A stretch of DNA of 63,584 bases, filler included, from Olpidium bornovanus S191 (lineage: Eukaryota > Fungi > Olpidiomycota): assembly GCA_017911155.1 (NCBI GenBank). It is 30 parts of 30 records of this genome, joined end to end, with 100 filler letters (N's around TTAATTAATTAA, not from the genome) between each part and the next. Parts side by side here need not be neighbours in the genome. Positions count along the whole stretch, not along the records: positions 4,480 to 5,495 come from JAEFCI010012950.1; 29 more parts are not named here. One strand, written 5' to 3'. Under the pieces are notes generated by a model. That model saw only the letters and a list, made by a program, of their open reading frames with translations, made no database searches and was not told where the DNA came from. Positions 1-63,584 of this stretch are shown here, one piece after another (positions within the stretch are counted from its first letter, which is position 1; each line of letters opens with the position of its first letter). The position numbers and the translations under genes are program-made.

Positions 1-327
1 CATGCCACGTGACCGTAACCCTCACCCCACGTGACCCTAACCGCCAGTTATTTCCTCGCCTATCACAGTCTGTATTGACTTACACCTTTTAAAAGAACGC
101 AAACCGCGTCGGATACGCCACACAAAACCAAATTCTCCGCCGTCGTCGGGCCTCCGCCCGCATTGTTCGTTCCCTCGCCGGCCCTCTCCCGCTGGTTGTC
201 CCTCTCGCAAAGCGGGAAACGCGCGCGCGGATTGCGAGGTGAAGGCGTGCCTGGCATTTTCTTGGTGTCAACGTGCGCCCCGCCCTGCAGAGCAGGACAA
301 ATAGGGCCGGTTGCAAACCCACCGGCG

Positions 328-1061
328 ATGCCGCCAATAGATATCGAGTGCCTGGTCAACTTGAGAAGGAAGAGGGTGGTTCTCGCCTCCGGGTCTCCGC
401 GGCGGAAGGAAATCCTCGAAAACATTGTACGCGAAAGACTTTCCCGGGCATCTCGCACTCCTCGGAACACTTTGAGCCAAGACTTCCTTCCCGTTTCGTA
501 GGGCCTTAGTTTCGAGGTAGTCCCAAGCTTGTTTCCCGAGACTCTCGACAAGGCGGCCTTCAACCATCCGCGGGACTACGTGGCCGAGACCGCCCGGCAA
601 AAGGGCTTGGAGGTGTACGGCCGGTTGGCGGAGCAGGTAAGCCGTTCCTGGACGGAGATCGGAGGGTGGTCTCTCAAGATTATTTGGTGCAGCAGGTAGG
701 CTTCCCCCCCCTTATCTTCGATTTTTCTGGTTTTTTTTTTCTTTCGTCTTCCATCCATGTTTTCCTGCCTTTGCCGCGACGCCCGCCAGTCGGCGACAGG
801 GAAGCTGCCCGACTTGGTTGTTAGCGCCGACACCGCCGTCGTCGTCGACGGCCAAATCCTGGAGAAGCCGAGATCCAAAGCCGACGCGGCTGCGATGCTG
901 CGTTTGCTCGCCGGCCGTTCGCACGAGGTATGTACGGCCGTGGCGCTGATCACACCCGAGAACGTGACGTCGGTCGATGTGCCCGTCGAAACGACGGAAG
1001 TGGAATTTGGTGAGATGTCGGATGATATGATCAATGCGTACATCGCTACCGGCGAGCCATG
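328..1061 (+). CDS. Maf/ASMTL-like nucleoside triphosphate pyrophosphatase, 3 exons, 3'-truncated
   Basis: Exons ~328-426, 502-636 and 790-1061 with GT-AG ends translate to VVLASGSPRRKEIL / GLSFEVVPSLFPETLDK...YVAETARQKG / LVVSADTAVVVDGQILEKP...MLRLLAGRSHEVCTAV. These are the Maf signature motifs. Confidence 0.92.
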
Positions 1062-1161
1062 NNNNNNNNNNNNNNNNNNNNNNNNNNNNNNNNNNNNNNN
1101 NNNNNTTAATTAATTAANNNNNNNNNNNNNNNNNNNNNNNNNNNNNNNNNNNNNNNNNNNN
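1062..1161. other. Artificial contig linker (first of 29): 44 N + TTAATTAATTAA + 44 N
   Basis: An identical 100-nt spacer recurs throughout (e.g. 4380-4479, 5496-5595, 7275-7374, 9491-9590 ... 60361-60460, 62396-62495). TTAATTAATTAA places stops in all six frames. Confidence 0.99.
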
Positions 1162-1302
1162 AACATAATCATCAAGTTACACCGCGTCCCTTCAGCGAAG
1201 AATACGGCAAATGGCCTAACCAAGGCACTTCCCTGTCCACGCTTGGAAGAGATTCGGACGGAACTTGAGATGGTGGACATGATGGCAGAGCTATGCCGTT
1301 AG
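1162..1302 (+). mobile_element. Ty1/copia RNase H C-terminal remnant
   Basis: IKLHRVPSAKNTANGLTKALPCPRLEEIRTEL matches the copia pattern I.L.YVPS..N.AD.LTK.L....F..LR. Confidence 0.75.
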
Positions 1303-1429
1303 AAATCTTTTCTCCTTTCTTTTTTTTTCTTCTTCTCCTTTGTTAGTTTGTCTCAAGTGCTACCCCTTGTGTTCATTCTCCAAACCTTTCCAATGTTCAC
1401 ACTCGATCCAAGATGGTGCGTCAAAGTAT

Positions 1430-2295
1430 CACATAGAGGTTATGCGTAGCAACGAGGTAGACCATTGGCAACCGGCCATGGAACCGGAAATCGACTCGCT
1501 TCACTCCTCCCAGCGCGAAACATCGTCCCGAGACCGCATGACAGACAAGTACTTTGAGGCCAATGGGTGTTCAAGCGCAAACTCAACCCCAATAAAACGA
1601 TCAATAAGGACCGATTGAGCTTTATCATGTAGGGATTCAGCAAAGCAAAGGAAATCGACTATCGCGAAACGTTCTCACCTGTGGTACTGGCAATGGTATT
1701 GCGCACTATGGTCGTGGTAGCAACGAGACTCTCATGAGCACTATGCCAGCGTGACGTCATCTTCGCATACCTACATGGCAAATTAGATAACGAATTATCC
1801 TTGGAACAACCCAAAGGCTTTGGGATCAACCTAACCCGCCCATGTGTGCCGACTGCGTCAATCGCTGGATTGAAGCAGAGCGGATGTGTCTGGAACCATT
1901 GCATCCATCAGGAGAAATTAGATAACAAATAATCCTTGGAACAACCCAAAGGCTTTGGGATCAACCTTACCCGCCCATGTGTGCCGACTGCGTCAATCGC
2001 TGGATTGAAGCAGAGCGGATGTGTCTGGAACCGTTGCATGCATCAGGAGAAATTAGATAACGAATTATCCTTGGAACAACCCAAAGGCTTTGGGATCAAC
2101 CTAACCCGCCCATGTGTGCTGACTGCGTCAATCGCTGGATTGAAGCAGAGCGGATGTGTCTGGAACCATTGCATCCATCAGGAGCTACTTTGCCTCGGCC
2201 TCACGCAACTCCCACATAAACCTTTCGTCTACGTCCTCCCAGAAGAACCATTATGCGCACGATGAATCATCCCGGTTTATGTTGACGATATCTGA
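1430..2295 (+). pseudogene. Degenerate Ty1/copia reverse transcriptase
   Basis: Motifs EVMRS...WQPAMEPEIDSL, KRK.NP, IDYRETFSPV, DVIFAYLHGKLD.E...EQPKGF, GLKQSG..WN and YVDD (2278-2289), with several in-frame stops. Confidence 0.88.
1780..2184 (+). repeat. 3 x 135-bp tandem repeat inside the copia RT
   Basis: Units start at 1780, 1915 and 2050 (AAATTAGATAAC...CATCAGGAG) and differ by a few substitutions. Confidence 0.95.
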
Positions 2296-3088
2296 CAGCT
2301 TGCAATATGTATAAATAGATTAGTGGCATTTAACATTTAGCATTAACAATAAATAGGTCGAGAGAAAGGGCGTAAAACAACCCTTGCTTCGACCCTCTGT
2401 CAAAACCAGCCACTGTGCAGTCTGGGTAAGGGATTTGACTCTCTTCTGTCTTGTGTACTAGTGCGCGCCCCGCCGCCGTACTGCCCGCCTGTCACGTAAC
2501 CTACCGTTCATCACAAGAACATATTAACTGCTCTATTCTAGTGGGCAACTCTCCTGGCTACTGGACCTGGGGGAAGTGGGAAATCTTGTTTCATAGGCGC
2601 AGTTCGCGCACTCTACGGTGGACATATGGCCAGTGATCATAAACCGTACTATTGAATGTTGACGAGAATCTTCTATCCCCTGGTGAAGGCAATCCTTGCC
2701 GTGGGTCACAATAGGTATGGCAAAGCGGGACGATGCTGCGCCATTCCGTCGTCAAGCGCGGGCGTGCGGGCGCGCCACCCCGCCTCCCGCCCAGCGCGCC
2801 CCTTTTCGTTTGTCTTCTCCTTCTTCGCCAAGCGAGCGCGCCGCCGCCGCGACAACTTTTTGACTCTCTAGCGCGCGAAAAAAAAAAAAAAAAAAATAAA
2901 AATAAAAAAGTTTGAGAGGAAAAAGGAAGAAAAGAAAAATAAAGTAAAACGTTGAGAGGAAACGAAAAAAAAAAAATCCCGACCGCACTTTCCCCACCCG
3001 CCCCCCCATTTTTCTCTTCCTTCTCCGCTTCCGTTTTTTTCGCTGCCTTTTTCCTCTCAACAATAAAAGAAAATATCAGAGCGCGGAA

Positions 3089-4379
3089 ATGCCGTCGCTG
3101 CCGCCGCCGCCCCCGCAGGACGGGAAACGCGGCTGCCTCGCCGGCGCGCAGTTGCTCGCGCTGAAGGAGCTGTGGGCGCTGCTGTTCGCCGTGTTCGACG
3201 GCACGCTCGACCAGTTCACGCTGCGGCCGCCCGCCGCTCCCGCCGCAGGGGCGTTCGCCTCGCCGGCGGGGAGTTCGGCGGAGGGCACCGGGCAGTCCCC
3301 GCAGTCCGCGAGGAAGCCTAAGACGACGGCGAGGCGGCTCGGAAAGCTAGTGGTGGGTTTTTTTTTTTTTTTTTTTGCTTTTCCCGGCTTCCGCGCTTCG
3401 CCCCAGCGTCCGCCTGCCTCATGACCCTCCCCGTCGCCCCCCTCTTCCGGCCACACTCCGCCGCACCCCCTCCACCTCCCGCCATTACCTCCTCCTCCTC
3501 CTCCTCCCCGCTGTCCCCCACGCGTGCAAAGTCGCAGAGAAGCAGCGCCAGCGGTTCCTTGACGCGTTCGCCGCCAAACGCCCCCCCCGCCGCGTGTTAC
3601 CTCCCAGAGATCCGCGGTCAAGCCCCGCGTTAACGGCGGCCTTTCCTCGTCGTCGAACGCACCGCCGCCGAGTGACGATGCCGGCGGCAGCAGCGGCTCG
3701 CTGGCGTGCGCCTCGGCGGCGGACCTCGTCCCGGAGCAGCTTCTCGACGCCCTGTTTCGCTTCGTGCAGAACGAGCACCCGGACTCGATTGTGCTGCGGT
3801 TCTTGCGCGCGCGCAAGTGGGACGTCGGCAAGGCGGCCCATATGATCCTGAACACGATCAGGTGGAGAGTCGGCGTCAACTGCGAGGAGATTATTGCGGC
3901 GGGCGAGGAGAGATTAGAACGGAAGACCTTCGAGAGCGGTAAGACGTATATACGCGGGATCGACTATTACGGCCGGCCTGTGGTGTGAGTCGCTCTGCGT
4001 CGCGCGGACCGCGTTTTTCCTTTTGGGTTCAACCTGTCTTCCGGCCTTTTTGGCGATCCCCGTCGAGCCAACGGTTTGCTCCGAACGCGTTGCGATTATT
4101 CGCATTACAGGTACATCCACGTCCGGAAGCATCAGGCGGGAGAACTGGCCCTGGAGGAGCTCCAGCGCTTCACAATATGGGTTATGGAGACGACGAGGCT
4201 GTTGGTGCCTCAGCCGGAGGGAACAGCAGCGATGGTATTCGACTTGACAGAGTACGTTTACGGTAGGACGCGGGCAGATTTGATACCGCACGAGACCGGA
4301 CTGTCCGCGCTTGCGTAAACGGGAGCGTTGAGGGATCAACCCGCCCTACGTGCTTCGCAGCTTTAGCTTGCCCAACATG
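3089..4379 (+). CDS. CRAL-TRIO/Sec14-family lipid transfer protein (Csr1/Sfh2-like), multi-exon, 3'-truncated
   Basis: EHPDSIVLRFLRARKWDVGKAAHMILNTIRWR (CRAL-TRIO N domain), GKTYIRGIDYYGRPVV / YIHVRKH...MVFDLT / FSLPNM, separated by GT-AG introns. Confidence 0.92.
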
Positions 4380-4667
4380 NNNNNNNNNNNNNNNNNNNNN
4401 NNNNNNNNNNNNNNNNNNNNNNNTTAATTAATTAANNNNNNNNNNNNNNNNNNNNNNNNNNNNNNNNNNNNNNNNNNNNCATGAAGCGCGTTTTTCTTTT
4501 CGTGCCTTTTTTTCGCGCGCGCGCGCGCGCTCGCGCGTCGGGAGAAGGAAGGTGGGGGGGCGGAAGGGCGGGAGAGGAACGGAAATGAAAAAAAAAAACG
4601 TGGCCGAAACACCCCAACCACCAACCGCCAACCACCACCACAACCGCGGGGGAGACGCGGGGGCGCG

Positions 4668-5410
4668 ATGGCGGCGCTTTTCTCCAACATCACGCGGACG
4701 AGCAACAGGAACCCGGACCCCTCCGGCTTCCTCGAGGTTTATGGCGGCATGCAGATCACTCTGGCGGTAAGCGGGACCCTTTTGCTTCCCTCCACCCCGC
4801 CTGAAAAACGCGCACACTGACGCACACCCCGCCGGTTTCCGTGTTATTCATTCTTGTTTGTCGACGTCGAACCCTCACACGGTTTCGAAACTCCCGCTTG
4901 CTCCCTCTCCGGGCCCCGGCCCACGTCCTTCCGCTCTTTTTTTGCATTTTTCTCTTTCCGTTGGGTTTTTTTTTCCTCGTGCGGGGGGTGTGACTTGTAC
5001 CTTCCCTTTTGGTGTTTCCCTCCCCCACCCACCCACACCCATGCCCGCCGGTCACCTCGCGTTTCTGGTCAGTATTTCAATGGCATCGTTCTTTTCGTGG
5101 GTGCCCTCTGCAACGCGCTGATATTGACCGTGTTGCTCAAACACAAGAGCATGCGCAAAGGCGAGTTGGGAAAAGTAACGACTGCCGGGACATTCCTCTC
5201 CCCCCCCACCCTGCACCCCCCTCTCTGCAAAACGCTGGCGGGCGGTGCGGGCCCGGAGACTAATCCGGGCAAAGCGGTCTTTTTTATATCTTTTCCGCAG
5301 TGCGATATTTTCTTGCAGCGAACTTGACCGTCGCCGATCTCGGTCTCTGCTTGGTGAACTTTCCCATATTTCTCCACAACGCGTCGCACAGGCATTACGC
5401 GGCAGGCCAG
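4668..5410 (+). CDS. Class A (rhodopsin-family, 7tm_1) opsin-like GPCR, N-terminus to ECL1, 3'-truncated
   Basis: Exons 4668-4766, 5073-5160 and 5301-5410 splice to MAALFSNITRTSNRNPDPSGFLEVYGGMQITLAYFNGIVLFVGALCNALILTVLLKHKSMRKVRYFLAANLTVADLGLCLVNFPIFLHNASHRHYAAGQ. This has an N-glycosylation sequon (NIT), TM1 GxxxN(1.50) and TM2 NLxxAD(2.50)L. Confidence 0.82.
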
Positions 5411-5439
5411 GTTCGACTCGGGAACGGGGACGCGGTTGT

Positions 5440-5480
<41 letters not shown>

Positions 5481-5595
5481 GGGGGTGGGGGGGGGNNNNN
5501 NNNNNNNNNNNNNNNNNNNNNNNNNNNNNNNNNNNNNNNTTAATTAATTAANNNNNNNNNNNNNNNNNNNNNNNNNNNNNNNNNNNNNNNNNNNN

Positions 5596-5635
<40 letters not shown>

Positions 5636-5865
5636 GTCGGAAGAAACTGCCCTTCCGCAATAGGCTTCTCGTCGCACGCGCTCAACGTCCCGGAATCGAA
5701 CGGGCCCGAGCCCAAAGCACAGCGCACGAAGCCTCCTTTCGGAAACGGCTACGCTGCGGTTACTCCAGTTTTCCCCGCCCTTGCTTCGGATCCGCACACG
5801 GCGGGTGGCACAAACGGGCTTGGTTGGCACAGCAGCGGCAGGGCTCCAAACGCCCGAAAGCCCAG

Positions 5866-7274
5866 ATGCATTTCTGCAGCGTGCTTGGCGTGAGCCGCGC
5901 GGGGCCCGATCCGACGGGTCGCGCGGAGCCGGCGCTCCGCGGCTTTCCCGCGGGAGCTTCGGCCGCGTCGCTGGTCACCGCGGGAGCGATCGGCGTGGTT
6001 TCAGCAGTATGCTTTCTGACGCCGGCTTGGATGCGGCAGCGGAGGGCCAAGCTCGAGCGCCTGATCGTCGCCGCGGAGGACCCCATAATAGCCGGCAATA
6101 CCAAGTTCGTGACGGTCCGAGGGAAGCGATATCGGGTGGTGTACGTGCCGCACGGCCTTTCAAACCAGGTGCCGCTGATTCTCTTCGTCCACGGAATAGG
6201 CTCGCAGGTACTTCCCGACGGCGCTGCTCTACCGGAGGAATCAGGGCCCTTTTTGTTTAAAATATGCACGTCAGCAGAAAAGAGTGATCTTGCCCTTTTA
6301 CCGTCATTGTGCTCTGGCGTGGTTTCCACCGCAAACGCTCTTTCGCCCGCCAGCTTTCATTTGTACTCGTCGACGGCCAACCGCTCCCGCTTAGACGCCG
6401 TCCTCGCCGTTCGCATCTGTTTAGATTGGGGTATGGGAGAACCAGATCAAGAAGTTTTCTATTAACGCCAACGTATTAGCCGTTGACCTCGTCGGACATG
6501 GTATGACGGAAGTCTCCAGAAGGTACGCTTGCGTGAGACAGCGAGATGCTTCGGCCACCCACGCCAACTCTTGGCTTGTGGCTCCGTGGAGAAGGGGGAA
6601 GTGGCGGAATACCCGGAAAATGGCCAAGACGAAAAAGAATAGCGCACGCGAATGAAAACGACAAATCGCTTTTCCTTCTGCCACAACCTTCTGTAGCAGA
6701 GGGGCTTATACGACGAAATCTTTGGTGGACGACCTGGCGGCGATTCTAAACCTGTTCCCGTCACAGTCGGTGATCGTGGTGGCGCACTCCTACGGCTGCG
6801 CGTTAGCGACGTTCCTGTGCGCCCAGTGCCGCCCGCGGATACAGGCGCTCGTTTTTATTGCGCCGACTGGGCGAGTAGACCGGGCGCTTTCTGCGCGGCT
6901 CCGAAGGCTGGCAACGGCGCCGGGATGTCTCCTGGAGCTCGGCCGTTGGATGGACCGGCGGGGGGGGGCGTACTCCGCGTCCGTGAACCGGTCGCTCGGA
7001 AAGGCTGCCGGCCGCGATCTGCGGGAGCGGATGCTGTTGTGGAACAGCGCCTCGCAAACGTGCGCCGTCGCGGACATTTTTGCGGGGATGACCATACCCG
7101 GTCCCGCGGACCTGGCCAAGGTCGACTGTCCCCTTCTTCTCATCGCTGGAGAGGAGGACGTCATCGCGCCTCCAGGGAAAAACCTTACGATCATCCGTGA
7201 AGCGCTTTCGCCGCCGAATGGCAAGCCGATCTCCGACCCTCTGATAATGCCCGGAGTGGGGCACACGCCCATGT
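5866..7274 (+). CDS. Alpha/beta hydrolase with N-terminal hydrophobic anchor, multi-exon, 3'-truncated (start codon uncertain)
   Basis: LILFVHGIGS (oxyanion loop), VLAVDLVGHG, nucleophile elbow AHSYG, LLLIAGEEDVI (acid) and GVGHTPM (His). Confidence 0.9.
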
Positions 7275-7756
7275 NNNNNNNNNNNNNNNNNNNNNNNNNN
7301 NNNNNNNNNNNNNNNNNNTTAATTAATTAANNNNNNNNNNNNNNNNNNNNNNNNNNNNNNNNNNNNNNNNNNNNCCAAATATACCTGTCAATAGCTGCTT
7401 GGGTTGCAGCGAGCGACTGTGCCGGGGGGAGCGGTACGCACCTAGCTAGGTACGATAATTGACTAACAACTAGGCACCGAACTAGGAGCACTTTTCCCTA
7501 AGGCGAGGTTGGATCGAGTGGAAGGCGAGGCAAGCAAGAGCTACCTCGCACTTTGCGGCAGTTCGGATCAACTGCTGGAGGGGTGAGGCATTCAGGGTAA
7601 GCGGGGCGCCTAGGTGACGGACAGTCGCATTTGGTGTCACAACGGTCATCCGACCCGGGTTAGAATCAGTTCCCGGGTTGAGGTTGATTGGAAGAATCAT
7701 GCCTTTGCTTATGTTAGCCTTGAAGTTGCTTGAAATCTTTCAAGCGTGCTACCAGT

Positions 7757-8199
7757 GGTGGGGATGCGCTGCGTAGCGAAAGTTAGACATAAAGGTAGTG
7801 CTGCCTGTCATCTCAACACCCGTTGTCTCGACACCGTACCTTAAATGCTTTTTCTCGAAGAACCCGTTGAAATGATCCTTGAAGGATTGGCTGATGACAA
7901 TCAACGCGCTCTCTTTAGTGCCGGTACCGACTTTATTCCAATGTGCTCTCTGTAGCACCTGTAATGACTTCGCTTTGATGCGTCCATCAAAGCGCCCGCC
8001 CCGGTGGACTGGACGGCTTCCCCGTGGGAGTATAAAAACCCCTTCGGGGAGTGCGCCCACAGGTGAATTTGCGCTTCGCCCTCGCCCAAACGCAACAACA
8101 AGAAAACAAACGCTTTCCCTTCCCGCTCCGCCCGTCGCTCCGTCCGTCGCTCCCCGCTCCTCCGCTTCCGGCTCCGCTTCCGCGGCTATGGACCTTACC
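7757..8199. mobile_element. Unclassified short insertion element, copy A (443 bp)
   Basis: Runs GGTGGGGATGCG...ATGGACCTTACC and is flanked by an exact ACCAGT duplication (7751-7756 and 8200-8205). Homologous to copy B. Confidence 0.8.
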
Positions 8200-8436
8200 A
8201 CCAGTGCCTTGAACTGGCGAGCACCGCAAAGGAGAAGTGTGCTGTCATCGAGGCACATTCTTAACCAGGTCTTGCTCCAATCTGGGCGGTCGAGCACGAG
8301 CCCTATGTCCTTGTTCAAGAACGCCTGCAGACATTGCAATAACAAACATAGCGCAGCTTAGGGCATCCCCTTGGCGGACCCCACGTTTGATTTGCACCCA
8401 CGCTTCTGCATCTTGCATCAATATCAGAGAGCGCCT

Positions 8437-8991
8437 GGTGGGGGATGCGCTGCGTAGCGAAGGTTAGACGTAGAGGTAGTGCTGCCTGTCGTCTCGACAC
8501 CGTACCTTAAACGCTTTCCCTCGAAGAGCCCGTTGAAGTGCTCTTCGACGGATTGGCTGGTGACAACCGATGCGCTCTCCGTAGCGCCCGTATCGCCCGT
8601 ACCGACTTTATACCCATGCGCTCCCTGTAGCGCTTGTAACGACTTCGCTTTGATGCGCCCATCAAAGCGCCCACCCCGGTGGGCTGGACGGCTTCCCCCC
8701 CCCGGGGAAGTGCGGCCACAGGCGAATTCGTGCTTCGCCCTCACCCGAACACAACAACAAACGCTTTCCGCCTCCGGCCGCTCATCGCGCCGCCCTCGGC
8801 CGCCCGCCGCGCCGCCTCCGGCCGCCCATCGCGCCGCCCTCGGCCGCCCGCCGCGCCGCCTCCGGCCACCCGCCGCGCCATCTCCGCCGCCTTCGGCCGT
8901 CCGCCGCGCCGCCTCCGGCCGCCCATCGCGCCGCCCTCGGCCGCCAGCCGCGCCGCCTCCGGCCTCCCGCCGCGCCACCATGGACCTTTCC
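8437..8991. mobile_element. Unclassified short insertion element, copy B (555 bp)
   Basis: Runs GGTGGGGATGCG...ATGGACCTTTCC, flanked by GCGCCT/ACGCCC (4 of 6 match). Removing the element plus one 6-mer restores the LINE frame LYAAGR-SLILMQ. Confidence 0.78.
8770..8975. repeat. GC-rich ~22-bp minisatellite inside insertion B
   Basis: Alternating GGCCGCCCATCGCGCCGCCCTC and GGCCGCCCGCCGCGCCGCCTCC units. Confidence 0.85.
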
Positions 8992-11249
8992 ACGCCCAGC
9001 TGCATATAAGTTCCATACCCATTGCAAAAAGCGCGGGGGTGGAGGGAAGGGGGGGGGGACTTAAAGTCTCCAGGACCCCAAATAGGAAGCCCCAATGAAT
9101 CCTATAGTACGTTTTCTCAAAATCCAGAAATACCGCGAGTGCCTTGAACTTGGTGACGCGGGGTATTTCCTTAGGGAGGTCCACTTCGACCTCCAAGGAC
9201 TTGTTAAAGCAAGCTGTGATTTCTTGTATCAGCGGCAGACTTCTGTAAACCTCTGTCGGAATTCAGTCTGGGCCTGGTGCTTTGTTGCGTTTCGTCTTAT
9301 GTAGGGCAAGTTTTACCTCATCCTCTGAAATTGGCGCATCAATCGCATCGCTCCATGCCTTTATCAAGGGGTGGATCGATGGAGCTGCCCGCACCGCTGC
9401 TAGAACTTCCTTGAGGAGGTGGTGATCTAGAGGGTCCGGGCTATACAACTGAGAGTAAAAATCCTTGGGCGATTTGCACTTTCTCGGTAGNNNNNNNNNN
9501 NNNNNNNNNNNNNNNNNNNNNNNNNNNNNNNNNNTTAATTAATTAANNNNNNNNNNNNNNNNNNNNNNNNNNNNNNNNNNNNNNNNNNNNGAGGAAACGT
9601 CTTGCGCTTCGCGCCCCGCGACCGATTCTGGGAACAACATCGAATTGGGAAGGTTTTCCCTGCTCTTTTTCACCTGTGCAGGAATTACCCCCCACTCTGC
9701 TCGGTAACATGTCTGTCGCCGGGGTGGAGCCTTCCCCCGTCCGCGATTAATTTTCTTGAAGGAGGCGCTGCCATCCGGCCAAAGCATCTTTTTTTTTTTG
9801 CCCCTCCGCCGTTCCGTCGGCCCCGCGACTCATTTTCGTTGCTGCTCGACCAGCAGAGTATAAATCGGTTCCGTCTTTTTATTGGTCACGCCCGTCGTCG
9901 GCCGTAGTTTGTCCGCGGCCTCGATCGGAACCCGACTCGCGGCAGCGTGCCGGCGCCCGACAGCGTTTTCCCGAACGAAACGAAAAAAAAATTAATTCAA
10001 TTCTCGTTTCGTTCGCGGGTTTTGTCCCTCGAACGAGGAAAAAAAAAAAAAAAAAAAAAACGAGTTCGTCCAGGCACAGCGCCCAAGTTTCGACGAGCAA
10101 GTTTCGACGGACTCGGGGGGGTTTTTTTTTTTCCTTTTTCGCGGGGCCCCACCGGGCGAGAGCGACATTTTTCAACAACCTCGTCCGGTTGAGAAAAATT
10201 GGGAGAACAACTTCCTTACCTTTTGGTTGGTTGCGCCAAAAGAAACCGGCGTCACCCCGCCAGCAGGAACGTCCCGCTTGTCGATCGGCCGATTTCCCGG
10301 CACACTCGGCACAGAAGCAGATGCGGCCGGGCCCGTCACGTTCGCATTCCCAGTCCACGGTGCTTGTGTGGTCATGACGTAGCGAAATAGGACACGACGC
10401 ACTGCCGGCATCCCGTCCCGCTTGCGTCGGCGCAGGCCGGGTGCCGACTACGAGACGACAGCGAGAGCAAGGCAAATATTGAATCGCGTTAACCGTTTGC
10501 CACAAACAGAAGCTCCGCCGACGAGTTCGCGGGCGGCGGTGCCGCGGGCCGTCGCGACCTGCGCTGAAATCAGAGCCGGAATCCGGGTCAAAACCTTTTA
10601 GTCAGAATCTACGAAAATCTGCACGGGATTTTTGCATCGTAAACTCCCTAGTTATTTGTCGGCCGTTTCCACGACTATTTACCAGGGTGGGCATCCGGGG
10701 CAACCCCGGCTCTAACTCTGAGAGAGCGGTAACTCGCCGATGTGTAGCAAATCTAAAGATTTAGATTGGGAGGAAGGGGGATGCAATCCAGCAAACCAGA
10801 AGCCATTATTCGCGGTCTGAAGCGCTCTTCCCTGCCCCTGGCGTTCTCGTTGCCGGGTGCGCTTCCGGGTTTTCCAAGGGAGTGGCGTTGTGCGGGAGAA
10901 AAAGAAAAATCCAAGANNNNNNNNNNNNNNNNNNNNNNNNNNNNNNNNNNNNNNNNNNNNTTAATTAATTAANNNNNNNNNNNNNNNNNNNNNNNNNNNN
11001 NNNNNNNNNNNNNNNNCCATGCTGCCGGCTTATAACGAATGTTGTACTCTGCGTATAGTGTTGTAAACATTACTTCCTAACTTAGGACACGTGGATTTGA
11101 CAAGGTCTGACCAGGATTTGGTTAATCTTAGAGCCAAATCTGTAGTTCTCCAACAGGTCATTCAAATGAGGCCAGAACCGGTGTTCCTGTGAGGAGGAGG
11201 GAAATCGGTGTACATGTTATTGGAAAGCAGCATGGAGGACACGCGCAAT

Positions 11250-11520
11250 GCCCGTACCTCCCGCAACCTACGCGTACCGCCCGCAACGTACGCGTCCCGC
11301 AACCGCGAACGTACGCATCCCGCACGCAGCGTACGCGTACCGTATACCGTACGCAGCGTGCGCTTACCGTACGCCGCTGTACTTGAACCGCAAACCGTAC
11401 GCAACGTACGTGCGCAGAACAAACGCGTGCCACACGCAACGTATGTGGACCGCAATGTACGCGCGCTGTACCAACGTACGCAACGTACGTGCGCGGTACC
11501 CGACGTACGCAACGCGCTGA
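11250..11520. repeat. Cryptic CpG-rich satellite (CGCAACGTACG / CGTACG motifs)
   Basis: Repeated, irregularly spaced CGTACG and CGCAACGTACG motifs. The ORFs across it are low-complexity. Confidence 0.7.
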
Positions 11521-12450
11521 TATACCACGAATCGTTGCGAACCTCAATACACAGAGGTTGTGCGCGAGCCAGCTTCGCATTCTCCGTCAGATGAGATTGC
11601 TCGCGTAGGCATTCGCGGAGATAAACGCCAAGCCGAGAAACAGTTTGGATTGCTGATAAGATGATGATGCTTCTTTGTGCGGGCCAGCTGGTCGGTTGCT
11701 GCGCTGACGGTTTTGAGTAGCGTGATCTCGTCAGCAAGTTGGCCGCATGAACTAGCATAAGCATAAGCATCATGGCGCGAGGCAGGAAGGTCGTGACTTG
11801 ATGCGCCGCCGTGGGCCTTTGTAAAGCGGACCATTGTCGATCCCGAGCGGTTTGAAAGTGGAAAGCTATACGCTCCTGTTTAGCCATCATTGCGTTTCTC
11901 GCGGACGTATCGTTCCCCTTTCGTCTGGTCAGTTCCCCCCGCCCCGAAAAGGAGAGACGTCACCTTTCGCTGTCAGAATTGTTGATAGTTGTCGTTGGAG
12001 CTTTCTACTTCGGTGCTGGGTTCAATCCTGATAAGCAAGGGCGGAGGTAGTGGTTCCGTAGCCCGCACCACCGCCGGCACCGGCGCCTGCGGTCTTGTTT
12101 TGCAAGCCGGCAACTTACGCAGGCAGGGCTGTGGGCGTAGCGGCCAGCTGGCGGACGACAGACCGAAGAGCGCCGGCGCGACGTGCGAGTTCACAGAGCA
12201 GCTCTCGAAGTCCGGTGGCATGTCGGGCAGTCCGCAGGTCTGCGTGTCCGTGCAGGGTGTCCGGCGTGGCAATGACGACGGCGAGCAGTGCTTGGGTTGG
12301 GGGCGCGCCCGTGGAAGCGCCCGAGGCGGCGGGTTGCTTTTCCTGCCGGAGCCCGAATTTCCCGCTTTTTGACAACCGGAGCGAGGGCGCAACCCTCCCG
12401 CCCGCGCCCCGTCCCGCCCCGCCCGCGCCCGCGCTCGCCTGCAGTCCAGT

Positions 12451-12532
12451 ATGGAACCGCGCGCCGCCGCCGCCGCCGCCGTCGCCGCGTCGCTTCTTCC
12501 GCGCCTGCGCGGGCGCGTGCGCAGCGTGCCGT

Positions 12533-12563
<31 letters not shown>

Positions 12564-14720
12564 GCCCCGCCACGTCCAGAGAACCCCCGCGAGCTGGAGG
12601 CGGCGGACCCTGCATGGCCACGTCGCGCTGCGAGCGTCGGAAACTGCGGCCGACACACCGCCTCGAGGCGCAGCCGCGGCCACTGCAGGCGCTGCGGGTG
12701 CCGCCCCGCGGCCGCGGAAGCCGCTTGCGTTTGGAGACGGCCCCACTCTCGCGGATTTCATGCGCGCCGGTCAGGCTGCGAATGAGGTGGACCCGGTGGA
12801 TTTGACCCCAAACGTTGTCCCGTACCTCGGTGCGCCCGACGGGAAAGGGCGGTCGGTTTTCCTCGAGACCTACGGCTGCCAGGTAACTGTGCAGCTTCCA
12901 ACAATTGTAGGCTTTCTGTGCGAGGAGATTCCTGAACGCCGCTGCCCCCGCAGATGAACGTCGCGGACACGGAGGTCATCTGGTCGATCCTCAAGTCCGC
13001 CAACTTCACCCTTGCACCCGACGCCGAATCCGCGGACGTTGTCCTTCTGGTGACGTGTGCGATCCGGGACAACGCCGAGAGGCGGATATGGGGGCGTTTG
13101 CAACGGCTGCGCGCAGCGGAGACGGCAGCATTCAGGCAGCTGCCGCGGGGATCGCCGCTCCGGAAGCCGCGCGCAGTGATCGGGGTGCTCGGATGCATGG
13201 CGGAGAGACTAAAGGAACAGTTGCTGGAAGGGAAAGAGCGTCTCGTTGATGTCGTGTGTGGTCCCGACGCGTACAGGGACCTGCCGCGCCTGCTCGGCAT
13301 CGCCGAGGCCGGCGCAAAGGGCGTGAATGTGCAGCTCTCCCTAGACGAGACCTACGCCGACGTTACGCCCGTGCGGCTGTGTGATAATGGCGCCGACGCT
13401 TTCGTTTCCATCATGGTATGCGCGAATGTTACTTTTGGTACTACACTGGACGGTCTGCGCATGCTTACCTGGTAAAGCTTTTGGCGACATTCGGCATGCG
13501 CAGAGGGGTTGCGACAACATGTGCTCATATTGCGTAAGCTCTTGCGATAACCTCGTCGCGCACCACGTACGGACGCCTTAATTCACAGATCTGTACGATA
13601 ACTGCACAGATTGTCCCGTTCACACGAGGACGGGAACGAAGCCGACCGATTGACTCCATTGTCAACGAAGTGATAGCGTTGGCGGAGTCTGGGGTAAAGG
13701 AAATTACACTGCTGGGACAGAACTGCAACAGCTATCGCGACACGTCAGCGGAACCAGCGGGCAGCGCCAGCTCGGCGGAGCCCGCCCCATCCACTTCGGA
13801 AATGGCTGCGGGTTTCAAGACTGTATACAAGCTAAAGTCGGGCGGTCTGCGCTTTGCCGATCTTCTGGAACGCGTAGCCCGGGCGGTGCCGGGCGTGCGG
13901 ATACGTTTCACGTCTCCGCACCCAAAAGACTTTCCTGACCGGGTATTCGAGGTGATGACGAGGCACCCTAACATCTGCAAGCAGGTGCATATGCCTGCAC
14001 AGAGCGGGTCGAGCCGCGTACTCGACCGCATGCGACGGGGCTACACTCGTGAAGCGTACCTCGCCCTCGTGAAGCGCTTACGGGAGATGATCCCGGGCGT
14101 GTCGATATCCTCGGACTTCATCGTCGGTTTCTGCGGGGAAACCGAGGAAGATTACCAGATGACTCTGTCACTGGTAGATGAAGTCGGTTACGGTACGTTT
14201 GTGCGCCGTGATTGATATTATTCGGGCGTTGCTTCCCTTTCGGCTCCTGGGTTTGACGCGCTCCGGGAGCTTCCGGGCCAGGTCATTAACATTTCGAACT
14301 GACCGCGCGAAAAAAAAAAAAGACATGGCCTTCCTGTTCGCCTACTCCCTCCGCGAAAAGACGCACGCTCACCGAAACTACATTGACGACGTCTCCCCGG
14401 AAGAGAAGAAGCGGCGGCTGCAGGGCTTGATTGACCGATTCCGCGAACGTTGCATAGAGCGCTATGCGCGGCTGGTGGGCACGCGGCAGCTTGTGCTCAT
14501 CGAGGGGCCGTACAAGCGCGGCGGCTGGTTCGGTCGAGACGATGGTGGACGACGGGTCATTATCGACTCGGGCACGGGCGTCCTCGCTGCAGGCGACGTC
14601 ATGCAGGCCGCCTCTGCGGAGGGGGAGCTGGATCGGAGGGAGGTACGGCAGGGGGATTGGGTCGAGGTGGTCGTGGTGTCCTCGTCGGTCACCACGCTTC
14701 AGAGCGTGCCCACCGTACGG
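12451..14720 (+). CDS. CDK5RAP1: MiaB-family radical SAM tRNA methylthiotransferase (mitochondrial CDK5RAP1-like), 5 exons, 3'-truncated
   Basis: Exons 12451-12882, 12954-13415, 13504-13533, 13610-14192 and 14323-14720. Motifs [78 protein letters not shown] and a C-terminal TRAM-like region. The N-terminus is Ala/Arg-rich, like a presequence. Confidence 0.96.
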
Positions 14721-14820
14721 NNNNNNNNNNNNNNNNNNNNNNNNNNNNNNNNNNNNNNNNNNNNTTAATTAATTAANNNNNNNNNNNNNNNNNNNNNNNN
14801 NNNNNNNNNNNNNNNNNNNN

Positions 14821-14940
14821 GGCGTTCTTCAAGTTCTTGCCGTAGCCGCCGAGTCCAGGCTGCGCGACGGGGGCGGCGGCGACGAAAACGGCGGCGCCGA
14901 CGACGGCCAGGGCGAAGAGGGCGAAGGTGGCGAACTTCAT
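14821..14940 (-). CDS. Secreted protein N-terminus (signal peptide), 3'-truncated
   Basis: MKFATFALFALAVVGAAVFVAAAPVAQPGLGGYGKNLKNA has a classic signal peptide with an AAP-type cleavage site. A TATAAAA lies upstream. Confidence 0.7.
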
Positions 14941-15029
14941 GTTTTCGGGGGCGGGGGTGTGGGGGGCGGGCCGAAGTGGGGAAGGGGGATGCGGGCTTGG
15001 AGGACGAAACGGAAAGGCCTTTTTTTGGA

Positions 15030-15395
15030 GAGCGAGAGGGCGAAAGAGGGCGAGAGAGAGAGAGGGAGAGAGAGAGAGAGAGAGAGCGTCTGCGCGAGAA
15101 AGCTGGGGGAGAGAGCGGGAAAGGGGGCGCGGCGGGGCGGCTTTTATACGGTGTCCCCGGGCGCGCGCGGCGCGCGTTCGGCTCGTGGGGGGGGGGCAGG
15201 CGAAGGGCGGGGGGCGGGGGCGGGCACGCCACGTTATTTACGTAGGGGCCCCGGTTTCTCGTTTTCGCCCTGAAGAAATCGCCATTTTTTTCTTTTGTGT
15301 GTCGTTTCTTTTTTTGCGGCGGGCGCGGTGCGAAAAGGGACCCTCCCCGCCCATCCCGAGGGTCTTCACGTAACGTTGCGGTTGCGCGCCGCGGG

Positions 15396-15448
<53 letters not shown>
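15030..15448. repeat. (GA)n (~15030-15085) and (GT)n (15397-15448) microsatellites in a divergent intergenic region
   Basis: Directly visible. Confidence 0.95.
15142..15148 (-). promoter_or_regulatory. Candidate TATA box
   Basis: TATAAAA on the minus strand in GC-rich context, ~200 nt upstream of the ATG at 14940. Confidence 0.45.
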
Positions 15449-15449
<1 letters not shown>

Positions 15450-15707
15450 CGTTTGGGCGGAGGGCAGGCGCGCGAAAGACGCGGTTTTTTGCGCTCCTCG
15501 GTGAGGCCGGCGCCATTTTTTCTTTTTTTTTTGTTCGTTTTTTTTTGCGCTTTGGCGTCAGATTCGCCGCCGTCCCGCTTCCCCCCCGACGCCCCCCTGA
15601 CGCCCCCCCGACGCCCCCCCCCCCCCCCCCCTCCCCCCCCCCCCCCCCCCGTTCCCGGCCCCACCAGAACGCCACACACCCCCCCTTCCTCGCACCGCAC
15701 CCGCCCG

Positions 15708-15963
15708 ATGCCGCCGAAGTTCGCCTTCGTCACCTTCGTCATGCGCGGCGCGGACTACGTCCTGGCGGCGCTGGTGCTGGCCCGCTCGCTGAGGGACCAC
15801 CGCACCGCGGCGGATACCGTCTGCCTCGTCACCGCCGACGTGCCCCAGGCCGCGCTGGAAGCCCTTCGAAAAATCTACACCGCCGTCGTTACGGTGCCCT
15901 ACCTCAGCTGCGCACGGGAGAACTGCAAGTGGAACCCGGGGAGGTGGGCCGCGCCCCCCCCCC
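15708..15963 (+). CDS. Glycosyltransferase family 8 (glycogenin/P13-like) N-terminus, 3'-truncated
   Basis: FAFVTFVMRGADYVLAALVLARSLRDHRTAADTVCLVTADV...LRKIYTAVVTVPYL fits the GT8 start AYVT....Y..GALVL..SL....T..DLVC.VT. Confidence 0.85.
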
Positions 15964-17559
15964 NNNNNNNNNNNNNNNNNNNNNNNNNNNNNNNNNNNNN
16001 NNNNNNNTTAATTAATTAANNNNNNNNNNNNNNNNNNNNNNNNNNNNNNNNNNNNNNNNNNNNCATGCGCACAATCGCTTTGCGAAGGACAGTGCCGTGT
16101 GTGACCCCCCGTATTGGGGCGGGCGTCGTCATTCGTCCGGGAAATGCGTGGGGGGATCCTTGCGCGACGGAAAAAGCGAGCCCGGAAGGACGTTCAGAAC
16201 GTGCTCCGCTCGACCCTCCGTGCTGCCGCAAAACTTATGAGCATTGCGAAGCCTGACGGCTGCCGTGGCCTTGTTTACGTGAACTCCTTCATCTGTATTC
16301 CACCTTTCCCCTTTTCCCCCCATCTCCCCCGCCGCGCCCCCCCCCCCTTCTTCTCCGCGGGGCTCATAGATTGTCTGGCGCCGGCGTAGCTTCTTTGCGG
16401 TAAGATTTTGTCCGCAGGGCAGCATATACCATACGGAGCTGATCTGTGCGCCGACAAATTCACCAGGGGCAGCGGCCCGGCAGTCGGGGGACATTGGAAA
16501 GCACCGCTGAGTCTAAATCCAGCAAGATTTTTGATGTGAACTGTGGGAGGCAGTAGGGTTGGGGGTCCCCACCGCGCCACCCCCAACACCGGCGCGCAAA
16601 AGAACGTGCGGCTGCACCTCTCGTCGCAGCTTGCGCCGTCCCGAGCTTAAGCGAGCAGGTGAGTAGGCAAAACGACGGAAAGAAGCTTGTCGTTAGTCCT
16701 GTAAACGCCATCTATTTTAGGGCTTTGCAGTATTTGTATATATTACGGGGCCAGAGTGTGCATAGCAGATTCCACGGGGGGTGAGATGGGGGGGCGGTGT
16801 TCCGGGCGATGCGCTCAGGCCCGCCTTCAGCCTTCTCTCTCCCCCCCCCCCCCCCCCCTTCCCCCCCCCCCCCCCCCCCTTCTTTCGCCCCCCGCGCCCA
16901 TTCCCGCCCCCTTCCTTTCTTCCGACATATTCCTTCCTGTCTACGTCTCAACAAACTGGTGGACCAAAAAGTCTCTTTCCCACACCCCTCCCCCCACACC
17001 CCTCCTCCTCCCCCGCCCGTCGGCCTAACGCGCGAATTCCCACGCGGCGCACACAGCGTCAGGCGTGGCCCAAGCGAGGTGCCGTCCAGTCGCGGCTTCG
17101 AAGAACGCGACTTCGAATGAGCACAACGAGCTAAAACTCTCGCGAATTTCGCTTTTTTTATTTTTTTTTTTGTTCATTTTTCTTCATTATTTTGGTTCAT
17201 TTTTGTTCATTTACTTTTTGTTTCTGTGCCGCGCAAGATGGCCCCGACCGTCAGCGACATCAGAAAACCTGCGGACGCGTCGTCATCAGTTGGGGAAGCC
17301 ATGAATCCCCCCAAACGTGTGGCAGGTCCAAAGGTCTTACAAAGCGGCTGCCGATCGTTGGTTCTTCCTCCTTGCCCTGTAATTGGCTTGCTCATGGTGA
17401 CGGACGGTTTCTTCACGTCCACTGCATACTTGAGCAAGCCCAAACATGCCTATGCATCAGCAAGCGTTTCCTGCTTAAAGCAGGTGGCCGATATCTTTGC
17501 CAGTTGGGTACCGGAATACTTCTCACCAAAAATACCATTACTGCTCTGCGGAAGTGGCA

Positions 17560-18000
17560 CAGGCATGTGCGCGCGATGAATTTCCCGATTGTCACATGCT
17601 CGTCCCCACGTCTGCCGGTCTCCTGGTTGCAAGTTGCAGCATTTGGTCTTTATCACCTTTTGCAGGCGGGCAAATCCAAACATACCTGCCGCATCAGGCC
17701 TTTTTAGAAGGAAACGTGTGTTGTCACGGCTTGTACGGGCCGGAGGAAGAGATATTTGCCGCATTCAAAAACATCCTCGGAAGTGCTTCTCACAGTAAGT
17801 TGGTGGGGCTGGCAATTCATCCTGGGACAGCAACACGTGATCAGGATACGATGACCACGTTTTGATGTCGCCATGCCATTACACTGATAAAATTCCGATA
17901 CTGCAATTCACGAGGCAGTAGGGGCATATGCGGTGACTGTGTTCATGCCGGTCATGATGGCCAGACGCAGCAAAATTTTGTTATTCAGAAAGGTTGTCCG
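17560..18000 (-). mobile_element. Highly degenerate LINE apurinic-like endonuclease remnant (RTE-like)
   Basis: KILLRL...NTVTAYAPTAS*IAVSEFYQ resembles the APE motif TIISAYAPT...EEFY. Downstream LD....R and DEHV weakly recall IDY...SDH. Many stops. Confidence 0.45.
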
Positions 18001-18543
18001 TGTGTGACATGTCAATTCACGGCTTCGCGGCACTAGGCGCAGGAGTGGGGAGGGGGAGGGAGGGGGGGGTGGGCAGTCCTGCACTTCCGTGGATGCAGTG
18101 TCGGGTAGCTCGCTTGAAAGTCCTGTCGATCTCCTAATTTTCTTCTTTCTTGTGCTGCGGATGATCTTGGAGTTGCGTGGACATGTTCTGGCGTGCCTGT
18201 GCATGCCGTGTTCTGGGCACAATGTGCAGCAGCACGGGTTCTTTGAGTTTGGAGGGACTCTGGCAAGCGGGTGGTTCTGAAAGTCGTCGAGCTTCCCAGA
18301 TGCCGAGTTCGCCCTGCGGTCGNNNNNNNNNNNNNNNNNNNNNNNNNNNNNNNNNNNNNNNNNNNNTTAATTAATTAANNNNNNNNNNNNNNNNNNNNNN
18401 NNNNNNNNNNNNNNNNNNNNNNCATGTATGTGTGGCGCGAGCGCGCCGCGGGCCGATCCCGCAGACCCCCCGTCGGCCCTCTTGCAGAGTGAGCGAGAGC
18501 ACACCGCCCCGGCATCGCCGCCGGCACCCCCCCCCCTTGCAAA

Positions 18544-19941
18544 ATGAGGGTCCTCGCCGTCGCGGTCGTCGCCATCGCCGCGGCCGGTGCCGCCGCCCGC
18601 AAGCCGGCCGAGATCAAGGAGCACTGCATCAACGACGGCCAGCTCGCTTTGACCTTTGGTAACCGTTGGCCTCCTCCATCGTCCACCTTCCCCGCGCGGC
18701 GGGTCTGCGCGCGGTTTTTCTGTCGCCTTTCGCGCGCGGCCGGATTTTTTCCCCCCTTCCCCGCGTCCCCACCTATTCCTCTCCCCTTCCCCCCCCAACG
18801 CTTTTTTCCGCGTGCCCGCAGACGACGGACCCGCCCCGGCCAGAACTCCCAAGCTGCTCAAGACGCTGGAGGAGCACGACATCCGGGCCACATTTTTCGT
18901 GAACGTCAAGAACGCCGGCAACATCGTGGGTGTTTATGTCCCGCGGGTCGCGCCCCCCCCCCCCCCCCCCCTCGTTTCTTTCCCTTCTCCCCTTCCGCCC
19001 TCCCGGCTCCTCCTCCCATCGCTTGCGTCTGCCGCGGCGCTCGTCGGAGGTGTCCTGACGCTGCTCGCGCGCCGCCGCTTTATTTCGGCGTTCTGCGCAG
19101 ATCGACCCCCACTCCCACGACGCCCAGATCGTGCGCAACACGTACAATGCCGGCCACGTCATCGCCTCGCACACGTACAGTCACGAGGACCTCAAGGCTC
19201 TCGACGAGAAGGGGCGGTTAAACGACATCCGCAACCAGCTGTGTTGGACCGACCGGGCCATTGCAAAGGTGAGATTTTGCTTTCGTAAAACCCGCAAAGA
19301 GCCCGAGATTTCGAATGCTGCAGGGCTCACTTCCAAATCACTGCACCGGTTAGATCATTGGCAAGGCTCCCCGCCTCTTCCGTGCTCCTTATGGGAGTCT
19401 CAACAAACGCGTACGGAAGATGCTCCAAAAGCATGGCTATGTTGTCGTCCACTGGAACATGTGCGTGTAGACATTGGGATCTCGTAATCCCGACGACCGC
19501 CGACGCGCGATCTTTGATGCTAAATCGTACCCGCTTCGCGAAAATTCGTGGTTTCCCGACTCTTTAGTGACACCAACGACTATAAGAAGGAAAGCACAGT
19601 GGACAACGTTGTCCGCGCCTACACGGACAGTTTAGATCGCGTCAAGTCGGCAATTGCCCTCCAGCACGACATCTTCGAAAGGACTGTTGAAGAATTTGTG
19701 CCGGTAGGCTTACTGCGGTTTTCCTTTCCAAGCCCTGCTGAAAAGACGTCGGAGCGGCTTCGCCCTGACGGTGCCTGTTGTCGCCGCCTACTTATTTGCA
19801 AGGCCGTTCTCGACGCCGTCGATAAGCTCGAGAAGAGATGGACCTACGTAACTGCTGACGTCTGCGTTGGAGCTGATCCCTACCGACCGGACCCTTGGCA
19901 GGGAACTGATCCGAGCGGCGACTGGTACTGCCCGCCCATGC
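18544..19941 (+). CDS. Secreted chitin deacetylase / polysaccharide deacetylase (CE4, NodB), multi-exon
   Basis: Signal peptide; ALTF/DDGP split by intron 18659-18821; ATFFVN; GHVIASHTYSH; FRAPYG; VVVHWN/DTNDY; IALQHD. Confidence 0.95.
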
Positions 19942-20529
19942 NNNNNNNNNNNNNNNNNNNNNNNNNNNNNNNNNNNNNNNNNNNNTTAATTAATTAANNN
20001 NNNNNNNNNNNNNNNNNNNNNNNNNNNNNNNNNNNNNNNNNCAGGCTGCACCGCCGCAGCCCACCGGGCGTCTCCCGCTTAATGACGAGCGTCAGGACGG
20101 TGCGAGTCTGAGTTTTTTGGTCGACTGGGTTGGCGGGAACTAAACGAACAGGGAAAGTACGGCCCGGCTCGGTTGAGTGGCCCGCGAGTTCCCTTTACCT
20201 GCGGCCCGGTCCTCCCAGATCCTCTCCGTCCGTCCGTCTCCCTTCCCTAGGGGACGGGAGCGCGCCGGCAATGTGGAACGGGAGGGCAACGCGGTGCTGC
20301 GGTGCGGTGTGCCGGTGCCGACCGGAGTTGACACTCGGGAACCCCGCACTCGGACCAACATCCCGGAATACCGCACCCCACTACTATTCCCCGCCGGTCG
20401 CCGGCCCTCCCGTCAGCAGCCAGCTGTACCTCCGCGCGCTTCCGCTTCGCCCGCATCGCTCCGCATGCCGCCCACCGCTCGCCCGCCCCCTTCCGCACCC
20501 CGTCGGATATCCCGCAAATGACATGCATT

Positions 20530-21316
20530 AGGTACCGGTCACGACGACGACCGGATCACGTCCCTGGCAATGCGACAGCGCCCCCCGAGGGAGGCGAACC
20601 GGCGCCGGCAGATAAGCGTCCGTTGCCCACCAAGAACTTTTTCAAAAAACTGGTAGACAAGGTGAAGATGTTCTTTGGGCGGTGTACACGACAGTCGGCC
20701 GGTACAGTTCGCCCAGAAACCCCTCCCGAAGCAGCGGCGGGCGAAAAGCCATCCAGAATGAGTCAAAGGCGGTCGTACGCTGATCAGCGGATGAATAGGC
20801 GGGGAACGCTCACGTTTATCGAGGGCTTGAACGTGCCTTCGAACGTGATGCACCACTCCCAAGGCGTCGGCGGAAACCAATTCGCACCAGCTGTATCCCC
20901 CGTCTCCGCGCGGTGAGCGTCGGTATCGACCTTCTCGGCAAATGGGGTCTTTGCGGAGGTTGGTTCGCCGCGGGGGGTTACTTACCGCACGCTGTCGTGA
21001 TATCAATGAAAGTTACACAGCAGAACCGAGCGGGGTGAGCGCCGTGTACGGAGCGGCACCCTTGTCGTTAAATCGGCCGAATGCCCAGCACGCTTCCACA
21101 CAAGGAGCTTTCATTCGCCAGTACGCTTCGGGTTTATTGCCGCTAGATCCGGCGCCCCGAAACCCGTTCGCCGCCGACCCGCATTTCGATTATTTGCGGG
21201 CGCCGACTCCATCAGACGACGTGAAGCGTTTAAGTAAAATCGCGGAGTACGAGCTTTTGGCGGTAGGTGGCGTTTCCGTGTCGGAATTCATCATGGACTG
21301 GTTCCCGGAGGCCTGA
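20530..21316 (+). CDS. Hypothetical protein, two probable exons
   Basis: Open frames at ~20530-20912 and ~21024-21316 bounded by plausible AG/GT sites. No recognised motif. Confidence 0.3.
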
Positions 21317-21570
21317 TCCATGCATTTCATGTTTCGCCTATGTGCAGACGTCCGATCTCAACTTCGATGGGATTATCGAAATTACGAAGGCGGCATTCCA
21401 GGTGTAGTACTATAATTTCGATGTGCTCGATCGCCGCCAATCTGTTTGTCTCACTACACGCATCCACATGNNNNNNNNNNNNNNNNNNNNNNNNNNNNNN
21501 NNNNNNNNNNNNNNTTAATTAATTAANNNNNNNNNNNNNNNNNNNNNNNNNNNNNNNNNNNNNNNNNNNN

Positions 21571-22950
21571 CAAAGTCCGCGGCACGAAGCTCACCTCGCC
21601 GTACTTCCGGCAAATCCGGGCGATATTCTTGTCGGAATCGGGCAGATCGACCTTGTTCAGCGCAACAATTGTCGGGAACCGCACATCCATGAACGAGAAA
21701 ACGACTCGCTGCAAAGTTTCGTCGTCCCAGCTCTCCAGGGGCTCTTTTAGGCCCAACCTGTGCAGGCAACGCGCTACCACCCCCTGTGCCGTGCCGTAGC
21801 CTGTACGTGGTAATTCATTGCCCGTCAGCAACCCGTGAACGTCGTACGGGGCCATGTGCGTAACGTCCGACTTCTGGCGTACCGCTCAACTGCGCGTGCA
21901 GGGTGTCAGCCGCCGACGACTCTGTGTGGCCGGTCAGAGCGGGTAGTAGAGGAGGGCGGGGGGGGGTTTTCGTGAAAAGAGCGAACGTCACGGCTTTTGC
22001 TCACTTGTTGCAACGTGCCGTCTCACGATCGACGGCCACCGTTTCTTGATGTTGTTGAAAATCCAGCTGTTGTTCGCAAATGCATCAGTTGCCAGAAATC
22101 GCACACGTTTTCGGCGGACTTCGCTACAACCCCGGTCGGAAAGTACATTGGCGGCCCGCCCTAGCTTCCGAGGCCTCAACACGGCCGCGACAATCTCGGC
22201 AGCGTCTCTGGTAAGAGAGAAACAGACCACCCTCCTCCCCAGCCGCCGCCGCCCGGAGGAAACCGGAAAAATTGGGGGAAAAAGTCCGTTACGCTTCCAA
22301 ACTTTACCTATGAACCTCCCCGTTCAACCACTCGATGTCATTGATCGGATCGTAGCCGACAGTCGTCTTTCCGTTCTGGTCTGTTGTCCCGGACACGTCG
22401 ACCACGTGTATCAAAACGTCGGCCTGCCGGAGATCGTCGAGAAATTGGTTCCCGAGCCCCTTTTGCCGCGCGACCCCGAACGCGCATAACATTAAACGCG
22501 GCGAGAGGTTGTTTGCGAGAAGGTTTGGGTCGACACCGCCACCGAGTTTCGTTGCGGGGAGCTGTGACCCCGCGCTTCTCCCGCATCAACGGGATAAGCG
22601 AACTGCAACTCGCGGAAAAGCTCACCTGGCCCTCCGACGCTCCGGGAACGAGCCCTGCCACGTCCAGCATTTGGACGGGGACGTACCGCGTGCCGTCCAA
22701 GCATCGCCCTGCGCCCGCAGCGACGGAAGACAACCCGGTGATCACCGCGTAAAGACGGAAAGCAGTTATGGTCGCGCCGCCACCGTCCAATTTACCGGTC
22801 GCGAGAGTGATGACCAGAGCCGAGGTCAGAGAAAAATTAAAAATAGGCACTCCTTCGCCGCCGTACCGTATCTGGGCTTGCACAGCTCCTGCTTCCCGAC
22901 CCTCTTGCAGACACACGGAAGCGGGCAGAAGGCAACGCCCCGGTTCGGCT
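21571..22950 (-). CDS. Obg/YchF-superfamily GTPase, YGR210C-like subfamily, internal fragment
   Basis: [14 protein letters not shown]...CKPRYG / [25 protein letters not shown] / [24 protein letters not shown]...[11 protein letters not shown] / WIFNN / [11 protein letters not shown]. Confidence 0.92.
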
Positions 22951-23128
22951 TTCCCGCGGCGGGCGGACGGGCGGGCGGGCGGGCGCGCGAGTTTCCCGAC
23001 GACAACGAGGACGGCCGCAAAGTCAAAGAGGCGCACAACATACCGCGCCTCCGCGGTCAGTTTCGCCCTAGAGCCACCTCGACGGCAGGAGCGGCAAGAG
23101 AACGAGGGGATTCTCTCCCGTTTGGCAA

Positions 23129-23175
<47 letters not shown>

Positions 23176-23276
23176 NNNNNNNNNNNNNNNNNNNNNNNNN
23201 NNNNNNNNNNNNNNNNNNNTTAATTAATTAANNNNNNNNNNNNNNNNNNNNNNNNNNNNNNNNNNNNNNNNNNNNC

Positions 23277-25157
23277 ATGCAAATAGAACAGTACCAACTG
23301 GACGACCAGTCAGCGACTCCGCACCTGCCTGCGGAACCGCCGCGCATTCACGTCGAACCGCGTACTTACGCCGAAGCCGTCACCAGTGCCGATTCGGATG
23401 CCTGGAAAGAGGCGATGCGTAAGGAACACCAAACGTTTATTGACCACCACGTCTACACAGTCGTTCCCCGTACGGCTAGCACCCGTACCATCACTTCCAA
23501 GTGGATATACAAGCTGAACCTGCACGCGGACGGATCTATTGATAAATATAAGGCGCGCCACGTCGCGCAGGGATTTTCACAGCGCGCGGGAATTGATTTT
23601 GACGTGACTTGGAGTCCCGTGGCATCGTTTACCTCTCTCCGTTTTCTTCTTGCTCTCACCGCAGCCGAAGCCTGGCCCGTTTTCTCCGCTGACTTCGTCG
23701 CGGCATACCTTAATGCCGACACCGACCATCCGATCCACATCGAGCAGATTCAGGGATTCGAAATCCCCGGGAAGCCGCGCCCCGGCTACGTCCTCAAGCT
23801 CAATAAGGCACTATACGGACTGCATCAGTCCGCCCGGTGTTGGTTCAACACCCTGAAGGACACCCTTATCGAGCTCAACCTCGCCGCCGTCCCCGGCGAC
23901 CCATGTCTCTTTGTTCAACACGCGGCGCAAGGGGGGGATACGATTTCCAAAGCGCACCCAACCGCGCCCGCACATCCACACCGGACCGCACCCGCACATC
24001 CAAATGCGCTGCCAACAGATTATGCAACCTACTCTATGCGCCCCAAAACCCCGGCTGAGTGCCTGAACAAATCTTTACCGACTGTTTCTTCGAAGATTTC
24101 TTTGCTTCTTTGCCTTTGGGTTGACGACATAATAATTACCGGTCCCGATTCCACGTTTTTACTCGCATTTATCGCCAGGCTGAACGCCTGATTCGCTCTG
24201 TCGAAAGCGAAACTCCTTACCTTCGTTCTCGGCATTCAAGTACTCCGTACTGAGACGGGAATCTATCTTCAAATCTATCTTCAACAAGAACATTACATTG
24301 GACAAGTCCTGGAGAGATTTCACCACTCCAAAGCAAACCCGGAGGCGACACCGCTCGACCCCTCAGCTATCAGCTCCCTCCGCCCGCGCACGTCAACAGC
24401 ATCAGCAGCAGAATGCGCCCAGTACGGCCAACTGCTCGGAGCCCTCAACTACCTTGCAACCCGGACACGGCCGGACATCGCAACGGCGATCTTTTTCCTG
24501 GCACGCTTCATGTCCAACCCAGCACCCGAGCACTGGAGCGCATTGAAACGTGTTCTCCGGTACCTCGCGGGTACCCAGCATCACGGCCTCCACTATCCCA
24601 AGGCATCCAAATCCACAACCATCAACGCATTCAGCGACTCGGATTGGGCTTGCTCAGCAGCAGACAGACACAGCATCACCGGATACCTTATCTGCCACGG
24701 AGAAGGGCCCATCGTGTGGAGATCAGGGCGCCAGAGCTGCATCGCCCAAAGCTCCTGCGAAGCGGAAGTAATGGCCTCGACAGAGGCCTGCCGCGAAATC
24801 GCATGGAGACCGCAGATTTTCAACGGCATCTACATCAACGACACCCACCGCGACGGCCTCGCCCCACAACTCCTCTACATGGACAACCAGGGAGCGGAGG
24901 AGATCGCAAACGACCCGGTCAGGTTGTCGAAGCGCTCAAAACACATGGAGTTGCGACACCTGTACGTCAGAGAATGCGTCTCAAAGCAGCTCATCAAAAT
25001 CCAGCACGTCGCGTCGGCAGAGAATCTCGCCGTCGGCTTCACCAAGAGACTTCGCACCCCCGCATTCCTCTCCTGGCGCGACCAAATAAACGTTCGAGAA
25101 GCTCCCCACACGTCGAGTCAAGGAAGGGGTTCCCGCCAAGACATCGAAGACGGCTGA
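23277..25157 (+). mobile_element. Ty1/copia pol (RT + RNase H), nearly intact, one in-frame TGA at 24189-24191
   Basis: EPRTYAEA, KWIYK, YKARHVAQGFSQRAGIDF, AYLNA, LNKALYGLHQS, WVDD, TRPDI, FSDSDWA, SSCEAE, DNQGA, SKHMELRHLYVRE, NLAVGFTK. The frame is the same on both sides of the stop. Confidence 0.97.
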
Positions 25158-25259
25158 AAGCCCAAGGCAACCGCCATTTTTTTCTTTCTGTCTACCCACC
25201 TTTCTTTTTTTTCCCCTTCCGTGCAAGCTTCCTTTCTTTCTCCGACGACAGTTCAGCTT

Positions 25260-25393
25260 GAGGGGGGGTGTCGTACGTAGATACAGACGCTGGCTAGACA
25301 GAAAACACAACGCCTGAATAAAGCACATGAACCAAAAATGAACAAAAAAAAATCCTGCCACCGCCGGAATCAAACCCCGCGGCAGTTTCAACA
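25260..25393 (+). mobile_element. Polypurine tract (25260-25268) and candidate short 3' LTR (25269-25393)
   Basis: GAGGGGGGG is immediately followed by TGTCGT. An AATAAA lies at ~25317 and the candidate end is TTTCAACA. No 5' LTR is available for comparison. Confidence 0.6.
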
Positions 25394-25663
25394 CCTGGAC
25401 GCCTCTGAAACTGACCGTACTTACATCACTGCCTATGTCAATGGCCTCCCAAACACTTACCATGAAAAATTGTTTTTTCGTCCCAAGCCTAGCATCGTCA
25501 AAGAGGCAATGGACCTGTCAACACGCATTTCGCGTCACATCCCATGGCTGAAATCGCGTCAGGCAGAAGCAGGATTTACGCAAACTCGCCCTCCGCGGCA
25601 TAATAAGCCCGGTAAGCCTGCTTTGTCCAATCCTCCGCCTCAAACTAATTCCAATGCGCAAGA
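25394..25663 (+). mobile_element. Ty3/gypsy-like gag fragment
   Basis: LDASETDRTYITAYVNGLPNTYHEKLFFRPKPSIVKEAMDLSTRI resembles the gag capsid C-terminal YI.GL......P.TL.EA..LA pattern. Confidence 0.6.
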
Positions 25664-26123
25664 NNNNNNNNNNNNNNNNNNNNNNNNNNNNNNNNNNNNN
25701 NNNNNNNTTAATTAATTAANNNNNNNNNNNNNNNNNNNNNNNNNNNNNNNNNNNNNNNNNNNNCATGCATTTAGCAACTCTCTCGACCTCTTCCACGTCT
25801 CTAACAAGGATATTTGAATTTTATCGCCACACTCGAATGAATAATGCGCCCATAACGCTACGGACAATGGAACGTCCAGTAGTTTGTCGATTTTGATAGT
25901 CGAATGCGTGTGCCACTCGGTGCGGGATAGGAGCACTTGCTGCTTAAGTGCAAGGAACGATCAGCGCTAGCCCTAAAAAAGGCTGTATTCTAAGAGGGTT
26001 GATTCATGTTTTGCACGTGAGATTTGGTTTGCCGAGGGCGTAAAACCAATAATATTAGCGTCCGCGTGCATTGCAGCTTGCCAAGCCGCTGCATCGCAAA
26101 CAGAGGCATTCCAGGACCTCACC

Positions 26124-26312
26124 TTAATAGTTCTCGGTGCAGTTGGACTCTGTTGATCCGTCATCCAATTCAACAACGTACCAAGTACAGCCCGCACTTT
26201 CGCATTCACTCTTGCTTTGGAAATTTCGGCAGTTAAAAATTGCTTCCGTTACGGTGGTCGCGCCAATCAAAAGGAGAAGGAGTAGTCCGAGGTATCCGAA
26301 ACGCGCAATCAT
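26124..26312 (-). CDS. Small secreted cysteine-rich protein (62 aa)
   Basis: MIARFGYLGLLLLLLIGATTVTEA (signal peptide) + IFNCRNFQSKSECESAGCTWYVVELDDGSTESNCTENY, with 4 Cys. A TATATAAA lies upstream at 26525-26532. Confidence 0.7.
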   Translation of the reverse strand: MIARFGYLGLLLLLLIGATTVTEAIFNCRNFQSKSECESAGCTWYVVELDDGSTESNCTENY

Positions 26313-26524
26313 GGTGAAATTGTTTTTTTTTTTCCCCAATATTATCCGGAACAACCTTTCACGACAAAGAAGAAACGCGAGTTCAACCGGCGTGTCAAAA
26401 CGCAGAACGATGTTTCATACGCATAAAAAAAGTACTCAAACGCGACGGGTGTACCAGATCGGGCGTTTGGAAAGCGAAGGGATTCCGAGTGGAGTTTCAG
26501 CAGGAAAGGAGAGAAGGGGGACCC

Positions 26525-26532
26525 TTTATATA
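26525..26532 (-). promoter_or_regulatory. Candidate TATA box
   Basis: TATATAAA on the minus strand, ~210 nt upstream of the secreted-peptide ATG. Confidence 0.45.
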
Positions 26533-27439
26533 CCCGCGGGATCCCCCGTCCCCCATTCTTCTTCTTCCCCCGGGTCGTGCGCTCAATGAGGAAAGCGGGG
26601 GAAAAGGCCTGAGTCGAGGCGGGTGCAACTGCGCGCGCGCAACCAACCCCCCTGCAGCCCCCGTTTGTGTAAGGTAAATTATCTTTAGACGCAAACTGAC
26701 TTTTCCCTCTGCCTGTCCCCTTCCTACGGAAGCTGAGCCCCCCAGGGACTTGCCCGGCATCTCGAAACTTGACCTGACCCGGCTTGTTGCCGAAAGTTGA
26801 CCGCCCCAAATGGAGTATCAAGTGTTACGCCTTTCACCCCCCCCTCCTTTTTCTCCATTTTGTCCCTTTTCCCCTCCTTCCCCCCTCCCCGCCACCCACC
26901 CTTTTCCCCCGGACGTGCGAAGGTATGAACATCTCAAAACGAAAGAGGGAAACGGGGAGGTGGGGGGGCGGAGCTGAACAACGGACGTGGGAGCCAAAGG
27001 AGACGAAGGAAGGCGAGTGCACAATGGAGGACCAAGGATGGAGGACGGACGGCTGGCGGCGGGGACCGCGGGGACTGCACTGCGCGGTTCGGAACGCTGT
27101 AGAGTCTACAGCGTTCCGAATCCCCCCCGGTCCCCCCACACCGGGACCGACAAACTCGCGCGCGCGTTTAAACACATTTTGGCGGCTCCAGTCCCCGTTC
27201 CCGCCCGACCCGTCCTCTTTATGACGGCACCGCTCTTTATTCGGAAAGGGGGTGAGGATGGTGGAGGAGAGGGTGGGGAAGAGGGTGGGGAAAATTATAG
27301 TATTCGTGCCAGCAATAAGAAAGACAAAACGATCCAGAAGGATAATAGTGGATTTTTCTTTCTGCTTTTTCCCCCCTCTTTTTCCCAACCCCCCGCTATG
27401 CTGGGAGGAAACCGGCTTTGTGAAGGAAGGGGGGGGGAG

Positions 27440-27530
27440 AAGGAGAGAGAGCGAGCGAGAGAAAGCGAGGGTGAGAGAGCGAACGAGAGAAAGCGAGAGA
27501 GAGAGAGCGAGAGAGCGAGAGAGCGAAATT

Positions 27531-27575
<45 letters not shown>
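27440..27575. repeat. (GA)n compound microsatellite
   Basis: Directly visible. Confidence 0.95.
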
Positions 27576-27576
<1 letters not shown>

Positions 27577-27740
27577 AACAAAAGGCGGACGGAAAACAAG
27601 TAATCAGCACCGGCGGGTTTTGTTAAACGTCCCTTTCTCCCTCCTTTTTTGACCGCAAGTCACCAGAGACGGCGGAAGAAGTAAAAGAAAAAAATAAGAG
27701 GGTGTGGGGGACCAAGCACCTGCCTTTCACTGACGCGCAC

Positions 27741-28700
27741 CGGCCGAAGTACCGCACGTCGTTGTCGGGGTCCTCGCACAGCTTCGTCAAGGCCGGGCGC
27801 AGGGTGTGCTCGAGCAGCTGCGTCGTCGCCGCGGGCTGGAGAGTCGCCTGGAGCACGGGCAGCAGCGTTTCTATCGCCTTGGCCACGTTAAAGCGGATGT
27901 TCGGGATTGAATCGGCGCTCATTTTCGCGAGCGTCGCTATTATCTGTTCGCGCATGTCGTCCATTCCGACGACGGAAGAGAGCGACTTTTGGGAACGGAA
28001 AGAAAAGGGCGGGGGTGAGGATGGCGCGAAATATCATGGAAAGGAGCGTAGTTTCAGCAAAAGAGCAGACCTCGAATGTTGAAAAAACGATGGAGGAGAC
28101 AAAAAAAAAACACTCCCCCACATACCGTGAGGGCGAAAATCATCGTCATTCGGTACAAGTAATTTGGGTGTGTGGCCATAGGTAATACTTTTGGGATCAC
28201 ATCAATCTTCGCCCACTCCGGGCCAAAGACATCCGCCAGTTTCCGCAAGTTTACGGTGGCTGCCTCGCGCACGGCATATACACTGTCGGACAGCCACGCG
28301 ATGCACAAGCTGACGACCTTGTCGTCGAAGAACGAGGTCCCCAGCTGAGTCGCGAGAAGCGGTATGTATTCGATCACAGCCTGCCGCACGCGCCACTGCT
28401 TGTCCTCCACGAGTTCGATGATCGCGGGATAGAGCGTCTTCGACAGTATTTCGCTCCCGATAGCTGCGAAAACGTTTTTACCAGTTCCGGTTGGCGATCC
28501 GAATCCCGTCAACGTCGCAAAAAAAAGGGTCTCGGCAGCGGTGGTGGGCAGCCGTGCAGGCAAAGGTTTTTCAGGCAGAGGGTTTTCGTTAACCCACCTT
28601 CGTTGACTAGCTGCAATTTTGATATGACGTTGAGTCGTACTTCTAGAAACTCGTCCTTCAGGAGCTGAAGAAATATGGGAAGAAAATGCTCAGAGACTCT
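27741..28700 (-). CDS. TPD3: Protein phosphatase 2A scaffold (A) subunit, C-terminal HEAT repeats
   Basis: [20 protein letters not shown] / [32 protein letters not shown]...[16 protein letters not shown]...HPNYLYRMT / PNIRFNVAK...[10 protein letters not shown]. Confidence 0.97.
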
Positions 28701-29139
28701 TTTGTTTTGTGTTTTGTATGGCGGCAGGTAAGCGACGATGAGCAAGGACAAAAGACAGCACCGCTCGCGGGCACCGCGCCCAGCAGGNNNNNNNNNNNNN
28801 NNNNNNNNNNNNNNNNNNNNNNNNNNNNNNNTTAATTAATTAANNNNNNNNNNNNNNNNNNNNNNNNNNNNNNNNNNNNNNNNNNNNCGCCCATCAAACG
28901 TCCGAGCCGCGGGGCGCGTGAGAAGACGACATGCTCGCCAAGATTTTTTCCACGTCCGATCCGCGGTAAATAGTTTTTTTTTTTGATCTGACATATCGCG
29001 GGCGCTCACAGGTTCTGCGAGTCCGTCTTTCGGCCGGAAGATTATTGATGGGCTTTTCCCGAGACCGTGTAACGACGATTTTTTTTTCCTTTTTTTTTTT
29101 TTTTTTTTTTTTTATATCTCCATCCTTCTGCTTATAAGG

Positions 29140-29994
29140 TACGTCATCCGGAACCTGCTCGTCGTGTCGATGGTGGTGATCTTCTCGTTCGCCCGTTCCC
29201 GGTCCGTGAAGTCTGCGATTTTTTCCTGCCAGGTCCGAATCTCCCTGGCGGCCTCCGACACGCCCGTGAACCACCAGCCCAAAATGGCGGAGACGGCGAC
29301 GATCGTGTTGGTGGCGCTGGCGGCCGCGTTGTTGCCGTATTTTACGTTCACGAAGAACAGCCCGACCTCCACCGCGACCGTGATGAAAAGCGCCACCACG
29401 AGGAAGATCCACAGCTGTGGGGACAAATTTTTTTTGTGGATTTTTGGGTGTGGGCGTCTCGGTCATTGGAGCCGTCGCCCGGGTGAGAAGAAAGAAAAAA
29501 AAAATCCAAACCGCAGAGATTCCGGAATGCGTTACTTGACATCCCGCCGTGCTCATTGCTTAAGGGTGGGGGGGGGGGAGGGGAGATATACCTGACCTAC
29601 ATAGTACTTTTGCGAATAGAGGTCGTGCTCCGCCTCCAAAAGCTTCGCTTTGGTGGCCGCGTAGGTCAGCTGACGCCCGTGCTGCTTTTTGAGACCGGCG
29701 ATGTCGGCTTCCGCTGCGCGGACCCGCAAGTCCAGCCTCTCGACCCGATCGTCGCACCGCTTTTCCATCTCTTTCGGCCGCTCCTTTTGGGGATCGTCGA
29801 ACGGCGGCGCGGCCGGGCGGCAAAACGGCGGCACGCCGCAGGGAGGGCTTTCGCCGGCCGGGATTGCGAGGGGAGACGGCGCGCGCGCGCTTTCCATTGC
29901 CTCCAGGAACCGCATCTGGCCGTCGGTCAGCGGAGACGCAAGGGCGCCGATGTCGCCCGCGTCGTCGTCGGCGAGCGTTTTTTCGTCGGCCATT
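29140..29994 (-). CDS. Hypothetical coiled-coil + two-transmembrane protein
   Basis: Exon 1 MADEK...RVERLDLRVRAAEADIAGLKKQ (heptads). Exon 2 LWIFLVVALFITVAVEVGLFFV...ATNTIVAVSAILGWWFTG (two hydrophobic helices). Confidence 0.55.
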
Positions 29995-32900
29995 TGCCTC
30001 CTTCTTTTTTTTTTTTTTTTTTTTTTTTCCGGGTTGTTGGGGATGGTGGGGGGGGGGGGGAAGTAAGTGGGCGGGATCATCTCTATGGAAAAAGAAGAGG
30101 AGTTCGGGGAAAACGGTTTGGGGGGGCCCCCGCTGCTTGTCAGGTCCACCCCGCCGACGAAACGGAATTTCACGCGTGTCAAAAACGGCGGCGTTCAAAA
30201 CCTTTACAGGATAATCCATCAAACGCGCGCAATCCATGTTGGATTAGCCCTTTTGCTTATTCGGCGCGCACTCGCCAAGCAGCCGGAAAAGGCACAGAGT
30301 CAAACCCGCGCATAATGAAAACTTCTTGGGGGGAAAGTGGGGGGGGGGGGGGGGGGGGGTTTTCAGGCGGGCGATTGATGTCCCCGCTTAGGACGTCCGT
30401 CTTTGTGCGGCTTGGTTTGACGGCCGGGTGGGCGCGTAAAAGCCAAGATGTTGTCGCGCACGGGGGGGGGGGGGGGGGGGGGGGGGCGGGGGGGGGGGGG
30501 CTAGGGTGGGGGGGGGTTCCCGCGTGCGGCTCTGGGGGGGGAAGGAGACAAGGGGGAAGCCCTTCAATTGGCNNNNNNNNNNNNNNNNNNNNNNNNNNNN
30601 NNNNNNNNNNNNNNNNTTAATTAATTAANNNNNNNNNNNNNNNNNNNNNNNNNNNNNNNNNNNNNNNNNNNNCCCCCCCCCCGCCGCTAGCCCTTCCGCC
30701 GGCAACACGCCCGCGCGAGAACAACAGACGCAACGCCCGACAAAACTGCCTCCCGACGTCCTTCGCCGGCGACCCAGCTGTATCGCCCATTTACTCCGCC
30801 TCTTCTTCGTCCGCAACCCGTTCTTTATACACGCGCCCTGCCGGAACCTCCCCGCGGCGCGGGCCCAGTGCGGAGTGAACACAGCGACGGGAGCAAGAGC
30901 GCAAGCCGGCGCGCGGCGAACGTTTAACGTCTGATGGGGTTAATTTTATTTAGTTTTATTTTTTTTTTTTTTTTTTTTTTTAGCCGTGGTTTATCATTAG
31001 TCGCGCCGCCGCGCAGAAAAAAACAGCGAAGCATCGCGAACGGAAACAGCCTAACCCCGATTGCTGCAAAGGCGTGCTGAAGCGCTCCAGGATGAAAAAT
31101 TATTGCCAACTGGGGGGTCAAACCGTATACGCGTATAAATTTTGCGGCAGGCAGCGTTCATAATGTTGTTAACCTCTTTATATGTTGACGAATGGTCGGC
31201 ATCTAGGATCCAAGTAGAAATCTCCGATCTCGGGGGGGAGGGGCACGCCGCTGGGGGGGAATGGGGGGGGGGAGCGGAAAGAAAATGCCCCGATCGGCGA
31301 TTTCAATTTCACGCGAAGCAATTTTTTTTCTTCTTTTTTTTTCCGCGGAGGAACACAGCAAGGGGGATGAACAATGGAGGCGAATTTATTTATTTTTTTC
31401 CTCCCTTTCGGCAGGCTCCTGAATGAAGCCCGGCCCGGCCCTTGCTGACCGAAACTGTAGACCCAGCCAGCAGACATGACCAGATACCGCCCAAAACCAC
31501 GTACCACCTCAAGACCACATACCCGCCCACAGTGCAGCAACAGCCACAGTGACGCCACAGCCACAGCCACAGTGGAGCCACATCCAGGCACGGTCAGACC
31601 TCGCCTGCCCCCGGCACGACCACGAAAAAGGCCACATGACGCCCCTAGCCTGCAGGGGCCCTATGCTCCACTGCCCACTTGTCAGCTCTCAGGCCGGGGC
31701 CGTGCAGGCCCCGGCCTTTATGAGCAGTCCAAATTGCAGCTACAGCTTGACCCCGGCTAAGTATTTTTAACCTTACCACTTCCCCCGGCCAATTGATGGG
31801 GACTGACGGGGTTTGGAGATGGGATGGTTTGAGATGGGATTGATTTGTAACGTGGCTTGAAATGTCGGCCGTGGCCTAACGAAAAGTCTCGGATTACAGC
31901 CGAGGCAAGAAAATCGCAAAGTTCGGGACGCATACACCTCCTATGGGTTGGGCCGCAGTGGAGTCGCTTTCAAGATGCCAGCTTCCCAGCGTTCAACGAC
32001 GTTGTGACCGCAGCATTTGCAAGTTGCCTGTAGCGAAATACAAAATGCGTTCGAGGTTTCGTGGGTAATATTTCCCAGCAGCATTCTATCGCGCCGCGCT
32101 TAAGACTTTACTACTCTTTGCGACAGCGTTTTCGTGTTCGCAGCATTCTTGGTTCTCTATAATTATTCAAGCGGAAAGCTAAAGATTATGATCTGAGCGC
32201 GTTTCACACGTGCCAATCTTTCGATTTCTCCCGCGTTTTTCTAGTCTTCCTCGATTTGAACTCTGAAATAAAAACACGCCTGGATGAGTCAAGCAGAGTG
32301 TTTGCGCTAACCTCCAACGTCCAAAGTATGATAGCCATAGTAATGAAGATTCGCGAGCTTCAGGAGGTGAAACTATCTCCGTGCATCTCAGGAGTTCAAT
32401 CTTTTATTTCGGGCTTTGATTTTACAAACCTGGCTCTGGAAACAAAAATAGTTCCTGCTGAGAAGCTTCAGCCGCTTGTCCGGTCTAGGACAGTGGCAAC
32501 TTCTTGAATAACCATATCTGTCGTACCGCGACATTTTGAACAGCTGACACCAGGGAGAGAACGTTTTGTTGTTGAGCCTTCTCTATTACCCAAATTAGGT
32601 CGCATGTCGCCAGCTTCGAAACTCTCCAATTTCTGCTTTCTGACGCTGCCGGAATAAGAATTTTCCAACCAGATCTGGTATTTCATACTAATTGCGGTGG
32701 GGTTTACAGGGAAGCTACTTGACNNNNNNNNNNNNNNNNNNNNNNNNNNNNNNNNNNNNNNNNNNNNTTAATTAATTAANNNNNNNNNNNNNNNNNNNNN
32801 NNNNNNNNNNNNNNNNNNNNNNNAGAAGCAACAAAAGGAATGAAAAAAGAAAGAGAATCCTGAATGTCTATCGTTAATGGGGTGGTAATGAAAAGTGTTC

Positions 32901-33119
32901 TAGTCTAATGGATAATCAATCGGCGGCGACAGCCTAGACGCATGCCAAAAAAACCGCCAGAATGACATGATACGAGGACTTGAGACCCGTTTCGGGGGGC
33001 CGCCTGGCGGGTTCCGGGGTGGGATCTGATTAAAAGAAGTGGGATGGGACGCCTTGACGATATTCTTCTCGATTTTCCTCCCCGGCCCGCCTTCCCCCCA
33101 AAAATCCGGGTTTTGTTTT

Positions 33120-33818
33120 TCACTGCATGCTGAGAAGCCGGCCGAAAATGAGCTGTTTCTTCGGCCCGTTTTCCGGCTTGGGCGAAGAAGGCGACTTGTT
33201 CGCCGAGGCCGGGCGCGCCTTCCTCCGAAGCTTGTTCGCCTTTTGCCCGCTTCCCGACGACGACGCGGGGGAGCAGCACCCGCTGGCGTTCGCCGCGCTT
33301 CGCGCCCCGCCGTCGCCGGCGACGCCGCGGTCGAGCGCGATCCCGCCGCCCGGAGCCGCCGACGACGACAGCGCCGGGGACGACGCGGACGAGTCGTCGA
33401 GGCCGGCTGCAGACGTGGAGGCGAGAGCCGTGCCCTGACGCCTACAGGCCACGGCTCCCGCCGACGGCGTGCAATGCTTGTGGCAAATGAGAGCGCACGC
33501 TGGTTTTTTTATTTTTTTATTTTTTTTATTTTTTTATTTTTTTATTTTTTTTTATTTTTTTATTTTTTTTATTTTTTTTATTTTTTTTTTTTATTTTTTA
33601 TTTTTTCCCGGGAACGTCAAACAGGAGGAGGAGGGAAAGGGCAAGGTCGGGGGCCCCGTCGGCGGCGTTAACATCCGGGACCCGCGCGACAGGGCGTTCC
33701 CGGCACGTTTGTTCGTACCTTCGCAGATCATTGTTTTCTTCTTGCACGGCACGCAGCAGACCCTGCAGACGACGTTCTTGGAGAACACCGTTGTAATAAA
33801 CGAGTGCTTTTCATTTTG
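33120..33818 (-). CDS. C1 (phorbol ester/DAG-binding) zinc finger-containing protein, internal fragment
   Basis: Exon 33818-33719 spliced in phase 1 to an exon starting at 33499 gives HSFITTVFSKNVVCRVCCVPCKKKTMICEACALICHKHCTPSAGAVAC, a complete H-C-C...C-C-H-C-C C1 pattern. Confidence 0.85.
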
Positions 33819-33890
33819 CTGGCGCCAGCAAAAACAAAAAAAAAAAAAAAAAAAAAAAAAGGGCCTCCCTTTCTTCCCAAAACCCCCCCC

Positions 33891-33943
<53 letters not shown>

Positions 33944-34199
33944 TCCCCGCCCCGCCCACACACTTCCCCGTCGACGTCGTCCGCCGGATCCGGANNNNNN
34001 NNNNNNNNNNNNNNNNNNNNNNNNNNNNNNNNNNNNNNTTAATTAATTAANNNNNNNNNNNNNNNNNNNNNNNNNNNNNNNNNNNNNNNNNNNNCATGAT
34101 GCCGATACAGCCACTGTTGATAGTGGGCAGCTATAGGTATGTTGTTATGGTTGTTCCTATGCCAAATGATGTCAGCTAGCGCGGGATCCAGCCTACATA

Positions 34200-34420
34200 A
34201 AACAAGCACGCGTCGCCGGCATATGTGCCTCAGTATATTTTTTTGTCTTGTTTGCACAAGCGACTACAATGTGACCGAGCTGCTTCCAGCAAAAGCAGAC
34301 TCCCTTTGCTCGCAGCTCGGCTTTTTCGTCCTTCTTCAATGTGATGCCTGCCATGTCAACCTTCTGGTTTGCCTTGTGATTTTGCGAAGCTGAATTCGAT
34401 GCGATATTGATTTCAGCCCG
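34200..34420 (-). mobile_element. Ty3/gypsy gag zinc-knuckle remnant
   Basis: VDMAGITLKKDEKAELRAKGVCFCWKQLGHIVVAC resembles the chromovirus-type E...R...GLCFYC...GH....C, with a degenerate second Cys and downstream stops. Confidence 0.6.
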
Positions 34421-35221
34421 AAAGGTCCAATAGTTACGGCTGATACTCCAATACCTGGATCCAGAAGTAACTATGGACCCAACAACCTGTGGACTATAAA
34501 CTGCGAGGCAGATAATTTGACCGCGCACCAGCATTTAATACATCATGTGCTTCTTACAAGTATCGATCCATACAGTAAAACAATGAATAAAGCAAAATAC
34601 CTACATAAAGACAAGGAAAAGAAATAAGGCAATGATGGCTATACGAACATGAGAAGCATGCATATAGGCGAACAGTTTGACTTCCCCTTTCATGGCCAAA
34701 CGAGGAAGCCAAGAGCTCAGAAAAAGTCGAGCTCGATTGAAGACGGATGCCAAATGAGCCACTTTTTGTAGCAGGTAATGAAGAAGCGTTACGGAGAGAA
34801 AATATGGGCAAACAGAAGCAAGCAGCTTGTGAAGGATTGACACGCTTCGGGCGGGGCCCGTTGAGCGATATCAATCGCGGGAATCGACCCCTGGTACGGA
34901 CGTGCGGCCGATCCTCAAAGGAGGAGAGGGGGGGATGCCGACTTGCTTATGGCGGTATTAAACTTCTGCTCGGTAACGGAAAATGCGGCTTGCCCAAAAG
35001 ACCGGATGCAATGGCTTGCAGGTGCATTTTAGCGGGCAACGGCCATCAAGCCGCCCCAATTCGACGCCAAGGCATGGGCAGCTTTCGAGACAACGGCGCT
35101 CAAAACTGTCTCGCATCTGCCGTCGCTGGAACCGACGGTGCCGGCGAAACTGGGGTCGAGGGACTTGCGGGAAGCCAATTGGGAGAGGAGGGGGAGAAAG
35201 GGGTTTCCCACTTGGCACACG

Positions 35222-36600
35222 TTAACTGCCGCTTCGCGCGGCAATTTGGTGCCACGTTGCTCCCGCTCGTCCCTCCGGAGGCGGTGACGCAGCCCCCTGA
35301 CTCCGACTGGCCTGCTGCGAGCCTCGTCGACCTTGTTCCTCCTCGTCGTCGTCCTCTTCCTCTTGCTCCTTCCAGACCACTTTGCCCATGCTCAGCGTGC
35401 TCGTTGATTCGAGCGCCCGCTGGGCCTGCACGACGAGCGCCTCGGTGACAGCGCACATCCGCTCGATCAAACGGACATCGCGGCGACAGCGTGACCCGAC
35501 CGAGGAGGACGACGAGGAAGACGCGTCGGAGGAGCAGTCCCCTTCACGTTCCTCTGCTGTCCGGCCCTCGCGGTCAGCTCCGCTCGCGTCCCATCCCCCC
35601 GGCTCGTTTCGCCGCCTCCCGCGTCGCCGCCGGCGCGGGTGGCCCCCCTCAAAAGCGACGGACGCGTCGTCGCTGTGCCGGTCATCGAAATCGATTCCCG
35701 CGTTTCGGAGCAACTTCTCCAACTCGGCGATCCGCGACGTTTGCCGCCTTGTCCTGCGTTCCAGCTGAGAGTTGATGGCGGCAAGAGCCTTGTTCGTGAT
35801 CTTTAGATCCTCAATCTGCCGTAGACAGTTCGGGCGGCGAATTGTCAAAGAGCGAGACATTGGCGACATTCGCAGTCTGCACAGGCCACGTTTCACCTGT
35901 TAAAACCGACCTTCCTGTCCGTCCTTGCTTCGGCTTTCTGCGCCGCGGCGGCGCCGCGTCCGTCGATTCGTGCGCACAACGAGCACGGCAGTTCGTTCCG
36001 CGGAGCAGGATCCGTCGCAGGCGCCGTCCACAACAGCGAATCCTGATTCTTTCTGCCGGCAGCGAGCGATCGGCAAAACCCCGATTGGGAAGGCGGGCCC
36101 GAAGTCGCCGCGGACACGTCCGAGGCGGAGCTGGCCATCGAAGCAGGCGACGTCGGCCGGGCGAGCAGCGCCCGCGCCAGCCGGCAGCTCGCCGCGGGAG
36201 AGGAAGGCAGCGGGGCCCGGACGACAACGCGGGCGTCGCCCGGCCTTACCCTCGGCGTCGACCGCGCAGCCTTCTGGGGACCGCAGGGCGCAACTTGCTG
36301 CGCGCCCGGCACCCGCGGCGACGGCGGCGGCGCTTCTTGCCTGTGCGAAACCGAGGGCGCAGTCCGAGAGTTCAGAGCTGCCGCTTTCGCGTCCTTGCGG
36401 ACGAACACCCGGCCGCCGTCTTGGACTCCGGAAGGCAGCGAAGTCAGCCGCCGCGCCGGAGCATTCGCGAGGACACGGATCTCGGCCGCCAGGCATCCCG
36501 GCGCGTTACCCGCCGCCGTCGCGGAGGCGAGGGCTTCGCCGTGGGAACTCGAGCCGGAGCGCCAACGCTGGTCACGGCGGCCCCGCGCAGGTGACGGCGA
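35222..36600 (-). CDS. Conserved fungal coiled-coil hypothetical protein, partial
   Basis: Splicing gives KAEARTDRK/IEDLKITNKALAAINSQLERR, followed by MCAVTEALVVQAQRAL...GKVV. This matches a recurrent fungal motif EAK..RKI.DLEI.N.SLLAIN..LE. The 5' boundary is uncertain. Confidence 0.6.
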
Positions 36601-37739
36601 CCGGATCGACCGTTTTCCTTCCAACATGTATCTGTGACCGTTATTGCGGCCGACTTTTTTTTTTTTTTTTTTGGCTTCCGTGTTCCGTGTCGCCCGTGGT
36701 TCGGCGTCCCTGTCCGTCAGCTCTGCTCCCGGCGGTTCCCACCACGTTCCTGTCGCCGTTCGCGCGAGAGCACCGACAGGCTTCCTGCAAATCGCTCGCC
36801 GAGCTCTCGCGCGACGACGGAAATAGCGGAATTGGTCGGATGGGCGGAGCGACACTTGCCCGTCGGTTGTCCCCAAAGCTTATTACAAGTTGATTTTTCG
36901 GCAACAGTCCCCCCCCGTCCGGTGTCGAGAAGCTGCCTGCCAGAACGAAAGCCGCTCCACGCCGCCCGAAGTTTCAATGGCGAGTCCGCCTCCCACAAAA
37001 TCAATTACGTTTACGCAGCTGGCGAGTCTATTATCTAGCATCCTGAGAAAGGAGCACTATGCGGGTCATGACTTCCTACGACCGGCAACCGCCTGTTGCA
37101 AAAGCACTTCCTTATTGTCCATTTTGCCGGGCACGCCTCCGGCCGGAAGGAGCTCTCCAGGAGCTATCACTTCTATCGGGGTTACCANNNNNNNNNNNNN
37201 NNNNNNNNNNNNNNNNNNNNNNNNNNNNNNNTTAATTAATTAANNNNNNNNNNNNNNNNNNNNNNNNNNNNNNNNNNNNNNNNNNNNGGGCGCGCGCGGG
37301 GGGGGGGGGGGGGGGGTGTTCCCCCCCCCCCCCCCCCCCGGGCGCGCGCGCCTGTTGCAAAAAGGGCGCGAGCGGCCTCCTGCCCTCCTCGGTGGAGCGT
37401 TCGGCCAGACTAAACGAGTGCCACGTGACCTTTCCCCCCTCCTCCAAGCCGACGTCTAGGGGAGACTCTTGGGCGCCGGCGCCAGATTGCGGGGCGCGCC
37501 GCGGTCTGATCGCGTAGATGTCAAGATCCTCTTGTATCATAGTCTCATACCTCCCTCCGTGTCTCCCGGACTCGGCGCCCGATGCGGCTCGGTGGAGGCC
37601 GCTGTTGGCGCGCCTTTGTGTGACCGGCAGCGATTTCGGCCGTCCGCGGCCGATCTTCCCCGCGTCGGAAGGTTTTCCCCGCATCGATCACGGGCGAATT
37701 TATGACAGGCCCAGGCAACATCCGGTTTCGTCAGGGCAT

Positions 37740-38305
37740 CCTGCGCTTCAGATATGCGTTAGCCGGCCGTCTCCTCGCCAAATGCCACCGGGTGCAGCTC
37801 CCTTTCCTCTTGGCACGGGACGGGACCTGTACCCGACCCTGGTCAGATGCATCAGTCTGCACGGCGAATTAAAGTCTTCCTAAGGAAAGTCAGGAAAGAT
37901 TCCCGCCCCAGCGGCGTCACCAAGATGTCATTACAGAGGCCGAAAGCAGCCTGACATTCCAGAACCAAACCTCTGCGGCCTTTGATAATCTCGTAGCCCA
38001 CCGCGGAATAAATTCTTGACGACCGGCCTGCGATGCCGTGTCACACGCTGAATGAAGTTCCCGACTCCGAACACGTTTCCGAGTGTCTGAGATTCAGAGC
38101 CTAAAGGCGGACTCTGACGCCCCCTCCCTGAGAAAAGCAACGGACTCGGCTTCTAACCCGGCTGCTTCTTTTTTCTCAAGGGCTTTTGGTAAAAGTTGCT
38201 GGGTTGCCGTCGAAGAAGAGAAAATTGTGGCAAAAGGGACACGCATTTCCGGACTGGTTGTCTGTACAACTAGTTTGGTTCTGCCAAACCATAACAGATA
38301 CATGA
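37740..38305 (-). mobile_element. Degenerate Ty3/gypsy RT-RNase H remnant
   Basis: VQTDASDQG (37842-37861) and, after a frameshift, QEERELHPVAF. Upstream FGVGNFIQR weakly recalls FLGL.NYYRRF. Confidence 0.55.
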
Positions 38306-38431
38306 NNNNNNNNNNNNNNNNNNNNNNNNNNNNNNNNNNNNNNNNNNNNTTAATTAATTAANNNNNNNNNNNNNNNNNNNNNNNNNNNNNNNNNNNNNNN
38401 NNNNNCCCCCACCGACGCGACCAAACGCCGC

Positions 38432-38489
<58 letters not shown>

Positions 38490-39689
38490 CCCCCCCCCCC
38501 CCCCCCCCCCCCCCCCTCCCCCCCCCCCCCCCCCCCCCCCAAGCCCCCCCCAAAAAAAACCGTCGAAACCGCGGACAAGTCTTAGCGAAAACGTCGCGGG
38601 AGAAAAATTCGGGGTGGAAAAAAAAATTCCCGGCGGGGGGGCACAAGCAACATCGAACGGACGATTTGGTCCTCGCGTTTCGTGCGTTTTCCTCGGCGGC
38701 GGCAGGGGAAAGGGGGGAGGGGAGGGGGGCGGGGGGATAGTCGCGCCCGGGCGACGTGGACGACGCCGTGTGCGGGCTGCAGCCGTTTTTTTTTTTTTTT
38801 TGTTTCAAGGATTTTTGCGTCTTCTTGCAACCAACAACCCCGGCGAAAAGTCGGGAAGCCCGGATCACCTGTGTCACCTCTCTCTCGCACCCGGACAGTC
38901 GTTTGGCGTCATCCGCGTTGTGACTTTACCCGGGCGGCGGGCAAGGGGGGGGGGGAACTTGTCGAGAATAAAGGGGGAGGCTGAGCAGCACGAGCACTGC
39001 GCACACCAAAAGCCCCTGCTACCCCTTTGTAGAGTTTCTAGCTTCCCGCCATATAAGACAGGCCTGGAGTAGATAGCGGTGTCACGCCCTGAATACAATC
39101 TTCTTCTTCTCCTTCGGCTTCGGGTTCGGTCTACGGCTTCCGGAATCAACAGGTTATGAGCCCAAACCGCCAACTCTTCCCTGTCCGACAAACAACGGAA
39201 AGGACCGGAAGTCGCGTAAACGGCGACCATGGAGAAGAAGAAGCCCGCCAAGGCGACGGAGACCCTTTTGGAGGGAACTACCGTGAAGCCGCCATGCCAG
39301 GCGGACTACGAACGCCTGCGGAGAAAAGGGGGTGCTCCAGAGCCCCGACTACCTCCATTTGCGGCGCCACAACGGCACGCAGCCACTCACGAGAATCCGT
39401 ACTCTCACGGCTCTCGACTCTTTCCGGGTCCTCCCAACATGTCGTAAACTCCATTTTGCTCCACAAAGAAAGGAGAGAGCGCCAGCGAGAACGCTACCAT
39501 GACGACGTGGAGGCGAGGATGACTGCCCTCCAAAAGGAACTGGAAGCGTTAAGGGCTGAAAAAGCAGCCATGGCCAAACAAGTTCAAGANNNNNNNNNNN
39601 NNNNNNNNNNNNNNNNNNNNNNNNNNNNNNNNNTTAATTAATTAANNNNNNNNNNNNNNNNNNNNNNNNNNNNNNNNNNNNNNNNNNNN

Positions 39690-40235
39690 ACCAAACGTGC
39701 TTAGATGCTCGGAGAATACGCTTTTCAAAACAGTCTTCCTGCAGTCCTCGCAGGTGACGACAAAAAGATTGTCTGTCATCGGCCTGTCTCCAAAGATATG
39801 CATATGTAATCGACATTCGACACAGGGTCATGGATGTCATTTTGGACGATTGCAATGAAAGACTGCGAAAAAACCGCGGCAAGACTTCAAAAGTAGTCAA
39901 AAAGGATATCTGCCGCATCCAGCGTTCGGACCACCTGAGCTGAAAGCGAGCCTTGTTTGGAGCTGTTTTCATGCCGTCGTTTGGCGAGTTCATCTTTGAA
40001 ATGCGAATACGGATGAAATCGATGTGAGCCGTGCGGGTGAAAAGGATGGGGGGAGATGACTCCGGACTAACGACTGACCCTCTCGATCGCACAATGTCTC
40101 AAGCTTGTCCCAAGTCAGCCGTGCCCAATCGGCGGTATTCGCAGATCTGTCTGCGTTGGGAACCTCCGCAACGCGCCAGTCATCCATCTTCGAGAATTTA
40201 GACAGATCTTCTGGGGTAATTCCTCCGTTCATCAA
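39690..40235 (-). CDS. SGF73: SAGA deubiquitination module subunit Sgf73/ataxin-7-like, N-terminal zinc finger, truncated
   Basis: MHIFGDRPMTDNLFVVTCEDCRKTVLKSVFSEHL (39803-39690) parallels ataxin-7 MPIFGFCP..DDFYLVVC..C..VVKPQAF..H. The upstream exon is tentative. Confidence 0.72.
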
Positions 40236-41516
40236 AAGTCCAGATTTTGTAAACAGCGAAAAGGCTATCTTCCCGAGCTCTGAAAGGCGAGAACGGTACG
40301 GGCAAAAAAAAATATCTAAGTTAAGTATCGGTGCTCCGAGGTTGATTTGGACGGTCGGCGGAAGTCACTGCAGAGTATAACCTTTTTGAGCCTCCTGTAG
40401 CTCGGCTTTCGCTTTGGCCAGCCGGGGGTTCTCAGCCGGGTGAGAACCTGAATGTTTGCGATAATACGTTCGATGAGTATCCGCGTTGCCACAACTTAGC
40501 CTTCGTTTGCCGCCCGTCTTTTCGCTCCCAAGCGAACCCGCAGCAGCTTGTTCATCGTGAAGAGGCTGGGATAACTTCTCCATGGCGGGTGCAGCGTATC
40601 GAGTGCGCAGCAAGGAGCGCTCTGCGGAACAGGAAGGCGGGATCGAAAGCTGATCGAGCGGTAACACCGGGCGGGGGGGTGAGGTTCGGGGAGCAGGAGG
40701 ACGGGACGGACACGGTGAGCGCAGCCTGTTTGACCCGCGAGCACCGGTGACGTTTGATCCCGCACCAGGAGGCGGAGCCCCCCCCCCGGCCCTGCCCCGC
40801 GGGCCGCTCACCCAGACGCCCGTCGGAATCACCTCGCTGGTGCGCCTTCGGGTTGGTCGTGAGACCCTTGTTCTGACCCGGCGGACGGCAGCCTGCGGCG
40901 GCACCTGGGCGTGTTTCGTGACAGTGTGTTTGTGCGGTGGGCCGCGGCGACCAGACCGCCCTTAAGCGGAAAAATCAATTAATCAAAAATATGTCCGCCC
41001 GACAGGCAAGGTTTGACGTCGTCCGCGCAGACACCCAAACGCGCCCGGGAGCGGCGGAAAAAAAAAACGACCGCCTCTGTCGCGTTGCGCACTGCAGTCT
41101 CCCGCCAGTGGGCGGTCGCCGCGCGCCGCTGCTTGGCCGGCGTTAGACGCAGGCGTGCTGATGTCCTTTACCTCTGGCCGCAACCGGAGGAGGGCCCCAG
41201 CCCTCGAACCGTAGTGCCGTAGGCAGCAACGGAAACACCAAAGCAGAAAGTGGCCTTCGCGCGTAGAAGCGATGAGAAGCGCGCTAGACAAACCGCCGTC
41301 ATAGATGGTGCCGCGCACGGANNNNNNNNNNNNNNNNNNNNNNNNNNNNNNNNNNNNNNNNNNNNTTAATTAATTAANNNNNNNNNNNNNNNNNNNNNNN
41401 NNNNNNNNNNNNNNNNNNNNNCATGTGCATTCTGTCGGTCTGACTATGCGGGATGTCCTGGGTATGAAAATAATTGTAGCCGTGGTTTTTTTTTATTTTT
41501 GTCTTTTTTCCATTCA

Positions 41517-42955
41517 GGACCGAGAATTTTCCAAGCCGCCGCCAATGGACTTTGCCGTTCAGTATGCATTCCACTTGTTTATTTTCACGGTCGCGTTCTT
41601 GTTTGCTCCGCTGGTGCCGTTGATTTCCGTCGCGGGCCTCGTGTACTTTGTCGTTACATACCACGGTGAGTACTCACGAGTTTCCGCTGCGGGTCGCAGC
41701 TACCGATCCATTCTCTAATGATGTTGTCGCGTACCGCAGTCTACAAGTATCAGTGTCTCTACGTGTTCGACACCAAGATTGAGACGGGCGGGCGCATGTG
41801 GCCACTGGTGGTTGAACGGATATTCGCGTCGCAGGTCATTGCGCAGCTTGCGATGGCCGCCGTATTGTGGGCTCGCGGCGGGAAGATGCAGAGGTACACC
41901 ATGCTGCCACTCGTGCTGATAACTGTAGCCTTGCACTACTATACGGTCCGCTACATAAAACCGAGGTAGGTAGTCTGTCCAACAGTCGTGAACGTTTTTA
42001 TGGACAAACAACTATCTCTTACGATCCGCTGCTCTCGACCAGGACGAAGTTGGTCGCGGCGGTGTACCCGGCTGGCGTATTCAAAATAAGTGGAACACCG
42101 GCTACGAGAAGGCGTGGCGCAGGCGCCGTCATCCCGCCAGAAGATTTCGAGTATTACGACGACTCGGAAGCGTTCGAGCGTGCCAGCCTCGCCGACCGGT
42201 TCATGCTTCCCGCCCTCGCACGACCGCTAATAACTCCTCAAGTGCACAAGGCGGCCCGGCACCTCCTCCCGCAAGTGTATGGCGGCAGGCTGGATGCTCG
42301 GTCGGATTCGGCTGACGCTCCACGGAAGCCCATGCCGAAGTTCATGGACAATTCGGACGCGGATTCGGTTTACAGCTTCGACAGCAGCGCGCCGTTCGCC
42401 CATCCCCCACGGACGGGCGGTCCGCGCAGCAGGCTGTCGATGGCCGCGGCGGAGCACATTGGGAGAGAGCTGTCGGAGTACTACCAGGCGTATAACCATT
42501 CGCACGAAGACGCCATCAGTGAGGTCGGCGAGGAAAGCCGCGTGGGCGCATGGGACGAGTACACGGGCGCGGGTCCCTTGCCTGTTGCGGTGCCCCTCGA
42601 TTATTCGCGCGTTGGCCAGATGTTCGCCAAGCAATCGGTCGTCGGCAGCTACGCTGGCACGGACGAGTACGACAACTACCCTTCCGAATACATCGCAGCT
42701 AACAACGGCGCCTACGGCGGACCGCCATGGCACGAACCGCCGCAGCAATACCACGACGGATATTCCTCGTCCGGACGAGCACACCTGCAACAGTGGGATT
42801 CGGTTGAGATGCGTAGTTTGCCCGACCGTTCAAATATGTACACGACCCGAGAACCACCTTACCCGAGACCTTTCGAGCACCCGGCTTCGCCGAGAATGCC
42901 GTCGAACGTCGCTACACGCTTCAGCTATCGTAGGGATCCGTATGACTCGCCATGA
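41517..42955 (+). CDS. CSC1/OSCA/TMEM63 calcium-permeable stress-gated channel, C-terminal part
   Basis: PPPMDFAVQYAFHLFIFTVAFLFAPLVPLI...YF / VYKYQCLYVFDTKIETGGRMW / ...F..PAL...L.TP.VH...L.QVY.GR; stop at 42955. Confidence 0.9.
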
Positions 42956-43619
42956 AAGCAGCGGCGTATCTCGCCGTACCCTCCGGCTAGGCGGTGCCGT
43001 ATCTCCGCGCCCGCGTCTATGTTTTTCGTAAATGACGGGGTTTGCCATCTCACTGGTCTGCATTGTCGGTGGCCGCCGTCTACATTTATTTTTGTATTTA
43101 TTCCCCATTCTACACTGTACACGTAAGGCGTTAAACGAAGGGACCGTTTTTTTTTGAATTTTTTTTTTTTTTTTTTTTTCCTGAACCCGCGGGGCTCGGG
43201 AGAAGTCGAGGGTGGGGGCGGCTGAAAATCTGTGGGAGCGAGAGGACGATTCGGGGGAGCTCGGCCGGACTTTGCAAGACCGCGCTGCGTGCTCTCCAAG
43301 CAGCGCCGGAACATGCGCGGAATTCCGTTTTGTGGACAAACCCTTGCTCGCGCCTAGCCGCGGCGCGCACTTCTTGCGCAGTGCGGGACCACGGCCGGGG
43401 GGGGGGGGGGGGGGGCCCCAAACCCCCCCGGNNNNNNNNNNNNNNNNNNNNNNNNNNNNNNNNNNNNNNNNNNNNTTAATTAATTAANNNNNNNNNNNNN
43501 NNNNNNNNNNNNNNNNNNNNNNNNNNNNNNNATTGGGCGCCCCCAAAAAAAAAAAAAAAAAAGACCCCCCCCCAAAAAAAAAAAAACCCCCCAAAAAAAA
43601 AAAAAAAGGGGGCCCCCCC

Positions 43620-43649
<30 letters not shown>

Positions 43650-43658
<9 letters not shown>

Positions 43659-44040
43659 TGCCGGGTGCAAAAAAATAGAAAATGCGCCTGTCGCAAAAAA
43701 AAAGATGCGCCGTCGCAAAATAAAGAAGATGCGCCCGTCGCAAAAAAAAAGGAAGATGAGAAAAAGACGCGCCCGTCGCAAGAAAAAAAAAAAAGATGCG
43801 CCCGTCGGGAAAAAAAGAAGATGCGCTCATGGCAACAAAAAGAAGATGCGCCCGTCGCACAAAAAAGAAGATGCCGCCATCCGCCATGCCGCCGTGCCGC
43901 CATGCCGCCGTGCCGCCGTGCCGCGTGCCGCCATGCCGCGCCGCCTGCCGCCGTGCTGCCGTGCCGCCATGCCACCATGCCGCCGTGCCGCCGTGCCGCC
44001 GTGCCGCCATGCCACAATGTCGCCCAGAGGCGGCCAGGCA
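43650..44040. repeat. Composite satellite: ~25-bp AAGATGCGCCCGTCGC+A-tract units, then 8-bp GCCGCCRT units
   Basis: About 9 units at 43650-43870, then GCCGCCGT/GCCGCCAT repeats at 43870-44040. Confidence 0.88.
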
Positions 44041-45899
44041 TGCTGCTGAGCCGCCCGTGCTGGAGGAGGCCCCCGTGCAGGAGGGGGACACTCTGAAAAG
44101 AAAGGAGGCAGGAAGGAACCTGTCAGCTACTGACCGGATTGGTGGCCCCCCACCAACCTTTGCTCACCATGGAACTTGCAGCTGCTTAGCTTCACGTGTT
44201 TCTGCCCCCCCCCCCCCCCAAAGCACCCAGGGCATGGCAGCCTTGGCGCGGCCATGGGTGCATGGCGGTCATAGCGGCCATTGCGGCCATTGCGGCCAAG
44301 TTCTGAGAGCAAACAGAGCGCTCAGCGAGACGTTAACGGACGGGGCATTATAGCGACGCGGCCCCTGGAGTCCGCTCTCATTGTACGTAGACGGTGGTGA
44401 TCTTGAAGGGGCATGTCTTACAATCGAAACCCCGGTGTGCTCGCTCGGCCAGAGCGCAGTGCACAGCGCAAAAGCACCGCTGCTCCCCCGCCAGCCAGGT
44501 GCTTAACCTGCACACGACCTGCCGCTAGCGGGGTGAGTCAAACACGCGTCGAGTGCCCTTTTCTGAATTACGAAGGAAGCGGATCGCTCCGGGGTGATTT
44601 TTAGGGGATAGGTTGGCCGACAGGTGGAGGTTTGGTAGGAAGCTTGCATAATACCGGAAACGGCGAAATGGGAAAAAGATGCGGAGGTAACGAGCAACGG
44701 GCGGGAAAGATGTAAACGACTGTGAAGGAAATCTAGACGTGGGCCCCACACCCAAAATGCCGGGGAAAAAGGTAAGTTCGCGGCGTTACCCGGCCTTTGT
44801 CGGGATCAGAAGACAAACAGCGCCGCGCGACGCGGGCGAAGCGCGCAAAAGTTGGGGCGGGAGCTCTCGCTATGAACCGGCCCACGCCGGGGACAGCGGC
44901 GCGCTCCTCTTTTCCGGCGTCAAGCTCTTCGCGGACGGCCCGGCCATTCCCAAAAAATCCAGCGGGTACTTCGCGGCGCCGCCCGGCGTTCCGGCCCGCA
45001 GCGCGCCGGCGGAGCCGCCCGCAGGAGATTGGTCGTCGGCGATCACCGACGCGCCGGGGACCGTCACCGGGGTCCGGACGGCCTTGCCGACCGTGGTCGG
45101 CGCCCACGCTCCCGACCGCAACCGCGGCGGATGGTCTGCCATTTCTGCGTGCGGCGCGGTTCCGGCCGCGGCCTTCCCGCTCTTTGCATTGGGGCTCCCG
45201 CCGGGTCCGAAATGGCCGGTGATCATTGGCCCGGACAGCGCGTTCCGGTCCTTCCCTTTCCAAACGGTTTCCGCGCACGCCTTGCTGGCGTTTATCGGCG
45301 TGGATGGGATGTTCTGTGACCTGTTGGTAAGCTGGTAGGGCGTTTTCTGAATTGATGGAATGATGTTGCCGTTGTTGAATGTAAGGAAAAAAAAAAAAAA
45401 AAAAAAAAAAAAACCAGAAAAAAACAGCTCTCGTAACGTACCAAGTTCACGTCGTACCCTTGGTTGCCGCCTTTATCTCGGCCAGTTTTGTCCGGGTTAT
45501 AAAGCGTCGCCTTTCCGGAGTAGTTCCGAAGGTCTTCTGCAGCCCGAGGATTGTCCTTGTAGAATTTCGGAGACGACAACACCGGGGCATCGAGTTTCGC
45601 ATAGACGTTCACCTAGTGCGGAAAAGACCGCACTTTAGACGTGACGCCGAATCCGACCTAGCGACCGGTGCATCCGACCTACCCTCTGATACATGCCGGT
45701 GTCCAACGGCCCGCTGGGGACGGCGGGCACCTGTCGAAAGTCGCCCGTAACAAGGGCGCGCGAGAGCGTCTTGAACCGCCGAAGGTATCTGCCGTTGTTG
45801 GCGCCGAACCACCGCGCGCCCGACGACGACGACGACGACGGTGTTACAAAAACTCTCCAGACGAGCGCGAATTTCGGCGCGCATCGCAAAAACCAGGCC

Positions 45900-47172
45900 T
45901 CACGCGTATCCTCTTTCCAGCTCCGTCTTCTGCTGAGCAAATTCCGGCGAGCGCGCCTCGCTCGCGCCGCCGGATCTCCGCCCGATCCGCTTCCCCTCCT
46001 GGTGGAGGCTGGCGACGAGCTCGTCGGCAGACATGGGAGCGGGCGGGGCGCGCCCGTCTCCCGCGCCGCCGCGCCGTCCGAAGAGGGTGAACAGCGCCAG
46101 GTCGCCGCCGCTCTCCTTCTCCCGGTTTATCCTCTCGACCTCCCTCTCCCTCTCTCGCTCCTTCCCCCGCCGGGCCAGCTGGGCCCTCCGCGCCCGGGCC
46201 GTGTGGCGCGCCCGGGCGAGAAGGAAGTTCTCGAACGTCTGCGTCATCGTCGTGATCTCCTTGTTCCGCCGCTTAATCTCCTTTTCCAGAAAGGACGCCA
46301 GGTTTTCCTTTTCCCGGTACCGCTTCGTCAGCGACTGGTGCTCCGACAACAGGAACTCGTACTTCGTCGACATGTCCTCAAACGACCCTTGGATCTCCGA
46401 CGTTTCCTAAGCGATTTGCGCGTTTCAGACAAATTGTGAGAACGGTGTTTTGCGCCGCGGACCACCGGTGTCTGGTAAATGTCAAGTAGAGGGCTTGCCC
46501 GCGATATGCGCTTGAGCATGTTTTCAATGGTGTTTTCGCCTTCCCCGCGGGCGTCCAAGTTCAGTCGGATAACCTTGTGGCGGAGATGTTCCTTTTCTTG
46601 GCTCAAGGAGTTGGCCTTTTCGTTCGCGATATCCAACAGCCGCTGAAATGAACGGAAGAGGTTGTCAGTCCCCATCTCGTGACGCCTATACGTCGGCAGT
46701 ATGCTCTCGTCCTTGAACACCGTTGCGTCCAAACCTGGAACTCGGCATCGCTCCTGATCTTGGCCTCCTCGCGCTCGTTGAGCAACCGGTTTTTGTTGTC
46801 TATGGTGCCGATCAAATCCTTGATGCGGACCTCGAGCGTCTTTATGTGCGCCTGGAGCTTGTCACACTTGGATTCGAGCGAGCTGTTGTTCCGCTGCAGG
46901 AGCCCGATGAGGTTCTTCTGCTCCGTCTCTTGGTCGAGTTTCACGCGGTCGATCTCGCGCGCGTGCTCTTTTCTTAAAACCTCGATGTCCTGCGTTGTCG
47001 GATTTTACGTTCAATAAGTAAATAATTAAGATAAACGGTATATAAAAAACAAAAGGGGGGGAAAGTGGGATGGCGACGCGATGGATGCAAAATTCCGTTC
47101 GGAAAGGGTTGCGCAACCATTTCGTGCTTTTGCATCAGGCTCTGCAGGTCCGACCCTTCAATCAGCGACATG
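45900..47172 (-). CDS. Long coiled-coil hypothetical protein, multi-exon, partial
   Basis: Heptad-rich exons (KLDQETEQKNLIGLLQRNNSSLESKCDKLQAHIKTLEVRIKDL; EHQSLTKRYREKENLASFLEKEIKRRNKEI). No family recognised. Confidence 0.55.
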
Positions 47173-48201
47173 NNNNNNNNNNNNNNNNNNNNNNNNNNNN
47201 NNNNNNNNNNNNNNNNTTAATTAATTAANNNNNNNNNNNNNNNNNNNNNNNNNNNNNNNNNNNNNNNNNNNNCATGTTCTTCGACAGCTGCCCTCTTGAG
47301 GTCACATCGAGGGGCGAGAATCACGTCTAACAAGCGGAGATATCCGCATAACACGGAGTCTTCCCCACCTGAATCTGATTGCTGTCGAGGAGAGTCAGGA
47401 TTAACGGGCGTGCCTAATTTCGCTCGACCCTGGGTCGCAGGTATTTTTAACAGACTTCACGTACTTCGCGAACGGGTAACGACTTAATCGCGTTTATCAA
47501 CTGGGGAACGACGCCCGTTACCATCATTTCGAACTCTGGCCGATTTCTTTCGACAGGCCTAGAGCGTGGCATCGTTAGCGTCGGAAGGCAGGCATAAAAA
47601 AAAAATGGAAAATAAGGAGAAAACAATAAAAAGCTTTTGGTACAGAGGCAAAAGAGAATGAGCAGTCGACGTTACTACCGTAATAATTGAACGAGTAGTT
47701 CGAAAAACTCCTTGCAAGAGTCGATCCGATCGCTCACGTCGCTTAGAAGCTCAAAGAGCAAACGAACGATAAAGTCGAAGTGCTCTGCCTTTTCGCCGCA
47801 GGATTCATCCATTCTGACGGTAGAACGAAGATTTAGCAGAAAATGCGACGTCGCATCTGGAATGGATGGTCTTCGCCAAAGCAGGCAAAAGAAAAGCCGG
47901 CAGTGGAAACCTCTCTAGACAGCCCGACGTGGCGCACCTCTGCAAGGACTGGCCGCAAAACTCGTAAATGTGCTGTGCCGCGCCGTGCCGAAGGCTTGCG
48001 CTGCGGCATCCAACAAGCACGTCAAACAGCAGGCCACGAGCGCCGAGTTGGCAGATTTTCGTGAGCCCCTGCGGCAACCGGTTGGACCAGTCGAGAAGAA
48101 GCTTGAGGCCGTGCGAAACGATTTCTTCGTCTTGGACATCTACGATGCGGACACCGTTGGCGACCATCGTGCATCGGAGCGATCCGTCTGCGCTCGGGCC
48201 G

Positions 48202-48268
<67 letters not shown>

Positions 48269-48755
48269 CCCCCCCCCCCGCCCCCCCNNNNNNNNNNNNN
48301 NNNNNNNNNNNNNNNNNNNNNNNNNNNNNNNTTAATTAATTAANNNNNNNNNNNNNNNNNNNNNNNNNNNNNNNNNNNNNNNNNNNNGAAGGAAAGATCT
48401 GCCGACCACGAATTTCGCGAATTCCACAAAAGAACGAAAGAAAAAACAAAAGGAAATGCCTGCTGACCGCGTATCCCCGCCAAACAAAAACAAAAAAAAA
48501 AAAAAAAAAAAAAAAAAAAACAAAAAAAAAACCAAAAAAAAAAACAAAAAAAAAAACACAAAAAAAAAAAAAAAAAAAAAAAAACCGCCGGCGCGCGCGC
48601 CGTGACCTCGGGAGGCAGACGCTTTTTTCTTTCTCGCCTTGGGCGCGAGTTTCCCCGCGCGCCCCCCGCGGAGCATCGAAGCGCGTGCGGACGGCCGCCG
48701 CACGCGCGCTTCGCGCGAAACGCACCACCCTCGCACCCCCGCGCTCTGCCCGGCA

Positions 48756-50054
48756 ATGCCCGCCGCGCGTCCCGCGAGCCGGCCGGGCGAGGCGGCGCCG
48801 CGCCCGCCCCGCCGCGTCGTGATCTGCGGCGCCGGGATAGTCGGCGTGTCCACGGCGTACTACCTGTCGCGCGCGGCGGACCGCGACCTGGACGTGACGG
48901 TCGTGGACAGCCTGGGCGTCGCGCAGTGCGCGAGCGGCAGGGCCGGCGGGTTTCTCGCCCTGGGCTGGAGCGACGGCGCGCCGCTGGAGCCGCTGTCCCG
49001 CGCGGGCTGGGCGCTCCACATGGACCTCTGGGCCGAGCTCAAGAAGGACGTCGGCTACCGCCACGTGCACGCCTTCGCCGCGACCGTCGACGCTCGCAGG
49101 CCGGCCTCCGGCGGCGGGGACGCGGCGGCGGCCAAAGCCCACCCTGCCCTGACGTCGTGGCTGCGCCACGTCACTTCGCACCAGCCGATGTGCGCTCCAC
49201 GAGACTCGGCCCAGGTGCACCCGGGGAAGCTCACGAACCACCTTATGGCCCTCGCCAAGGAGAAGGGCGTGCGGTTCCGTCTCGGCACGGCCGAGGGGCT
49301 AAGGTACCGCGACCCCGACGCGGAGGTCCCCACCGTCGCCGCGGTCGTGGTCGACGGGGAGGAAGTGCCCGCGGACGTTGTCGTCATCGCCATGGGACCG
49401 TGGTCCGGCCGCGCGTCCCGCTGGCTGCCGTCGCGCTCCGATTTCCCCTCGGCCATCACCGGCAGCGTTGCGTACAGCATCGTTCTCAAGCCGGAGGCCG
49501 TCCTTCCCGCGCAGGCCGTCTTTCTGGATTACCGCGACGACCACGGGACCAACGACGCGGAGGTTCGGAAGGGACCGGTCCGCTGCGGTCGCGTTCTTCA
49601 CGCTTGTCGGCCGCGGCGCCGCGGCTGCTGACGATCGTTCGTGCGGGTCTTTTTTCGCCAGATCTACCCGCGTCCCGACGAAGTGTATTTGTGCACCGCC
49701 CACCCGGACGCTCCGCTGCCGGACCGTCCGTCCGATGTCAAAATCTCCGAAACCGTCTCGCGACGGCTGCTCGAGATTGCGCAGACGGCCTCGCCGTTGT
49801 TGGAGGGGGTGGCGGAGCCCGAGACCCGACAGACCTGCTTTCTCCCGCTTTCGCCGGACGGGAAACCGCTAATCGGCCACGTCGCGGGGGTGGAAGGCGT
49901 CATCGCCGCCACCGGCCACTCGTGCTGGGGTATCTTATCCGGGCCGGTGACGGGTAAAGTGGTCAGTGAGATTATTGTGGGCGGGAGGGCGGAATCGGTG
50001 GACATCGCGTCGTACGAAGCAGCCAGATTCGCGCGGAGGGGGTCTCGACATTGA
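48756..50054 (+). CDS. FAD-dependent oxidoreductase, DAO/glycine oxidase family (TDA3-like), 2 exons, complete
   Basis: VVICGAGIVG (GxGxxG), ASGRAGGFLA, AQVHPGKLT, VIAMGPWS; intron 49563-49661; IYPRPDEVYLC, QTCFLPLSPDGKPLIG, ATGHSCWGILSGPVTG. Confidence 0.95.
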
Positions 50055-50246
50055 GCGGGAGTGGACGACTGGGACGACCGTCGTTGGTCGCATTGGCGGA
50101 CTAACACGAAGCAAAAAAAAAAAAAAAAAAAAAAAACGAAGATCCCNNNNNNNNNNNNNNNNNNNNNNNNNNNNNNNNNNNNNNNNNNNNTTAATTAATT
50201 AANNNNNNNNNNNNNNNNNNNNNNNNNNNNNNNNNNNNNNNNNNNN

Positions 50247-50710
50247 CATGATTGATCTTCAGCGAGAATCGGATGCTTTGGTTTAGGGCAGAGTCATACG
50301 TCGCTATCCGGGGTCGATTGGGCTCTCGGATGATCTGCATCGTCAGCGCATCAAGCGTCTCATTGCACTTAGAGACTGAACCTTCGCAGCTCTTCTAAGT
50401 GCATTTGGCGACCTTTGACAATGATAAGGTCGCAGTTGTGCGGTGGAAACTGCTTGCGAGGTGCTGATTTGCGCTCCGGCCACGTCTTTATCGTCTGCAG
50501 GCCGGGATCAGGCCTTCCGACGCTTTGTGTTCGTAATCCGGGCCAGAACGTGTAGGCAGCGCCTTCTGCTTTGTCATTGCGAAGGAGACTTTATCCTCCT
50601 CGCGCATCTCTGCTGCGCCCATGAAGGTTCCACATTAATATTCCTCAAAGATCATGATCTGCTGCTGCGTCGTGTTGGCACCCGAGAACTGCGGGTTGTT
50701 AGAAAGAAAC
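50247..50710 (-). mobile_element. Possible degenerate retrotransposon gag remnant
   Basis: NNPQFSG...QIMIFEEY*...MREEDKVSFAM... with interspersed stops. The resemblance is weak. Confidence 0.3.
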
Positions 50711-53700
50711 CTTAATCCTGAAATCTATTATCTCGGCCAGGAGCTGTCCGACCCAGATGAACAACGACCGTTGGAAACAGCACAGTGAATTTCTACTTAA
50801 TGTGACCAAAGGTGTCTAATTCTGACCACTCTCCGCTAAGATATTTGCCGCCGACTTCGAAATTTATCGCGTTATTGACCAGTGATAATGATAAATTAAC
50901 TTGCGTAATGCGATGGGCGATGGGACTAAGGGGATTCAAGGGGGAAGATTGAACGTGATGCGAGCAGCCGGGGGAAAGCGCGGGAAGGGGGCACATGGGC
51001 TCTCGAATCGCCTGGCGCTCCTGCTCCAAGCCCTCTGCCCCGCCGCCGGGAGCGGCCACAATTGGCTCAAACATTAAGGTGAACGGTTGCGCTCGCCGGC
51101 GACGTCTGGTTTCTGAGTAGCACCATCACTCAAACCTAACCCCGGCCAACGCTGCTCGAACTCCGCGCGTCGGCCACCTTCGATGCGAATATCCACTCCG
51201 TTCCAACAATCGATCGATGACCTGCTGGGTTTGCCCGGCACCCGCCATATTCACCTGCTTCTGCGCGAGCGCGCGCCTGTCGTTCTGAGAGAAAGCTCGC
51301 GAAAAAGCTCTGTTACCGTGTCGAAAACATCGCTTCCAACCGCAGTTGCCCCAGTGGGGTCGGCAGCCCAGTTGGCTGTCTACATCGTCGCATTGCGTGT
51401 TGTCTTTGATGAACACGGGCGGCAGCGGAAGCTGTTCCACCCGTCGGGCCACACCCACGAGTGATTTGACGCGTTCCGCTCTCCCCCACCGTCGCGACGT
51501 GCACCAAAAGGCGCCGCCTCATCTGTCCCGCCGGGAGCGCCCCTGTGGGGTCTTACCCTGCGGTAATGCTCCGTTGATAACAGGGGCCGGCAGCGGTGAT
51601 GGCCAGCCGGGGGAAACTTTTTCGGCGTCCTTCGTTGCGCAAAACCGGCTTAAGCTTGCCCCGTTGACGTGCCGTCGATCCCACATCTCGTCGCCGTCGC
51701 CTCGCCAGTCGCCTGTCGCGTGCTACGCCCGCCCTGCCCCTCGCCTGCGCCGCCGGAGCCGACCGAGGCGATGGCCCCTCGGCAGGCGACTGCTGAGCAT
51801 TACCCCTCCGGCTCGCGCCGACGAGTTCGGGGTTTTGTGTTGTCTGGTTTTATTTCGTTTTGGTCCCGCGGACGGTGTGAGGTTTCTACGTCTGCGGAGG
51901 GAATTGGGGGCGGGAAAGGGTCACTTTTCCTTTTACCGCGTTGGTTTTATTTTGTTTTGGTCACAGATCCACACTGCGTCCACCTCTCCGGCCGTGTGAA
52001 GTTTCTATTTCTTCGGGGGAAGGTGCGAGGGAACAACAGTATGCGACTACGGTCGCCAAAAAAAAAAAAAAAAAGAAAATGCGCCCCGTCCGATCCGCAA
52101 GCCTTCGCCGATGTCGCTTTCGGTTGACCCATCGACGGTCGCGGCATCACATAGACGCCCCTCCCCCCCATCGATTGCTTCCAACCGTCCGATGCCTCAA
52201 CTCCACCCACTTCTTCGTTCGCCTCCTCGACGCGCGCCCGTAGCCACCGTCCGCCGCAGCCTCCTGCACCCGCCTGCGCCAGTCGCCTCCCGCCCGGCAT
52301 TGACCCCACGGCGTTTACGCCGCATGGGGGCGTCGTGCTCCGGAAAGCCGCCGTAACGGGGCGCCGGCCTGTCTCATCCCTCCTCGCCGCCGAACGCGCG
52401 CCCCGGGCAAGTTCACGTCACGCCTTGGGTGCTTCTGTGACGGCCCTCGTCGGAGGAGCTGCTGGACCTTGTCGTGCCTGCAAAACGCGCATCCGGCCAG
52501 GCGTCACGCCGCGAGTGGTCGGATCCTTTGATGAGGAAACAACGGCCGTTCGTTGGCGGCTTTTGCCGCAATTTTGCGTCGGCCGCGACAATTCAACCGT
52601 TTTGGGCTTCGCAAGTGCAGAGGCTTGATGGAGACACGCCAAACGGGCGCGGCGTGAACGAGGCTGATCCGAAAAGTTGGCGGCGTTGATGGAAAGACGC
52701 CGGCGCCGTTTGGGGTGGCAAACGCCCTCCATGACGTAAACCGCGGCACTTGCCGGGAGGGACCCAAAACCAAAAAAATGTCCTGCGTCTCAACCGCTTG
52801 GAAGTTGTTCGCATCGATAAACACCGTACTCCTCGGCGGGAATAACGCGGTTTTGGCTTTTCGCGCGCAGTTTACGATGCCCGACGGGACAATCGGCACT
52901 GGCGAAGGTCCATCGGAATGTCAGAGGGCGACACCGCCTTTCACCGACGCTTAGGGCTGCGGACGCGATAACCCGTTCCGAGTTCTTAATGTCGATGACG
53001 AAGACGGCCGTGGTCGTTTCGTCCAAGTAAGAGGTCATCGAGACCCTTCTCGACGACAAGAAGCGGTACCAGAACCCATCTGCCGCCGATAGCCGTGCAG
53101 ACATTGGTGGTGCCCTGCGGCGTAGACCTTGAGTTGTTGAAGCCGCGCACTGTGCCACGGCATAGGACCAACGGCCGGCGCTTGCAACAACGCTTATAGA
53201 AAGCCCATGACATCCGGTCACCCTGGGAAGCGGAAGTTGTTAGGCAGAGGGCGTGCCTGCCGTTTGCTTCGACAGATCCGTACGCCTTACTTGCGAGACG
53301 GAGCTTCGAGGAGAGTGGTTTCGTATTCCTCGGCACCACCATCGTCGTCTGCCGCGGCAGCATCGCCGTCGACGGCGGCGTTTTGCGTGGTCGTGGCGCC
53401 GGCCAAGCCGCCCGTGGTGGAGCTAACCTCGATAGCACCGTGGTTCTAGAATTGAACCGAACCAGAAGGTTCACATTCAAAACGGTAGAAAGGCAGGGCG
53501 CGCCCGTGGGGGAACCGGCCCGCCTTCCAGACCGTCAGTGGGAGCGACTACGCGAACAATCGCCAGCGGAAAACTTCCTGCCTCACGAGCTTGCGGAAAT
53601 TCGGAATGCCCACGGTCTCGAGCCAACCGGGGCCTCGTCGATACCATGGTCATTGTTTGGCCCGGGCCAAAAAAGATCAGGTCGTCTGGACAGCAGACGC

Positions 53701-54164
53701 GGGCAGTCACTAGACAGGGCCACCAAAGCAGAATACCACGGTGCGTGCGTTTTTCCAAGAAGGGGCGACTGCTGTGATCATTGCCAACTTATCGCAAGAC
53801 GCCGGAGGGTGAGTGCATCAAATGGCGGGTTAGCCTTGGTCGTCCAGGCTTGGTGAAAAGCATTAATTCCAATAGGATCGGAATATATGAGGTTAATAGA
53901 GAACTGCCGATGGAGAGATCAATTCTTTGCGTCGGGGAACATACCCACCGTATATTGTCCCCAAAGACCGCTGAGGCCGGTTTAACATCTCCGGATGAAG
54001 CTGCCAGTTTGAATGGTCGGCGCTGGTAGCACCGGTGCAAACCAACGTTGCTGACGCCGTCGGTTCTTCACTCCCCCCCTCACTCTCCAACTTTTTTTAT
54101 GCGGCGTGGTCGCTTTGCGGGATGCGACTCGCTCTGAAGAAAGAGAGAAAGAGAGAAAGAGAGC

Positions 54165-54236
54165 GCGAGATGAAGGCCGCTGTAGACCGCAACAAAAGAT
54201 GCGAGATGAAGGCCGTTGTAGACAGCAACAAAAAAC
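54165..54236. repeat. 2 x 36-bp tandem duplication
   Basis: GCGAGATGAAGGCCG(C/T)TGTAGAC(C/A)GCAACAAAA at 54165 and 54201. Confidence 0.9.
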
Positions 54237-55290
54237 GCGGCTTCCCCGCTAAAGAGAAGCGCCGGAGAGTTTTGCGGCGGCCGGCCGCGGGGGTTTTTTT
54301 ACTTCGTGTTCCTCTTTTGGCGCAAAAAAGCACGCTCGAGCCCAGCCGGTTTTCCCCCAACACACAAGGGTAATCCCACAGGCCCCGAGGTTTCCTCGGC
54401 GGTACCCGAGGCGACGACCCGGACGAAGCTGGGGGGCGGCCGCAGCCAACATTCAACCGTCGCTCTCGGGCGGCCGCAACCAACATTCGACCTTCGCGAT
54501 CCGCGCGCGTTTTGAGAGTGTGCGGGGAGGTGGGGTCGGCCTACAGGTGCGGTGCCCCTCCATTCGCTCCCAGCAAACTTCCTTTCTGCAAGCAGCAGGC
54601 CGGCGAAGAGCCACCTTCGCCGCGTGGAAAGTGGCCGCGCTAAGGCAGAGAGACGCAAACACTAGGTACCGACGCGACCCGGGAGGACGCAGGGCTCTCT
54701 ATACCGGCGCCTCCGACCCCGGCTTTGCAGCCGGCTGCGCATCTCACGGGTGGTGGGCACGGCGGTAGGCAAAAAAGATTCGGGCGGTTTGTCCCGTTAA
54801 CGGCGCGCGAGATCTCTAAGCGCACCCGAAAACAGCAGAACGCGCGTCGTACATACAGACAGACGTTTCTGGGCAGGCACAAAAGCCACCTCGGGAAAAC
54901 GTCCGCCGCTGCTCCGTTTCGCCGCCGCGGAGGGCACCGCGGTGAGCTTTCCGCGCATATCCCGCGGGGAGGGTGGGGGGGGGGGCCTAAGGGGGGGGGG
55001 GGGGGGGGGGGGAGGGGGGGGGGGGGGGGGGGGGGGGGAGAACGGCGCGGGGCTGATGACGAAAAAAAAGTTCCTAACTGAGCCTCGGCGGTGCCGGCGT
55101 GTGTTCCGCGCGCAGCCAGGAACGGCTCTCTCAGTCTGAAAAACTCTTCGTCTCTCCCTGTCGTCTCTGTCTCCCTGTCGTCGTCTCCTCTCTCTTCTTT
55201 TCCGCCGTCATAACCGCGTTGTCGTTCCCGCTCTCGTCTTTCTCTTCGCCAGGGGACGACTTTCGCGCTCGCTTTTTTTTTCCTCTTTTT

Positions 55291-55324
<34 letters not shown>

Positions 55325-56550
55325 CGCCCCCCGTTTGGGGCCCCAAACCCCTTCCCACCCCCCCCAAAAAAAAAAAAAAAAAAAAAAAAAGCAACCGCGC
55401 TGCGGAGAGCGATTCCCCTCCTTCCCCAACAACAACAAGGGAAGGAAAAAGAGGGGGCGTTCTCGCCTTCCTCCCCCTCTCCCCCACTTCCCGGGCAGGA
55501 CCTAAATCGCGACTATCTGGGAACCTGCGCTCCGGCCCCGCCGGCCGTTGCTCCCCTGCGTGCCATTTCCGGCCGCTCGTCCAAATTTGAGCAGATGTGC
55601 GAACGCCTGGCGACAGACCGTGTTCGGGCGGGCGTGCGGGCGGGCGGACCGCTTCTGAAACCGCGAGAAAGTGCAATTCGTCTTCCTCGGACAGAGCGGC
55701 CGACGAAAAAAGAAAAACGAAAAAGGAAGAAAAAAAAAACGACGAAAACAAAAAAGAAAAGAAAAAAAAAGAAAAGAAAAGAAAAGAAAAGAAAAAGGAA
55801 AGAAAAAAAATTGGTTGCGAGCACGCGCCAGGCGTGGCAGTACGTGGGACTTTGACGAGATCGGAAAAACAAGGGAAAAAAACCGGGAGAAGGAGCACAC
55901 GCGCGGCATCATCAGTACTTCGGCGGGTAATGGTAGTCGTCATCGTCGTCGTTCGAGGGGTTTTCGGGGAGGTTTGGCGGCCGGGTGGCTAAACGTCCGC
56001 TACTGGGAGCCGACGTCGTCAAACGCGTCGAAGATTTTTTCCGCGAGGTCGTCCGTGCGCTCCGCCGGGCGGCCGCCGTCCCCCGGAAGGGCCGGCCTGG
56101 CGGCGCCCTCTTGCGCCGGCATCCTTCTCAGGTTCCCCTCGACCGCGTCCCGCACGAGGCACGCGCCCTGGGCGACCATGCCCACGAGGCCCACCTTGTC
56201 GGGGCTCAGCACGTGGTGGTGGTGCGGCGCGGCCGGGTGCTGCGCGGCGACGCTGTCCTCCTTCGTCGGCAGACCTGCCGCGCCCGGCGGCGGCGGCGGC
56301 GGCCGGCTGCGGGCGCCCGTGAGGCACAGGGGCGGGGAGGGGCCGGCGGGGCCGTGCGCCGGCGCCGGAGAGGCGGCGTCGAGCGGGGGCCGGTTCGCCG
56401 CGGCGGAGCGCATGATCTGCTCTCTCTCTCTCTCGCTCGCTCGCTCTCTCTTCTTTTTCTTTTTTTGTTGTTTTCCAACGGAGCGGAGCGGACACTCCTC
56501 TTGTTCTTCTTCTTTCCTCTTTTTTTTTCGTGGGGGCCGTGCGTGTGAAA

Positions 56551-56583
<33 letters not shown>

Positions 56584-56597
56584 GCGATGGGCGGTTT

Positions 56598-56845
56598 TGA
56601 GGGCAAGGAAAACAGATGAAATTCCGAAGAAATCGAATTGAATAAATTTGAGGGCAAAGCACCAAGGAAACAGATGAATTCGGAAGAAATTGATTTGAAG
56701 AAACTTGAGGGCAAAACACCCAAGGGAACAGATGAATTCCGAACGAGGCTCTCGATGAATCGAATTGAAGAAGTTTGTGAGGGCAAAACACCCAAGGGAA
56801 CAGATGAATTCCGAACGAGGCTCTCGATGAATCGAATTGAAGAAA
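56598..56845. repeat. Four degenerate tandem units of 51-72 bp
   Basis: Each begins TGAGGGCAA and contains AACAGATGAA(A)TTC. The last two are near-identical. Confidence 0.88.
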
Positions 56846-56968
56846 GTGTCTTTCTTTTGTTCTTTCCGCCCTCTCTCCGAGATCCGTTGCGCGTCGCTGC
56901 GTTCGTTCTGCGCCCTGGCCGGCGGACGTTCCTCTCCTTCCCCGCCCGCCCGGGCCGCTCTCGAAGAA

Positions 56969-57002
<34 letters not shown>

Positions 57003-57140
57003 CCCCCCCCCCCCCCCCCCCCCCCCCGCGGGAAAAAAAANNNNNNNNNNNNNNNNNNNNNNNNNNNNNNNNNNNNNNNNNNNNTTAATTAATTAANNNN
57101 NNNNNNNNNNNNNNNNNNNNNNNNNNNNNNNNNNNNNNNN

Positions 57141-57260
57141 ATCAATAATCTTCCGGCCGAAAGACGGACTCGCAGAACCTGTGAGCGCCCGCGATATGTC
57201 AGATCAAAAAAAAAAACTATTTACCGCGGATCGGACGTGGAAAAAATCTTGGCGAGCATG
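57141..57260. repeat. Exact 120-bp reverse-complement copy of 28930-29049
   Basis: Base-by-base identity including the 11-nt A/T run. Identity stops right after CATG. Confidence 0.93.
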
Positions 57261-57859
57261 CAGGGGGGCAGCCAGTCAGAGACAGACAGGCGAAAATGTT
57301 CTCCGACCGGAATGACATCACATTTGACGAGCACCGCCAATTTGATCCGCCACGCCACCGATTACCCGCTTCTTCCCGTTTACTCACTGATCTCAACTGC
57401 CCTTTAGATCGCCAATGGAAAAGGTATTCCTTGTCTGCCAATCCCTGAGAGTGCGAAAAAAAATCTGAATTGTCCTGTACTGCGGACAGCTCAAGTTGCG
57501 AGTCTTTCTTATTTACCACTGCGCGTTGTTTACGTCACGGTGGAAGAGGTACGGGTGGGTTCGTGTTCGTTGGGTTCGGGTCTGTGACGGTTGTTTGGGT
57601 GGAGTTCGCGCTATTTATGCCCGCTGTCGATGGCACGCGCCACCGCCTTGCCGGCAGCGGGGGCAGGAGAGGAAGGATGGAACGGGAGCGTTTGACAGCA
57701 CCTCACAGCACCGGACCAAGCGTTTGACAGCACAGCGTTTGACGGCACGCGCGCGCGTGGAACCCGAGTTTGTCGCCAGATCAATCGTCGCACGCAAAAT
57801 GTCCAACGGCCACGCCTCGTGCTCCGTTACTTAGACCCTCAGGCGACCGCGGGGGTTAA

Positions 57860-58090
57860 AAGCTCTTAAAATGGACAACGACGTGCAGCAGAGCTCGCAT
57901 CAAATGCCACAATAACACGTAGTTCGAAGCATATCAAACAAAATGCCGTAATCTTCGGTGGAGCTTCGTCGAGGGCATCGTCGAGATCCAGCGCGTCGCA
58001 TCGCGCGAAAACCCGGCCGATATGTTTGCGAAGTCTCTGGAAAAAATTCGGCTTTCAAGCTTCCGAGGTCGTGCCGGGGCACGTCGCGTC
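57860..58090 (+). mobile_element. Degenerate Ty1/copia RNase H remnant
   Basis: LKMDN, RSSKHI (frameshifted), then VEGIVEIQRVASRENPADMFAKSLEK. Confidence 0.65.
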
Positions 58091-60267
58091 GGGCGTGCGA
58101 CGGAAACGATAATCGAGATGGAAACGATCGTTGTGGTCGACGAGGAAAAGAGCTCAGGCGGGGCGAACGCAGGCAGGGCTTACAGTGCAAATGTGAAACC
58201 TCCTGAGAATGTCCCAATAAGGTAAATTAATATCTGCACTTACTTTAAATTACATTTTATTAATCTACTATTTAGTAGTCATAGCTCAATACTAAGGTAG
58301 ATAGACATTATTTGTATTTTATAAGGTGACAATGGGGATTCGGAGCGCTCGATGAGATGGGATGTAGAGAAATAATGGGGTCCCGAGGTGCAGCGGCTAC
58401 TACGCGCTTCAACCCCTTTTCCTTCTGCCGTAGAATCTTCATCAGGCCGCCACATAAAAGTGGCCTCAAGAGGATAACCCGAATACAGACAGATGATAGT
58501 TCTTTGTACGGCCTCTCCTTCTCGTCTCTGTGACGACCCCCAGCGGTGCTCTACTTCTCGACTCCGAACTTTCCCCCCCCCACTTCGCACTTTTCGAATT
58601 CATTACCCCTGCCGCGCCCCTCGGCGGCCGAATGCAGAACATGNNNNNNNNNNNNNNNNNNNNNNNNNNNNNNNNNNNNNNNNNNNNTTAATTAATTAAN
58701 NNNNNNNNNNNNNNNNNNNNNNNNNNNNNNNNNNNNNNNNNNNCCGAAAAAAAAAACTTGCAGTGAGGTGGGGGTGGGAAAATAAAACTTTCCGCAGTTT
58801 TGTTTCCTGCCACGACGTGAAAGTGCAAAGGGCCACCAGTCGCAGAAGCCCGCGAGCTGCCATGCTCGGACGCCTGCCTGATGCTGCACAGCTTGTTAAA
58901 GGGCGAAGTGGGAGCTGCAGAGGAAATACTTGGTGAAAATTTTCGAGAACACGATGTGGAATGGCTGGCGACCCCGGTACCCAAAGGGTGATGTGCTGTT
59001 ATTGTGCTCGCAACAATCCTGGGACGGTCCGTGAAGTTTCTAACTGCTCCACTAGTGCTCCACCCGTTGTGTCGTAGGGCTTCTCTCGCGGCGTACAAGG
59101 TGAAATCATTATCTCATCGTATTTCCTTCGTTAAACTAGTTAGTTTACAACGCATTCCTGTTGATATTCTAGTGCATCCAAAGTGATTAACAAGTCAACT
59201 GCTTATAGGTTAAAATATACCTATTAGGACGGTACTAGAGGATTGCTGCCGGTTTGTTGGGGCGCCGGCTGCAACGCCCTTTACTATCCCGTCGTTTTTA
59301 CGGCGTTCGCGTTGTGGGAGAATTTCCGCTACGATAAGCGGAACGAGGGACATAAGACGAGCGAATGGAGGTTGTCGACGAGGAAGCGACTGAATTCGAC
59401 GAATTAGCGGGGAGGCAGGGCGAAATGCCGCGAAGGGAGCTGCTAGCGGCAGCGGGGGAGTGACGCGTTGGGTGCGCGGCGCTATCAAATGCGTCCAGGA
59501 GACGGGGAAGACACGTTGGGGAGCCGAGCAGACCTTGCACTCCCGCAGAATAGACCTGTAGACGCACCAAACAGAGCAGAACCGGCGGAACGCCCGGGGC
59601 GATCGAGCAAGGGGATAGAGAGAGAGAGAGATAGGAAAAGAACGGGAAAAAGAGAGGACCGAGATTGCGTTTGTCTCTATCGAGTCGTCTGACTTCCGCC
59701 TCGGAGAAGCCCTGGGGCTTAACGGCTGACTCCGCCTTCTGACTTAAGTACGAAACTAGTACAACAGCTGCGCTCGTGGCTGCTCCTGGTGGCCGGGGAA
59801 GTTTTTGCGGGCCAACAGGAGCTGGCGCGATGACGCGTGAACAGGCGGTGTCTACACGGATCGAAAATGGCAAAATCCCGGAGCTGCTGACGCGCGGCGG
59901 TGGGCCCACGGACTCGCCGAACAACCCCCTTTGGGCTCTTGGCGGCGAAAGTCGAACTCCCGCGGCGGGGCGAAACGCGCAATATCGGCTGCAGGTGAGC
60001 TCGCGCGTTTTTTTTTTTCTGCGTGGTCCGCTTCCGGCGCCCGCCGCGCGTCTTTCTGCGCGCTTCGCGTACCCTCCTCCCTCCCCCCCAACCCCCTCTT
60101 TCCGCGTCGGCCGCTTCGCGCGCCCCAGCGCGCGTCTTTTGCGTCGGCCCCGCGCGTCTTTTGCGTCGGCCGCTTCGCTTTTCCCCCCCGCCCCCCCCCA
60201 CCCCCCCCCCCCCCCCCCCCCCCCCCCCCGCCCCCCGCCCCCCCCCCGCCCCCCGCCCCCCCGCCCG

Positions 60268-60360
<93 letters not shown>

Positions 60361-60461
60361 NNNNNNNNNNNNNNNNNNNNNNNNNNNNNNNNNNNNNNNN
60401 NNNNTTAATTAATTAANNNNNNNNNNNNNNNNNNNNNNNNNNNNNNNNNNNNNNNNNNNNC

Positions 60462-61931
60462 ATGTTTGCGCCTTCCTTTCTTTCCCGTAAAGCTAGCGAT
60501 GTCGGCGAATTCTGGTACCGTGCCAAAGTGTTGGCGTCCGGTCGTGAGCACGGCAGCTTGGAGTTGGTGGCTGATGCCGAGCGATGGCTGATTCAACAGC
60601 GCCAGGCTGACACAATCCCGCGTTTGCTGAGCATGGATATCTTTAACGTCACCGCGCAGGCGCATGTGCGTCCGAGCCGAGGTCATGACAAGCCCTATTT
60701 CAAGCAGCTCGAAAAAGCTCTAAGCGAATTGCCATTGAGCCCGTCTGTTTTACAGTCGCATCGGGCATTTCTGGCTCGGCTTGAAGAAAACCCTTATACC
60801 CGGCGCAGTTTGCCGCCCCTAGAATTCTTCAGCGAGCGCTTGCAGGTGCCGCGCTTCCGACAGCAGATCAAGGAAGTGGATAGCCGCGCCCAAGTGCTGT
60901 TTTCACTGTACTGTCACCATGCCATGTACGGGACCGCACGCCGCACCTCGGCCCAGGTGTATTTCAGCCGTGCGTTCGAATTGTTGGCCGTCTCTCTGCT
61001 GTTCGCGAAACGAAGCTCGCACCCCGAGCTCCGTCACAACGCATGGGAGAACTTGATCACCGAACTGTGCGCACGGCCGCCCTTTCACTGCATCCATGCA
61101 ATTGCCCCGACCAAGACCTTCAGCGATGACGACGAATCGGACGCCGACGACAGCACGACGGATAGCACGAGCCGCCGCGAACGCGAGTCAGATCGCCTCG
61201 AGCGCATCGGCATCAGGGCGCTCGCAAAGGAGATTATTGCTTGGGAAGAGCAGTGGGAGGAATTCCTAGAAAAAATGCAGGCAAAAGGATTGGTAACCTT
61301 GCTTGCCTGCGTTTTTAACAAAGTGTTCACGCAGGTGCATCTGTTGCGCGTAAGGGCAATCCAAGTGTTTCGAGAGGATTTCCTCTCGGATGCCGCAGCG
61401 CGCTTCGAATACATCGTGGTCAATGCCACTGCTACGTTCCTGCGGCACGGCGCTGTGCAGCAAAATACGGCGTTGACCCCGAACGTTGCGCCTTTGCGTG
61501 ATCCCGCGTTGTATGCCAGGACTGACCCGAGTTTTCGCGACAATGTCGTTCGTTTTGCAGGGCGGCGCGGTGTCTCGCTACCCGACACGGCAAGCGACGG
61601 CGAACGCCTTGTGCAAGCCGTTTGGACTCATCCGCTCTTTGAATTGCACCGCGACACGGTTCCCCGCTTTAACCTCCGTACAGCGCCCGCCGAAACGGAT
61701 GAACCAGGCAACGCCGATGCAGATTCCGGCCGCCTGGCAGACCGTTTGCACGTTGAAATGCCTGTCACCAAAGCGGCAATCGAGAGGATGAATCAGAAGG
61801 AAGCTCGTCGCCTGCTGCGCTTGTTACGATCAATTGCTGCGGCAGATGGCACGAGCCTCGAACAGGTTTACGCCAAGCGCGTAGCAGGAAGGGCGAAATA
61901 TGAAGCGTTACGCGAGCGGGCGCAGAGCTAA
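60462..61931 (+). CDS. rdrA: Bacterial-type intronless ORF, probable RADAR ATPase RdrA C-terminal portion (5'-truncated)
   Basis: 489 uninterrupted codons with no homopolymer tracts. RAFELLAVSL...PPFHCIHAIAPTKTF followed by an acidic stretch matches my recollection of RdrA C-termini. It lies 2 nt upstream of an RdrB-like ORF. The P-loop would lie upstream, off the contig. Confidence 0.62.
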   Translation: MFAPSFLSRKASDVGEFWYRAKVLASGREHGSLELVADAERWLIQQRQADTIPRLLSMDIFNVTAQAHVRPSRGHDKPYFKQLEKALSELPLSPSVLQSHRAFLARLEENPYTRRSLPPLEFFSERLQVPRFRQQIKEVDSRAQVLFSLYCHHAMYGTARRTSAQVYFSRAFELLAVSLLFAKRSSHPELRHNAWENLITELCARPPFHCIHAIAPTKTFSDDDESDADDSTTDSTSRRERESDRLERIGIRALAKEIIAWEEQWEEFLEKMQAKGLVTLLACVFNKVFTQVHLLRVRAIQVFREDFLSDAAARFEYIVVNATATFLRHGAVQQNTALTPNVAPLRDPALYARTDPSFRDNVVRFAGRRGVSLPDTASDGERLVQAVWTHPLFELHRDTVPRFNLRTAPAETDEPGNADADSGRLADRLHVEMPVTKAAIERMNQKEARRLLRLLRSIAAADGTSLEQVYAKRVAGRAKYEALRERAQS

Positions 61932-61933
61932 CC

Positions 61934-62349
61934 GTGTGGCCGATTCCGCTTGATTGGCTCTCGGTCGTTGCTTTTGTACGATCAGATCGGTGGCTTTTTA
62001 GTTACCTGAACCATTCCAATCTCAACAAAAAGACCGCTCCCGTCATCGCCGAGCGCGCGATCGCAGACTTGCAGTATTACAACGAGTCTGCGTTTCGCTT
62101 AGAGGACGTTCGGGCCGCCGCCAAGCAGACCGGCGCGGATGTGCTCCCTCACAAACTGACCGTCCTGTTGCAGGCGGCGAACGAACTGCTTATCCAGGAC
62201 GCCGCCGGCTTGGTCGTAAGAGAAACGCAGCGGTCCCTTTGGACCGCATTGGTGAGCAAGCTTGATCCAGCCTGGTTGCTGGGCGCGCGTCTAGCACACG
62301 ATATCAACGGCGGGGCCGTTCCTGCGAATATTTTAGAACGGCAGGCATG
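61934..62349 (+). CDS. rdrB: Probable RADAR adenosine deaminase RdrB N-terminus (GTG start, 3'-truncated)
   Basis: LDWLSVVAFVRSDRWL...RAIADLQ...FRLEDVRAA...LLQAANELL...LVVR....LWTALVSKLDP fits the RdrB N-terminal pattern as I recall it (SDR.., FRL.D.R.A, W..L.S). The catalytic HxH is off the contig. Confidence 0.66.
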
Positions 62350-63584
62350 TCCTCACGCATTCCAGTCCTTGAAAACAATTTTTCGTATTTGCCGCNNNNN
62401 NNNNNNNNNNNNNNNNNNNNNNNNNNNNNNNNNNNNNNNTTAATTAATTAANNNNNNNNNNNNNNNNNNNNNNNNNNNNNNNNNNNNNNNNNNNNCTCCC
62501 CCCCCCCCGCAAAACCCCCCCCCCCCCCTTCGAACTCAAAGGCCTACAAAATCCCGCAGAATGCGCATACCCCCGCGAAACGCGCAAAATCCCCCGCGGA
62601 TCTGTCCAATCCGGTCGAAATCTGCGGAGAATCTGCGCGGTGACGGTTGGTGGCGCCAGCTCTTAACCCGCGGAGGCTCGGCACTCCGGCACGAAGGTAT
62701 ATCGACCCCTCAAAAAGAAAATGGCCTTCAAATTAGCGTAGCGCTCCGTCGAATGTTCCGTGGGAGGGGATCGGCAGGAACCGAGCTCGGTCGCCAGAGG
62801 ACAAACTCTGGGGGCTCGCCGGCCGAGCCCTTCGGCCGGGCGGAGGTCGTGGAAGTTCTGCGGCGCGGTGGTCACGCGACAGGGCCGATCGCATCCGTAA
62901 AGCGCGGTGGATCTGACGGCAAACCTCGTTCGAACGAGGAAAAACGCCCGAGGGCGAGAGAACCCCCGCCGAAAGACCGTTGCGGAGTGCACAGAGGCAG
63001 CGCGACTGGTGGATCGGGTGGCGGCTGGTGTGGGCGAGGGTGAAGGGGAAAAAGGGGTAAGGCTCGTGGTGACGCTTGAGCGGGCCGCCGGCTATCGCCG
63101 TCCCGCATACGCTTCGTCTCCTGAACCCGCCGTAGGAACGCGGGCCGAAGGAATGCAAGCGATGATAAATAAACGCCGCGGACCACGGCTAACGCGCTCC
63201 GTGGTTTCTGCGATACGGCCGAGTCCTGCAAATTCTGCGCGCATTTTTCCTGCGGCGGGGTTCCCGCGCCCGACCCCGGCCCCCTTGGTTTCAAGCCTTT
63301 GGCTCTGTTTTGCTTTGTCCGCGGCCCCGTGGGTACAATCCGGGCCCCGTCGGTTCCCACGGACGAGTGCGGGTCAATGATAAATCGTGGCCCGTAGAGC
63401 GCATTGCGTGGCTCTCAACACTCCCTCGCTCGGGTTTTGGGATATTGGGGTATTGGAGTAATGGGAGCCCGCTAGTCTCGTCCGTGGTTCACCCTCTGGC
63501 ACTAAGCAAACGTTCAACAAAGCAAGGTCCCTGTTTGGGGATCCCTCCTATACATTGCGCAAAAAACCTGCACATTCGGCATGA

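Follow-up and report, generated by a model that had tools for sequence, protein, structure and literature searches.

The question raised by this locus is whether a gene starting at position 4668, on a short contig assembled under a fungal name, encodes a class A G protein-coupled receptor (GPCR), and whether such a receptor could act as a light sensor. Rhodopsin-family receptors dominate animal signalling and are rare and patchy elsewhere. The original prediction, made on a window of 63,584 nt (the whole stretch of DNA that was analyzed), had described the gene as an animal-type, opsin-like receptor, possibly a photoreceptor. The analysis covered positions 4480-5495 of the window (+ strand, from JAEFCI010012950.1; hereafter, the piece), which has a G+C content of 61%, with a GC3 of 0.76 for the gene. 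With a probability of about 0.8, the piece carries the 5' part of a nuclear gene from a GC-rich eukaryote, transcribed and with introns, which codes for an orphan class A GPCR that is probably not a retinal photoreceptor.

Transcription and splicing of the gene

Logan contigs from three public RNA runs belonging to two studies (X1, X2 and X3) were compared with the piece. The gene is transcribed and spliced as predicted, and its mRNA extends for about 2 kb. The joint between 4766 and 5073 (GT..AG, 306 nt skipped) was found in the RNA contigs of X1, X2 and X3, and a 214-nt contig of X3 (record 11) joined 5160 to 5301, with 140 nt skipped; this second joint was reported as 5158|5299, a 2-base ambiguity that resolves to GC..AG. 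The second joint appeared in X1 and X2 as loose ends at 5160 reading TGCGATATTTTCTTGC, which corresponds to the start of exon 3. Contigs from the three runs departed from the genome at 5410/5412 and then read CGGCTGCAC…, those continuing past 5410 being 2157 nt (X1 record 4) and 2213 nt (X2 record 8) in length. A fourth exon, present only in the RNA and read from 30 letters of this continuation, has the sequence (GT)CGGCTGCACGCTGCACGGTATATCCATCGT and encodes VGCTLHGISI, giving the junction …AAGQ|VGCTLHG…. Both junctions of the original prediction (4766|5073 and 5160|5301) were therefore backed by RNA contigs, and its claim of a eukaryotic, non-bacterial source was borne out as well, since spliced RNA rules out a bacterial origin.

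The exon translations of the original prediction were reproduced for all three exons, and the following features, all on the + strand, could be placed along the piece. The upstream region (4480..4637) contains a (CG)12 run at 4514-4537 and a partial CCAACCA repeat according to the tandem-repeat listing; it was covered by no RNA contig, had no Pfam or Rfam matches, and is presumed to be promoter or untranscribed 5' flank. The 5' UTR (4638..4667) was delimited by RNA contig coverage, with matching to the piece beginning at 4638 in X1 record 1 and at 4655 in X3 record 9, and no ATG was present upstream of 4668 in this RNA-covered stretch. The 26 nt found upstream of 4638 in X1 record 1 (CTCTTTTCCATCTCCGACGGCCACAC) differ from the genomic sequence, which lacks an AG acceptor at 4638; they were found at no other place in the piece, and possibly represent an off-piece upstream 5' UTR exon, a join made by the assembler or a variant of the CCAACCA repeat.

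Coding exon 1 (4668..4766) translates as MAALFSNITRT…ITLA, and comprises the start codon and a predicted 33-residue extracellular N-terminus with an NIT sequon. After an in-frame stop, the ATG at 4668 is the first to occur, and the 33-codon exon ends at a GTAAGC donor (4767). Intron 1 (4767..5072; 306 nt, GT..AG, phase 0, pyrimidine-rich), set by the RNA joint 4766|5073, includes a T-run in which contigs of X1, X2 and X3 have two extra T after 4936 with respect to the piece, due either to an assembly homopolymer error or to a strain difference. Coding exon 2 (5073..5160), preceded by a TGGTCAG acceptor, translates as YFNG…SMRK plus one base; translation, hydropathy and alignment to the TM1 of the two full-length relatives described below (P0001 and P0003) place TM1 in it, with N1.50 in GALCN, followed by the first part of ICL1 (KHKSMRK). 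Intron 2 (5161..5300; 140 nt, phase 1), defined by the RNA joint 5160|5301, is of the non-canonical GC..AG type and carries ACTAAT about 40 nt upstream of its acceptor; the GC donor (AAG|GCGAGT), confirmed by RNA, had been overlooked previously. Coding exon 3 (5301..5410), with TTCCGCAG as the acceptor sequence before it, translates as (V)RYFLAANLTVADL…YAAGQ and, based on its translation and on Pfam family 7tm_1, holds the end of ICL1, TM2 with D2.50 (NLTVAD) and an ECL1 with an NAS sequon.

The start of intron 3 (5411..5495), with its GT donor at 5411-5412, was placed where the RNA contigs leave the genome (5410/5412). A 56-nt G run inside this intron (5440-5495) forms the edge of the piece and had zero RNA coverage; it may reflect a truly low-complexity stretch at which the assembly broke off, or an artefact of two-colour chemistry. 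Joined, exons 1-3 code for 99 residues (109 with the RNA-derived next exon), and two hydrophobic stretches were found in the spliced peptide (residues ~30-58 and 63-87). Minus-strand and read-through ORFs of the piece had no Pfam matches, and the sole Rfam match in the piece (E = 0.91) was rejected as being at chance level.

Besides the productive transcripts, a 362-nt RNA contig (X1 record 2 and X2 record 6; window positions 4740-5316) retained intron 1 up to 5067, skipped 5068-5147 (GT..AG), and then joined 5148-5160 to 5301. This skip eliminates the greater part of TM1 together with the normal acceptor, and the reading frame stops at 4818-4820; the productive joint had a word depth of ~18, and this contig one of ~13. 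The contig has the look of an unproductive isoform or of an intermediate in splicing. A minor 59-nt contig of X3 (depth 3) joined 5096 to 5392 (GT..AG, 295 nt skipped), which points to an infrequent alternative joint or to an artefact.

Taken by themselves, the intron-retaining contigs of X1 and X2, with their TM1-removing skip, their stop codon and a depth of this order, would favour a decaying or non-functional copy of the gene, most of whose transcripts would be unproductive. Such a scenario is nevertheless extremely unlikely: productive joints were found in X1, X2 and X3, the open frame runs unbroken from the first exon to the RNA-only one, P0001 and P0003 share all diagnostic residues, and total-RNA libraries often contain partly spliced RNA.

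Homology to class A receptors

In the Pfam search, exon 3 alone matched 7tm_1 at E = 0.012 and 15.5 bits (profile positions 20-52), a value below the gathering score of 30.5; neither exon 1 nor exon 2 gave a match on its own. The language-model neighbours of exon 3 all belonged to 7tm_1 clusters, and a phmmer search of exon 3 alone against the PDB returned only marginal matches to GPR84 and NXF1 (E > 0.6). An exhaustive HMMER search with exon 3 across 1.84 billion representative proteins produced one real match, P0001 (576 aa), at E = 4e-7 and 68% identity (P0001 residues 63-99); the second match, P0002, was discarded as spurious, being a low-complexity repeat protein. The gene's own full-length protein was not found in that search. 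P0001 itself matched Pfam 7tm_1 at E = 1.2e-40 and 140 bits, with residues 47-357 aligned to profile positions 2-260.

When P0001 was used as the query against 5.8 billion clusters, its sole close relative was P0003 (590 aa, 84% identity), which also carries the 7tm_1 family according to precomputed Pfam annotation; the next match was fish GPR161, at 24% identity. Word-index searches with P0001 residues 1-400, 40-125 and 286-375 retrieved only P0003 and fish GPR161, or nothing, metagenome scans with a degenerate RYFLAANLTxAD pattern and with the P0001/P0003 alignment yielded no relatives, and a scan of prokaryote genomes found nothing. The number of relatives across these multi-billion-protein collections thus stands at two, each derived from a single transcriptome contig (Logan SRR31163008 and SRR27165743). 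The two come from other species, as their transcripts have a G+C content of 48-50%, versus 61% for the piece. An AlphaFold model of P0001 built on a two-sequence alignment was too poor to use (pLDDT 37).

The likeness of the gene to both relatives extends over its N-terminal 100 residues, with ~50% identity, no gaps and the same numbering of key residues. In local blastp, the spliced peptide shared 51% identity with P0003 over 95 residues (no gaps, 105 bits) and 49% with P0001 over 104 residues, and the alignment to the relatives spanned both exon junctions into the RNA-only fourth exon. In the MAFFT alignment, exons 2 and 3 directly adjoin each other on both relatives; the N-terminus encoded by exon 1 has the same length as that of P0001. 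Positions N1.50, D2.50 and C3.25 correspond to residues 47, 75 and 102 in the peptide and in P0001 alike, and the N1.50-D2.50 spacing is the canonical 28 residues in the gene (GALCN, NLTVAD) and in both relatives. The motifs KVRYFLAANLT, NFPIF and YAAGQxGCTLHG are common to the three sequences, as is an NA[ST] sequon in ECL1; this NAS sequon (5365-5373) is kept as NAT in both relatives (P0001 residues 89-91). As for the N-terminal glycosylation sequon that had been proposed, NIT is present in the gene, but it is not conserved in P0001 and P0003.

The disulfide cysteine C3.25, which the original prediction had listed for checking in the rest of the gene, was found in the RNA-only fourth exon, immediately beyond exon 3 (…AAGQ|VGCTLHG). 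The relatives have the ECL2 cysteine (IYCTGG) as well as ERY and NPFIY, and the CWxP motif reads CWGV in them, P6.50 being missing. Asp at 3.32 is absent, which indicates that the receptor is not aminergic either. The weak 7tm_1 match of exon 3, the collinear full-length relatives and the score of P0001 against the family make the predicted assignment to class A GPCRs, already advanced in the original prediction, well supported; it is partly a transitive assignment through P0001 and P0003, because the peptide alone falls below the Pfam gathering score.

Exons 1-3 would encode an extracellular N-terminus that is short and can be glycosylated, followed by TM1 (N1.50), ICL1, TM2 (D2.50) and ECL1, and the next exon would open TM3 with C3.25. 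Judging from P0001 and P0003, a complete protein of about 580 residues is expected, with ERY in TM3, the ECL2 cysteine, CWGV in TM6, NPFIY in TM7, ~80 residues in ICL3 and a Ser-, Thr- and Pro-rich C-terminal tail (35% S+T+P) of ~200 residues. By analogy with these relatives and with GPCRs in general, a diffusible extracellular ligand may bind the 7TM pocket; a rearrangement of the ERY and NPxxY switches would then lead to activation of a heterotrimeric G protein, and phosphorylation of the tail would bring about desensitisation. What was observed at the locus comprises transcription, splicing, the TM1-TM2-ECL1-C3.25 anatomy and the 7tm_1 homology.

Opsin similarity and light sensing

The ungapped alignment of the 57-residue core to bovine rhodopsin, given in the original prediction, was confirmed against the rhodopsin sequence retrieved in the PDB search (18/57 identities), and none of 20,000 shuffles matched either its identity or its BLOSUM score. 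With the next exon included, identities rose to 22/67, comprising G-x-x-G-C-x-L-x-G around C3.25. This similarity was not specific to opsins. Among the PDB matches of P0001, the C3a receptor (53.4 bits) and squid rhodopsin (53.3 bits) were followed by bovine rhodopsin (47.8), galanin R1 (46.1), kumopsin (45.7), TAAR13 (44.3) and 5-HT1A (43.8), so that many class A subfamilies lay within about 10 bits. Similarly, a TM1-TM3 profile that included the exons of the gene matched a bovine rhodopsin fragment (35.3), NPY-Y2 (34.9), kumopsin (34.8) and CCK-A (31.4). Opsins therefore tie with C3a, NPY-Y2, galanin and CCK receptors, and "opsin-like" is not a specific label.

The residues associated with retinal binding were read directly where the RNA allowed it, and otherwise from the relatives. 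Position 3.28 (E113) is His in the gene, as given by an RNA loose end, and also in P0001 and P0003. Since TM7 of the gene lies off the piece, position 7.43 (K296) was judged from the relatives, at ~50% identity: it is Leu in both P0001 and P0003, whose TM7 reads …ISATAAL[L/V]NSTCNPFIY, and no Lys occurs at any position of TM7 in either of them. The E181 position (six residues before the ECL2 Cys, read by eye) is Arg in P0001 and P0003. An identity of ~50% leaves room for another residue, and the gene itself may differ from its relatives at 7.43.

That room would be needed if the gene were a true type-2 non-animal opsin, in which the unseen TM7 would carry Lys7.43, bind retinal and serve phototaxis or light sensing. 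Squid, bovine and spider opsins are indeed among the best PDB matches of P0001 (E = 2e-13 to 4e-11), the opsin match of the TM1-TM3 profile reached E = 1e-7, the identities to bovine rhodopsin extend across C3.25, and a lysine-bearing, opsin-like GPCR has been described in a chytrid (PMC5410147). Still, this is very unlikely, in view of the Leu at 7.43 and the lysine-free TM7 of both relatives, the Arg at their E181 position, the His at 3.28 in the gene itself, and the equal scores of non-opsin receptors. Because the relatives are devoid of Lys7.43 and of both counterion Glu residues, and the gene has His at 3.28, it is probably not a retinal photoreceptor, and the role in light perception considered in the original prediction was not supported. 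On these residues, the gene probably encodes an orphan ligand receptor rather than a light sensor.

Source of the contig and relation to known receptors

The piece was found in nine sequencing runs from three studies, all under one organism label, with 0.05 to 0.50 of its words present; eight were RNA runs (two studies), and one was an unclassified run (third study). None of the indexed DNA runs under that label contained it, only soil metagenome being matched (0.07-0.08 of words), and a deep polyA run with the same label had no reads matching the piece. These two absences, together with a label under which many studies filed ATAC-seq, Hi-C and "metagenomic" libraries and which hence looks like that of a host or model organism, and with the nature of the piece itself (a contig of 1 kb that stops in a G run), would be consistent with a contig derived from an associated organism (a small animal, a parasite or a soil protist), in which case the finding of a GPCR in a fungal genome would be an assembly or labelling artefact. 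This possibility is rather unlikely, as the stretch recurs in the eight RNA runs of the label and in the unclassified run of the third study; moreover, the gene is a real, expressed eukaryotic gene whatever its source. As regards animals in particular, a G+C content of 61%, a GC3 of 0.76 and short introns are unusual for them. An animal source is considered unlikely, given that GC3 value, the short introns, and the fact that no animal protein exceeded 24% identity, the closest one to the P0001 query being fish GPR161. The piece contains no taxonomic marker, and the preferred reading remains that of a nuclear gene from a GC-rich eukaryote.

The gene is an addition to the known non-animal rhodopsin-family GPCRs, within a lineage that is very sparsely sampled. 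A gene with opsins included among its best animal matches, in a GC-rich genome of non-animal appearance, provides one more data point on the origin of opsins. On present evidence, it is predicted to encode an orphan receptor that lacks the light-sensing residues; it is therefore of use as a catalogue entry and for inclusion in early-GPCR phylogenies rather than as a new photoreceptor, and its importance is moderate to low unless a full-length sequence or a phylogeny links it to the origin of opsins.

In comparison with animal opsins (bovine and squid rhodopsin, kumopsin), the gene is alike in the 18/57 identities from TM1 to ECL1, N1.50, D2.50, the 28-residue spacing and GxxGCxLxG; it differs in having His for Glu at 3.28, and its relatives differ in the loss of Lys7.43 and in the Arg at the E181 position. 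The similarity to animal opsins is no greater than that to C3a or NPY-Y2 receptors. The intron positions of the gene also differ from what we take to be those of vertebrate rhodopsin genes.

Among fungi, twelve rhodopsin-family GPCRs were reported in Allomyces, Batrachochytrium and Spizellomyces (PMC3251606), and a 2025 survey of fungal genomes counted 984 rhodopsin-class GPCRs, mostly from early-diverging lineages, as class 15 (PMC12842992). Members of the family also exist in some bikonts (PMC3971589). The view that such receptors are nearly absent outside animals and chytrids is outdated in the light of the fungal survey (PMC12842992) and of the opsin-like receptors of choanoflagellates (PMC12716839). 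Five motifs of the family formed by the gene and its relatives were absent from the supplementary files of the 2012 paper (PMC3251606), three of its peptide motifs had no occurrence in the literature searched, and no fungal protein appeared among the homology-search matches of P0001. The rhodopsin-family GPCRs of early-diverging fungi are alike in having D in TM2, ERY in TM3, NP in TM7, and the ECL1 and ECL2 cysteines. The "chytropsin" of S. punctatus, the only one of these non-animal receptors proposed to bind retinal (PMC5410147), keeps the retinal lysine, in contrast to P0001 and P0003.

Choanoflagellates offer a further parallel. Opsin-like "metazoan-like Rhodopsins" without Lys296 were described in Salpingoeca macrocollata and S. 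punica, and their best animal matches were opsins, followed by somatostatin-, opioid- and galanin-type receptors (PMC12716839). Compared by description, the PDB matches of P0001 follow the pattern of their animal matches, and Lys296 is lacking in both cases; position 296 is Ser or Val in the Salpingoeca proteins (PMC12716839) and Leu in P0001 and P0003. A more far-reaching reading, which we regard as improbable, is that the gene, P0001 and P0003 belong to an undescribed, sparsely sampled non-animal lineage of opsin-related class A receptors, which would represent the ligand-binding stock that gave rise to animal opsins. In its stronger version, if true, the copy in the window would keep Lys7.43 and be a genuine non-animal type-2 opsin. 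The lineage so proposed would be comparable to the K296-less "Rhodopsins" of choanoflagellates (PMC12716839).
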